Assembly: GCA_965219095.1 (NCBI GenBank)
Contig: CBDCMT010000001.1
Coordinates: forward strand, 2,272,001 to 2,336,000
Direction: 5' to 3'
Origin: Bdellovibrionales bacterium
Lineage (GTDB): Bacteria; Bdellovibrionota; Bdellovibrionia; Bdellovibrionales; UBA1609
Length of the DNA stretch: 64,000 nt
Part shown: piece by piece, positions 1-64,000 of the stretch
Layout: the number at the start of each line of letters is the position of its first letter
Position numbering within the stretch: position 1 is the stretch's first letter
The notes under the pieces: generated by a model
What the model was told of the DNA's origin: nothing
The model's input: the letters and a program-made list of their open reading frames with translations, nothing else
Database searches by the model: none
Translations under genes and position numbers: made by a program

Positions 1-1000
1 TTGCTGTGGGGTAAAAGTTGAGTATTTACCTTGGGCCGATGGTAAGAAGAGTTTAACGATCTTTTACATGAAGTACTTAGCAGACTGGTGTCGTCACCTG
101 TCTTGGAAAGAGGTTTCTTGTAAGTTTCAGGTCAGTTGGAATCAGGTCTATGCTTCGGTAGAATGGGTCGTAGAATATGGTTTAAAACAAAGGGTTTTAA
201 AGGGGATATATGCTATAGGAGTCGACGAGATACAATGGAAAAAGAACCATCAGTATCTCACCTTAGTCTATGAAATAAGCAAAACCCGTGTACGCTTGTT
301 GTGGATAGGAGAAAAAAGAACAGAAAAGAGTTTTAGAAAATTCTTTGATTTACTAGGAGAGAAGTCAAAAGATATACGGTTTGTGTGCTCTGACATGTGG
401 AAGCCTTATTTAAAAGTCATAAAGGAGAGGGCAAGTCAAGCTTTGAATATATTAGATCGGTTTCATATCGTAGCAAGACTCAATAAGGCTTTAGACGAAG
501 TGAGAGCTTCAGAACACAAAAAAATGAAAGAAGATGGGTATGAACCCCTTTTAACAAAAGCTAGATGGCCCTTGTTAAAAAATGCAGAAAATTTAAAATC
601 TTATGAAAAAGTAAAATTAAGGCATTTAATACAGTACAATTTAAAAAGTATCCGCTGTTATCTTTTAAAAGAAGACTTCCGACAGTTATGGACCTATGTT
701 TCACCAACTTGGGCTGGTAAATTTATAGACAGTTGGACGAGACGAGTCATGCTTTCAAAAATTGAACCTATGAAAAGAGAAGCAAAAACCATACGAAGAC
801 ATAAGCTACTTATTCTTAATTACTTCAAGGCTAAAAAAACCTTCTCCTCAGGGATTGTAGAGGGTTTAAACAACAAAGTAAAACTCACTATGAGAAAATC
901 TTACGGCTTTAGAACCTCTAAAGCTATAAAAATCGCCTTATATCATAACATTGGAAAACTGCCAGAACCTCCGGGAACCCACAGATTCTTTTGAGGAGGC
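1..1000 (+). mobile_element. ISL3-family element, 3' part (transposase runs in from the window edge to 994)
   Basis: ORF 68-994 is near-identical to full ISL3 transposases at 20723 and 32295 (GVDE, CSDMWKPY, LDRFH, EGLNNKVK motifs); right end TTTTGAGGAGGC ends at 1000. Confidence 0.93.
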
Positions 1001-1088
1001 TTAAAAATAAATGACTTTTTATCAAGGCCTTAGAATAAAAACTAGACCTCAACTCAAAAAAAAACGGAAAACCTAAGCGGAAGCACTA
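1001..1088 (-). mobile_element. Left-end remnant of IS630 type A, interrupted by the ISL3
   Basis: Matches 22057-22143, including terminal IR GAAAACCTAAGCGGAAGCACTA followed by TA. Confidence 0.85.
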
Positions 1089-1320
1089 TATAAGATGACA
1101 GAAGAGATAAGCTGTTACTTATAGTCCCATATAAAGATAAACCTTATAAAAATTATAGAGCCTGTTCCCATGAGTAGTCATAAAGACAAAATAAGCACTC
1201 CTTTGTGGACTGAAAATCTAAAATTCGTTTTTATAGTATGAAATTTTTACAATTTCAAAAAAAAGATTTGATTTTCCCTTTCTTATACAATAAAAAGAAA
1301 ATGAAATTTGTCTTTTTGTT

Positions 1321-1374
1321 GAACGGTCTGTACCTAAAATTATCCCCCCTTTTTAAGTCAGGCCGTTCTTTTTT
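1321..1374 (+). terminator. Stem-loop plus T-tract, possible intrinsic terminator
   Basis: GAACGGTCTG...CAGGCCGTTC inverted repeat followed by TTTTTT; no upstream ORF identified. Confidence 0.3.
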
Positions 1375-1702
1375 AATACCCTAACCCAAGATGTATCGTC
1401 AATTAACTTAGCCAAACGTACATGAAGCTAACACTACTAAAGACCAAGAGTTTGTTTAGCTCTTTTTTCACTTTACAAACAAAAAATTAGCCCTCTTTGC
1501 TTCACACTCAATGAAGTTCTTTAATGGCGGAATGTCCATTATGTTCATTTAAATTTTTTGAAAAAACCCTATATCTTCTCCTTAATTTGATGGATTCATC
1601 TAACTTTCTTGCTCCATTAACATGAGAGTTCGGTTTCTTTTAAAGTTTTTCTTATAAAAATTTTTTGTCTTTTTATCCTAATTTTTGCTAGGATAAAAGA
1701 AA

Positions 1703-2374
1703 GTGTTTTTTTTCTTACTTTTTCTGTCTTCAGCCTTTAGTCAAACTTTAACAGTTTATATAGATCCAGGACATGGTGGGTCTCAAGACACAGGTGCTAT
1801 AAGCTTTTACAAAAACCAAAAGGAGTCACAAATCAACTTACAAATAGCTCGCCACCTTTTTGAAAGGCTTAAAAAACAAACTCACTTTCATCCTCATCTT
1901 CTTCGTAATAAAGATGCTTTTTTACCTATTTTCGATAGAATTATCTCTCGTACAACAAACAACCATTCAGAGGCTGTGTTCCTAAGTTTGCATGCAAATT
2001 TTTCCTATAACTCTAAGAAAAAAGGAGTTGAGTTCTATATTGACACATCAGAAGCTCGTTTTTATTTTACAAAAAATACCCTTTTAGAAATTGTTCGAAA
2101 ACTTAAAAGGGTGGAAAAAATCAAAAAAAGCACTTTGCTTGCTAGAAGCCTTATCAAAGAGTGGAGGAGTTCTCATACTCTTCCTCCTTTGAAGCAAGCT
2201 CCCCTCTATGTTCTATCCTACAACCATATACCCTCAGTTATGATTGAAATGGGCTATTTATCCCATAAAAAGGAGGCCCTTAAGCTCATCTCAAAAACTT
2301 ATCAAAAAAAGCTTGCTGTTTTTATCCATAAAGGGCTTGAAAGGTACAGACAAAGACTAGACAAACAAAAATAA
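1703..2374 (+). CDS. N-acetylmuramoyl-L-alanine amidase (Amidase_3) with signal peptide
   Basis: IDPGHGG, SLHAN and PSVMIEMGYLS motifs; hydrophobic N-terminus. Confidence 0.9.
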   Translation: MFFFLLFLSSAFSQTLTVYIDPGHGGSQDTGAISFYKNQKESQINLQIARHLFERLKKQTHFHPHLLRNKDAFLPIFDRIISRTTNNHSEAVFLSLHANFSYNSKKKGVEFYIDTSEARFYFTKNTLLEIVRKLKRVEKIKKSTLLARSLIKEWRSSHTLPPLKQAPLYVLSYNHIPSVMIEMGYLSHKKEALKLISKTYQKKLAVFIHKGLERYRQRLDKQK

Positions 2375-2393
2375 AAAGGGCATAAAGGCTTTC

Positions 2394-3110
2394 ATGAGGT
2401 CTCACAACAGAAAAAATCATGAACTAAGACCCTTAGAGATCATCTCTGATTTCAATCTTCATGCTGAAGGAAGTGTGTTGATCAAATCAGGTAACACCCA
2501 TGTTTTATGTACAGCCTCTATTGATGAAACAGTTCCTAAATGGCTTCAAGATAAAGGACAAGGCTGGATCACAGCTGAATACGCAATGCTTCCTCGCTCA
2601 ACTCACTCTCGTATCAAAAGAGAAAAGGGACAGACAAGCGGAAGGGTTCAAGAAATCTCTCGTCTTATTGCAAGAAGCTTAAGACAGGCTGTGAATTTAA
2701 AAGCTTTAAATGAAAAGCAAATTTATGTAGATTGCGATGTTTTACAAGCTGATGGAGGTACAAGAACAGCCTCCATTACAGGAGGTTTTGTAGCCCTAGC
2801 CCTAGCCCTTAGGTGGGGGCAAGAGCAAGGTCTTTTTATGATAAATCCCTTAGTACAGAAAGTAGCAGCTGTAAGTTTGGGAATCCTTGATGATAATGTA
2901 TTACTAGACTTAGATTATGAAGAAGATTCTCAAGTGGAAACAGATATGAACGTAGTCATAAATGAAAATAATGAGTTTATAGAGATTCAAGGTACAGCAG
3001 AGAAGAAAAGTTTTTCTAAAAACAAACTTCTTTCTCTCTTAGAAACAGCTCAAATAGCTTGTCAAAAATTGTTTGTAGCACAACAAAAGGTTTTGGACTT
3101 TCCTAAATGA
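2394..3110 (+). CDS. rph: Ribonuclease PH
   Basis: GWITAEYAMLPRST, DCDVLQADGGTRTASITG and EIQGTAE motifs. Confidence 0.97.
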   Translation: MRSHNRKNHELRPLEIISDFNLHAEGSVLIKSGNTHVLCTASIDETVPKWLQDKGQGWITAEYAMLPRSTHSRIKREKGQTSGRVQEISRLIARSLRQAVNLKALNEKQIYVDCDVLQADGGTRTASITGGFVALALALRWGQEQGLFMINPLVQKVAAVSLGILDDNVLLDLDYEEDSQVETDMNVVINENNEFIEIQGTAEKKSFSKNKLLSLLETAQIACQKLFVAQQKVLDFPK

Positions 3111-3114
3111 GAGA

Positions 3115-3300
3115 ACCTCTCTAAACATTAAAATCACTAGAATTTAAGTGAACAGTTACTCACGTGGAAGGGAAGCCATAAAAGATATTGGTCTCTTGGA
3201 TAGATATGGAGGAGTGCTTGTGCATGATTGTTGGAGTCCTTACTTTTGTTATGATAAGATAACTCATGTGATCTTTCCCCAAAAAAGTGGACAGTTTTTT
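3115..3300. mobile_element. Mosaic of IS fragments: IS66-type end (3115-3159), IS66-A internal piece (3160-3268), IS3 terminal IR (3269-3300)
   Basis: 3115-3159 repeats at ~6620-6664 and ends GTGAACAGTTAC; 3160-3268 matches IS66 at 36731-36838; TGATCTTTCCCCAAAAAAGTGGACAG matches the IS3 end at 16698. Confidence 0.8.
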
Positions 3301-4630
3301 ATCAACCCAGAAAGGGTAACTGTCAGATCATATAACGGTAAATCAAAAAGACAGGTCACTGGTTTAAGCCATGATAGTGACCCTAAAGTACTTGCAGAAG
3401 GAGGTGAGCTTTTCGAGACAAATTCTAAACCCTTTAGCTGGCCTGGTTTTTAAGGCCTCAAAGGGTGTGTTTTCCCTTTTTTTTCGATTAAGCCTGTATT
3501 TTTGTGAAGGCTTACTCGAAAAAAAGGAAAAAGCAAAAAAAAGATGTAAAATAGGATTTCAAGACTTTATTTATAAACAAACCAACAAAGGAGGAAAATA
3601 AAATGTATGATCACTATATAGCCGTAGATTGGGCACAAAGTAACATGGCCATTTCAAGGATGACAGGCAAATCAAAAGATATTAAGACTATGGACACGAT
3701 TTCAGATCTTGGGAATCTTCGTGCCTATTTAAAAACCCTGAAAGGTAAGAAGATATTGACTATCGAAGAGACTACAACTTCGACAGTGGTTGTATTCAGA
3801 ATTAAAGGATAGTGTTGATGAGCTCATAGTCTGTGATCCTCTTCGGAACAGACTTTTAAGTGAAGGGGCTAAAACTGATAAAATTGATGCTGAAAAACTT
3901 GTTTTATTGTTACGCTCTGGCCTTTTGAAACCAGTCTTTCACTCAGGTGATGAATTCATTTACCTTCGTAAGATTGTCAGTGGATATGAAGATGTAGTTA
4001 AAAGAGGAGTTCGTGTTAAAAACCAAAGATCAGCTCTATTTCGAGCTTCCCACCTTGATGCTAAGAAGCAGACACAATTAAAACTAGCGGAAGAGATATA
4101 TTTGTTCTAGAAGGCTTAGATAAAGCTATCAGCGCTTATGGGGAGGAGAAAGCACGTTATGAAGCAGAGTTTAAGAGGCTAAGTAAAAAACACAAAGATA
4201 TTAGAAATCTTAATAGCATTCCAGGAATTGGTTCTATCAAGGCTATCAAGATTGTAGCCAGGGTTGTAGTGCCTCACCGATTTAAACGTAATTCCTGGTG
4301 GAGTGGATTGCGGACTTGTAAAGCTACATAGAATGAGTGGCGGAAGGTCTTATGGAACTAAGAAGTCTAGGTTTTGCCCACAAATGAAAAGTGTTTTTAA
4401 GATAGCTGTACTCTCAGTTATAGGAAATAACAATAAATTTAATGATTTTTATGAAGAACTGATCAAAAAAAATTATCCAACACATACTGCGAGAAACGCT
4501 ACCAACTAGAAGAATTGCAACTTTAACTTTAGGTGTTTTCAAGTCTGGGAAAAAATATAAACCTTATGGAGAACGTAAAAATGTAAATAATAATAAAACA
4601 ACCTTATAAAATCATCTGTTTAAAGTTTCG
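3290..4630 (+). mobile_element. IS110-family element with frameshifted transposase (3603-~4608) and ~310-bp non-coding left end
   Basis: DEDD motifs YIAVDW, TIEET, KTDKIDA; IPGIG helix-hairpin-helix; SGG motif; split across ORFs 3603-3812, 3790-4110 and 4303-4509. Confidence 0.88.
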
Positions 4631-5263
4631 CATCCTCGAAAGAATCTGTGGGTTCCCGGAGGTTCTGGCAGTTTTCCAAGGTATATGATATAAGGCGATT
4701 TTTATAGCTTTAGAGGTTCTAAAGCCGTAAGATTTTCTCATAGTGAGTTTTACTTTGTTGTTTAAACCCTCTACAATCCCTGAGGAGAAGGTTTTTTTAG
4801 CCTTGAAGTAATTAAGAATAAGTAGCTTATGTCTTTGTATGGTTTTTGCTTTTCTTTTCATAGGTTCAATTTTTGAAAGCATGACTCGTCTCGTCCAACT
4901 GTCTATAAATTTACCAGCCCAAGTTGGTGGAACATAGGTCCATAACTGTCGGAAGTCTTCTTTTAAAAAATAACAGCGGATACTTTTTAAATTGTACTGT
5001 ATTAAATGCCTTAATTTTACTTTTTCATAAGATTTTAAATTTTCTGCATTTTTTAACAAGGGCCATCTAGCTTTTGTTAAAAGGGGTTCATACCCGTCTT
5101 CTTTCATTTTTTTGTGTTCTGAAGCTCTCACTTCATCTAAAGCCTTATTGAGTCTTGCTACGATATGAAACCGATCTAATATGTGTAAAGCTCCACTTGC
5201 CCTCTCCTTTATGACTTTTAAATAAGGCTTCCACATAGAATCTGTTAAAACTTTCCTTAACAT
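4604..5263 (-). pseudogene. Chimeric transposase ORF: IS5(IS427)-like N-terminus MLRKVLTDSMW fused to the ISL3 C-terminal half
   Basis: From MWKPY onward it matches ISL3; the first 9 codons and upstream GGAGG RBS are not ISL3 sequence; degenerate ISL3 end at ~4630. Confidence 0.75.
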
Positions 5264-5302
5264 AACACCTCCCTTTGTTATGAGCTTTTTACAATCTTTA
5301 TA

Positions 5303-6343
5303 ACCCGAGTTTCGACTTTTTTCAGGTCTAAAGGCTAGCTGATATAAACAAACATCTCATTTCTTTGTAAGATGTCTTGAAGAAGCAACTTACAAGGAAA
5401 AAACACCTTGAGAGTTGCAAAAAACATACAAGGAGGTCTAAGATGTTTAATTCTAATTATATCATATCAATTTATGTTCTTGTCGATGATTTTTTAACCC
5501 CTCTCATACAGCAGCATCCAGAACTGGTTCCCAAAAATAAAGGAGGTTTTTCTTGTGCTATGTCTCCCAGCGAAATTGTCACTCTTTATCTTACTTTTCC
5601 AAAGTTCTGGCTTTAGGAATTTTAAAGCCTTTTATCAGTTTGCAGAAGTCTATCTTAAACCTTATTTTCCTAAAATGTTGTCTTACTCCCGATTTGTGAA
5701 CATCAAAAAAGACATGGCTTTTTTGATGTTTCTTTTCTCGACAAGCCTTATGAGTAAAACCACCGGCATATCATTTATTGATTCCACATCGATTTTTCTT
5801 CAAAAATAAAAGAATAGGACGAAATAAAGTGTTCTAAAAGTTAGCTAAAAAGAGGCAAAAGTAGTATGGGCTGGTTCTTCGGATTTAAACTCCATATTGT
5901 TATCAATCACCTCGGAGAACTTTTAAGTTTTACCTTAACTCAGGGAAATGTAGATGATCGAATGCTAAGTTATGGATTTATAGTAAAGGGCTGATGGGAA
6001 AACTCTTTGGGGACAGAGGTTATATTTCATCAGACCTTTTCAAAAAGCTTTTAAAAAAGGGAGTTAAGCTTATTACAAACGTCAAATTAAATATGAAGAA
6101 TAAATTGATTCCCTTATTTAACAAGTTGATGTTGAAAAAACGTTCTGTTGTGGAGGTCAGTGATTGGAGTGTTAAAAGGAGAGTTTCATCTTGAGCATTC
6201 TCGCCATCGTAGCCCACAAAACTTTGTCATCAATCTTTTAGGTACTCTCATCTCTTACTTGCTTAAAACCTAAAAAACCCTCCATTCAACTTAAAACTCA
6301 AAACAGGAGCTTCTGAACAATATATAAAAGTCGAAACTCGGGT
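5303..6343 (+). mobile_element. IS982-family element, defective transposase
   Basis: IRs ACCCGAGTTTCGACTTTT / AAAAGTCGAAACTCGGGT; TTATA on both flanks; FIDSTS, GWFFGFKLH and LFGDRGY motifs across frames. Confidence 0.9.
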
Positions 6344-6402
6344 TTATAGATATTCAACACGCCTAAGGTCTTGAAAAAGGTCTAGGTAAATGAGGACGCA
6401 CC

Positions 6403-7020
6403 CTAAGAATTATTCTAAAGAACTTTTCTAATATTTTTGTAACAGGGAAGGCCTTAGGGAAATGTTTTACAGGCTCATTTTACAACAAGATCAATAAAAA
6501 CTTCTCCTTTAAAATCTAAGAAATATACCCCTCGTAGGAGTCAAGGGCGGTCAGATAACTGACTTACGCTAGAACTGCACAAAAGCAGAATCTGTCCTTC
6601 GTTGATATGACTACTCAATACCTCTCTAAACATTAAAATCACTAGAATTTAAGTGAACAGTTACGAAACTTTAAACAGATGATTTTATAAGGTTGTTTTA
6701 TTATTATTTACATTTTTACGTTCTCCATAAGGTTTATATTTTTTCCCAGACTTGAAAACGCCTAAAGTTATGCTTGCAATTCTTCTAGCTAACAGCGTTT
6801 CTAGCAGTGTGTGGTAGGTAATTTTTTTGATCAATTTTTCATAAAAATCATTAAATTCATTGTTATTTCCTATAACTGCAAGAGCGGTCGTTTTAAAAAC
6901 ACTTTTCATTTGTGTCTATGAAAAAGTAAAACAGCACTTGGAAGAGTTTAAAAGGCAAGCCATTGAATTGGCAGAGGAAATAGGTGGAAAGGGAGCTTCA
7001 GAGAAGTAGGACTGAGAAAT
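6403..7020. mobile_element. IS debris: IS66-B end (6403-6567), IS66-type 3' end (6568-6664), inverted IS110 3' end (6665-6913), IS3 orfA fragment (~6915-7020)
   Basis: Pairwise similarity to 14549-14720, 3115-3159, 4380-4630 and ~17770-17880 respectively. Confidence 0.8.
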
Positions 7021-7338
7021 CTCCCATTTTGATTGAATCAATGAAAAAAAATCGCATAATAATTATGAATTAGCCTCTTTATAAATTTCAACGGAAATAC
7101 GGACATTCTTCCTAAGGAGCCTAGGAATTTAGGACAGATATCACCAAGTGTTATCTGACTCTCATTTGTAAAATGTGAATTGTCGCCATGCAAAAAAAAG
7201 GCTATCGATCTACATAAGGTTACGAAAAATAAGAACTCTATAAAGCTCTATTGGTTTCAACTCTAGATAGAGTTCTTAAGAAGGCTTTATAATTGTTGAT
7301 TTTACAGCCTATCTCTTATAAAAAGATACATACATAAA

Positions 7339-7752
7339 ATGGAAGTTAATGGCTCAGTTTTTTATCAGTTTTTTATTTTTGTAGGTCTTATGGTCCTTGT
7401 TTATTTTGTGATCACAAAGCCTTACTTTTTAGCTCATGCCAAAAGACAAGAACATACAGAAGGAGATGAAGAAGAGATCGAAAGGATCAGAGAAGATGTT
7501 AAAGAATTAAAAGGGCAGTATCAAAAACGCCAAAGAGATTTAAATAGAGATTTAAAAGAAATCTATAATAAGTCAAAAAGAGAAGTTGAATCTGAAAAAA
7601 ATTGTATTTTGACAAAAGCACAAAAAGAAGCTCATAAAAAGATTAATGAAGCTAACAAAACTTTAGAAAATTCTTTAAATCATTTAAGAAAAGACATTTC
7701 TTCCGAAGTCTCATCTGTTTCTGATGAGATCATAAAAAAGGTACTACATTGA
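7339..7752 (+). CDS. ATP synthase F0 subunit b'
   Basis: N-terminal TM helix plus charged coiled coil; first gene of the atp operon. Confidence 0.8.
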   Translation: MEVNGSVFYQFFIFVGLMVLVYFVITKPYFLAHAKRQEHTEGDEEEIERIREDVKELKGQYQKRQRDLNRDLKEIYNKSKREVESEKNCILTKAQKEAHKKINEANKTLENSLNHLRKDISSEVSSVSDEIIKKVLH

Positions 7753-7753
7753 T

Positions 7754-8299
7754 ATGTTTTTCCTTCTAGGCTTATTCTTTCTTATTTCAACAGCTTTTTT
7801 TGCTGAGGGAGCTAGTTCTGAAAGCATACCTTACAGTATGATCATAGCTCAAGTTTACAATGTAGTTTTATTTGTAGCTTTAGCTGTGATTCTTCTCAAA
7901 TCTAGAGCAAGAAGTTTTTTTAAAAAACGAAATTTTCAATTTATAAATGAAATTTGTCGTGTACAGAGGACAAAGGAAGAGGCCTTGAATCAAAAGAAAG
8001 AAATGAAATCAAAAATTTTAGAGCTTGAAAAAAACTGGGAGAACTCTTTTCAAAAAGTCCAGTCTGAAGCCGAGGAGAGAAAGGTTAAGCTTTTAAACCA
8101 AGCAAGAAAGCAAGCTCAATACATTGAGGAGGAATCTTTGAAAACAGTAGTTTTAGCACAGAAAAAATTAGGAGTACTTTTAAGAAGGGAGCTTTTTGAT
8201 GAAGCCTTTGAGGAGGCTAGAAAGAAAATACCTGGAAAAATAGATAAAAGAAAAAAAAGAGAGTTTTTTATGGAGTTTTTAGAGGGGTTGAAGAGCTAA
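7754..8299 (+). CDS. atpF: ATP synthase F0 subunit b
   Basis: Hydrophobic N-terminus, TM helix and coiled coil; directly before the delta subunit. Confidence 0.82.
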   Translation: MFFLLGLFFLISTAFFAEGASSESIPYSMIIAQVYNVVLFVALAVILLKSRARSFFKKRNFQFINEICRVQRTKEEALNQKKEMKSKILELEKNWENSFQKVQSEAEERKVKLLNQARKQAQYIEEESLKTVVLAQKKLGVLLRRELFDEAFEEARKKIPGKIDKRKKREFFMEFLEGLKS

Positions 8300-8842
8300 A
8301 TGAATCAAGATATAGCTGGAAGGTATTCTCAAGCACTTTTGGAAGTATCTGTTTCAGAACAAAAACAAAAGCAAAGTTTGAAAGAACTTTCAAGCTTTCT
8401 AACTGTCGTAAGTCAAAAAGAATTTTCCCAGTTCTTCTTTTGCCCCACAATTGATAAAGAAAGCAAAATATTTACTTTGAAAAGAATTTTAGAGAACACG
8501 AACTTATCTCAATTTATAAAGAATTTTGTACTCCTTCTTTGCAAAAAAGATAGGTTTCATCTTTTTGAAGAAATTTTAAACTCTTACAAGAAAAAACTCT
8601 ATGCTCTTGAAGGGCTTTGTTTAGGTGTTGTCAACTCTACGGAAAGGTTAAGTGAAGAAAGTCTTGATCAAGTCAAACTAAGACTAGAGCAAGTTTTAAA
8701 TCAAAAAATTGTCATTGAGGCTTGCGAAGCCAATAATCTTATGGGAGGGCTTTCTGTAGATGTTTTAGGAAAGAGGTTTAACAATAGTGTGTTTTCACAA
8801 TTATCAAGACTAAAAGAATCAATAGCAAATAGGAGAGTTTAA
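8300..8842 (+). CDS. atpH: ATP synthase F1 subunit delta
   Basis: IAGRYSQAL start and LMGGL motif; operon position. Confidence 0.92.
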   Translation: MNQDIAGRYSQALLEVSVSEQKQKQSLKELSSFLTVVSQKEFSQFFFCPTIDKESKIFTLKRILENTNLSQFIKNFVLLLCKKDRFHLFEEILNSYKKKLYALEGLCLGVVNSTERLSEESLDQVKLRLEQVLNQKIVIEACEANNLMGGLSVDVLGKRFNNSVFSQLSRLKESIANRRV

Positions 8843-10360
8843 ATGGAAGTCACAGTCAAAGCTGATGAGATCAGTAGAATTTTAAAAGAACAAATTAGAA
8901 ATTTTGATAAAAAATTAGAAGTTAGTGAGGTGGGAAGTGTGTTGTCTGTAGGAGATGGTGTGGCTCGAGTGCATGGGCTTGATCATGTTATGGCAGGAGA
9001 ACTTGTGGAATTTACAGGCGATGTTTATGGGATGGCACTTAACTTGGAGGAGGATTTAGTGGGAGTTGTAATTTTTGGTGATGATAGGGATATTAAAGAG
9101 GGGGATTATGTCAAACGAACACAAAAAATTGTACAAGTTCCTGTAGGGGAAGCTTTGCTAGGACGTGTTGTGGATGTTTTAGGGAATCCTATAGATGGAA
9201 AAGGGGCCTTGAAATCGGATGGCAAGACAAGAGTTGTGGAGATAAAGGCTCCTGGGATTATTGCTAGAAAATCAGTCCATGAGCCTCTTCAAACAGGTTT
9301 AAAGGCCATTGACTCTATGATTCCCATTGGTAGAGGGCAAAGAGAGCTTATCATTGGTGATAGGCAGACCGGTAAAACAGCCATCGCAGTGGATACGATC
9401 ATCAATCAAAAAGAGACAGATGTACATTGTTTTTATGTAGCTGTTGGACAAAAGCAATCTACTGTGGCCCAAGTGGTGAATCGCTTAGAGCAGTCAGGAG
9501 CTATGAAATACACAACTGTTGTAGTGGCAGGAGCTTCTGCACCGGCTCCCTTGCAGTATTTAGCTCCTTATTCTGGCTGTACTATGGCGGAGTACTTTAG
9601 AGATTCAGGTCGCCATGCTTTGATCATTTATGATGATCTGACCAAACAAGCTCAAGCCTACAGACAACTGTCACTTCTTCTCAGACGTCCTCCCGGTCGT
9701 GAAGCTTATCCTGGAGATGTGTTTTACATTCACTCTAAGCTTTTAGAGAGAGCTGCAAAATTGAATGATCAAGAAGGAGGAGGGTCTTTAACAGCGCTTC
9801 CTATTATTGAAACACAAGCAGGTGATATCTCAGCCTACATTCCAACAAATGTGATCTCTATTACAGACGGACAGATTTTTTTAGAATTTGATCTTTTTAA
9901 CAAGGGAATAAGACCGGCGATCAATGTAGGCAAATCAGTGTCTCGTGTGGGAGGGGCGGCTCAGATTAAAGCTATGAAACAGGTGGCAGGAACTTTGAAG
10001 CTGGATCTGGCTCAATACCGAGAGTTGGAAGCGTTTTCAGCTTTTGCTTCTGACTTAGATAAAGCTACACAAATGCAGCTTGAAAGAGGACAAAGGCTTG
10101 TAGAGTGTTTAAAGCAAGCTCAGTACACGCCATATAAAGTGGAGGAACAAGTTGTTATCATTTATGCTGCAACAAAAGGGGCTTTAGACAAAGTCCCCGT
10201 AGAAAAAGGCAGACAGTTTGAAAAGGAGTTTTTGGAGTTCATGCACACACAACACCAATCTCTTTTAGAGCATATTGCCGCAACAGGAAAACTCGCGGAT
10301 GAGTTGACAGAGAATTTACAGAAAGCTGTTAACGATTTTGTAATTATTTTTGAAGGATAA
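8843..10360 (+). CDS. atpA: ATP synthase F1 subunit alpha
   Basis: GDRQTGKT P-loop; [13 protein letters not shown]. Confidence 0.99.
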
Positions 10361-10368
10361 AGTTTTTT

Positions 10369-12661
<2,293 letters not shown>

Positions 12662-12697
12662 AGGGACAGAGGAGAAGTAAAACAAAGAGATGGGAAG

Positions 12698-13120
12698 ATG
12701 TGTATGAAATTTTCTTTGATCACACCAGAAAAAGTTCTGATTGAAAATAAGGAGATTGATGATCTCCTTGTACCCTGTCATAAGGGTGAGTTAAATGTAT
12801 TAGAGGGACATACTCCTCTTTTAACTCATCTTTCTACGGGTTTGTTAAAGTACAAGTCAAAAGGAGAAAGTGAGTACAACGAAGTTGTGGTCACTCAAGG
12901 TTATTGTGAGATCTTTCCCTCTAAAGTTTTAGTTTTATCAGAAACAGCAGAGACTAAAGAGCAACTGGATTTTAAAAGGGCTCAAAGAGCTTATATGAAT
13001 ATGGAAGAAAAACTTTCTAAAGTTACAGAGCTTTCTTCTAAAGATATTATTTTATATCAAGAAGCACTAAAGAGAGCGAGATGTCGTAAAAACTTATCCT
13101 CTCCTCCTCATTCTTTTTAA
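12698..13120 (+). CDS. atpC: ATP synthase F1 subunit epsilon
   Basis: LITPEK and GELNVLEGHTP motifs; last gene of the operon. Confidence 0.93.
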   Translation: MCMKFSLITPEKVLIENKEIDDLLVPCHKGELNVLEGHTPLLTHLSTGLLKYKSKGESEYNEVVVTQGYCEIFPSKVLVLSETAETKEQLDFKRAQRAYMNMEEKLSKVTELSSKDIILYQEALKRARCRKNLSSPPHSF

Positions 13121-13421
13121 GCCTTCTTGAGAGTGTATAAACTTTAAACATTTTGACAAAAAATGTTTTCTAAGCAGTTACACTAGATTCTTGCAGTTTG
13201 GACCTTCTTATTTTGCAAGTTTTTTAAACGGTTTTAAGGAGGTTGCTTTAAAACTTACAACAGTGTTTAACAATTTTTTGTCGTTTTTGAATTTTTTTCA
13301 AAGTCTTAGAGATTTTGAAGAAAATAATAAGATTATACTTGACATGCTTTTTCTTTATATGTATCCTCAGACAATTGTAAAATAAAAAATACCTAATCAC
13401 AAATGTTAAGGAGAGGATCAA

Positions 13422-14282
13422 ATGAGAAAAATAAAAAGTTTACTTCTAACAGCGACACTTTGCTTTTACTCAACGACTATATACGGAGGTGTAGCTATAA
13501 ATATTAACAGTATCCCTGGTTATTCAGAAGATGAGTTGAATAAGGTAATTATTGAAAATTTTTCAAAAGTTAATGAACACCTAATAGATTTTAACAAACA
13601 CTTGTCAGATTCAAATTGGAAATTCCAAGTAGAGGGTTCTAAAATAGTTATGTCTCGCGATAATTTATTTGTTATGACCGCAGCAACAATAGGAATAAGT
13701 GTATTTTCTCCTGTTGCAGCTGTTGCTACTTTGGCTCTACTCTCTCTAACGGGTGGCATCTCTGCTCCTTTGGAAATTATCAGTAAATTAACAGTGAGAG
13801 CGCTGGGAAAAAAAATAGATACATATCCGTTTGAAATTGAAGTGAGCGATATTGAAATGTATCGGGCAACAGGATTTTTTCAATTCAGAAATCAAAAAGA
13901 AAATCTATCTGCCAGAATCGACTGTAGTGTTGTATTCAATCTTGTTTCTGCTACTATCAAGAATTACAAAACCAAAGAAACCAAACCTTTAAAAGCAGAA
14001 TATATAATCTATTCCGACTGCAGCGGAGTAAAGTTATCACGAGGTACAGGTAAAAAACCCTATGTAAAACCAAGGCTTCTGTTTACTAAAAATGATAAAC
14101 AGAAGATCAAAGAATTGATAGATCAACTTGAATATGCATTTTATGCAGTTAATATTGATAATAAAGTTGATTTTTATAAACTTAGTAAAAAAATAGGATT
14201 GGAATGGGAATTTGAAAATGATGAACTTATGATTATGATGATACCAATTACAAACGCGTGGGAATACTATTACAAACATTAA
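13422..14282 (+). CDS. Hypothetical exported protein with internal hydrophobic segment
   Basis: 286-aa ORF with AAGGAG RBS, Sec-like signal peptide and hydrophobic stretch LFVMTAATIGISVFSPVAAVATLALLSLTGG; no family recognised. Confidence 0.75.
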   Translation: MRKIKSLLLTATLCFYSTTIYGGVAININSIPGYSEDELNKVIIENFSKVNEHLIDFNKHLSDSNWKFQVEGSKIVMSRDNLFVMTAATIGISVFSPVAAVATLALLSLTGGISAPLEIISKLTVRALGKKIDTYPFEIEVSDIEMYRATGFFQFRNQKENLSARIDCSVVFNLVSATIKNYKTKETKPLKAEYIIYSDCSGVKLSRGTGKKPYVKPRLLFTKNDKQKIKELIDQLEYAFYAVNIDNKVDFYKLSKKIGLEWEFENDELMIMMIPITNAWEYYYKH

Positions 14283-14402
14283 TTTACAAACATTAATTCG
14301 ACATTTTTTTCTAAATTATTGAAGTTTTGTGTGATGATTTAAGGAAATTTTTGCCATGAAGGTTTTCCCAATTTCAGCGTTTCCCACTACTAAAACTACA
14401 TA

Positions 14403-14472
14403 TAGTGAATACGCTTAGATTTTCCGTTCGATTCTCTAGAGAAAAAAACTGAAAACCTAAACGGAAGCACTA
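14403..14472. mobile_element. 70-bp IS630-type MITE
   Basis: Ends TAGTGAATACGCTTAGATTTTC / GAAAACCTAAACGGAAGCACTA, flanked by TA; second copy at 42657-42726. Confidence 0.8.
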
Positions 14473-14548
14473 TATATTTACCACACTTTAAAAACCCCCC
14501 TTTTTATCTTGCTAGAAAAAAGGGCTTTTGAAACACGGTTGGTATAAA

Positions 14549-15422
14549 GTAAGTCGGTCATATGACCGCCCTTGACTTCTACTGAGGAGGATATTTCTTA
14601 GATTTTAAAGGAGAAGTTTTTATTGATCTTGTTGTAAAACGGCGTTGTAAGACGTTTTCCTAAGGCCTTCCCCCGTTACAAAAGTATTAGAGAAGTTCTT
14701 AAAAGAATAATTCTTAGTTTTTTTTCGTAATTTTGATTTTTTTTGTGCTTTATTCTTTAAGAACGAAGCTCACTTGTATACTCAAAAGGCGTTTTAATAA
14801 GCATCTTATCGAGGGAGTTTCCCACAACCATTAAAATATAGTCCTTAGGATCTAATTCCACCTTCTTACAACTTTCCACAATACTGTAAAGTACTGATGC
14901 TGTTTCAGCTCCTCTCTGAGTCCTTGACCCATGAAAGTTCTTTCTTCCCATCACAGAATGTCGAATCGTTCTTTCTGTTTCATTGTTTGTCATAGGAATT
15001 TTCTCATTTTCTAAGAATAAATTTAAGCCATCCCAGTGATTAAAGCTATAGTCAATAGCCTTTTTTAACCCACTCTCAGGACGAGCTTCTCCATAAAGTT
15101 TATAATACAGATCTTGCAGAGAAAGAACTAAATCCTTTGATTCTGTTTGTCTTAAACTTTTGAGCTCTTCATAAGTTTTTGCCTTTGATTCAACTTTAAA
15201 AATCTTCCCCATAAGCTTTAATACTTTTCCACACTCCTCAGGGTAATTCTGTTCTATGTCAATAAACTTTCTTATCACTGAGACCAACAAAAAGCAAGAT
15301 CAATTCCCTTTTCACCCTTAAAGTGTGTTTTATAACTAACGTATCCATCTGTTAAAATAGGCCCCTTATAAGAGCCTAAGAGTTTTTTAATAGAACAGGC
15401 TGAACGGCTCTCACTAAAGTAA
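14549..15422 (-). mobile_element. IS66-family element type B, 3' part of tnpC, truncated by an IS3 end at 15423-15454
   Basis: GTAA terminus; TNNETERTIR and GRKNFHGS motifs in ORF 14757-15290. Confidence 0.85.
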
Positions 15423-15932
15423 TAAAAACTGTCCACTTTTTTGGGGGAAGTTCAGAGGTCATTCATGTTGATGAGACCTCTATGAGGGTTAAGGGTAAAA
15501 ACTACTGGATTCATACTTATAGTTCAGGAGAATTAGTCTTGCAGTTTCTCCACCTTTCAGGTGGAAGGGAAGCCATAAAAGATATTGGTCTCTTGGATAG
15601 ATATGGAGGAGTGCTTGTGCATGATTGTTGGAGTCCTTACTTTTGTTATGATAAGATAACTCATGCTTTGTGTGTGGCTCACCTTTTGAGAGAGCTTAAA
15701 TTTATAGAAGAAAGCAATGGATTCAAATGGGCTACAAATCTCAAAAAACTTCTTAAAGAGACTGTGGAGTTAGTTCATAAAAAAGAGTCAAGAGTTCTGA
15801 CTCAAAAAGAGTACGAAACTCTTCAGAGAAGGTATCCTGAAATCTGTTAATTTTGGTACTAGGTTTCAGGACTAAGAGCCTGTTTTTTTTCAACAGAATA
15901 CTCCTGATAAATCATAAGAACGAGTTAATTTA

Positions 15933-18748
15933 GTCGAACGTGAAAAATGCACAAACAGCTAAAAACACTTGTTTTTTTGTAATTTTTGCATAAAAATAAT
16001 TGCAAGGAAGTGGAAAAACAGATAAAAAACCTTGCAAAACAGAAAGGAAAAAAGATGAGGCCAAAAGACATGTTCAGCACACAAAAGAGAAGCCCTCTTA
16101 ATTTTAGAGTAAACGACATTGTTCATAAGAAGCATCCGCTTGTCATTTTAGCTAATAAAATAGACTGGGATCGTTTTGATAAAGATTTTGGTTCGAAGTA
16201 TGATGAAAAAAAAGGTCGTCCAGGTCTTTCAACTCGTTTAATGGTGGGACTTCAGTGCTTGAAATACATTTATAATTTAAGTGACGAGAAGACAATAGAA
16301 ATGTTCAAAGAGAGTCCTCAATGGCAGTATTTTTGTGGTCAGCCTTTTTATTCTTATGAAGATCCCTGTGATAGAAGTTCATTGACTAACTGGAGAAAGA
16401 GGATGGGGGCTGAGAAGATAGAAGTTCTCTTAGAGGAAACCATTGATTTAGCTTTGAGAGAGGGTTTTGTAAAAAAAAAAGAGTTTGAGAATGTAGTTGT
16501 TGATACAACTGTTCAAGAGAAAGCAATAGCTTTTCCTACAGACAGCCGTCTTTATTACAAAGCTTTAAAGACTTTAGTTCACAGGGCTAAAAAAGAGGGT
16601 TTAGTTTTACGTCAAAGCTATAAAAGAAAGGCCAAGGAGTGTTTGTTTAAGAATGCTCGTTATGCTCATACAAGAAAAATACGTTTAGCAAGAAAACTGA
16701 TCTTCCCCCAAAAAAGTGGACAGTTTTTATGTTCTTAAAGCCCTCCTTTGTTTAAATTCTTTTGGGCTCATGTATTTCAAGGAAGAATGCATTCTTACCT
16801 TGTTATACCAATCCATGTAAATTGCAATTTTTTTTTCCAACTCTTCCTTTGTTGTACAGTCTTTGTATTCCAGTTCATCCTTCAACGTATGGAAAAAGCT
16901 CTCCACAAACGCATTATCATAACAATTTCCTTTCCTAGACATAGATTGCTTGAGGCCAAAGAATTTCAATTCTTTTCTAAACCCTTCACAACAATATTGA
17001 ACCCCTTGATCCGAGTGGATTATCAAGCCCTCTAAGTTCCCAGAAACAGATTGGACTGCGGCTCTCAGAGCCTGTTTTGAATGAACCCCGTCCAAGCTCT
17101 CACAGAGCTTCCAAGACTTAATCTCTCGATTATAGACATCTAAAAATACAACCAAATACAGAAATTTATCTCTAAAAGGAATATAGGTTAAATCCGAACA
17201 CCATACCTGGTTTTCTTTTCCTGCTTGGCTCTGTCCTGTCTTAAACAACCGAGGAGACTTAATCATGAGAGGGTTATTCTTTGTTGTTCTAGGAACATAG
17301 GGTTTTTTCTGACGGGCACTGAGATTCTTTAGTTTCATAATTCGAGCTACTTTGTTTTCTCCAGCACTCACTCCGCAACGCTTTAATTCCCTATACACCC
17401 TGGGGGAACCATAACAGCCTTTATTTTTTTTAAAAATAGATTCTATGTTTTTCTCCAGATTTTTATCCTTTTCAAGCTTTCCCCTGGTTTTTAAAAAACT
17501 ATAAAAACCAGAACGAGATCCTCTTAATAATTCGCAAATGCGAAGCACTGGATGCCCTTTCTCTTTTACATAAAACATAGCCTTAAATCTCATTTCAGGA
17601 TTTCCTTTGAAAAAAAAGCCGCTGCCTCTTTCAATATACCTACACTCCGCCTCTCATAGACCAGCTCCTTTTTTAACCTCTTTATTTCCTCCAATGCCGA
17701 AGCCAAGTCATGGGAAGCTTGTCTTTCTACTTCAGGCTTTAGAAAACGCTTCCAAGAGCTTATCACTTGGAAATTTCTCAGTCCTAGCTTCTCTGAGGCT
17801 TCCTTTGCACCTATTTCCTCTGCCAATTCAATGGCTTGCTTTTTAAACTCTTCCGAGTACTGTTTTACTTTTTCCATTCTTTCTTTTACCTCCATTTTAT
17901 GGAGACTTTAAGAGAAAATTGACTGTCCGCAGAAACAGGGGAAGTTCAAACAGCAAAGAAAGCTTCATACTTATCTAGGTCGTGTGATAAGAGATGTTAC
18001 AAGAAAAGGAGGTCCTAAGTTCTTGGAAGAGAATACATCTTTAAAAAGATGTTTATCTTTATGTGTAAGAATTTATAACCAAAAAAGAGGGGATAAGAAC
18101 AAGGTGTATAGTGTTCATGCTCCTGAGGTTTATTGCATAGGGAAGGGCAAAGCCCATAAAAAATATGAATTTGGCAATAAGGTGAGTGTGGCAACTTCAT
18201 CAAAAAAATGCTGGGTTTTAGGGGTAAAGTCATTTGAAAAAAATGTATCAGATGTTCACAGTTTAAAGCCAGCCTTATCTCAAGTTGAATCCTTAACAAA
18301 GGTTAAGGCAAAAAATTTGTATGTAGATAAAGGTTATCGTGGCAAAGAGCATCATCCTTCGGGAGTTAATGTTCATATTGGGGGAATGAGTAAAACATTA
18401 AGTCCCTACAAAAGAAAACTTCACAGAAGAAGAAGTTCAGTTGAGGCAATCATTGGTCATATGAAAATAGATTCTCGTATGGGAAGGAACTTTTTATTAG
18501 GATCACAAGGGGATGCTATTAATAGTCTTTTATCAGGAGTTTCTCAAAATTTTAGAAAGTTAATGCTAGAGGTGCGTCTTTTTTCGTTTTTTTCACTGAA
18601 ATGGCTTAAAAGGCCTGTACGCCTTCTTGAAAACTACTGTTTTGTTTAAGTTATGAAAAAATATTTAACCCTCTATAGTAGAAAGTAACAGGAATAAAGA
18701 TCATACAGCATAAAAATCCTAGGCTTTTGTCAATTTTTCACGTTCGAC
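15933..18748 (+). mobile_element. IS5-family element; transposase split by IS3 (~16056-16697 and 17952-18649)
   Basis: IRs GTCGAACGTGAAAAA; TAATTTA duplicated on both flanks; VDTTVQEK, KGKAHKKYEFG and VDKGYRG motifs. Confidence 0.9.
16698..17948 (-). mobile_element. IS3-family element, apparently intact (orfA 17590-17895, orfB 16727-17593)
   Basis: TG...CA ends with IRs; 3-bp TSD AAC; WCSDLTY, HSDQGVQY and DNAFVESFF DDE motifs. Confidence 0.95.
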
Positions 18749-19474
18749 TAATTTAGTCTCATTGAGTTTTTTTGGAGAACTTATAACACACTGTTTTTAT
18801 AGGCCTTTTTAAAGCTATATTTTTCATAGGTGCTGTTTTTGGATTGAAATTTGATCCTGTCGTTAAGAGTTTTGAGCCATCAACAGGGAGTTGACAAAGC
18901 CCCTAAGACATAGTTCAATTTGAACTATGTCTTATAGGTATGAAGAGAAAAGAAATGGAAGCATCTATGTATATGAGATAAGCAGTTACTGGGACAAAGA
19001 AAAAAAACAATCTCGTCAGAGAAGAGTTTATTTGGGCAAGAAGAATCAATCTACGGGGAGGCTTGAAGCCAAGTTGAACAAACATCCTATAGGTTCTGTA
19101 GGTGTTGGGGGGGTGCATCTTTTGCGAGAGATCAGCAAGCAATTAAATTTAGTGAAGGTGTTAAAGAAAGTTTTTCCGAAAGAATATGAGAAGGTTCTTT
19201 ATTTGTCTTTTTTTAAAAGGAATACGATTTAGATTTGAAGTGTTTTGTTTTAGATAAAGGGTTTTACAGCCAAGAAAACATAAAAGATTTAAACAGGGAG
19301 GCTTCATCGTACATCGTCCCTATGAGCTTTAGTACGAGTCTATCCCATGCTTTATTGGGATCTGTGAGTAAGGAGCTTGATTCAATTCCCTCTTCGTTTG
19401 TATTCCGTGGTCAAGTTTATTCTTACTGCAGACGAGAAATTAAAATTGGAAAGACTCGTTGTATGGCTCATATA

Positions 19475-22143
19475 TAGTGCTTCCGTTTAGGTTTTCAGGT
19501 TCCTAAGATGGAGAAGTTATCAGTTATCAAAGTTTCTAATTTAGATCTGTGTTTTCGTATTCCTCTAAAAAATTGACTTAAACTTCCCTTGAAATCGTCA
19601 TAGTTTTCATAATATCGATTCGCCGTGACCTCTTTTTTCATAAACTTCCAAAGTCTTTCTATAGGATTTAAATTCGGTGAGTACGGAGGAAGATAAACAA
19701 GTTTTATATTCAACTCTTTCGCTAACTTCTTGACAGACTTCGATCTATTGTATCCGTCCCCATCTAAGATAAGATGAATCTCTTTTTCATCGGGATGCTT
19801 CTTGCGAATATGATGGAGCATATCACATATGGAAACATGGTTAACTGTCTTATAACTCCTGACTACCGTCTTCAAACTATTGATCTCAATAGCTCCACAA
19901 ACATTCACTCTTTTTCTCCAGCCTGAATTGGTCTTCACTTCAAACTTCTTACCCTCTCTTATCCAACCATATGAAATCGTAGGGCCCCACTCAGGATGTG
20001 TGGAATCAGCAAAGTAAACAGGACCGTCTTTCTTCTTAATTCTCTTGTATTTACGCACAAACTTTTTCTGCTCTTCTCTCTTTGCCTTACCCGGTATCGC
20101 TGTGGCTTTTTTATAAGAAAAACCAAGGCGATGGAGAAGATCAATTACACCACTTGTTGAGTACGTAACACCAAAATTCTCCTCAATGAACTGAATAACG
20201 GTCTGTGATGATGGAAAAATTCTTTTCTCTAATTCCTTTAAAAGCATTTTCTCCTCTTTCTTAGTTAAAAAGGACCTTTTAGGGTTGTAATTGTCGTTGA
20301 TTAAGCACTCTATCCCGCCTTTGTTATAACGATCTCTACAGGCTCTTATCGTGCCCTCATCAATGAAAAGAAAACGGGAAATATCTTTACACAACTCACC
20401 TTTATCTAAATGGAGAATTGTCATAATCCTTTTTCCGTACCTAAGATTTCTGGCTCCTCCCGGGAATCTGTGGGTGAAAAGTAGCTAGAAATCCCCCAAA
20501 AGAGCTCATATTAATCAAAGCAAGAGTAAGACATTCTATCTTGTATTTTTGAGTTCTTTGAGGCCCTTACTGGCCTCTATCACCTCCGGTGATTGAACTC
20601 AAAAACATTCATTTTATTTGCTTTTATTTGTTGTGTTACATTAAAATTTTAAAAAAGAAGCACCTACTTCCCAGATGCCTTAAAATGTTATTCAAAAAAA
20701 AAAAAAAAAAAGGAGGGAAGAGATGCTTTTGAAGACTATACTAAATGATTGTTTAAGATGGAAGTCTTTTGTATACGGAGACATTTATTTTTCAAAAGAT
20801 AGAAAGTCAATTAATGTTCCTATTAAGGCTCGTAAAAATGGCCAAGCTTTTTGTAGTGTTTGTAAGAAGCCCTGTTCAGTGTATGACAGCAGTAAATCAT
20901 CACGGGACTTTGAATCCCTTCCTATTTTAAGTTACAGGGTGTTTTTTGTTTATTTTGTAAGAAGAGTTAATTGTCCTTGCTGTGGGGTAAAAGTTGAGTA
21001 TTTACCTTGGGCCGATGGTAAGAAGAGTTTAACGATCTTTTACATGAAGTATTTAGCAGACTGGTGTCGTCACCTGTCTTGGAAAGAGGTTTCTTGTAAG
21101 TTTCAGGTCAGTTGGAATCAGGTCTATGCTTCGGTAGAATGGGTCGTAGAATATGGTTTAAAACAAAGGGTTTTAAAGGGAATACAAGCTATAGGTGTAG
21201 ATGAAATACAATGGAAAAAGAACCATCAGTATCTCACCTTAGTCTATGAAATAAGCAAAGAAAGTGTTCGTTTGCTATGGATAGGAGAAAAAAGAACAGA
21301 GGAGAGTTTCAACAAGTTTTTTGATTTACTAGGAGAGAAGTCAAAAGATATACAGTTTGTGTGTTCTGATATGTGGAAGCCCTATTTAAAAGTAATAAAG
21401 GAAAGGGCAAGTCAAGCTTTGAATATATTAGATCGGTTTCATATCGTAGCAAGACTCAATAAGGCTTTAGACGAAGTGAGAGCTTCAGAACACAAAAAAA
21501 TGAAAGAAGACGGGTATGAACCCCTTTTAACAAAAGCTAGATGGCCCTTGTTAAAAAATGCAGAAAATTTAAAATCTTATGAAAAAGTAAAATTAAGGCA
21601 TTTAATACAGTACAATTTAAAAAGTATCCGCTGTTATTTTTTAAAAGAAGACTTCCGACAGTTATGGACCTATGTTTCACCAACTTGGGCTGGTAAATTT
21701 ATAGACAGTTGGACGAGACGAGTCATGCTTTCAAAAATTGAACCTATGAAAAGAGAAGCAAAAACCATACGAAGACATAAGCTACTTATTCTTAATTACT
21801 TCAAGGCTAAAAAAGCCTTCTCCTCAGGGATTGTAGAGGGTTTAAACAACAAAGTAAAACTCACTATGAGAAAATCTTACGGCTTTAGAACCTCTAAAGC
21901 TATAAAAATCGCCTTATATCATAACCTTGGAAAACTGCCAGAACCTCCGGGAACCCACAGATTCTTTTGAGGAGGCAGATTTCTTTCTAAAGATAGTTCA
22001 TAGAGTAAATCTTTTCGCTCTTTTTTTGATAGAAACCCTGACATATGAAACTATTTTTAAAAATAAATGACTTTTTATCAAGGCCTTAGAATAAAAACTA
22101 GACCTCAACTCAAAAAAAACGGAAAACCTAAGCGGAAGCACTA
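19475..22143 (-). mobile_element. IS630 type A, interrupted by ISL3
   Basis: IRs TAGTGCTTCCG(T/C)TTAGGTTTTC; TA duplication; YFADSTHP and LPPYSPNLNPIERLW motifs in ORF 19495-20424. Confidence 0.93.
20452..21976 (+). mobile_element. ISL3-family element, complete (transposase 20723-21970)
   Basis: Ends GGCTCCTCC / TGAGGAGGC; 8-bp TSD AGATTTCT; zinc finger CSVC...CPCC plus DDE domain. Confidence 0.96.
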
Positions 22144-23300
22144 TATATTTGGATGAAAAGAGAAGGGTGTCTAAAAAAAATGAAATGCTATTGAAGTTGG
22201 ATTGTTTTGAGCGAAGATTTTCTAAGAAGAAATTTAGGACAAAGAAAGAGTGCGATGAGTGCATAGCAGAAACCTTAAAAAGTGCCAAGAAGCGCTTTAC
22301 AGTTGTCAAGAAAAAGGGAAGTTTTTTTATTTCGAAAGATTTGGATTATATTAAAAAGCAGATGCGAAAAATGGGTGTGTTGATTTTACTTACCGATTGC
22401 GATCAAAAGCTTTCAAAAGATGAGATCTTAGGGTTATATAGAAACAAAGATAGCATTGAAAAGATTTTTTTGTCTTTCAAGCATGATATAAATGAAAAGC
22501 GAGCGAGGACTCATTCGCTACAAACCATGAGAGGAAGTTTATTTATTAACTTTATAGCTTTAATTTTAATCTCTCACATAAACAATGTGATGAAAGAAAA
22601 GAATCTGTACAAGAAATTTTCAAAAACAGAGGTCTATAAAATTTTAGACAAATTAAAGTTCTATAAATTAGCCACAGGACAAACAAGATTAGGAGAGTTG
22701 TCCGGTAAGCAAAAGAGCCTTTATAAAGCTTTTAATGTGACTCAAGAAATCCCACACAGCTTTAAGTTGTAAAATCCCCTCCGACTAATGCGAAGCATTA
22801 CGAGGGCCGAATAAAAACCTAGTACCAAAATTAACAGATTTCAGGAAGGTATAGGAGTATTCTTACAAAAGGCTTAAAAGAGCTTCCAGAATTTCCTAAG
22901 AAAAATGGCAAGAAAGGACGAATAAAGCATACACAAGCTCAAAACCTTTGGCTGCGATTTAAAAAGTATGAAGCAGAAATACTGTGTTTTGCTAAAAGAA
23001 AGAACGTAGATCCTACTAATAACAGAGCTGAAAGAGATCTAAGAATGACTAAGGTGAAAAAGAAAGTGTCAGGGTGTTTCAGAACAGAACGAAAACTGAC
23101 AGACAGTTTTTTATCAACCCAGAAAGGGTAACTGTCAGATCATATAACGTCTATTACAACTTACGAGAGTGAGCAGTTACGGGTATTCTTCTTTAGAAGC
23201 CATCTCTATGGCTTTAAATAAAAACTTACGAGAGTGAGCAGTTACAAAGAAAGAACGTAGATCCTACTAATAACAGAACAGAGCTGAAAGAGATCTAAGA

Positions 23301-24344
23301 ACCCGAGTTTCGACTTTTTTCAGGGCTAAAGGCTCTAGCTAATATAAACAAATACCTCAGACTTTTGTAAGATTTTCTTGAAAAAGCAACTTACAAGAAA
23401 AAACACCTTGAGAGTTATAAAAAAACATACAAGGAGGTCTAAGATGTTTAATTCTAATTATATCATATCAATTTATGTTCTTGTCGATGATTTTTTAACC
23501 CCTCTCATACAGCAGCATCCAGAACTGGTTCCCAAAAATAAAGGAGGTTTTTCTTGTGCTATGTCTCCCAGCGAAATTGTCACTCTTTATCTTACTTTTC
23601 CAAAGTTCTGGCTTTAGGAATTTTAAAGCCTTTTATCAGTTTGCAGAAATCTATCTTAAACCTTATTTTCCTAAAATGTTGTCTTACTCCCGATTTGTGA
23701 ACATCAAAAAAGACATGGCTTTTTTGATGTTTCTTTTCTCGACAAGCCTTATGAGTAAAACCACCGGCATATCATTTATTGATTCTACATCGATTTTTCT
23801 TCAAAAATAAAAGAATAGGAAGAAATAAGGTGTTCTAAAAGTTAGCTAAAAAGAGGCAAAAGTAGTATGGGCTGGTTCTTCGGATTTAAACTCCATATTG
23901 TTATCAATCACCTAGGAGAACTTTTAAGTTTTACCTTAACTCCGGGAAATGTAAATGATCGAATGCTAAGTTATGGATTTATAGTAAAGGGCTGATGGGA
24001 AAACTCTTTGGGGACAGAGGTTATATTTCATCAGACCTTTTCAAAAAGCTTTTAAAGAAGGGAGTTAAGCTTATTACAAACGTCAAATTAAATATGAAGA
24101 ATAAATTGATTCCCTTATTTGACAAGTTGATGTTGAAAAAACGTTCTGTTGTGGAGGTCAGTGATTGGAGTGTTAAAAGGAGAGTTTCATCTTGAGCATT
24201 CTCGCCATCGTAGCCCACAAAACTTTGTCATCAATCTTTTAGGTACTCTCATCTCTTACTTGCTTAAAACCTAAAAAACCCTCCATTCAACTTAAAACTC
24301 AAAACAGGAGCTTCTGAACAATATATAAAAGTCGAAACTCGGGT
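23301..24344 (+). mobile_element. IS982-family element, second defective copy
   Basis: Same IRs and near-identical sequence to 5303-6343; flanks do not form a TSD. Confidence 0.9.
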
Positions 24345-24347
24345 TAG

Positions 24348-25971
24348 TAGTCTTTTATCAGGAGCTTCTCAAAATTTTAGAAAGTTAATTCTAGAGGTTG
24401 CGTCTTTTTTCGTTTTTTTCACTGAAATGGCTTAAAAGGCCTGTACGCCTTCTTGAAAACTACTGTTTTGTTTAAGTTATGAAAAAATATTTAAGAGGAT
24501 GTCCCATTTCTCGGTGGAATTCTGCTCAAAAATGGAGCAGAGTAAGAGGGCTCCCTGGTGGATTTTTAAGTCCACCTAGGGTTTAATAAATATTAGAATG
24601 AATTAAAAACTAAACGAAAGGAGCCCCAAATGAAGAATACAAAAGAAAAAATATCAATTCAAGAACTATCGGATCACAAGGAGATTCAAGATGCTGTTCA
24701 TAACTATATGAAGCATAGAATTCTTGACGTAATCTACCGGATGTTTAATGACGAAGTCACTAAGCTGTGTGGTCCACTATACAATCGAGAGAAAGAATGC
24801 ATGCGAAGTGGAAGCGATCCTGGGTCTGTTTATGCTCAAGGACAAAGAGTTTCAATTCGAAAGCCCAGAGTTAAAAAAGACGGAAAAGATATCAAACTAC
24901 AAACATACTCTGCCTTGAGAAATTACGATGTTTTCACTGAAAAGATTCAAAACCACCTCTTCCATGGAGTTTCAACAAGGGACTACGATCCTCTTTTAGA
25001 GGAGATTTCTGGTGGCACAGGAGTTAAGAAGAGTTCTGTTTCTAGAGCTTTTGTAAATTCCTCTAAGAAGGCTTTAGATGAGATAAGCTCTAAGGACTTG
25101 TCTAAGCATGAGTTTGTTTCAGTCATGATAGATGGAGTAGGCTTTGGAGATCGTACAGTGGTGGTTGCTTTAGGTATCGACGTGACGGGCAAAAAGCACA
25201 TTATAGGGTTACGAGAAGGAACTACAGAAAATTGCGAGCTGACAAAAGATCTTTTAGAGAACCTTGTTTCTAGAGGTTCAGATAAGGGCTATCTTTTTAT
25301 TATTGATGGTTCTAAAGCTCTAAGGAAGGCTATCAAGGCAGTTTGGGGAAAAAAGTCTGTTGTTCAACGTTGCATTCGTCACAAAGAAAGAAATATCCTC
25401 AATTATTTGCCAAAAGAAAGACATCAAGAGTTTCGCATTCGTTGGAAAAGACTTCATGGTTCAGTAGATTATGAATCGGCTTTGAAAGAGCATGAGGAGT
25501 TAGTTTGTTGGTTGAAACAGATCAACCATTCAGCTTTAGAATCTCTTGAAGAAGCTTGTAAGGAGACTTTGACTGTGATTCGTCTTAAAGCTACCCCCTC
25601 CTTAAAAAAGACTTTACTGTCTACAAATCCTATAGAGTCCATGTTTTCCTACACAAGGTATAGAACAGGGAGAGTTAAGAACTGGAAAAGAGGAGCAGAC
25701 CAAGTGAGTCGTTGGGCTGCTGTTACTCTCTTTGATGCTGAGAAAAGATTTAAACGAATCAGAGGCTTTATGTATTTAAAAAACTTTAAAGAAAACTTAG
25801 AAAAAATGGTTGCAAAACAAAGAAAGGTCGCTTAAACATGAAATCGCCCTCTAACTAATTCCACCGAGAAATGGGACATCCTCATGTTTAATCCTCTATA
25901 GTAGAAAGTAACAGGGATAAAGATCATACAGCATAAAAATCCTAGGCTTTTATCAATTTTTCACGTTCGAC
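24348..25971 (+). mobile_element. IS5 right-end remnant interrupted by IS256
   Basis: 24348-24494 plus 25892-25971 match 18523-18748, ending TTTTTCACGTTCGAC. Confidence 0.8.
24495..25883 (+). mobile_element. IS256-family element, apparently intact (transposase 24630-25835)
   Basis: IRs GAGGATGTCCCATTTCTCGGTGGAATT; 8-bp TSD ATATTTAA/ATGTTTAA; GVSTR, MIDG, IDGSKAL, QRCIRHK and STNPIES motifs. Confidence 0.95.
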
Positions 25972-26009
25972 TAGTTAAGCTTAGAGGCTTAGTATGCAAC
26001 AAAGCTGTT

Positions 26010-27653
26010 TTAAACTACAGCTTCTTCAATTAAGTTTTTTGTTTGTAAGTCTTTGTTTTTTAACCTCTCAATATTTTCTAAAAGTTCTTTATTATGTGAT
26101 GAAATTTCTAAAAGTTCTACAGCTAAAAGCCAATGATCTTTGTATGTTTCTAAATGTGTTTTCAGAACATGGTGATAGTCTTCAAAAGAAAAGAAGTTAT
26201 TTTTTTGTTTTTGCAAACGCAAATCTCTTAAAACTTTGAAAGCTTCATTAAGCGTGCTTGAGGTTCTAGGCTTAATAGGAATTTCTACGGGTTTAAAAGA
26301 ATCAGATGAAGTTGAAAGGTCTAATTGGTAGCTTGTACCTCCCATGACAGAGGGGATGTGACAGCCCGCAAGAGCTAAATCAAAAAGACCCCACTTAGGA
26401 CGAAAAAGAAACTCATTTTGATAAGTAAGACTAGCATTTTCAAAAGTAAGAAGAATAGGGTTGTTGTTTTTGGATAAGACATTTTTTAATAAACCTTTGA
26501 TCTGAACTCCTGAGGCATAATTAAGTTGTGTAAATTCCCCTAATTTTAATTCTCCTGTTCTTTCACCTAGTGGTGTGCTATAGCCTTCTTTGTGAAAATC
26601 CATACCATGTCCTTCTAAAGGTTCTCCTTGATAGGATAACTTACAAGGGCCTTCAAACTTTAAGAAAATAGGTTTTTTTCTTTTACAAAATTTTATATCA
26701 GTTAATTGACCTGAAATCTCTAAACCACTATCCAATTCGACAGTGTTTTTTGTTTGAGAACGGAGAGCTTCTTTGAGTCCTTTATTTCCTCCTACTTTAA
26801 AAGACATCTGAGCTTCCATTTCATAAAGAACTTCATTTAAATGCAAAAAATCATGTGCAATAAAAAGTTGAGGTTGCGGTCTTGTGATATCGTAGCTGTA
26901 CTGAAGACAGTTTTTGGTTAAGGGAATTTTTTTAGGTTTTGAAAGACAGTATTTTGATTCTTCTAAGGACGAAAGCAGGCCTGCACCAAAAATACGAGGA
27001 GGACTGCCAATCAGTCCGTATTCAACAGTCCACCAGTTCATGCGAGACAAAAAACTTGCTTCTGATGTATAACGTTGAGAGGCTTCAATTTTTTTTAAAC
27101 GCCTTTCACTGTCTTTGATCTCATCTTTAGTAGCCTTAGGGTTTTCTTTCAAATCACTAAGGCGACGGATTATGATATAAGCCTCTAGATCCTCTTTTGC
27201 AAAAATAGATTTTACGGCTATCTCTCCATAGTTTTTCAAATACTGAGAAAAATCGGCATTCACTAACATAGGAGCATGTCCTGCAGCTTCATGAATGATA
27301 TCAGGAGCAGGAGTGTACAAAATATGTTCAAGGCTTCTAAGCTCTCTTGCAATAGGTAAAATTCCAAGAGATTGGAATTCCATAAACACCATAGGAGGGA
27401 TAAAACCGCTGATAGGAATCGCCCTCCAGCCTAATAAAGAAAGTTTGTGATCCATTTCCTCTATTTTAGGAATTTTATCGATAGTGACTCCGGTTTTGTC
27501 TAAACCTTCAAGATAAGAAGAATGGGCTTGGTGTTTGAGAAAAGCTTTTAGGTTCCTCATAACGTAACGCCAAAGAGAATGATCTTCTTCTGTATAAAGG
27601 TTGTGCTTTTGTTCAAAAACATAAGGTTTTAAGTGCTCTGGTATAAAGTCCAT
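26010..27653 (-). CDS. phhA: Biopterin-dependent aromatic amino acid hydroxylase (long-form phenylalanine 4-hydroxylase)
   Basis: YTPAPDIIHEAAGHAPML, WWTVEYGL and GAGLLSS motifs, with a C-terminal extension. Confidence 0.88.
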   Translation of the reverse strand: MDFIPEHLKPYVFEQKHNLYTEEDHSLWRYVMRNLKAFLKHQAHSSYLEGLDKTGVTIDKIPKIEEMDHKLSLLGWRAIPISGFIPPMVFMEFQSLGILPIARELRSLEHILYTPAPDIIHEAAGHAPMLVNADFSQYLKNYGEIAVKSIFAKEDLEAYIIIRRLSDLKENPKATKDEIKDSERRLKKIEASQRYTSEASFLSRMNWWTVEYGLIGSPPRIFGAGLLSSLEESKYCLSKPKKIPLTKNCLQYSYDITRPQPQLFIAHDFLHLNEVLYEMEAQMSFKVGGNKGLKEALRSQTKNTVELDSGLEISGQLTDIKFCKRKKPIFLKFEGPCKLSYQGEPLEGHGMDFHKEGYSTPLGERTGELKLGEFTQLNYASGVQIKGLLKNVLSKNNNPILLTFENASLTYQNEFLFRPKWGLFDLALAGCHIPSVMGGTSYQLDLSTSSDSFKPVEIPIKPRTSSTLNEAFKVLRDLRLQKQKNNFFSFEDYHHVLKTHLETYKDHWLLAVELLEISSHNKELLENIERLKNKDLQTKNLIEEAVV

Positions 27654-27710
27654 GGCTTTATTTTAAAGGATAGAGAAGTGTTTTTTCAATCTTTTTATGA
27701 AAAGAAAGGT

Positions 27711-28727
27711 TCATTCCATGATTTTAACAGCAATAAGACCTTCTTCAGGGCTTGAAAAGTGAGGAGTTTGCCCTCTGTAAAGAGAGGCCCCTACTAGTTG
27801 AATGGTTTTATCATAAGTAAAAAAACGAAGCTCATACTTTATCCCCCCCTCAAGCTTGTCAGCAATGACGCATTGTTGAGCTAAAAAACTTTTTTCATCA
27901 AGAGATTCAAAGCGTTTTATGGAAATACTTTTTCCGCTCACAGCTCCTTTTGCACCGTGAGAGTTGTAAGGTTTAAAGAACCACTTTTTTCTTTCTTGCT
28001 TTGACATATTTTTTTTCAAATCAGATAGAGAATAACAGGGCAGAAGAATTTCATCAAATTCTGGAAACTCTTTATACCATTTTATCATCAAACTTTTGTC
28101 AGCTAATTTTTCATAAGTATCGGGATTAGGAGTGACACATATTTTTTTATCTTGAAAGATCTTTTTTAAAACATAAGATGTGTTCTTTTTTAAGAAAAAA
28201 TCACATGTCCTATTATAAATCAAATCAGATGAGTATGTCTTCTTTAGAGCTTTTAGATCCATAAGCTCACAGTCTACATGAAACGACTTAAAAAAATCTT
28301 TGTATTGGTAAAACTCCTGAAGGTTTTTTTGCTTTAAGATGTCTTCGTCAACAAGACTTACTTTTTTAAGTTGTTTTTTGTTTGAAATTTTTTCAAACTC
28401 CTTTGTAAAACTTAAAAAAAGACTTCCTTTAGCATCTTGAAATTGATCAATTTGATGAAGTTCTTTCAAAGCGTTGATCCAGAAAAAGCCTGATGCGTTA
28501 GTGTTGACCTCAATTAATTTCAACTGCTTGTCTTTGGTTACAAGAAAATCATAACAACACAGAACTGAGGGAGGAGGAGAAAGCTTTGTCTCTAAGTTTT
28601 GTATAAAGTCTTGAGCTTTTTTAAAAAGTTTTTTTTCTATAGCAAGAAAGCCTTTTGATGAAAGAAGGGAGCTATTGCATTGCAATAAAGACTTTCTTTT
28701 GAAACGGGTTTCTTTTAAAGTAACCAT
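27711..28727 (-). CDS. ATP-grasp-like (glutathione synthetase/circularly permuted ATP-grasp-like) protein
   Basis: YDF...LKLIEVNTNASG, DLIYNR, LADK and FFKP..SHGAKG motifs. Confidence 0.6.
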   Translation of the reverse strand: MVTLKETRFKRKSLLQCNSSLLSSKGFLAIEKKLFKKAQDFIQNLETKLSPPPSVLCCYDFLVTKDKQLKLIEVNTNASGFFWINALKELHQIDQFQDAKGSLFLSFTKEFEKISNKKQLKKVSLVDEDILKQKNLQEFYQYKDFFKSFHVDCELMDLKALKKTYSSDLIYNRTCDFFLKKNTSYVLKKIFQDKKICVTPNPDTYEKLADKSLMIKWYKEFPEFDEILLPCYSLSDLKKNMSKQERKKWFFKPYNSHGAKGAVSGKSISIKRFESLDEKSFLAQQCVIADKLEGGIKYELRFFTYDKTIQLVGASLYRGQTPHFSSPEEGLIAVKIME

Positions 28728-28738
28728 GGAGTTTTAGT

Positions 28739-29518
28739 TTGAAGTTAATTTCTTGGAACGTCAATGGTATAAGAGCCGCTTCTGACAAAGGGCTTTTAGA
28801 ATTTCTTAAAAAAGAAAAGCCTGATATTTGTTGTCTTCAAGAAACCAAAGCACATCCAGAACAATTGGATCAAAAACTTCTTACTTCTCTTAGTTTAGGT
28901 GGTCCTATGTACTTTTCATCAGCTTATAAAAAAGGTTATTCAGGAGTGACAACTTTGTTATCTTCAAAAATTCCTAAACCTCAAAAAATAAGCTGTGAAA
29001 TAGGTATAAGAGCTTATGATCGTGAAGGGAGATTTGTGATTACAGATCACAAAGCTTTCAAACTTTATAACATTTATTTTCCTAATGGGGGTATGGGATA
29101 TGAAAGGCATTTTTTTAAACAGAGGTTTTTACAAAACTTAAAGCTCCATTTGAAAAAAGAAAAAACAAAAAAGCCTCTTGTTATTGTAGGAGACTACAAC
29201 GTAGCTTATGAAGATCAAGATGTTTATGATCCCCAAGCCTTGGGCCAAACTAGCGGGTTTTTACCCGAAGAAAGACAATGGTTTAAAAGCTTTTTAGACT
29301 TGGGTTTTGTAGATATTTTTCGTCATTTTTACCCTAAAAAGCAAACTTTTACATGGTGGTCTTATAGGGAAAGAGCAAGGAGGGATAATAGGGGCTGGAG
29401 GATTGACTTTATTTGTGTTACAAAGGACTTTTTGAAAAAAGTTGAAAATATTGAAATTTTTGAATCTCAAGAAGGCTCTGATCATTGTCCCCTTGGGGTA
29501 AAGCTGAAAGGAGTTTAA
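28739..29518 (+). CDS. xth: Exodeoxyribonuclease III (AP endonuclease)
   Basis: SWNVNGIRA, CLQETK, YFPNG, GDYNVA, GWRID and SDHCP motifs. Confidence 0.96.
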   Translation: MKLISWNVNGIRAASDKGLLEFLKKEKPDICCLQETKAHPEQLDQKLLTSLSLGGPMYFSSAYKKGYSGVTTLLSSKIPKPQKISCEIGIRAYDREGRFVITDHKAFKLYNIYFPNGGMGYERHFFKQRFLQNLKLHLKKEKTKKPLVIVGDYNVAYEDQDVYDPQALGQTSGFLPEERQWFKSFLDLGFVDIFRHFYPKKQTFTWWSYRERARRDNRGWRIDFICVTKDFLKKVENIEIFESQEGSDHCPLGVKLKGV

Positions 29519-29519
29519 G

Positions 29520-30017
29520 TTGTTTTTTGTTTTGTTATTTTTATTTACTGTTTTACCGGCTATAGAGCTGATTGTGCTTTTCAATCTAAGTCAGGTTATG
29601 GGGTTTTTTAACACTATACTTCTTATCTTATTCACAGGTATTGTGGGAGTGTTTTTTGTGAGACAACAAGGGCTTGAATTTTATTTAAAACTAAGATCTT
29701 CTTTGATTTCAGGAAAAGATCCAGGAGAAGCTTTGTTAAATGGGTTTTTTATCCTTCTAGGAGGAGTGTTGTTGATCACTCCAGGTTTGATTACAGACCT
29801 TTGGGGCTTTTTTATGTTGATGGAGTTTTCACGAAACTTTTTTGTTTATCTTTTTAAGAAGATAATAAAAGAGAAAATCAAAAAAGAAGGAGTTAAGGTT
29901 TATACTCATAACATTTCTTTTGATCATAATTTTGATTCCTTTCAAAACCATGCTGATGAAGAGGAAAGAAGTTCCCATAACATTATTGATTTAAATGAAA
30001 GAAAAAACTCTGATTGA
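29520..30017 (+). CDS. fxsA: FxsA family membrane protein
   Basis: P.IEL, QG and GGVLLITPGLITD motifs. Confidence 0.9.
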   Translation: MFFVLLFLFTVLPAIELIVLFNLSQVMGFFNTILLILFTGIVGVFFVRQQGLEFYLKLRSSLISGKDPGEALLNGFFILLGGVLLITPGLITDLWGFFMLMEFSRNFFVYLFKKIIKEKIKKEGVKVYTHNISFDHNFDSFQNHADEEERSSHNIIDLNERKNSD

Positions 30018-30209
30018 CCTTTTAGTTGATGATAGTAAGAACGTAATAAACATAAGAAGCTAAAGAAACAGAACCGAGAGTTAAGCTTACCATCTTTTTT
30101 TCAATGAATTTGTTAGCAATTAAAATGGAAAAAATAAAAAGCAAAGTGCTGAAAGCAAGCCAAATCAAGTCATAATATAACAAGGGGTTTTTAAGAATAA
30201 AAGCTTTCT
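29970..30209. repeat. 240-bp direct repeat, copy 1 (target duplication of IS1634)
   Basis: Matches 33964-34203 except one substitution I could see; abuts the IS IR exactly. Confidence 0.95.
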
Positions 30210-31224
30210 CCTGACTTCGACACAACACACTGCAACAAGTGAATAATTTCAAATAGTTACAATTTTTGGGGCCACAGGAAAGGGTTTTTTAAAGGTCGAC
30301 AGATGTTGTGGGAATGAGGCTCATAGAAGAGTTTCTTTTAAGCGAAAAAGCACTATAAATTTCTTCTACTTCCTTTGTACAACCTGAGGGAAGGCGATAA
30401 AGTTTTTTCGTCTTTTTTTCTTCTAAAATACTGTACTGATCTCTTTTTAAGATCTTTCTCATTCTTTCAAAGCTTAAATTAAGTCCTGCTTGTTTGAGTT
30501 TATAAACCATTGTGTAAGAGATCGCATAGGCTAAAAAACAAATGGCAATGTGAGTTTCTATTCTTCTTTTTTTCCAATGATAAACAGGCCTCATCTTTAA
30601 CGTCGTCTTATTCACTCTAAAAGCCTCTTCTATTCTCCAAAGACTTCTGTAACGACTTAAAAGCTCACTGGCTGTCTTGTTTTGAACATTTGTTATAATT
30701 CCATGAAGACCGTCCCACAAAGCTTCTTTTTCCATTTTCTCCTCATCTATGGTCACTTTCACATCGTCAACTTTAATAAAACGTTTGGTTCCATGATTGG
30801 AGATCAACTGACTCACAGGAATCTCCTTGTTTCTTACTTTCTTCATCAAACGATTGATCAAACGCTCTCTTTGATTTTGATCTCTTTTGGCTCTTTTGTT
30901 TGAATAACTGACTATCAATCTTTTTCCTTCATGCTCTAGCTCTTTCACCCAAAAAAGATGAGACGTATCACAAGCCACTTGGGTGGGCTTATAGTTTTTA
31001 TAACTTAAAACCTCTTCTTTTTTCTTGCTAGAAAGGGATTTTAACTTTGCAGCCACAACATACTCTATCCCCATCTTATCCATAGTCTCTAAATTCTTTC
31101 TTACAAACATAGCTCTATCAGCTACTAAAACAGCTCTTCTTACATTAAAACGAGTCTTTAGCTTATTTATAGATTCTACCAGTGTAGCCCCCTCACTTGT
31201 ATTGCCCGGAAAAAGTTCATAGCT

Positions 31225-31524
31225 TATTTGAAATAAAATAATCTGTAAGGATCTCCTCCCTCAAGAGTACAGTCAACAGCTCTCACTTCGTTTTCATTTA
31301 CAAAAACCTTACAAGTTAATTTTAGTATTGACTCATTTTCTTTTCCGGGAAGCCCTATAAAAATTTCTACTCCAGCGTCTCCTCTAGGACCTAAAAAAGG
31401 GCCGATAACTGTACATTTATTATTATTCATAGAGGTCAAACCCTTATTTTTCTGTTTATCCATTTTCAAGTTTCTCATCTTCAATATCTGTATTGACTTG
31501 AATCCAAAGTGGTAAATGATCTGA
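31225..31524 (-). other. 300-bp foreign insert: 3' end of an EEP-nuclease-like gene and 5' end of a following gene
   Basis: Removing it restores the transposase frame HPM-SYELFPGNTSE; it encodes SDHLPLWIQVNTDIEDEKLENG* and then MNNNKCTVIGPFLG... Confidence 0.75.
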
Positions 31525-32029
31525 CATAGGATGCCCTTGTGAGTTTGTCATAAGTGCCAAAACAACCTGTGTCTCTTTAAATTTACAATCTTTACTAAAA
31601 CCAAACCTGCGAATCTCATCCTCTGAAAAGCTCTCAAAATACAAGGTCGTCACATCATAAAGCAAAACATCCACCTCATGGTTAAACAAAGACAAGGTGT
31701 TCTCAGATACCTTTTTCTTCGAGGTCTCAATAAAAGGATAAAAACGATCCATAGCCCTATAAACTTTCTCTAAAGGAATCTGTCGGTTAAAATCTTCAAA
31801 AAGTGTTTCTACACTACCTCTTTTTGATTCTGGATTAAAAACTCTTGATAAAACACAGTGCTTTAAAATATCATTCCACTCTAAATCTTTCTTTGTACCC
31901 TCAATCAAATTTCCAAAACCTAACTCAGCATAAAGCTCATTAAAAACTTTCTCAATACCACAAACAACACGCTTTTTCTCCTCTAAAATACTGCCTGAAA
32001 ACTGGAAATCTTTCTCACTCTTTTTTTTC

Positions 32030-33548
32030 GGCTCCTCCCGGAAATCTGTGGGTGAAAAGTAGTAGAAATCCCCCAAAAGAGCTCATATTAATCAAAGTAA
32101 GAGTAAGACATCCTATCTTGTATTTTTGAGTTCTTTGAGGCCCTTACTGGCCTCTATCACCTCCGGTGATTGAACTCAAAAACATTCATTTTATTTGCTT
32201 TTATTTGTTGTGTTACATTAAAATTTTAAAAAAGAAGCACCTACTTCCCAGATGCCTTAAAATGTTATTCAAAAAAAAAAAAAGGAGGGAAGAGATGCTT
32301 TTGAAGACTATACTAAATGATTGTTTAAGATGGAAGTCTTTTGTATACGGAGACATTTATTTTTCAAAAGATAGAAAGTCAATTAATGTTCCTATTAAGG
32401 CTCGTAAAAATGGCCAAGCTTTTTGTAGTGTTTGTAAGAAGCCCTGTTCAGTGTATGACAGCAGTAAATCATCACGGGACTTTGAATCCCTTCCTATTTT
32501 AAGTTACAGGGTATTTTTTGTTTATTTTGTAAGAAGAGTTAATTGTCCTTGCTGTGGGGTAAAAGTTGAGTATTTACCTTGGGCCGATGGTAAGAAGAGT
32601 TTAACGATCTTTTACATGAAGTATTTAGCAGACTGGTGTCGTCACCTGTCTTGGAAAGAGGTTTCTTGTAAGTTTCATGTCAGTTGGAATCAGGTCTATG
32701 CTTCGGTAGAATGGGTCGTAGAATATGGTTTAAAACAAAGGGTTTTAAAGGGAATACAAGCTATAGGTGTAGATGAAATACAATGGAAAAAGAACCATCA
32801 GTATCTCACCTTAGTCTATGAAATAAGCAAAGAAAGTGTTCGTTTGCTATGGATAGGAGAAAAAAGAACAGAAAAGAGTTTTAGAAAATTCTTTGATTTA
32901 CTAGGAGAGAAGTCAAAAGATATACGGTTTGTGTGTTCTGATATGTGGAAGCCTTATTTAAAAGTCATAAAGGAGAGGGCAAGTGGAGCTTTACACATAT
33001 TAGATCGGTTTCATATCGTAGCAAGACTCAATAAGGCTTTAGACGAAGTGAGAGCTTCAGAACACAAAAAAATGAAAGAAGATGGGTATGAACCCCTTTT
33101 AACAAAAGCTAGATGGCCCTTGTTAAAAAATGCAGAAAATTTAAAATCTTATGAGAAAGTAAAATTAAGGCATTTAATACAGTACAATTTAAAAAGTATC
33201 CGCTGTTATTTTTTAAAAGAAGACTTCCGACAGTTATGGACCTATGTTTCACCAACTTGGGCTGGTAAATTTATAGACAGTTGGACGAGACGAGTCATGC
33301 TTTCAAAAATTGAACCTATGAAAAGAGAAGCAAAAACCATACGAAGACATAAGCTACTTATTCTTAATTACTTCAAGGCTAAAAAAACCTTCTCCTCAGG
33401 GATTGTAGAGGGTTTAAACAACAAAGTAAAACTCACTATGAGAAAATCTTACGGCTTTAGAACCTCTAAAGCTATAAAAATCGCCTTATATCATAACCTT
33501 GGAAAACTGCCAGAACCTCCGGGAACCCACAGATTCTTTTGAGGAGGC
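32030..33548 (+). mobile_element. ISL3-family element, complete (transposase 32295-33542)
   Basis: Ends as at 20452; 8-bp TSD TTTTTTTC. Confidence 0.96.
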
Positions 33549-33963
33549 TTTTTTTCTTCTCTTTCTTCTTCTCCTTAGGCCTTCTACCATAAACTAGCTT
33601 CTCACAACCTGGAAGCACAGGATTTCTTTGATTCTTAATGTCTATGATCAACTCTTCTGCTAACTTCTTAGCTTTTTTAACTTCCTTATCGCTTGCAAAA
33701 ATACCCATAGAACGAATGGTCTTTTGTACGCACTTCCCCTTAAGCCAAACAGACTCTACAATCCGTACACTTTTTTTACCCTTAGACTTTGATGTTACTT
33801 TTACAAACATTCTTCAAAAAGGCTAAACAACTTTTGCAAACTTGTAAAATGGGCCGGGGCCACAGAACCAACCTAAAACCTGTGTATAACTCCTTTAACT
33901 AAAAGCTAGAGGTAAAAGAACGAAAATATTTTTTTTAACTCACTGTGTTGTGTCGAAGTCAGG

Positions 33964-34203
33964 AGTTCCCATAACATTATTGATTTAAATGAAAGAAAAA
34001 ACTCTGATTGACCTTTTAGTTGATGATAGTAAGAACGTAATAAACATAAGAAGCTAAAGAAACAGAACCAAGAGTTAAGCTTACCATCTTTTTTTCAATG
34101 AATTTGTTAGCAATTAAAATGGAAAAAATAAAAAGCAAAGTGCTGAAAGCAAGCCAAATCAAGTCATAATATAACAAGGGGTTTTTAAGAATAAAAGCTT
34201 TCT
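33964..34203. repeat. 240-bp direct repeat, copy 2
   Basis: Matches 29970-30209; begins immediately after the IS IR. Confidence 0.95.
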
Positions 34204-34951
34204 GAGATACTAAGGAGGCAAATGTTAAAATAATGCAAAGATTGAAAATATTGGAGCCAAAAATGTTGCCCAAAGCCATTTGCCCTTTCTTTTTTAAAAC
34301 AGCTAAAAGGGAAGTTACAAATTCAGGAAGCCCTGTACCTACGGCTAAAATGATAGCTCCAGAGACTCTATCAGGCCAATGAAAGAGTTTCCCTAGGCCT
34401 TGTGTGCCTTTAACGGTCATTTCAGATCCTATAAAAAGAAACAAAGAGGCTGTAAGAAAGATCACAAGGCTGAGTCCTATATGACAGGGGGGGGCTGAAT
34501 TTTGTGTTTCAGGTGAGTTTTTATACTGCTTTGCTATAAGATATAAAAACACACCTAATAAAAGCAAAAGAACAAAAGATTCAGGAAAGCTTAAAATTTG
34601 ATTGTAAAAGAAAGCTATGAATAAAATAAGGGATAGTAAGAGAAATAAAAGTTCATATAAGTAAGAGCCTTTGTTTCTTAGTCCAAAAAAAAACAACATT
34701 CCTCCGATTAAAAGAGAGTTAAATACATTCGAACCTACAACATTGCCAAAGGCTAGCCCTTCAGCCCCTTTCATTACAGATGTTATGGAAATTAAAAGCT
34801 CAGGAAGACTTGTCCCCAAAGCTAATAGGGATATGCCTGAAAATGTACTTGAGAGGTGAAAACGTTGAGACATAGAAAGAGAGGCCCTGATTAAGAACTC
34901 AGCTCCCAGAATCAAAAAAGTAAAACCACAAAATGTCAGTAAATAGCTCAA
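34016..34951 (-). CDS. Calcium/sodium antiporter (YrbG/CaCA family)
   Basis: Two alpha-repeats: GTSLPE...GNVVGSN and GTGLPE...GNIFGSN. Confidence 0.93.
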   Translation of the reverse strand: MSYLLTFCGFTFLILGAEFLIRASLSMSQRFHLSSTFSGISLLALGTSLPELLISITSVMKGAEGLAFGNVVGSNVFNSLLIGGMLFFFGLRNKGSYLYELLFLLLSLILFIAFFYNQILSFPESFVLLLLLGVFLYLIAKQYKNSPETQNSAPPCHIGLSLVIFLTASLFLFIGSEMTVKGTQGLGKLFHWPDRVSGAIILAVGTGLPEFVTSLLAVLKKKGQMALGNIFGSNIFNLCIILTFASLVSQKAFILKNPLLYYDLIWLAFSTLLFIFSILIANKFIEKKMVSLTLGSVSLASYVYYVLTIIN

Positions 34952-35123
34952 AGTTAAAAAAATCCGTCTTTTGTTTTTTTCATATCTTTTTAAATACCAA
35001 AAATTTTTCTGATTTCTTCATACAAAAGTCTAAGCCCCTCTGTATTTATAAAATGTAGCATAGTATATTAAAAAAGAAAAGAGTAAGTATAGATCTAAAA
35101 GAAAGTTTTTAAAGGTTTCAAGT

Positions 35124-35591
35124 GTGATAAAGAAAATAGGAATTTTAGTTTTATTATTTTTTGTGTTTTTTTCTTTTGTATGTTTTAGCGACACTTGTGT
35201 TAGAGTTTCAAGAGCTCATTTGAGAAAAAAGCCTTATTCTCAATCAAAAGTATCTTGGGTTGTGGGTCTTTACACACCTTTGATTGTCAGGAAAAAACAC
35301 AAATTTTGGTCTAAAGTTGAGGATGTAGATGGGCAGACTCACTGGATTCTTAACTCTCAACTCACCCATAAGTGGAGGTGTGGTACGATTTTAAAAAAAG
35401 CTTTCACGCGAAAAGGAGCAGGAGTTCATATGCTGGTAAGTCCTTTAGGGATCGTAGATCGCTACTGGTCTTTTAAAATCTTAAAACGACAAGATCACTG
35501 GCTTTATCTTAAAGATAAAAGTGGACAAAAAGTGTGGGTCTTTAAAGACCTTATTTGGAGGGCTCTAAGTTCAACGCAATTTCATTTTTAA
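35124..35591 (+). CDS. Exported tandem bacterial SH3-domain protein
   Basis: Signal peptide; AHLRKKP...WSKVEDVDGQTHWI and a second related repeat. Confidence 0.75.
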   Translation: MIKKIGILVLLFFVFFSFVCFSDTCVRVSRAHLRKKPYSQSKVSWVVGLYTPLIVRKKHKFWSKVEDVDGQTHWILNSQLTHKWRCGTILKKAFTRKGAGVHMLVSPLGIVDRYWSFKILKRQDHWLYLKDKSGQKVWVFKDLIWRALSSTQFHF

Positions 35592-35642
35592 AATATCTTT
35601 AAGATGCTAAAAGGTATTGTTTATTTAAAAGGATACTTTTCA

Positions 35643-36063
35643 GAGGATGTCCTATTTCTCGGTGGAATTTTAGAGGGCGATTTCATGTTTAAGCGACCTT
35701 TCTTTGTTTTGCAACCATTTTTTCTAAGTTTTCTTTAAAGTTTTTTAAATGCATAAAGCCTCTGATTCGTCTAAATCTTTTCTCAGCATCAAAGAGAGTA
35801 ACAGCAGCCCAACGACTCACTTGGTCTGCTCCTCTCTTCCAGTTCTTAACCCTCCCTGTTATACCTTGAGGAAAACATAGACTCTATAGGATTCGTAGAC
35901 AGTAAAGTCTTTTTCAAGGAGAGGGTAGCTTTAAGACGAATCACAGTCAAAGTCTCCTTACAAGCTTCTTCAAGAGATTCTAAAGCTGAATGGTTGATCT
36001 GTTTCAACCAACAAATCAACTCCTCATGTTCTTTCAAAGCCGATTCATAATCTACTGAACCAT
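35643..36063 (-). mobile_element. IS256 3' fragment
   Basis: IR GAGGATGTCCTATTTCTCGGTGGAATT; matches 25456-25883. Confidence 0.88.
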
Positions 36064-36107
36064 TGATCTTCCCCTAAAAAACTGTCCACTTTTTTGGGGG
36101 AAGATCA
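36064..36107. mobile_element. 44-bp element made only of IS3 terminal repeats
   Basis: TGATCTTCCCC...ACTGTCCACTTTTTTGGGGGAAGATCA. Confidence 0.7.
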
Positions 36108-38499
36108 TCTTTTCTGTTCGTTTCTCTCCTATCCACAATAAGCGTACACGGGTTTTGCTTATTTCATAGACTAAGGTGAGATACTGATGGTTCTTTTTCC
36201 GTAACTGCTCACTCTCGTAAGTTTTTATTTAAAGCCATAGAGATGGCTTCTAAAGAAGAATACCCTTTATTTCTCATTGTTTTAACATAGCTGGTAATAC
36301 GACAAAAATATTTCGCCATTTCTTCTGTTCTGAAACACCCTGACACTTTCTTTTTCACTTTAGTCATTCTTAGATCTCTTTCAGCTCTGTTATTAGTAGG
36401 ATCTACGTTCTTTCTTTTAGCAAAGCACAGTATTTCTGCTTCATACTTTTTAAATCGCAGCCAAAGGTTTTGAGCTTGTGTATGCTTTATTCGTCCTTTC
36501 TTGCCATTTTTCTTAGGAAATTCTGGAAGCTCTTTTAAGCCTTTTGTAAGAATACTCCTATACCTTCTCTGAAGAGTTTCGTACTCTTTTTGAGTCAGAA
36601 CTCTTGACTCTTTTTTATGAACTAGCTCCACAGTCTCTTTAAGAAGTTTTTTGAGATTTGTAGCCCATTTGAATCCATTGCTTTCTTCTATAAATTTAAG
36701 CTCTCTCAAAAGGTGAGCCACACACAAAGCATGAGTTATCTTATCATAACAAAAGTAAGGACTCCAACAATCATGCACAAGCACTCCTGCATATCTATCC
36801 AAGAGACCAATATCTTTTATGGCTTCCCTTCCACGTGAAAGGTGGAGAAACTGCAAGACTAATTCTCCTGAACTATAAGTATGAATCCAGTAGTTTTTAC
36901 CCTTAACCCTCATAGAGGTCTCATCAACATGAATGAGCTCTGATTCAAGTATCTTTTCTTTCATCTGCTCTTCCCAACTTTTAAGAAACTCTCCTAATTC
37001 AGCAATGTATCTCAACATAACTGCAGGAGAAATCATTCGACCTATAAGCCCCATGTAATGTTCCCCAACACGCTCTAAAAGACAGCATCTGAACTATAAT
37101 GAAATTGATGATGGAAGCTCTAATGCCTATACCATACTGAAGAGGACCACTCATACCTTTAGGGAATTGACCTTTATTTCTAGCTCCACATGAGGGACAA
37201 TTCTTAACTTCAGAAGTTACAGTATGGGTCTGAATTTCATAAAAAATATCAATCTTTTTACGCTTCTCAAGGCTTTTTACCTCTGCTGTCTTTAAAAACA
37301 TCCCACACTGAGAACACTCTGAGGGAGAGACAGTCTCCTCACTGTTTTGTATCTTTACTGTTATCAAGTCTAGAGCCCTTTTTCTGACTCCCACTAGCTT
37401 TCTTATTACGATTCCCTTGACGACTAAAATCTTGCGAAGGAGGAAGACCGCTGTTGCTGGAATTTTTTCGAACCTGTTTTTCTAAAAACACAACAATCAG
37501 AATGTTCACAACCTTAAAGAGAGATTCAACAATCACAGAAATCTCAGTAGGCACAGAACCTTTCTTTGCAAACTTATCAAAGTCACTTCTTATATTTTTA
37601 ATCTCATTTCTGATGGAGGTCTTATTTATTGTCATTTGAAAAAAGTATTTAAAAGAAAATCTGTAAGAGCAAGACTTTTATCTTAAAACAGGTCTAAAGT
37701 TAGGGATAACTGAACAATGTAGGTGAGCAGTTACCTTTTTCCATTGTATTTCATCTACACCTATAGCTTGTATTCCCTTTAAAACCCTTTGTTTTAAACC
37801 ATATTCTACGACCCGTTCTACCGAAGCATAGACCTGATTCCAACTGACATGAAACTTACAAGAAACCTCTTTCCAAGACAGGTGACGACACCAGTCTGCT
37901 AAATACTTCATGTAAAAGATCGTTAAACTCTTCTTACCATCGGCCCAAGGTAAATGTTCAACTTTTACCCCACAGCAAGGACAATTAACTCTTCTTACAA
38001 AATAAACAAAAAACACCCTGTAACTTAAAATAGGAAGGGATTCAAAGTCCCGTGATGATTTACTGCTGTCATACACTGAACAGGGCTTCTTACAAACACT
38101 ACAAAAAGCTTGGCCATTTTTACGAGCCTTAATAGGAACATTAATTGACTTTCTATCTTTTGAAAAATAAATGTCTCCGTATACAAAAGACTTCCATCTT
38201 AAACAATCATTTAGTATAGTCTTCAAAAGCATCTCTTCCCTCCTTTTTTTTTTTTTTTGAATAACATTTTAAGGCATCTGGGAAGTAGGTGCTTCTTTTT
38301 TAAAATTTTAATGTAACACAGCAAATAAAAGCAAATAAAATGAATGTTTTTGAGTTCAATCACCGGAGGTGATAGAGGCCAGTAAGGGCCTCAAAGAACT
38401 CAAAAATACAAGATAGAATGTCTTACTCTTACTTTGATTAATATGAGCTCTTTTGGGGGATTTTTACTACTTTTTACCCACAGATTCCCGGGAGGAGCC
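36108..38499 (-). mobile_element. ISL3, 3'-truncated and interrupted by IS66
   Basis: Left end GGCTCCTCC at 38499; ORF 37678-38232 continues at 36108-36200 after the IS66. Confidence 0.9.
36201..37734 (-). mobile_element. IS66-family type A, full length with frameshifted transposase (ORFs 37339-37635, 36999-37394, 36209-37054)
   Basis: IRs GTAACTGCTCAC; 8-bp TSD CTTTTTCC; NSSNSGLPPS, HVDET, CVAHLLREL and TNNRAERDLR motifs. Confidence 0.94.
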
Positions 38500-38527
38500 G
38501 TAATTTCTAGCCAAGGGGTATAAAAAC

Positions 38528-39547
38528 TTAAACTGTGTTGATGGAATCCATACAAAAATAGCTCACTGTTTTTCGCCCCCCTTTTTTTAAAAATTCTATA
38601 TAAAGACTTTTTAAGAGCTTATGCCTTAAAGGCCTAGGAAGTCTAATTTTTTTATCAAAACCTTTTATGACTTCAAAATCCAGAAGATTTGAGTTAGGAT
38701 AATTTCTTTTGAGTTCTAGAAAACTTTTTTGAGAGTATCGAATAGCACCTAAAGAAGCATAGCTTAATTTTTTGAGAGGTATGTGTTGATTCAATTGAGA
38801 AAAAAGCTCTCTGTATTCAGAAAGTAAGTTTTCAGAAGGGATAATAGGGTCAAAATGAACGCCTATTAAAAAACCTTTTTTATAAAGAGTTTCTATAGCT
38901 TTTAACCTTTGAACCAGACTTGCCGTCTTGTGATCATACTTTTTAACTGACTTTTCAGGAGACAAAGAAAAACTGATAATGATGTTTTCTAAGGGGGGGA
39001 GAGTTAAGAGGCGACGTATGTTGACTGACTTACTTCTTATTTCCCAAAAAGCTCTTTTGTGGGACTTAAAGAAATCATAGAAGAATTCTATTTCTCCTGT
39101 GAGGTGAGTGAGTGCTAAGGAATCGGTAAATTCTCCGCTATGAAACCAGATTCTTTTAGCAGTATCTTTTACTAAAATTTTTTTTATTTCACAAGATATA
39201 TCTTCAAAATTGATAAATAAAACAAGGTCAGGAGAGTTAAAATAACCTTGAAGGTAGCAGTACTCGCACTCATAAATACAGTTAAAGGCTTGAATGAAGT
39301 AATAATGGGATTCAGAATCATGTTCTAGACCATAAGCTGAAGGAGCAGGCTTTACTACATGTCCTTTTTTCTGTGCAATGAACAAATAAAAATTATCTCT
39401 TTTTTGCAAATAGGGCTTTTTGACTTTCTCAAAAATATCTCTGTAGTTTTCAATTGTGATTTTTTTAACTTTAGGAAAGAAGCTTGTTATTTTTTTCGTT
39501 CTATAATGATGAAGTATATCCTTTTCTATAAAAATCTTTTCGAACAT
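38528..39547 (-). CDS. Spore photoproduct lyase-like radical SAM protein
   Basis: NCIYECEYCYLQG CxxxCxxC motif; SGEFTDSL, FSLSP and HFDPII motifs. Confidence 0.85.
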   Translation of the reverse strand: MFEKIFIEKDILHHYRTKKITSFFPKVKKITIENYRDIFEKVKKPYLQKRDNFYLFIAQKKGHVVKPAPSAYGLEHDSESHYYFIQAFNCIYECEYCYLQGYFNSPDLVLFINFEDISCEIKKILVKDTAKRIWFHSGEFTDSLALTHLTGEIEFFYDFFKSHKRAFWEIRSKSVNIRRLLTLPPLENIIISFSLSPEKSVKKYDHKTASLVQRLKAIETLYKKGFLIGVHFDPIIPSENLLSEYRELFSQLNQHIPLKKLSYASLGAIRYSQKSFLELKRNYPNSNLLDFEVIKGFDKKIRLPRPLRHKLLKSLYIEFLKKGGRKTVSYFCMDSINTV

Positions 39548-39549
39548 GT

Positions 39550-40557
39550 CTAAAAATCACCCTCAAGTGTGTTTTGTATTTCTTCGTAGGGCCACTGGGA
39601 AAGAGCAGACTTTAGTTGTTCATAATCTTTGAGGTTGGAAATTTTCATCTTAAGTTCTATGTCTTTGGTTTCAAAATCAGATTTGAACTGTACTTTGACT
39701 CCAAAAGATTTAATCTCTGAATTCATTTCATCCAGTACTTTTTTAAGATGACTCATTTCAGGAGAAAGTTTTCTTTTTAGAGTTTCAATGAGCTTTTGTG
39801 TTCTTTGTTTAGGGTGTTTGATTTCTTGTGGAATTAAGACAGTTTCTAAAGAAAAGTTCTTATCTTTTTTCTTAAGCTTCTTTAAAAGAGATTTGATTTT
39901 CTCCTTTTGACTGAAAGTAGCATAATATTTTGAAGGTAAACCAAGATGATCTTCTTCTTTTTTCTTTAAAGAAAATTTTTGAGATAAAAAATGTTTTAAA
40001 AAAGCATAGCTAAAAAGAGGATCTTTTGATAAAGCTTCTTTGCAAACCTTTCCCCCTCTATCGAAACCCCATTTAAAACTTTCAAAAGGAATGTTTAGTT
40101 TGTCGCTTGTAAAAGCTAAAGCCCATAACTCTCTATCAACTAAGCTTCCAAAATAAGAAAGTTCTTGAGAGGACTCAAAGTCTAAGACTCTTTCATAAGA
40201 TGAAATACAGTCCAGACCTTTTTTAGGAAGACTTGTATAACTTTGAAAATGCATTTGTTTAAGTGTGTGAAAAGCGTAGCAGGTTCTTACGGAATAAAGT
40301 TTTCCTAGAGCTATTTTTTCATCTAAAACACCTGCCACACCGTAGTTGATAAGGGAGTGAGGCTTCATGTTTTGGCTTAAAAGAAAACCTAAAGCTAAAG
40401 AGGTTTTGTGAAGAGATTTTGTAAGCCCCTCTCCTGTAATCAAAAGGTAATGATTTTCTGAGACCATAAGTTCCTTACAGGCTGTTTTCTCATAATGAAA
40501 ATGTTCTAAGAAAGCTTGAGCTTCTCTTTTGTGGGCTATAGCAATGAGGTTTTTCAT
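39550..40557 (-). CDS. Nucleoside phosphorylase/MTA-SAH nucleosidase-like fold protein with C-terminal extension
   Basis: A...EA, LLITGEG, INYGVAG and LVDRE (DME-like) motifs; 2-bp gap to the SPL-like gene. Confidence 0.55.
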   Translation of the reverse strand: MKNLIAIAHKREAQAFLEHFHYEKTACKELMVSENHYLLITGEGLTKSLHKTSLALGFLLSQNMKPHSLINYGVAGVLDEKIALGKLYSVRTCYAFHTLKQMHFQSYTSLPKKGLDCISSYERVLDFESSQELSYFGSLVDRELWALAFTSDKLNIPFESFKWGFDRGGKVCKEALSKDPLFSYAFLKHFLSQKFSLKKKEEDHLGLPSKYYATFSQKEKIKSLLKKLKKKDKNFSLETVLIPQEIKHPKQRTQKLIETLKRKLSPEMSHLKKVLDEMNSEIKSFGVKVQFKSDFETKDIELKMKISNLKDYEQLKSALSQWPYEEIQNTLEGDF

Positions 40558-40993
40558 AGCTTCTTATTTAAAGTAAAAGGGTTAACAATTCAAGTCTTTG
40601 ACTTTTGGTTGAAGCTCTGCTAGCCTTTAGCTTATAGCTTATGTAGCTTATGGTGCAAACGTAGCTCTAACTTAATAACTTAATCGACTAGGTGATGTCA
40701 TCAATTGATTTAATGTGGGAACCTTATTTGAGGTCTGTGGTCTCTTGGGATCTCTTTCTAAGTTCTTTATGGACATTCAAAGAGCCCATCGTCGTTTTAC
40801 TTGTGAAGAAATCTGGAGTTTGGAAGAGAATTTTTCCATTTATAAGAGGATTCTAAGGATTCTAAAAATGAACATCTTGTAGGTCGTTTTGATAGATGAT
40901 TTTGAAGTTCTCTTCTTCTTTCATTGGCAAACGAGGCTTGCTCCTGACTTTATCGGTTCGGAGCAGTGCACAACTTCTAATCACCTGATATTA

Positions 40994-42407
40994 TACCATT
41001 TCCAAAAATTAATTCGACATTCTTTTAACGCATAGCGTCCTGGCTTTTTGATCAAACTCTGTTAAATTTTTAGAGTCATGTCGAAAAAAGATTTAGTTAC
41101 ACAGATTCAAGGGTATAATTTTCTAGCTACTTACAAAGTAGAAAGAAGTGCCAACATCAAGATAAAACTCCAAGCTTTGCAGCATATGCAAGAAGGAAAA
41201 TCGATTCAAGAAACAGCAAGTATAGTTTTCTATCACCGTCACAGTATCAAATCCTGGTTACAGTCTTTTTTTGTAGACTTTGATTACGAGGGGTTGATAG
41301 ATCGAGAAGGCAGAGGGCGCAAGCCTCGTTTACCAGTGACAGAAGAAGAGAACTTCAAAATCAAGTTAGATGAAATTCAAGACAAGAGAGAAGGAGGAAG
41401 CATAGGAGCAAAGGGAATACAGGAACTTTTAGCAAATGAATTTGACTGTTGCTATTCTCTTTCTGGGGTTTATGCTCTCTTTAGACCGTCTTAATATTGT
41501 ATGGATCAGTGGTCGTTCTCTTCATCCTAAAACTTCATTAAGAAGCTATGGAACAGTTTAAGGAACATTTTCCAGAAGAGGTGGAGAAAATAAAGGAAAA
41601 GATTCAGACTCATAAAATAGAGATTTGGTGGCAGGATGAATGCAGAATAGGCTCAGCAAGGTTCTTTAAGCAGGATTTGGGCAAGAAAAGGCACACGACC
41701 TAGAGTTGTGAGACAAAGACAATTTTTATCCACTTATATTTTTGGAGCAGTTTGTCCGGATAAAGATAAAGGCTGTGCTTGGGTTTTACCGGAATGTAAT
41801 TCAGGGATGATGCAAATTCACTTAGATGAGATATCTAAAAATATTCAAGAAAACTATCATGGAATTGTTTTAATGGACAGAGCCAGTTGGCATACCACAG
41901 AGACTTTGATAGTTCCTAAGAATTTATCCCTGATGCCTTTACCTCCTTATAGTCCAGAATTAAATCCCATGGAACAAGTCTGGCAACAATTACGAAGGAT
42001 CAAATTATCGAATGCATGTTTTAAAAACTATGACCATATACTGAATACTTGTTGTGAGGCCTGGAATACTTTTTGCGATCAGGAGGGCAGGATTAAAAAA
42101 TTATGCACTCGATCTTGGGCAAAACAACAAGATGAATCAAGCTTGTAAATTAATTTGAACCTATAAATTAAATTGCGTAACTGATTTTTTTCATTTTACA
42201 TCTTAACCTCACTTTTTTACACTTATTTTAACCCATCAATCGATTCACACAACAATAGATATACATAAAATAAACATATCTTATGAAAACTCAACCTCCC
42301 TTCAAAAAAAACTTTTTTAAAGCCTCCTAATTGAAACTTTTCCTTAAGTCAATTTTAAAATTTTAAATTTGAACATAAAAATGTCGAATTAATTTCTGTA
42401 ATTGGTA
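40994..42407 (+). mobile_element. IS630 type C, frameshifted transposase (41078-42148)
   Basis: Imperfect IRs TACCATTTCCAAAAATTAATTCGACATT; WQDE, MDRASWH and LPPYSPELNPMEQVW motifs. Confidence 0.88.
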
Positions 42408-42410
42408 TTA

Positions 42411-42655
42411 CAAGGTTTTTAATTTTCAGGACACGCAACACTTTTCGCTATAGGTCAAGAGTTTAGGTGTTTTCTAGTCGATATGCAAGCTCCTGTCTTT
42501 GAATATCAAAAGCTTGGTAAATTTTCTTAGCCTCTTTCGACAGTTCTTTAGAGATCATATATTTTTGTTTTTGAATTCTTTAGAATCCACTTTTCCACCT
42601 CACATAATATTCTAATTAAGGTTTCTACTCCATAATTTAAGCCCTTTGATTTCAA
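42411..42655 (-). pseudogene. IS1634-like transposase C-terminal remnant
   Basis: Minus strand reads ISKELSKEAKKIYQAF, similar to RALSKEAKQIYAVF at 46019-46354. Confidence 0.5.
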
Positions 42656-42656
42656 A

Positions 42657-42726
42657 AGTGAATACGCTTAGATTTTCCTGTCGATCTCTCTAGAGAAAAA
42701 CCCTGAAAACCTAAACGGAAGCACTA
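42657..42726. mobile_element. 70-bp IS630-type MITE, second copy
   Basis: Similar to 14403-14472. Confidence 0.78.
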
Positions 42727-43429
42727 TATAATCGAGAGATTAAGTCTTGGAAGCTCTGTGAGAGCTTGGACGGGGTTCATTCAAAACAGGCTCTGAAAGC
42801 CGCAGTCCAATCTGTTTCTGGGAACTTAGAGGGCTTGATAATCCACTCGGATCAAGGGGTTCAATATTGTTGTGAAGGGTTTAGAAAAGAATTGAAATTC
42901 TTTGGCCTCAAGCGTAAGTCGGTTTTTTAACAGCCCTTGACTCCTATAAGAAGATGTTTCTTAGATTTTAAAGGAGAAGTTTTTATTGATCTTGTTGTAA
43001 AACAAGCTTGAACAAGCCTGTAAGACGTTTTCCTAAGATCTTCCCCGTTACAAAAGTATTAGAGATAGAATAACTCTTAGTTTTTTTTTCGTATTGTGAT
43101 TTTCTTTGTGCTTTATTTTTTAAGAACCCCTCTCCTTATAGGAGTCAAGGGCTGTCAGACAACCGAGTTACCCTCAAGCAATCTATGTCTAGGAAAGGAA
43201 ATTGTTATGATAATGCGTTTGTGGAGAGCTTTTTCCATACGTTGAAGGATGAACTGGAATACAAAGACTGTACAACAAAGGAAGAGTTGGAAAAAAAAAT
43301 TGCAATTTACATGGATTGGTATAACAAGGTAAGAATGCATTCTTCCTTGAAATACATGAGCCCAAAAGAATTTAAACAAAGGAGGGCTTTAAGAACATAA
43401 AAACTGTCCACTTTTTTGGGGGAAGATCA
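42727..43429 (+). mobile_element. IS3 3' fragment interrupted by an IS66 MITE
   Basis: Matches the orfB end and IR of the element at 16698. Confidence 0.88.
42914..43171. mobile_element. 258-bp non-autonomous IS66-B derivative (MITE)
   Basis: GTAAGTCGG...CCGAGTTAC ends; 8-bp TSD CCTCAAGC; no ORF; body matches 14549-14764. Confidence 0.92.
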
Positions 43430-43466
43430 AACTCCAAAAACCCCTTAGTCTTTCATTCAATGGAAG

Positions 43467-43802
43467 GTGGAATTGTGCCTTATAACGACCATTCGCTGGG
43501 CTTTTGATAAGTCTTTTAGGGCTTGCGGACTTCCTTGGAGAGGAACTCACATTTGCCGTCATACTTATGCCACAATGGCTTTGATGGCCACAAAGAGCCT
43601 CTCAGCTGTCCAAGCAAGTCTTGGACATAAGGATCAAGCTATGACTCAAAGGTATGCGAAAGTGGTAGCTCTCATTAACTCGGATATAGCGGAAAAAACA
43701 GCTCAGATGTATGAATTAGAAAGTTTAAACCAACTTTCAGAAACAAGTTTCAAAGCTTCACCTCTTAAACTTAAAGACAAAGAAATTTTGGAAGTGAAAT
43801 GA
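43467..43802 (+). pseudogene. Tyrosine recombinase/integrase C-terminal fragment
   Basis: HICRH and LGHKDQAMTQRYA catalytic motifs; N-terminus absent next to an IS3 end. Confidence 0.8.
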
Positions 43803-43897
43803 AGACTAGCAAGCCGGAAAAATAGGAGTTAAAAATCACTCCTAAAATCACTTCAAAAAGCAAAATAAATGGGTTTTTTTAGCTTGGATTTTGTGAG

Positions 43898-43934
43898 GAA
43901 AAAAAGAAAACCCCTCCAACAAAGGGAGGGGTTT
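43898..43934 (-). terminator. Intrinsic terminator downstream of the pilin gene
   Basis: 10-bp stem AAACCCCTCC/GGAGGGGTTT followed on the minus strand by a T-tract; 16 bp after the pilin stop. Confidence 0.75.
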
Positions 43935-43950
43935 CATATGATTTTTTTCT

Positions 43951-45654
43951 TTATTTTTGAGATAACACCTTGACTTCGTCTATCCCCCAGTTTGAATTTG
44001 TCGTGTCTTCCTCTCCCGTTGCACAAGCATCAAAACCAGTAGCGGTTGTTTTGCATGCAGCATTCAAGTCTGCTTCTGTAATGGCTGTACCTCCACTACT
44101 AGTACAGCATAACATTAAATTTTAATATTTTCATAATGCCTCTTAAACTTATTTCTAGCCTTATTATTTGTAAACTGCCAATTAATTTTGATTCTGTCTT
44201 TGTTTCTCTTACGGGTCCAAGTTTCTACTTCTTTTTTTAGTTGTTCAAAACTTCCTATACGTCGGTTTAAACATTGCTTTGAAAGAGCCGAAAACTCGAT
44301 TTCTGCCATATTTAACCAACTGGCCTTTTTAGGAGTATAAATCATCTCAAGTCTATTTTTTAACTCCAAGGCCTTTTGAGCTGGCATGTTCTCATAAAAA
44401 GAAGAGCCATTGTGAGTGTTTAAATTATCTTGTATCAATGTGATCTTGTCTACGTCCTTATAATATAAGGACATTTTTCTCATGAAAAGAGCATAATCTT
44501 TCTTTGTTTTTCTCTTTCTTACCTCTACAATTCTTCTTCCACTCAATGGCTCTATGGCTAAGAACACAACACAGGTTCCATTTCTTTTGTAATGATAATC
44601 CTCTCTTTTTTCTTTTCCAGGGCTTACAGGAACTGGCATCAAAACATCTTCTATCAATTGACAAGGACGCTCATCAAAACAAAGAACAGGACGATTAGAA
44701 TCTAGCTTTCTTTCATAAACTTCTAAAACAGACTCCATTTGGCAAATAAAATGAGAATCGATCTTGCTTAAACACCACTGTCTTTTTAAATGAGGTTTGA
44801 CTTCGTTTTTTTTAATATACGACCCACATGGGTGTGAGAAATAGAGTCTACAACATTTAACTCAACCAACTTATCAGATAGCATCTGTAAACTCCATCGA
44901 CCATAACCTTCAGGAGCTTTCGTACAAGCTAAACTCGTAATCTTCGTCCTTTGCTTCCCTGTAAACTTAGGAGGCTTTCCAGGACGAGGAGCATCATAAA
45001 GTGCTCTCCCTAATCCTCCCTTCAAGTACCCTTCTTTGATATTTTGAATAGTCCCTAAAGTTCTCACTCCAAGAATCTCACAAACCTCTGTGGAACCCTT
45101 CCCTTGATGGCTTAAAAGTAAAACCCTGGCTCGTGTTAAAACTCGAGACTGATTCACTCCCTTCTTCAACATCTTCTCTAATTTTGTCTTCTCTGAACTC
45201 TTTAACTTTATCCTTACTTTTGGCTTTCTTTTTGCTTTTGGATTTGCTCTTGCCTTTGTTTTTAATTTCATCTTTGATCTCATATCCCCTCCTTGGACTT
45301 TTTATTAAACTACAACAAATATTATAGGAACAACAAAAATACAAGTCAAATATATTGAAATTTAAGGTTATGCTGTACTAGAAGGATGAACAGAATCTGC
45401 TGGGTTAGCTGTACAAGTAGATGCAGCCGTAATATTAGGGGCATTCCCTGAAGCTTTAAATCCTACAGCGTAGTGGGGTTTTCCAGTAGGTTCATCAAAA
45501 CCTATTGTTGTAAGATTAGCACAGTAGCCTGAGTGCTCATAACTAAAAGCTTTTTCCGCAGTAAAAAGAGCACCTAAGTTATTTTAGCTTCACCGCTTCG
45601 TGCTTTTTTTCTAAACCCATCGAATGCAGGAATGGCAACTGCTGCAAGAATTCC
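43951..45654 (-). pseudogene. pilA: Type IVa major pilin pseudogene (5'-truncated, frameshifted, IS630-interrupted)
   Basis: Reconstructed GILAAVAIPAFDGFRKKARSGEAK(N)NLGALFTAEKAFSYEHSGYCANLTTIGF...C...C...WGIDEVKVLSQK*; the frame is continuous across the removed IS630. Confidence 0.85.
44102..45378 (-). mobile_element. IS630 type B, two-ORF form with a likely -1 frameshift at AAAAAAAAC (ORFs 44786-45283 and ~44115-44800)
   Basis: IRs GTACAGCATAAC; TA duplication in a CTAG context; CFDERPCQL, QDNLNTH and ASWLNMAEIE motifs. Confidence 0.93.
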
Positions 45655-45657
45655 TTC

Positions 45658-45777
45658 CATGGAACAATTGTCGTAGGTTCTGGTGATGGAAATGTTTATT
45701 CTTTAGACTTTACAACAGAAAAAGAATTAGTAACAACATATCAAAAACAGGTTACTTGCAAGGAGGAAGCAAAATAG
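45658..45777 (+). pseudogene. C-terminal fragment of a PQQ-like beta-propeller repeat protein
   Basis: HGTIVVGSGDGNVYSLD...EEAK* fits the PQQ-repeat pattern; no start; joined back-to-back with the truncated pilin. Confidence 0.5.
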
Positions 45778-45782
45778 ATTGC

Positions 45783-46380
45783 CATTGGAAAACTGTCAGA
45801 ACCTCCAGGAACTTTACAGATTCTTTTGAGGAGGCATAAATTTTATCATTTTCTAAAGGGCGAACTCAGGACTCAGAAAGAAAATATGGATAACCAGCCT
45901 TTTTTTTGAAAGGCTGGGACTTAAAAACCCTGATTAGAAGAGTTAGACTCATCTAAGAAATATCCTCCTCAGTAGAAGTCAAGGGCTGTTAAGAAACCGA
46001 CTTACGGTTGTTTTAAGTTTAGGAAGAGTTTTCTATGAGAAAAGGTTTTTTTATGTAATCTTTTTTAAATACAGCATAAATCTGTTTGGCTTCTTTGGAT
46101 AAAGCTCTGGGGACAAAATAGGAGACAGAAGGTTTTTTCATTTTGTCTCCAATCACAAAAGATTCAACCTCTTTTAAAGTATCAATAAGCTCATTAAGGC
46201 TGTAATGAAGAGTAGCTTTTTTTAAAGAGAGTTCTACATACTTCAAGACAGTGTAAGCCAAAAAACAAATAAAAAGATGAGATTTAATTGTAATAGACGT
46301 TCTATCCCCTCTTCTTATTATTTCACATCTAAAGAGTAGAAATTTATAGGCCATCTTAGTGATCTTCCCCCAAAAAAGTG
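45783..46380. mobile_element. IS debris: ISL3 right end (~45783-45836), IS66-B end (~45950-46004), IS1634 C-terminal remnant (46019-46290), IS3 IR (46360-46380)
   Basis: Similarity to the other copies; SHLFICFLAY motif. Confidence 0.75.
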
Positions 46381-46668
46381 CATTGGCACACCCTCCAGTC
46401 CAGAAGGATTCTCTTCAAAAAACTTTTTGCCTTTCGCATTGTCTTGGCCTTTTGCAACCGCTAGGTGAGCCCATAAAGTACGTTTCAGGGGGAGGAGCTA
46501 GTGTTCTGACCAGTTAATTCTTTTACAGTTCTTCTAAGGTGAAGTTATGAAAAAAATTTACTGGCTAAAGCACTAGAAAGAAGTTTTTTCATTCAAAACC
46601 CTAAAACTCGCAGGAAAGCTTTCTTAACTCTTTTCAAAAGCTGAAAATTATTATAATATATCCTTACG

Positions 46669-47214
46669 ATGAAAGAAACGTACCAGCAAGATCGCAAATT
46701 AACAGAAAGCACAAGGTCTTTTGCTTTTACCACAAGGCTTGAGTCTATTGTCGCATGGGGTCGTAAAAATTCTCTTTGGCCTATGCCTTATGGCACAGCT
46801 TGTTGTGGTATCGAAATGATGTCTGTTTTTGGACCTCGTTATGATTTAGCTCGTTTTGGAGCTGAGGTGGTAAGGTTTTCTCCCAGACAGGCAGATCTTT
46901 TGATTGTGGCAGGAACCATTACAGAGAAAATGGCACCTGTGATCACTCGTGTGTATGAACAGATCTTAGAACCTAAGTATGTGATCGCAATGGGAGCTTG
47001 TGCTAGTTCTGGCGGTTTTTATAGGGCCTATCATGTGCTACAAGGTGTGGATAAAATCATTCCTGTGGATGTGTATGTTCCAGGCTGCCCTCCTACACCT
47101 GAAGCAGTGATAGATGGTGTGATAAGAGTGCAAAAAATGATTGAAGACAAGACCCCTCGCCCTTGGAAAAAAAACTGGCAGTACAAACCTCATAGGAGAA
47201 AAGAGCCTTGTTAG
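46669..47214 (+). CDS. nuoB: NADH-quinone oxidoreductase subunit B
   Basis: [14 protein letters not shown] and PGCPP motifs. Confidence 0.97.
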
Positions 47215-48911
47215 ATAAGCCAACTCTTCTTTTTCAAGAAGAGCCTTTAAAAAAAGAAGTTTTTGAAAATTTAAAACATAAATCTTCACAAGATTTTAAA
47301 ATAGGTTTTGAAGAAAAAACTGTCGATCATTTGAGTCTTGTGATCTGTAAAGAAGATCTTTTTGAACTTATGACGTTTCTTAAAACACAGTTTGATTTCT
47401 TAATGAACATTACCGGCGTAGATTATTTGAATAGAGAAAAAAGATTTGAAATTGTATATGAACTTTTCTCTTCTAAAACCTTTTTTCGCTTAAGAGTGAA
47501 AGTTCCTCTAAGTGAAAAAGAATCTATAAGCTCTTTAACAAGTTTATGGAAGGGTGCTAATTGGTTTGAAAGAGAAATCTATGATATGTTTGGAATTCAC
47601 TTTGATTACCATCCTAACTTGACAAGAATTTTATGTCACCATGAATTTAAAGGGCATCCTTTAAGAAAAGATTATCCTGCGGATCGACAACAACACTGTG
47701 ATTCTAGTTTGGATGCTTATTTTGAAGATGAAGCCAAAACTCCTGAAAACCATGTTCTTTTGAATATAGGCCCCTCTCATCCTGCTACTCATGGGACTTT
47801 AAGAATTATGTGTGAGTTAGACGGAGAAAGGGTTCACCGTGCTAATGTGGAGCTAGGTTACCTTCATCGTTGTTTTGAGAAAATGGCAGAAACTCATCCT
47901 TATAATCAAGTGATTCCTTATACGGATCGCTTGAACTATTGTTCTGCCCCTATGAACAATGTAGGGTACTGTTATGCTGTGGAACAGCTTTTAGGAGTTG
48001 AGATTCCTCCTAAGGCTCAATCCCTGCGAGTTATCTTGTGTGAACTTTCAAGAGTCATTGATCATATTGTTTGTATAGGAGCTAATGCTGTTGATTTAGG
48101 AGCTTTAACAGGATTTTTTCATCTTTTTTCATACAGAGAAATGGTTTACACTTTGTTTGAAAAACTTTGTGGTGCAAGACTTACGGTAAGTTTAACTCGT
48201 ATAGGAGGTATGGCTCAAAATCCTCCTAGGGGTTGGATTCATGACGTATTAAGCACTTGCCGTAAGATCAGAAAGGGTATCTCTGAAATTGAGGGCCTTT
48301 TAACGGAAAACAAGATATGGATTCAAAGAACAAAAGGTGTGGGAGCCATTAGTGCTCAAGAAGCAATTGAGTGGGGTTATACAGGCCCTCTTTTAAGAGC
48401 TTGTGGGATAGGTTTAGATTTGAGGGCTTGTGGAAAATCTTATTATGGGTATAACCAGTTGGATTTTGACATTCCTGTGGGTTCGGAAGGGGATTGTTAT
48501 GAAAGGTATTTGGTTCGTATAGAAGAGATGAAACAATCTTTGAAAATTATCGAACAAGTAGCAAGAAACTTACCTTCCGGTGATTATACTATAAGAGATA
48601 AAAAAATTGTTTTGCCTGAAAAAAAAGATGTTTATGGAAACATTGAAGGACTTATGAATCATTTTGTTTTGGTAATGAATGGTTTAAGGCCACCTCAAGG
48701 AGATATTTATAGTTACACAGAAGGAGCTAATGGGGAGTTAGGTTTTTACTTAGTCAGTGACGGCTCAGCTCAGCCTTACAGATTGAAAGTACGTCCTCCC
48801 TGTTTTCCTATTTACCAATCTTTTTCAGATCAGGTCAGAGGAGGTTTGGTCGCAGATGTAATCTCTATTTTAGGAAGCATGAACATTATTGCTGGAGAAT
48901 TAGATCGATAA
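47208..48911 (+). CDS. nuoCD: NADH-quinone oxidoreductase fused subunit C/D
   Basis: ERE.YDMFG and GHPLRKDY (C part); GPSHPATHG and GELDR end (D part). Confidence 0.96.
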
Positions 48912-48935
48912 AGCCAATTAGAAAAAGAGGAAAGT

Positions 48936-49424
48936 ATGTTTGAATTATCTCCCGAGGGAGTGGATTTTGTAAAAAAAGAAATGAAAAGGTATGAGAGCAA
49001 ACGTTCGGCTTTGATTCCCTGTCTTTTTAGAGTTCAAAAAGAAAACAAAGGTTGGATTAGTCAAGAGTGTGTGTCTTACCTTTCTGAACTTATGGATATT
49101 CCTAAAGCTTATGTTTTTGAAGTGTTTCATTTCTATACAATGTTTAATAAAAAACCTGTAGGAAAACTCCATGTTCAAGTGTGTTGCAATATTTCTTGTG
49201 CTATGAATGGGGGACGGGAGTTGGCAGAAGCGATTTGTAAAGCCTATAAAACGTCTTTACATAAAAAAAGCCCTTGTGAAACAGTAACAGTCACTCCTGT
49301 AGAGTGTTTAGGAGCCTGTAATGGAGCTCCTATGATGCAAGTCAATGACAATTATTATGAAAATCTTGATCAAACAAAAGCTTTAAGAGTTTTAAAAGAG
49401 TTAGAAGATAATTATGGAAACTAA
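48936..49424 (+). CDS. nuoE: NADH-quinone oxidoreductase subunit E
   Basis: FYTMF, CCNISC and ECLGAC motifs. Confidence 0.96.
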   Translation: MFELSPEGVDFVKKEMKRYESKRSALIPCLFRVQKENKGWISQECVSYLSELMDIPKAYVFEVFHFYTMFNKKPVGKLHVQVCCNISCAMNGGRELAEAICKAYKTSLHKKSPCETVTVTPVECLGACNGAPMMQVNDNYYENLDQTKALRVLKELEDNYGN

Positions 49425-50694
49425 AATTTTAACAAAACATTACAATAAAGATGAATTTATCACTTTAGAAGGTTATCAAAAATATGGTGGCTATAAAGTT
49501 TTAAAGGATACTTTAGGAAAGTTAGAACCTGAAGTGATTGTGAATATGGTGAAAAACTCTGGTTTGAGAGGAAGAGGGGGAGCTGGGTTTCCTACAGGTA
49601 TGAAGTGGGGTTTTTTACCTAAAAACTCAAAGCCTCGCTATTTGCTTTGTAATGCTGATGAAGGAGAGCCTGGAACTTTTAAAGATCGTATGATGATGGA
49701 AAGATCTCCTCATCAGATTATTGAGTCTATGATCCTATCAGCTTATGCAATCCGATCCCATAAGTCTTACATTTACATTCGTGGAGAGTATAATAAAAGT
49801 TTGAAGCTTATGAAAAAAGCACTGAATGAGGCTTACAAGGAAGGCTTCTTAGGTTCTTCTATTTTAGGGACTGATTTTTCTCACGATATGGACGTTTACT
49901 CTGGAGCGGGAGCTTATATTTGTGGTGAAGAAACAGGTATGATCTCTTCCTTAGAAGGTTTGAAAGGATACCCTAAGCTCAAGCCACCTTTCCCTGCTGT
50001 TGAAGGGTATTTAGGCTACCCTACAATTGTCAACAATGTAGAGACTTTAGTCTCTGTAAAGTACATCCTAAGAGATGGTATAGAAGCTTATAAAAAATAT
50101 GGAACGCAAAAATCTCCAGGAACAAAGATCTTTTCTGTGAGCGGATCTGTTATAAGGCCGGGAAATTACGAAGTTCCTTTAGGCTATCCTCTTAAAAGTA
50201 TGATCTACAATGATTGTGGAGGCTTAAGAGAAGGCCGTCAGTTAAAGGCTGTGATTCCAGGAGGATCTTCTGCCTCTGTTTTGACAGCAGAAGAAGCTTT
50301 ATCTGCAACATTAGACTATGAAAACTTATCTAATCTAGATTCTATGTTAGGCTCAGGAGCTGTGATTGTAATTGATGATTCTCAGTGTATGGTTGATCTT
50401 TTAAAAGTGATTTTGCGCTTTTATCATCATGAATCATGTGGACAGTGTACACCTTGCAGAGAGGGTACAGGTTGGATTCATAAAATTGTGGATTCTATCA
50501 CTCAAGGGAAGGGACGTATTCAGGATTTGGATTTAATTTGCGAAGTTAGTGAAAACATGAAAGGGCGTACTATTTGTGCTCTTTCTGATGCAGCAGCTTT
50601 ACCTGCTATAAGTTTTATTAGTAAATTTAGAGAGGAGTTTGAATCTTATATAAGAAGAAGGCTTTTTCAAAGGAAAGTACAGACTTATGCTTAA
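49414..50694 (+). CDS. nuoF: NADH-quinone oxidoreductase subunit F
   Basis: GRGGAGFPTG, NADEGEPG and ESCGQCTPCREG motifs. Confidence 0.98.
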   Translation: METKILTKHYNKDEFITLEGYQKYGGYKVLKDTLGKLEPEVIVNMVKNSGLRGRGGAGFPTGMKWGFLPKNSKPRYLLCNADEGEPGTFKDRMMMERSPHQIIESMILSAYAIRSHKSYIYIRGEYNKSLKLMKKALNEAYKEGFLGSSILGTDFSHDMDVYSGAGAYICGEETGMISSLEGLKGYPKLKPPFPAVEGYLGYPTIVNNVETLVSVKYILRDGIEAYKKYGTQKSPGTKIFSVSGSVIRPGNYEVPLGYPLKSMIYNDCGGLREGRQLKAVIPGGSSASVLTAEEALSATLDYENLSNLDSMLGSGAVIVIDDSQCMVDLLKVILRFYHHESCGQCTPCREGTGWIHKIVDSITQGKGRIQDLDLICEVSENMKGRTICALSDAAALPAISFISKFREEFESYIRRRLFQRKVQTYA

Positions 50695-52225
50695 TTGTAA
50701 AATTAATGGTAAAAATATAACTATAAATGAGAATACAAGTATTATCGAAGCCTTTCAAAAGGCAGGAGAAGAGATAGCTCATTATTGTTATCATCCAGGT
50801 CTGTCTATTGCAGGAGTTTGTCGTTTGTGTATGGTACACATTGAAGGTCAATCCCGTCTTCAAATTGCTTGCAATACAAAAGTGCAAGAAGGAATGGTTA
50901 TTAGCAATCAAACAGAAGAGGTGAAAAAAACAGTACGTTGGGGCTTGGATTTTCATTTAATCAATCATCCCCTAGATTGTCCTATTTGCGATCAAGCAGG
51001 AGAGTGTGAACTTCAAATTCAGTATATGAAATTTGGAAGTTATGATCCTGAAATGGCAGAAAGAAAAGTCAAAAAGAAAAAAGTCGTAAACCTAGGTTCA
51101 AAAATTGTATTAGATACAGAAAGGTGTATTTTATGCTCTCGTTGTGTTCGTTTTACTGACGAAGTGACAAAGACAAGTGAGTTAGGGATTTTTCATAGGG
51201 GTGATAAAAGTGAAATAGGAACTTTTCATAACAAGCCTCTTGAAAATAACTATGCTGTTAATACTGTTGATATTTGTCCTGTAGGAGCCTTGACAGCAAA
51301 GGATTTTCGTTTTCGTCAAAGAGTTTGGTTTTTAGAAGATAAACCAACAATTTGTGCGGGTTGTTCCACAGGTTGTTCTGTGAAAGCTTCTTATAATGAA
51401 GAAGGTCTTTTTCGTTTGAAACCGAACTATAATGAAAAGGTCAATGGCTATTGGATGTGTGATGAAGGTCGAAAAACTTATAAGACAGCTGATTTCAAAC
51501 AAAGACTTAGAAAAGGAAAGAAAGGTTATAAATCTCACTTTGAGATTTTAACTTCAGAAAAAATTTTAAAAGACGCTTTTTCTAAAATCAAAGACAGAGT
51601 AGAGCAAAGGCCAGAAGATCTAGCTCTTGTTCTTTCTTGTTCTTATACCAATGAAGAGTATGAGGCTATTTTATCTTTATTTTATAAGACATGGAAAGTG
51701 AAAAATCTTTTCTTTTGGAATCATAAAGATTTTCTCCGAGAGGAGTTTGATGGTCTTTTGATGAGAAATGACCGAAGTCCTAATACCAGAGGTTTATTTA
51801 AGGAATGTGAAAAGCAAAAAATCCATCCTCAATCTTTAAAAGATTTTGAAAAAAGGGGTTTTCAAACAGCCGTGGTTATGGGTCCTGAGAACATAGAGGT
51901 GGTTTCAGATTTTGAACAGCAAGCTAAAAGGCTTTCTGGATGTCCAGAGCTTATCTGGTTTACAGCTTGCAAACACCCTTTTTTAGATCAAGTAGAAGGC
52001 TCTATATGGCAAATTCCTTTAAAGGTTCATTTTGAGAAATCAGGTACTTTTACAAACTTCAATGGTCTTGAGCAAAGTTTTAAAAAAATTTGTGATATAG
52101 TTCCCCACAGTTTTGATCTTCTTCAGATAGCTCAGTTTTTTGAAACAGGAGTTTTGGAACCCAAGAGGTTTCAAGAACAGGAAAGAAAAATCAATTATTT
52201 TGTAAAAGAAAGAGGCTCTCTATGA
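50687..52225 (+). CDS. nuoG: NADH-quinone oxidoreductase subunit G (short form)
   Basis: CYHP...CRLC, HPLDCPICDQAGEC and CILCSRC motifs. Confidence 0.93.
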   Translation: MLNCKINGKNITINENTSIIEAFQKAGEEIAHYCYHPGLSIAGVCRLCMVHIEGQSRLQIACNTKVQEGMVISNQTEEVKKTVRWGLDFHLINHPLDCPICDQAGECELQIQYMKFGSYDPEMAERKVKKKKVVNLGSKIVLDTERCILCSRCVRFTDEVTKTSELGIFHRGDKSEIGTFHNKPLENNYAVNTVDICPVGALTAKDFRFRQRVWFLEDKPTICAGCSTGCSVKASYNEEGLFRLKPNYNEKVNGYWMCDEGRKTYKTADFKQRLRKGKKGYKSHFEILTSEKILKDAFSKIKDRVEQRPEDLALVLSCSYTNEEYEAILSLFYKTWKVKNLFFWNHKDFLREEFDGLLMRNDRSPNTRGLFKECEKQKIHPQSLKDFEKRGFQTAVVMGPENIEVVSDFEQQAKRLSGCPELIWFTACKHPFLDQVEGSIWQIPLKVHFEKSGTFTNFNGLEQSFKKICDIVPHSFDLLQIAQFFETGVLEPKRFQEQERKINYFVKERGSL

Positions 52226-52755
52226 TTCGTGTTAAAAAAGTTAAAAAACCAAGCCCTCTATCTAAGTGGTATTTACCATCCATTGTTTCAGGTCTTATTT
52301 TTACTTTGAAAAAAATGTTAAATAACCTCATAAAACCTAAGAAAATGCTTACCTTGAATTATCCTGAAGAGATTTATGAGTATGGTCCTCGATTTAAAGG
52401 AAGTCATATTTTAACAGTTAGAAAGGACGGAGCCATTCGTTGTACGGCCTGTATGCTTTGTGCAACGGCTTGTCCTGCTGATTGTATCACCATTACGGCC
52501 TCTGAACATGATGATCCTCATGTGGAAAAATACCCTATTAGCTATGAAATTGATGTTTTAAGATGTGTGTATTGTGGTTTTTGTGAAGAGGCTTGTCCTG
52601 TGGATGCAATTCGTATGGGACCTGAGTGGCAGACAGCGGGCTTGAATGGTTCTGATTTTAGCTATGATATGGACAAACTCTCTCGTCGTGAAAATTTTGA
52701 ACAAGGTGTTTTAAGTGTTGTGGATGATAAAGAAAGGCTTGACTCAGGAATTTAG
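52222..52755 (+). CDS. nuoI: NADH-quinone oxidoreductase subunit I
   Basis: Two CxxCxxCxxxCP ferredoxin motifs. Confidence 0.95.
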   Translation: MIRVKKVKKPSPLSKWYLPSIVSGLIFTLKKMLNNLIKPKKMLTLNYPEEIYEYGPRFKGSHILTVRKDGAIRCTACMLCATACPADCITITASEHDDPHVEKYPISYEIDVLRCVYCGFCEEACPVDAIRMGPEWQTAGLNGSDFSYDMDKLSRRENFEQGVLSVVDDKERLDSGI

Positions 52756-52828
52756 CTCTCTTTCTTTTTCCCTCATTTTCCAGATAAGGATTCTTTTTTC
52801 TTATTTAAGCTTGTGATAAGCTTAAATC

Positions 52829-54166
52829 ATGGAATCACTTCATCAAATGCTTTTAAATACAGTAGAAAGGCTATATCGCAGAAAAGCTTATAGCAGTCTT
52901 AAAAAAGTCTTTGAAAAAAGTCATGGCGTAGATATAGCGGGAGTTTTGTCTTCTGTAAGCTATGAAGTAGCTGAAAAACTTTTCAAGTTGATTCATGATG
53001 AAGAAAAAAAAGCTGAAATTTTAAGCCATCTTGAATCAGAAAAACAAAAAAAATTCATAAACTTTTTTAGTCAAAAAGAATTAATTCAAATCGTAGGGCT
53101 TATGGATTCCGATGACGCTGCAGATTTTTTAAGTAATTTGAGTAACGAAGAATCAGAGGTCATTTTAAAAAAGATGGTGCCTCAAGACTCTCAAGGTGTG
53201 GCTGAACTTATGGTACACTCTAGTGATTCAGCAGGAGGCTTGATGACTACTGATTTTTTATCTTTGAATCAAAATCTACTTGTATCGGAAGCTATTAAAA
53301 AAATTCAATCTCATCAAGATAAGGTTTTGTTTTACATTTATATTGTCAATGATCATAATAATTTAGCAGGAGTTTTAAGTTTAAAACAACTTCTTTTGTG
53401 CCCTCAGAAAAAAAGTCTTAAAGAGATCATGTTATGTGATGTAATTTCAGTTCATGTTACAGATACACAGAGTAAAGTTGCTGAAATTGTAGAAAGGTAT
53501 GACTTTTTAGCTCTTCCTGTTGTGAATGTACATAATCAACTTGAAGGGGTAATTACAGTGGACGATGTTATTGATGTGATTAGAGAGGAGGCTGAAGAAC
53601 AGTTTCTTTCCATGGGGCAAAGTTCAAGATCTGAAAGCTTTTGGTTGAATTTGTGGAAACGTCTTTCTTTACTTTTCTATTCTTTTTTCTCAGGCTTTTT
53701 GTGTTTTATTACAATTTATAATCTGCCTTCCTTAAAGTTCTATAATTTTCAAATACCGCAAATACCCTTATGGTCAGAAATTTCCTTTTTTCCTATGCTT
53801 TGGATCATGGGACTGACTGTAGCTAACCAATCAGCTGCAACAAGTATAACCATACTAAAAGACTTGGAACTAAAAAAAATTAAATGGCTTTATTTTTTTT
53901 CCTCTGAAATTCTTATGAATTTGTTTGTACTCTTTTTCTTAGGATCTTTGACTTGGTCTTTTTTTTGGTTTTTAAGCCTTCCTTCAGGTTATCTTATTAT
54001 GAACCTTATTTTAGAAATTTTAACGGCGACTTTCTTAGGTTCCTCTATGCCCATTTTAATTCAAAAACTAAAAGGTAGCCCCTCCTTAACAACGATTCCT
54101 ACTCTCACAGTTCTTGTAACAATTTTTACTTTACTCCTTTATATGTGGTTTTTGGGAAAAAACTAA
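52829..54166 (+). CDS. mgtE: Magnesium transporter MgtE
   Basis: MgtE-N (DDAAD), SAGGLMT, a CBS pair (GVITVDDV) and C-terminal TMs; the TM region looks divergent. Confidence 0.88.
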   Translation: MESLHQMLLNTVERLYRRKAYSSLKKVFEKSHGVDIAGVLSSVSYEVAEKLFKLIHDEEKKAEILSHLESEKQKKFINFFSQKELIQIVGLMDSDDAADFLSNLSNEESEVILKKMVPQDSQGVAELMVHSSDSAGGLMTTDFLSLNQNLLVSEAIKKIQSHQDKVLFYIYIVNDHNNLAGVLSLKQLLLCPQKKSLKEIMLCDVISVHVTDTQSKVAEIVERYDFLALPVVNVHNQLEGVITVDDVIDVIREEAEEQFLSMGQSSRSESFWLNLWKRLSLLFYSFFSGFLCFITIYNLPSLKFYNFQIPQIPLWSEISFFPMLWIMGLTVANQSAATSITILKDLELKKIKWLYFFSSEILMNLFVLFFLGSLTWSFFWFLSLPSGYLIMNLILEILTATFLGSSMPILIQKLKGSPSLTTIPTLTVLVTIFTLLLYMWFLGKN

Positions 54167-54768
54167 TGTTTGAAAAAGAAAAAGTTTTTCTTTTAAAAAA
54201 GACAATTTTCTCTGAGGCAGATCTTATTTTGCATGGACTTAACTCTAAGGGATCTAAAATTTCTGTGTTAGCAAAATGTGCTAGAAAAAGCAGAAAAAGA
54301 TTTGGAGGTGGCATCTTACAACCTACGCATTTGTTGGAATGGGTCTATAGTAAAAGAAAAAGCCAAGAGTTAGGAGTTTTAAAAGAAGCGTCTTTAAAAA
54401 CAAGCTTTCAAGGCCTAAGAAAAGATTTTAAGAGGTTAGAGTTAGGGCTTTATTTTGTTAAGCTTATGGATTGTGTGAGTCTGCAGGGCATGTCATCTCA
54501 TTCTTCTATGTTTCATCTTTTAGGCCATGGCTTGAAGCAGGCCGAAATGACCTCTGATTTATCAAAATTAAAAATACATTTTGAGATGAAATTTTTATTC
54601 GAACAAGGAGTTCTTTCTTGTTATGAATATAGAAGGTTTCTTTCAAAACCTCTTTATGAGCATTTAAAATTGAAGAACTTAGAAGATAAGAAGCACCACA
54701 TCTCACAAGAGGTCTCTATTTATTTGAACAAGAGGTTTGACAAGTTTTTTCTTGAATGGGAAGATTGA
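54166..54768 (+). CDS. recO: DNA repair protein RecO
   Basis: FSEADLI and ARKSRKRFGG motifs; ATG overlaps the mgtE stop (TAATG). Confidence 0.85.
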   Translation: MFEKEKVFLLKKTIFSEADLILHGLNSKGSKISVLAKCARKSRKRFGGGILQPTHLLEWVYSKRKSQELGVLKEASLKTSFQGLRKDFKRLELGLYFVKLMDCVSLQGMSSHSSMFHLLGHGLKQAEMTSDLSKLKIHFEMKFLFEQGVLSCYEYRRFLSKPLYEHLKLKNLEDKKHHISQEVSIYLNKRFDKFFLEWED

Positions 54769-54772
54769 TATA

Positions 54773-55888
54773 ATGAAGTTAAGATTTTTAATAGCTCTAT
54801 TGATCATAGGTCCTATGATTTTACAAGCTCAAGATGAAAAAGGTTTAAGTTCAGACTATAAAGCAACTTATTCCGATTTGCCTGCAATGCTTCCTTATTT
54901 AACGCCTTTTTTTGAAGAAGAGCATCCTCCTAAGCCGGAGAATTTTTTAGAGAATTTTTTACATAAGGACCTCCTTACAGTTTCAAAAGATAACAAATTT
55001 CTCATAGAGACAAGTTTTAGATACGATAGCAATGCTAGAATTATTGATGATAACATTTCTTTAGATATGGGGAAGTTTTCCTTTGAGGAAACAAAACAAA
55101 TTTTCCTTCAAACTCATTACGAAAGAGTTTTTAAAAAACATAAGGATTTTAACATGCTTTTTAGATGGGATATGGTTTATATCAATAGTAGTGAGAAAAA
55201 GATATCAGAAAGTGATCCCTTATGGATGCGTTTTGAGCTTCCTGCCGTATTCAAAAGAAAGCACGATGAGATCCATTGGGGGCTTGCGTATGAGAGTTTA
55301 TTAAGAAAAAGTCGTGAGTTTCCTTCTCATAGGGGGCCTTATTGGCACGGACTGGAATTTTTTTCCCGTTCCTTTTATAGGCTTTCTCGTCTAGAATTAG
55401 CTACTTACTTTCAAGTACAACAGTATAAGTCTTATGTTTCCGAAAAAAAAGAAGAAGAAAGAAAAGACGGTTTAAATTACTTTTTTCAGCTTCAGGCTAC
55501 TGTTGATATATCTCGTAACTCTAGATTCATTCTTCCTTTATCTTTTTCTTTTCATAGAGCTAATGAGGAGAGTAACCGTTACTCTCGCTATGACTTTGGT
55601 TTGTTTTATGAGTTTGATCATCACGTTGTGTCAAGTCGTATAGGTTTAAGTCGCTATAAGCTTTCCTATGAAGAACAAAAAAATGATGCAGATGATTCGT
55701 TAAGAGCTTATTTTGATTTTATTGCAAAAATACATAAGAATTTTTCTGTCAAGTTAAGTTTGAACCAAATCTTTTTTGACAAAAAAAAGGTTTGCGAAGA
55801 AGATGAAGATGATTCTGATTGCGGAAAAACTAAAGACTTTGATAAAAAACAAATGAGTTTAGGCTTTATATATCAAGTAAAATTTTAG
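54773..55888 (+). CDS. Putative outer-membrane beta-barrel protein
   Basis: Signal peptide MKLRFLIALLIIGPMILQA; aromatic-rich alternating strands; C-terminal ...GFIYQVKF. Confidence 0.6.
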   Translation: MKLRFLIALLIIGPMILQAQDEKGLSSDYKATYSDLPAMLPYLTPFFEEEHPPKPENFLENFLHKDLLTVSKDNKFLIETSFRYDSNARIIDDNISLDMGKFSFEETKQIFLQTHYERVFKKHKDFNMLFRWDMVYINSSEKKISESDPLWMRFELPAVFKRKHDEIHWGLAYESLLRKSREFPSHRGPYWHGLEFFSRSFYRLSRLELATYFQVQQYKSYVSEKKEEERKDGLNYFFQLQATVDISRNSRFILPLSFSFHRANEESNRYSRYDFGLFYEFDHHVVSSRIGLSRYKLSYEEQKNDADDSLRAYFDFIAKIHKNFSVKLSLNQIFFDKKKVCEEDEDDSDCGKTKDFDKKQMSLGFIYQVKF

Positions 55889-56769
55889 TTTTTTCCTAGA
55901 GGATGTTTTTTCTCTAAAGTTTGAGCTAATTGTCTTAAATTCAAATGAGTGTACTTTTGAGTTGCTGTAAGAGAAGAGTGACCTAAGAGAGCTTGTAGAG
56001 TTCTTAAATTAACTCCATCAGATAATAGGTGAGTGGCAAAACTGTGGCGAAGAGCATGGGGGTGTAGTGGTTTTAGAAGACAGGCTTTTTTCCCCCAAGT
56101 TCTTACTTTTTCATAAGCAGTTCTTGTTGTAAAAGAAAAGACTTTTTGGTTTGTTTGATCCTTCCCCTTAAGTTTAAGTTCTTTTAAAAGGGTCCAGACT
56201 TTTTGAGGTAAAACAATAAGCCTTTCTTTTTGTCCTTTACCTAAAACTCTTATAACTTTCTCATTCCATTGAATATCCATCCATTTTAAAGCACAAGCCT
56301 CACTTACTCTTAAGCCTCCTCCATAAAGAAGAAGGATTAAAAGAAGATCTGGTTTGTCTTTTTTCTTTTTAAAAACTTGTAATAAAGAGGTTATCTCATC
56401 AAGGCTCAAATAGGAAGGAAGTCGTTGTGTTACTTTAGGACAACTTAAAGAGAGCGAGATGTTATCTTCAATCATTTTTTCTTCAAAAAGCCATTGGAAA
56501 AACCCTTTAAGACAAGCGATTTTACGGTTGCGACTTGCAGAAGAAAGATAGGCCCAAGAAAGGATGGTTTTTTTGTTCCATTTTTGAAGATTGTGAGAGT
56601 TTAAAGACAAGTTATGAGAGTGTTGAACTAATGTGTACAGATCATTTTTATAAGCCCTTAAAGTATGTTCTGAAGCTGACTTTACATTTTCTAAGTATTT
56701 TAAATAAGATAAGGAGGCTTTTTGAAGTTGAGAACATAAGGAGGTTTTTTTTTGCAATTTAACTGACAT
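55885..56769 (-). CDS. xerC: XerC/D-type tyrosine recombinase
   Basis: SEHTLRAY, GLRVSE, GKG.KER, HPHALRHSFATHLL and LLGH...TQKY motifs. Confidence 0.85.
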   Translation of the reverse strand: MSVKLQKKTSLCSQLQKASLSYLKYLENVKSASEHTLRAYKNDLYTLVQHSHNLSLNSHNLQKWNKKTILSWAYLSSASRNRKIACLKGFFQWLFEEKMIEDNISLSLSCPKVTQRLPSYLSLDEITSLLQVFKKKKDKPDLLLILLLYGGGLRVSEACALKWMDIQWNEKVIRVLGKGQKERLIVLPQKVWTLLKELKLKGKDQTNQKVFSFTTRTAYEKVRTWGKKACLLKPLHPHALRHSFATHLLSDGVNLRTLQALLGHSSLTATQKYTHLNLRQLAQTLEKKHPLGKN

Positions 56770-56900
56770 GTATTTTACATTTTACCATACCTTAAAGAAA
56801 AGCTTGAAAGTTTTTGAGACAAAGGGGATGGTTAATAAAGTAAGATAAAAATTAGAACTTTCATCTAGGTTGTATTGAAAATGTTATAGATGAAGACTAA

Positions 56901-56976
56901 GGCATATTGACGATTCGTTATAGTTTACAGGTTCTCTCTTACTAATGAAATAAAGACTGAATCGTCAACACGACCA
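56901..56976. repeat. Small inverted-repeat element (MITE relic candidate)
   Basis: TTGACGATTC (56907-56916) and GAATCGTCAA (56959-56968), with further partial complementarity outward. Confidence 0.4.
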
Positions 56977-57040
56977 GTCCTTTAACCAGTAATTTTTTAC
57001 TCTCTTGAAATCATAATCATATTATCATAACTTAACTATA

Positions 57041-58006
57041 TAGTGCTTCCGCTTAGGTTTTCAGTTTCCTAAGATAGAGAAGTTATCAGTTATCAAAGTT
57101 TCTAATTTAGATCTGTGTTTTCGTATTCCTCTAAAAAATTGACTTAAACTTCCCTTGAAATCGTCATAGTTTTCATAATATCGATTCGCCGTGACCTCTT
57201 TTTTCATAAACTTCCAAAGCCTTTCTATAGGATTTAAATTCGGTGAGTACGGAGGAAGATAAATAAGCTTTACATTCAACTCTTTCGCTAACTTCTTGAC
57301 AGACTTCGATCTATTGTATCCGGCCCCATCTAAGATAAGATGAATCTCTTTTTCATCGGGATGCTTCTTAATGAATATGATGGAGCATATCACATAGGAA
57401 AACTTCGTTGACTGTCTTATAACTCCTGACTACCGTCTTCAAACTATTGATCTCAATAGCTCCACAAACATTCACTCTTTTTCTCCAGCCTGAATTGGTC
57501 TTCACTTCAAACTTCTTACCCTCTCTTATCCAACCATATGAAATCGTAGGGCCCCACTCAGGATGTGTGGAATCAGCAAAGTAAACAGGACCGTCTTTCT
57601 TCTTAATTCTCTTGTATTTACGCACAAACTTTTTCTGCTCTTCTCTCTTTGCCTTACCCGGTATCGCTGTGGCTTTTTTATAAGAAAAACTAAGGCGATG
57701 GAGAAGATCAATTACACCACTTGTTGAGTACGTAACACCAAAATTCTCCTCAATGAACTGAATAACGGTCTGTGATGATGGAAAAATTCTTTTCTCTAAT
57801 TCCTTTAAAAGCATTTTCTCCTCTTTCTTAGTTAAAAAGGAGCTTTTAGGGTTGTAATTGTCGTTGATTAAGCACTCTATCCCACCTTTGTTATAACGAT
57901 CTCTACAGGCTCTTATCGTGCCCTCATCAATGAAAAGAAAGCAGGCAATATCTTTACACAACTTACCTTTATCTAAATGGAGAATTGTCATAATCCTTTT
58001 TGCGTA
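57041..58006 (-). mobile_element. IS630 type A, 5'-truncated, frameshifted
   Basis: IR at 57041; ORFs 57368-57991 and 57061-57393. Confidence 0.92.
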
Positions 58007-58585
58007 AATACAAGAGAATTAAGAAGAAAGACGGTCCTGTTTACTTTGCTGATTCCACACATCCTGAGTGGGGCCCTACGATTTCATATGGTTGGATAAG
58101 AGAGGGTAAGAAGTTTGAAGTGAAGACCAATTCAGGCTGGAGAAAAAGAGTGAATGTTTGTGGAGCTATTGAGATCAATAGTTTGAAGACGATAGTCAGG
58201 AGTTATAAGACAGTCAACGAAGTTTTCCTATGTGATATGCTCCATCATCTTCATTAAGAAGCATCCCGATGAAAAAGAGATTCATCTTATCTTTAGATGG
58301 GGCCGGATACAATAGATCGAAGTCTGTCAAGAAGTTAGCGAAAGAGTTGAATATAAAACTTGTTTATCTTCCTCCGTACTCACTGAATTTAAATCCTATA
58401 GAAAGGCTTTGGAAGTTTATGAAAAAAGAGGTCACGGCGAATCGATATTATGAAAACTATGACGATTTCAAGGGAAGTTTAAGTCAATTTTTTAGAGGAA
58501 TACGAAAACACAGATCTAAATTAGAAACTTTGATAACTGATAACTTCTCTATCTTAGGAAACTGAAAACCTAAGCGGAAGCACTA
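58001..58585 (+). mobile_element. IS630 type A 3' half in inverted (fold-back) orientation
   Basis: ORFs 58000-58257 and 58269-58565; IR ends at 58585; joined to the previous copy at TGCGTA. Confidence 0.9.
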
Positions 58586-58682
58586 TATAAAGTCCTATTG
58601 ACTTTCCCTATAAACCTGATCAATGGCTTTAGGTCTTCTAAAATGGATTTAAATGGTTATCTTTATTTGCAGAGTTCTTGAT

Positions 58683-60671
58683 CTACTTCCAACCCTCTGA
58701 GATAGATAGTTTAGAGGTCTTTAAAAAATCTAAAATCTTTTGAGAACAATCAAGAAAATTTTTTCTTTTTTTAATACCATGACCCTCATCCTCATAAATG
58801 ACAAGTTTTGTTTTTTTACCTGATTTTATGAGTTGATTGTAAATAGAAGTAGCTTCAGAAAGAGGAGCACGAGGATCTTTAGCTCCTTGGATGATGAGAA
58901 GAGGAGCCTGAATCTTATCGACAAAATAAATAGGAGAACGTTCTTTCCAAAGTTCTATATGAGATTGATCTCCCATTTCACGTTCCAAATAATCCTTAAA
59001 TTCTTTTTTAGTCGTGCCAAAAAAAGTTTCTAAGTTAGAGAAACCAATCACATCAATACCAGCAGCCCAAACATTAGGCTGCTTTGTTAAAGCCATAAGC
59101 GTCATATAGCCACCGTAACTTGTTCCGTAAGCAATAACTTTTTTAGAGTCCACATAACCTGTCTCTAAAAGAAACTTAACACCATATTTCAGGTCTTCTA
59201 AATCTCCGCCTCCCCAATCCATATTGTTTAAATCTTCATATTCTTTGCCATAGAATGAAGAGCCTCTAATATTAGGAGCTAAAATAATATAACCTCTATT
59301 TATAAGAAAAGAAAAATGACTGCTGTATAAATTTAGAGAAGCCCCTGAAGGCCCTCCATGAATGAATACAATAGCAGAGTTTGAACCATCTCTTTTTAAA
59401 TTAGGTGGCATATATAAAAGACCAGGTATTTTTAAATCATCAAATGTTTTATAAAAAACAACCTTAGGCTCAACGAGATATTTTTCAAGTGAGTTCTTTT
59501 TTAAAATATTTTTTATGCTTTTATCTTTTAAATCAACTATCTCTAGGGAGTAGGGAAGTGTTGTTGAAGTCCGTGTGTAGAGAATTTTTTCGTTGTCTAA
59601 AAAAACAAGACCATAAATCCAGCCATTTAGAGTTACAGTTTGAAATACCTTAGACGCTTTCCCTTCATTTATGTCAGCTATAACAATATCCCTATTCCCA
59701 TGAGAAAAGCATAAGAAAGCTATTTTAGAACCATTCTTAGAAAAGCGAGGAGAGAAACATTCTCTGTTTTGATGGATCCATTGAACTTTATCAGTCTCCA
59801 TGTTTAAAAAACCTACTTCAGAGAAACCTCTCTCTTCTGGCATCTTAGTTAAAGGGAGGTATTTTTTATTTTTAGATAATCTGCCAGGATAAGCTAGAAA
59901 GTTATAACTTTTATAAGATTTTTCCTTAAGAGAATAAATTCTTAAATTTCCTTTTGAAAAGTCATTAGTTGCGGAAAGAGCAATTTTATTTTCACTCACC
60001 CAAACAGGGCTTCTCTTGGAAACCTCATCAAAAGTAATTCGAGTTAAACTTTGATCTTTTAAAGATAAGGTATAGAGTTGTGGATGTTTTGGTGAGTCTT
60101 GATTTGAAATAAGAGCTATTTTATCTCCTTGGGGAGACCACTCAGGAACTGAAAAATAAGCTTTTGGGTTTTTTGTAAGGGCTTTAAACTCTTTTGTTTT
60201 TAAGTTTAAAAGAAAGATTTGGTACATCTCATTTCCATTTTCATCTTTAAGAAACAAGGCATACTTTCCATCAGAAGAGACAGAAGAGATTAAAAAACGT
60301 TCCTTTGTTTTAACTAAAAGGCTTCTCTTGTTTTCTTTTATGGAATAAATAAAAATATGATTCTTCTTGCCATTCCAGTCTTGAATAAGGATTTTATCTT
60401 TATTTGGTAAAACCCTAGAGTTTGGAGCGCTTGTGTTTTCTGAAAAAACCTCTTCTAAAGAAAGAGATAAAATTTCTCTTTTTTCTGAAATAATAGATTT
60501 TGGATTTGTGGACTTTACTTTTAAAAGGCCTGCGTACTTTTCTCTTTTCATATTTAAATGATCTGAATTCATAGTTGAAAATTTTGTCATATAAACTAAG
60601 ACCCCTAGTAAAAAAAATAATAAAAAGGCTGACTTCTTTATTGCGCCTTCTGAGATTAAAAATTTTTTCAT
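58683..60671 (-). CDS. S9 family (prolyl oligopeptidase/acylaminoacyl peptidase-like) serine peptidase with N-terminal membrane anchor
   Basis: HGGP, G.SYGG, QGAKDPR and DEGHG catalytic motifs; TolB/WD40-like propeller (PEWSPQG). Confidence 0.92.
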   Translation of the reverse strand: MKKFLISEGAIKKSAFLLFFLLGVLVYMTKFSTMNSDHLNMKREKYAGLLKVKSTNPKSIISEKREILSLSLEEVFSENTSAPNSRVLPNKDKILIQDWNGKKNHIFIYSIKENKRSLLVKTKERFLISSVSSDGKYALFLKDENGNEMYQIFLLNLKTKEFKALTKNPKAYFSVPEWSPQGDKIALISNQDSPKHPQLYTLSLKDQSLTRITFDEVSKRSPVWVSENKIALSATNDFSKGNLRIYSLKEKSYKSYNFLAYPGRLSKNKKYLPLTKMPEERGFSEVGFLNMETDKVQWIHQNRECFSPRFSKNGSKIAFLCFSHGNRDIVIADINEGKASKVFQTVTLNGWIYGLVFLDNEKILYTRTSTTLPYSLEIVDLKDKSIKNILKKNSLEKYLVEPKVVFYKTFDDLKIPGLLYMPPNLKRDGSNSAIVFIHGGPSGASLNLYSSHFSFLINRGYIILAPNIRGSSFYGKEYEDLNNMDWGGGDLEDLKYGVKFLLETGYVDSKKVIAYGTSYGGYMTLMALTKQPNVWAAGIDVIGFSNLETFFGTTKKEFKDYLEREMGDQSHIELWKERSPIYFVDKIQAPLLIIQGAKDPRAPLSEATSIYNQLIKSGKKTKLVIYEDEGHGIKKRKNFLDCSQKILDFLKTSKLSISEGWK

Positions 60672-60775
60672 ACAATAACCCTTACTGGTCTTTCCTTTAT
60701 GGATAAAGCTAACATGGCAATGTAATATAAGTATAAAAGCTTATGATATCAATTTAATTTTCTAACTATGACCCA

Positions 60776-61334
60776 GTGTCCCTTATAGCAAGGGGTTTTC
60801 TAGAAGTTAACATTTCTATTATTGTAGAGAATGAAGCAGGGGAGTATTGTGAGATACCCTCTGATGATATAGGAAAGTACACTCCCTATTTTTTAAATCC
60901 AAGCTTTCAAGTAAGCCCTTATTTGACGTGAAAAAATAAGGAAATCAAGAGTTAGCTGAGGCAGAACTCATATCTAAAACAGCAAGTTTACATACAGCTG
61001 GTGGAGTACAAGTTGCAGTTGCTCCTGTTATTGGTAGTGCTATTGCGGGTGCTATAGCAGGATCAATAGTGGGTTGTTCACTTGGTGTTGGCAGCTGCGG
61101 AGAGCAATTTCTAAGAGTGGTATCGATACGGCAATGAGGAGAAGTGCGGTGGCTGGCGCTAGTACGTTAATAGCATCACCAATATTACTATCATTAGCAT
61201 CAATAGGGAAAACATTGACAGGCAAAGTTGTAGTAGCAGCAGGTTCTGTAATGATTGCATCAGCATCGGTAGCGGGATCAATATCTGCAATGGTTTGTAG
61301 TAAAGTAACTTTATTTTTTTCAAAAAAGAATTAG
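60776..61334 (+). pseudogene. Decayed gene for a Gly/Ala-rich hydrophobic (glycine-zipper/bacteriocin-precursor-like) protein
   Basis: Three consecutive frame pieces: ...IVENEAGEYCEIP...; ...QVAVAPVIGSAIAGAIAGSIVGCSLG; ...SAVAGASTLIASPILL...ASVAGSISAMVC. Confidence 0.5.
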
Positions 61335-61439
61335 AAATCAAAAGAACTCTTGTTTTTAAATAGGCCTCTATTCAAGCATGCGGGGGCTTCTCTGTTATAA
61401 CTTTAAGTGCAACTAAAGCAATGTTAAAAACCAACTTAG

Positions 61440-61934
61440 ATATTTCAGATTTTATGTCATAAAATTTACATATGTTCTTCGAGAAAGATTGTCAATTAAG
61501 ATTAAAGCTCACAACGACTTTTTATTTATTAAACGAAAAGCAAATGAGGATTTTAGCTACGGCAAAATCGAAAGCCTAGGGTTGCGGTGGCATAAGCAAG
61601 GTATCAAAGTTTACAGATTTATGTCGTCAGACTATTTACAGAGGATTAGAGGAGCTTTCTAAAAGAAGGAATGGTCAAAAAGAAATGTCTTTTTTCGTAT
61701 ATTTCAAAAAACTGGAGAGGACGTCCTTTGATTAATTATATGACTGTAATCAATTTAATATCTAAGACGAAAATCAAGCCTAAAAGTTAAAGCTTGTTTA
61801 GATAGAAGAAAATACAAAAAAGGAGAAACAGCGTCTAAAAAGGAGATGGAGTTTATAAAAATTAAGAGAGAAGCATTTCAGGACAAGTGGAATTATAAAA
61901 TACTATTACATTTAAGTTATTTTTTAACAGTTCC
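61440..61934 (+). mobile_element. ISAzo13-family degenerate, internally deleted remnant
   Basis: LNEKQMRILA...GGISKVSKFTDLCRQTIYRGLEEL joined to FSYISKNWRGRPL...WNYKI; likely right end TTATTTTTTAACAGTTCC. Confidence 0.7.
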
Positions 61935-61940
61935 TAAAAG

Positions 61941-62321
61941 TTAGGCAATGAGATCTAAAAAACACTGTCTCCAATACAAGGGAGTTTTTGATGAAAACTT
62001 TAGAACCAGCTCAAAAATTTTTTGATCCACTCGGGAAGATCTAATCACAATACCATCTAAATTCAAATTCATATCAGGTAAAAACAAATTAAGGTGTTCT
62101 CCTATGAGGTTGTCTAAACTCAAACGTTGCCTTAAATCAACACGCACAAGATCACATCTTGAAATATGAATACAAAAAGCAGTTAGACTTATATTTAATA
62201 GTACCCCATATTGAGCAATTACACTCTTGTCATAGAGACTTGTAACCTCTTGAATGCCTATCTTTTCAATACATTTTCTAGGTTCTTTTCTATCTATAAA
62301 GTCTAACTTCCTAGCTGACAT
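61941..62321 (-). CDS. PilZ-like domain protein
   Basis: RKEPR (RxxxR) and NISLTA (degenerate N/DxSxxG); GAGGTG RBS before the ATG at 62321. Confidence 0.65.
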   Translation of the reverse strand: MSARKLDFIDRKEPRKCIEKIGIQEVTSLYDKSVIAQYGVLLNISLTAFCIHISRCDLVRVDLRQRLSLDNLIGEHLNLFLPDMNLNLDGIVIRSSRVDQKIFELVLKFSSKTPLYWRQCFLDLIA

Positions 62322-62434
62322 ACAAACACCTCTCTTACCTCTCACTATCTTTATCGTCATAAAAAATAAAAACATTAAGATTTTTAAAAAAATCATGTAA
62401 ATTAAGAGGCATTTTGTTTTTGAAATAAAGAGTG

Positions 62435-62672
62435 TTAAAAAATGATCCAACTATCTAAAACAGGAGCTGCCACAAACACAATTAAACTCATATTGATCCA
62501 TATAAAAAACTTTTTCCAATGGCTAAAGTCATTTTGACTCATAGTAAGACAAATCTCTTTTTTAAAGTACTTTAAAAATTCATAGCCTGTCTTTAAAGCT
62601 ATAGGAACCACTAAGATTAAATACATCATATGTGCTGAAACAAAAAGGGGTGAAAGAAGAACTAAAAAGAGA
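62435..62672 (-). pseudogene. 3' remnant of a membrane-protein gene, possibly heme o synthase (CyoE/CtaB)
   Basis: Hydrophobic helices ending FFIWINMSLIVFVAAPVLDSW; the 5' part is replaced by the inverted duplicate from 62673. Confidence 0.5.
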
Positions 62673-62905
62673 TAAAAAAACAAAACTTGTCATTTATGAG
62701 GATGAGGGTCATGGTATTAAAAAAAGAAAAAATTTTCTTGATTGTTCTCAAAAGATTTTAGATTTTTTAAAGACCTCTAAACTATCTATCTCAGAGGGTT
62801 GGAAGTAGATCAAGAACTCTGCAAATAAAGATAACCATTTAAATCCATTTTAGAAGACCTAAAGCCATTGATCAGGTTTATAGGGAAAGTCAATAGGACT
62901 TTATA
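62673..62905 (+). repeat. Inverted copy of 58586-58818 (S9 peptidase 3' end plus downstream DNA)
   Basis: Reverse-complement match; encodes KKTKLVIYEDEGHGIKK...EGWK* on the + strand. Confidence 0.93.
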
Positions 62906-64000
62906 TAGTGCTTCCGTTTAGGTTTTCAGTTTCCTAAGATAGAGAAGTTATCAGTTATCAAAGTTTCTAATTTAGGTCTGTGTTTTCGTATTCCTCTAAA
63001 AAATTGACTTAAACTTCCCTTGAAATCGTCATAGTTTTCATAATATCGATTCGCCGTGACCTCTTTTTTCATAAACTTCCAAAGCCTTTCTATAGGATTT
63101 AAATTCGGTGAGTACGGAGGAAGATAAATAAGCTTTACATTCAACTCTTTCGCTAACTTCTTGACAGACTTCGATCTATTGTATCCGGCCCCATCTAAGA
63201 TAAGATGAATCTCTTTTTCATCGGGATGCTTCTTAATGAATATGATGGAGCATATCACATAGGAAAACTTCGTTGACTGTCTTATAACTCCTGACTACCG
63301 TCTTCAAACTATTGATCTCAATAGCTCCACAAACATTCACTCTTTTTCTCCAGCCTGAATTGGTCTTCACTTCAAACTTCTTACCCTCTCTTATCCAACC
63401 ATATGAAATCGTAGGGCCCCACTCAGGATGTGTGGAATCAGCAAAGTAAACAGGACCGTCTTTCTTCTTAATTCTCTTGTATTTACGCACAAACTTTTTC
63501 TGCTCTTCTCTCTTTGCCTTACCCGGTATCGCTGTGGCTTTTTTATAAGAAAAACTAAGGCGATGGAGAAGATCAATTACACCACTTGTTGAGTACGTAA
63601 CACCAAAATTCTCCTCAATGAACTGAATAACGGTCTGTGATGATGGAAAAATTCTTTTCTCTAATTCCTTTAAAAGCATTTTCTCCTCTTTCTTAGTTAA
63701 AAAGGAGCTTTTAGGGTTGTAATTGTCGTTGATTAAGCACTCTATCCCACCTTTGTTATAACGATCTCTACAGGCTCTTATCGTGCCCTCATCAATGAAA
63801 AGAAAGCAGGCAATATCTTTACACAACTTACCTTTATCTAAATGGAGAATTGTCATAATCCTTTTTGCGTATTTAAGATTTTTCTCTAGAGATAGTTCAT
63901 AGAGTAAATCTTTTCGCTCTTTTTTTGATAGAAACCCTGACATATGAAACTATTTTTAAAAATAAATGACTTTTTATCAAGGCCTTAGAATAAAAACTAG
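62906..64000 (-). mobile_element. IS630 type A, frameshifted (ORFs 63233-63943 and 62926-63258); runs off the window edge
   Basis: IR at 62906; near-identical to the 57041 copy. Confidence 0.93.

Follow-up and report, generated by a model that had tools for sequence, protein, structure and literature searches.

Known IS1634 elements with long target duplications

Insertion sequences (IS) of the IS1634 family typically duplicate 5–6 bp of target DNA, whereas duplications of 8–514 bp are given for IS1549 and IS1634 themselves, with no mechanistic model as of 2008 in the sections of PMC2266710 that treat the family. The element described here resembles these two, IS1634 of Mycoplasma mycoides and IS1549 of Mycobacterium smegmatis, in belonging to the family and in producing long duplications of variable length. 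A preliminary description of the locus had described the M. mycoides element as having long, variable direct repeats, and the 8–514 bp range given there agrees with this. Typical members such as ISPfe2/Tn6097, ISGka5 and ISAzo6 share with the element the NCBIfam family, a length of ~1.7–1.9 kb and ends starting with CC. According to the part of PMC3281130 that deals with them, they also form composite transposons. They differ in their fixed duplications of 6–7 bp.

The locus analysed here is an ordinary example of this known, still unexplained behaviour. New are a pooled set of 61 duplication lengths, five of them above 1 kb, the presence of a target half-site at both cuts, and the split of long- and short-duplication lineages by one branch of the transposase tree. 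Neither kilobase duplications nor a long-duplication clade or a mechanism was found in the searched literature, the scope of which left out most subscription journals and ISfinder.

Organization of the locus

The window, that is, the whole stretch of 64,000 nucleotides that was analysed, belongs to a genome of 3.11 Mb in two contigs with 34% GC and ~31% repeats. The host is probably one of the Bdellovibrionota, given which organisms carry the closest transposases among the matches listed. In the window, two 240-bp copies of a direct repeat (29970–30209 and 33964–34203) enclose an IS1634 element at 30210–33963. The copies differ by one mismatch, G30076/A34070, which is a synonymous third codon position (antiporter Leu294), and identity stops at both of their ends. 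A perfect 20-bp inverted repeat directly adjoins both copies, with the right terminal repeat of the element at 30210–30229 (plus strand) and the left one, 5′ of the transposase start, at 33944–33963 (minus strand). The left copy has A as its first base and T as its last, as at nearly all sites of the element. Each copy contains the stop codons, 4 bp apart, of two convergent genes. The fxsA gene (29520–30017, plus strand, 165 aa, PF04186) is whole at the left, its last 15 codons and stop lying within the left copy. The gene for a Na/Ca exchanger-family antiporter (34016–34951, minus strand, 311 aa, PF01699) is whole at the right, where the right copy provides its 3′ end together with a 15-codon fxsA remnant. 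A promoterless antiporter remnant of 61 codons (30022–30209, minus strand) shares the left copy with the fxsA end. Both breakpoints are located within coding sequence, and both genes are nonetheless whole. The preliminary description had claimed the exact flanking repeats with one substitution, their position over the convergent gene ends and the integrity of both genes; coordinates, gene calls and Pfam domains confirmed these points.

The assignment of 30210–33963 to IS1634 held for the family and for the span, but the element is not a plain IS. Its 3,754 bp comprise a 1,927-bp IS1634 core, a nested ISL3 (32030–33548, plus strand; transposase 32166–33542, PF01610) flanked by an 8-bp duplication, and an insert of 300 bp (31226–31525). 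The insert lies within the transposase gene, has ends that overlap by 2 bp, contains an 86-aa ORF without Pfam match and is present as a single copy across the genome. Because the ISL3 and the insert interrupt the transposase gene (30289–33810, minus strand), which is broken into three pieces, the window copy is dead. A scan for promoters and terminators yielded nothing usable. By type, the 240-bp repeat belongs with the target duplications of IS1549 and IS1634, and both genes are spared by it.

Family, structure and phylogeny of the transposase

An intact 567-aa copy of the transposase from elsewhere in the genome (P0001; C2, 20537–22473) scored 342 bits on the family model NF033559 (cut-off 100), and the combined pieces of the window transposase scored 313.8 bits. 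Intact copies of the element measured 1,927–1,938 bp and carried an ORF of 565–567 aa and 20-bp ends, which agrees with the length of 1,500–2,000 bp, the single ORF and the terminal repeats starting with C listed for the IS1634 family in Table 1 of PMC2266710. The duplications of 190–374 bp in this genome depart from the 5–6 bp typical of the family and match its known atypical members; they are long and vary in length from copy to copy, as in IS1549 and IS1634. On the IS4 model, P0001 reached 38 bits against a cut-off of 115 and its YREK motif is incomplete (Y445-x2-L448-W449, with Leu replacing the Arg of the motif), which places it outside the IS4 family proper, defined by the full motif and duplications of 8–13 bp; a DDE triad combined with an incomplete YREK motif is a trait of the IS1634 family. 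The predicted DDE triad D210, D289 and E452, with catalytic roles assigned by position, was invariant among 36 homologues. A PDB sequence search with the transposase gave no significant match. For the AlphaFold2 model (pLDDT 80), Tn5 transposase was the closest fold (E 1.6e-10, TM ~0.42–0.51). The IS50/Tn5 transposase of the IS4 family is like the model in having a DDE core with an insertion domain. It differs in sequence, with 11–12% identity, and the IS50 subgroup is listed with a fixed duplication of 8–9 bp (PMC2266710, Table 1).

In a quick IQ-TREE search, run without bootstrap on proteins that diverge strongly, 14 long-duplication and 10 short-duplication rows fell on opposite sides of one branch (SH-aLRT 95–99), seven of the original rows having no measured duplication. 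Ten held-out transposases were all placed with or beside the long rows. The window's transposase grouped with those of the Mycoplasmopsis and Mycobacterium plasmid elements (duplications of 43–400 bp), on the same branch; the named IS1634 and IS1549 sequences are absent from the tree. Five alignment columns were nearly diagnostic for the long rows. One of them is W449 (P0001 numbering), directly before the last catalytic Glu, where Trp was found in 13/13 long-duplication rows and in 0/10 of the short-duplication rows, the typical family members. W449, presumably the equivalent of the Tn5 hairpin tryptophan, may be ancestral rather than causal. Besides W449, the residues V241, S361 and K416 are specific to the branch.

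Other copies in the same genome

The 20-bp inverted repeat occurs 45 times in the genome, and in 44 cases the base just outside it is A. Six end pairs carry long repeats of 190, 194/203, 212, 240, 258 and 374 bp. The check on other copies that the preliminary description had proposed therefore gave long repeats, and not just short ones, at five sites besides the window locus (190–374 bp). Among the remaining ends, one pair has an 8-bp duplication, three two-ended copies have no duplication and the rest are unpaired; the 8-bp pair and the three copies were counted against the mechanism favoured below. The 258-bp repeat contains a complete 74-codon gene, and a small element was inserted there later. 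The end of sdhB is restored by the 374-bp repeat. The 190-bp repeat lies within an IS630, and the same stretch is single in 69 other, uninterrupted copies of that IS630. These copies would provide indirect support for the long repeat arising at transposition, and they speak against a repeat older than the insertion, which had been named as an observation that would overturn the first reading. A 9.2-kb block between two right ends is flanked by one 190-bp duplication, which fits a composite cut-and-paste movement; an intramolecular rearrangement is possible.

The other IS1634 element of the window (15836–22845, plus strand) contains several nested ISs and an intact transposase, P0122, and was confirmed to have only a 7-bp duplication. 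Its lineage shows duplications of 6–7 bp at 8 end pairs in the genome. A comparison of the two enzymes, also proposed beforehand, showed that they are only distantly alike: P0122 and P0001 both pass NF033559 and share 22% identity over only 114 aa. The genome holds at least 10 IS1634 lineages, three with long duplications (the window's, one with 90 bp and one with 32 bp) and seven, across the branch, with 6–7 bp.

Duplications in relatives

Among relatives with transposases 45–56% identical, the best 80 of 297 matches corresponded to 78 loci, 62 of them two-ended and 54 of these in five well-assembled genomes. Near-perfect repeats of 41–1,701 bp were present at 39 of the 54 copies. Two further copies had altered long repeats (470 and 964 bp), seven shared a 330–435 bp repeat with another copy, and six had none; a short duplication alone was seen in 0/54. 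One of the other 8 two-ended copies had 111 bp, and most lacked sufficient flank. A held-out set of 20 regions was drawn from 7 further genomes, and 18 of the regions were two-ended. Here, direct long repeats of 84–1,370 bp were found at 7/18 copies, gapped or cross-copy matching gave additional repeats of 26, 441, 524, 800, 758 and ~300 bp, and none of the 18 had a short duplication. When 30 relatives were examined for an empty site, as the preliminary description had proposed, the matches to the antiporter were only ~26–41% identical, and the search for such a site was given up.

On complete plasmids, 7/10 two-ended Mycoplasmopsis copies had duplications of 43–400 bp, and long duplications were also found in Mycobacterium (45 bp), Persicobacter (33 bp) and Aliarcobacter (680 bp). 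ISAzo6 and the Rhodoferax and Carnobacterium elements had 6-bp duplications. Neither clear ends nor a clear duplication could be assigned to the elements of Mesorhizobium, Acidiphilium, Gloeothece, Alicyclobacillus and A. cibarius, which were left unclassified.

The pooled lengths (n = 61, among the matches listed; plasmid values and held-out cross-copy matches excluded, repeats above ~3 kb undetectable) ranged from 32 to 1,701 bp with a median of 252 bp. Eleven of them exceeded the 514 bp given as the upper limit for IS1634 and IS1549. A log-normal distribution fitted, and an exponential was not rejected (KS P 0.14). Helical phasing of the lengths at 10–11 bp was absent (10.2–11 bp tested). 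A tight protein-held loop might give such phasing, and its absence was counted against the favoured mechanism. A weak 12-bp periodicity was treated as chance, many periods having been tried.

Target half-site

Base preferences were determined for the 92 cuts at 46 sites among the matches listed. The first duplicated base was A at 86 of the 92 cuts, equally at both ends (42/45 each), and A was favoured at +3 (59 cuts) and +4 (63 cuts). The same A-rich half-site, facing inward, is found at both cuts. Because both ends show it equally, each cut looks enzyme-chosen. The half-site at both cuts argues against a one-ended insertion followed by host repair. Since both repeat copies agree in their first and last bases, the reading that the flanking T/A belongs to the element was rejected.

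Mechanism of the duplication

The 240-bp duplication probably formed when the two element ends were joined at separately chosen half-sites and the host copied the DNA between them, as read from the end products. The element would be excised by Tn5-like cut and paste, and its two ends would each be joined to a different one of the two strands, at A-rich sites separated by 240 bp. Target capture may be uncoupled or looped. The stretch between the joins would then be copied by host synthesis, through strand-displacing fill-in or by a fork that passes. The two-half-site model is supported by the continuous range of lengths from 32 to 1,701 bp, the same inward half-site at both cuts, and the fact that the trait tracks one branch of transposases.

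Fork-coupled insertion likewise predicts that both ends show one and the same half-site and that the lengths range continuously. In this model the ends attack, closely behind the fork, the two sister duplexes or a gap in the lagging strand, and resolution duplicates the stretch between. Okazaki fragments are similar in size to the upper duplication lengths of 1.2–1.7 kb, which was counted in its favour. Binding to the beta clamp is described for an Acidiphilium IS1634 transposase in the part of PMC4549789 concerned with it; however, the Acidiphilium rows lie outside the long-duplication branch. Orientation relative to the replichore was unbiased (14 vs 13 in two genomes assembled as single contigs). 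Fork coupling would also be expected to leave target deletions; none was shown, although the six repeat-less copies among the 54 (best 80 of 297 matches) could be such. On this evidence, fork-coupled insertion is possible but unlikely. It is very improbable that the element makes ordinary short duplications and that the long repeat is older than the insertion or arose by later recombination between nearby copies. With ~31% repeats in the genome and frequent flank swaps between copies in relatives, recombination has ample material, but the repeats adjoin both ends exactly and the 190-bp target is single in the 69 IS630 copies. The lack of copies with only a short duplication, 0 of 54 + 18 two-ended relatives among the matches listed, largely refutes it. 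Hardly credible at all is an assembly artefact, which the preliminary description had named as a way in which it could fail. In public read data, the region is present in contigs of four runs, all from one study and possibly with the source sample among them; no RNA run was listed as containing it. A 5,768-bp contig from one run (X1) skips the element and runs from fxsA into the antiporter through a single repeat copy, and the right junction is unbridged among the contigs listed. This contig may stem from a collapsed graph or from an allele that is truly empty or has reverted; it was given little weight because X1 also contains the copy-specific 300-bp insert at depth 2. Against an artefact, a contig from another run passes from fxsA through the left repeat 28 bases into the element, the two repeat copies differ by one base, and the anatomy recurs in at least 13 other assemblies, including complete plasmids.

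Joining at two separately chosen half-sites leads to a wider proposal, which we regard as having an even chance of being right. A cross-phylum branch of IS1634 would have uncoupled its two strand-transfer steps, the ends using separate A-rich half-sites that lie as much as 1.7 kb from each other. Each insertion would then duplicate hundreds of bases to whole genes, often spare the gene hit, and be exactly reversible by recombination between the repeats. If true, uncoupled strand transfer would be a distinct mode of integration among DDE transposases. With the data gathered around the locus, the mechanism is narrowed to a pair of half-sites chosen separately and can be put to the test. The system offers a transposase that is intact, a rule for the half-site at each cut, lengths that now extend about three times as far, to 1.7 kb, and lineages of the long and the short kind within the same genome. 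IS-finding tools that seek only short duplications would miss the boundaries of such elements.

Sparing of genes at the insertion sites

Gene sparing was assessed on reconstructed empty sites with a simple in-house ORF caller (46 sites among the matches listed, with the local 7–8 kb as background). Both cuts fell within one ORF at 11/46 sites, compared with 24.3 expected from uniform (P 5e-6) and 22.3 from motif-weighted placement (P 1e-4). Two sites of the window's genome lie within other ISs and were entered as spared; the count rises to 13/46 if they are taken as broken. Genes that were cut once yet restored include cysS, uvrD, folPK, sufB, ligA and glnA, and sdhB was also spared; the broken genes were hypothetical, accessory or transposase genes. 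The spared sites were enriched at convergent gene junctions, as the preliminary description had suggested examining (16/35 vs 9.9 expected, P 0.012). Among the sites in the window's own genome, only 3/6 were at convergent junctions. As a control, 49 short-duplication IS1634 sites in the genome were used, 19 of which lie outside repeats. These broke genes at 8/19 sites compared with 13.9 expected (P 0.003), and the spared ones leaned towards convergent junctions (5/11 vs 2.8, P 0.08).

The preliminary description had proposed that insertion across a convergent junction is harmless through either targeting or selection of survivors. The sparing of genes stood, and survival rather than targeting is the likelier cause of it and of the convergent excess, because short-duplication IS1634 elements show the same bias, only 3/6 sites in the window's own genome are convergent, and the literature describes the bias for ISs at large. 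An excess of IS insertions between convergent genes is reported, and ascribed to selection, in the part of Plague 2010 (PMC2942039) that addresses it. The window element shares this excess but differs in cutting inside coding sequence, with the duplication itself restoring the gene ends. Its convergent position was most likely left by selection and not sought by the enzyme. Active targeting of convergent junctions or gene 3′ ends by the transposase, for example through transcription-generated supercoiling, with sparing as an evolved rule, appears improbable: the convergent excess and the list of spared genes from cysS to sdhB would suit it, but an ORF was broken at 11/46 sites, and both the lean of the short-duplication elements in the same genome and the general IS bias, ascribed to selection, speak against it. 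The convergent enrichment among spared sites leaves room for weak targeting.

Sparing is a matter of geometry and extends beyond convergent pairs to the end of any gene. A gene is broken only when both cuts lie within it, and long duplications thus enlarge the harmless target space. A larger harmless share would help elements to persist in gene-dense genomes and to duplicate small genes. According to our own gene calls, the share of non-repeat DNA in which an insertion breaks no ORF was ~21% for a duplication of 7 bp, 41% for 240 bp and 82% for 1 kb.

Passenger genes and gene duplication

At L001, one of the loci with the long duplications of the studied element, a 9.2-kb block (L001 5292-14474, corresponding to C2 13291-22473 of the window's own genome, G000) is limited by two right ends, which belong to inverted IS1634 copies. 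The target of the block was an IS630 element, the duplication measures 190 bp, and the passenger genes inside are single-copy. The block is likely a composite transposon. At another such locus, L003 (4743-5000 and 8349-8790), a whole 74-codon gene was copied by the 258-bp duplication; a palindromic element of ~180 bp later entered the right copy, 4 bp from its end.

Derivatives and chromosomal distribution of relatives

Two-ended miniatures of 155 bp, derived from a relative of the studied element, were found in G055 (C5 251034-251188, C11 399818-399972 and C13 305471-305625). In G000, two left ends of the studied element lie head to head at C1 74302-74379 and form a 78-bp palindrome. Few copies are located close to dnaA in G175 and G202, two other genomes with relatives; on the path from dnaA to the terminus, the first fifth is free of copies in G175 and the first third in G202.

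Other features of the window and IS1634 diversity

The transposase gene of the studied element contains a 300-bp insert (31226-31525), present once in the genome, whose ends overlap by 2 bp. No element ends were recognized in the insert, and its 86-aa ORF had no Pfam match. The biopterin-dependent aromatic amino acid hydroxylase (26010-27653, 547 aa) carries a long C-terminal extension without Pfam match. The second IS1634 (15836-22845), hosted by an IS66-like transposase, is interrupted by nested IS5-like, IS3-like, IS630-like and ISL3 elements, labels that follow ORF appearance, with a Pfam check for ISL3 only. Across the whole G000 genome, at least 10 distinct IS1634 lineages exist side by side (111 matches to the curated transposase model NF033559). 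The short-duplication lineages include derivatives of 251, 478 and 579 bp, and 30 of their 49 sites lie in other repeats.
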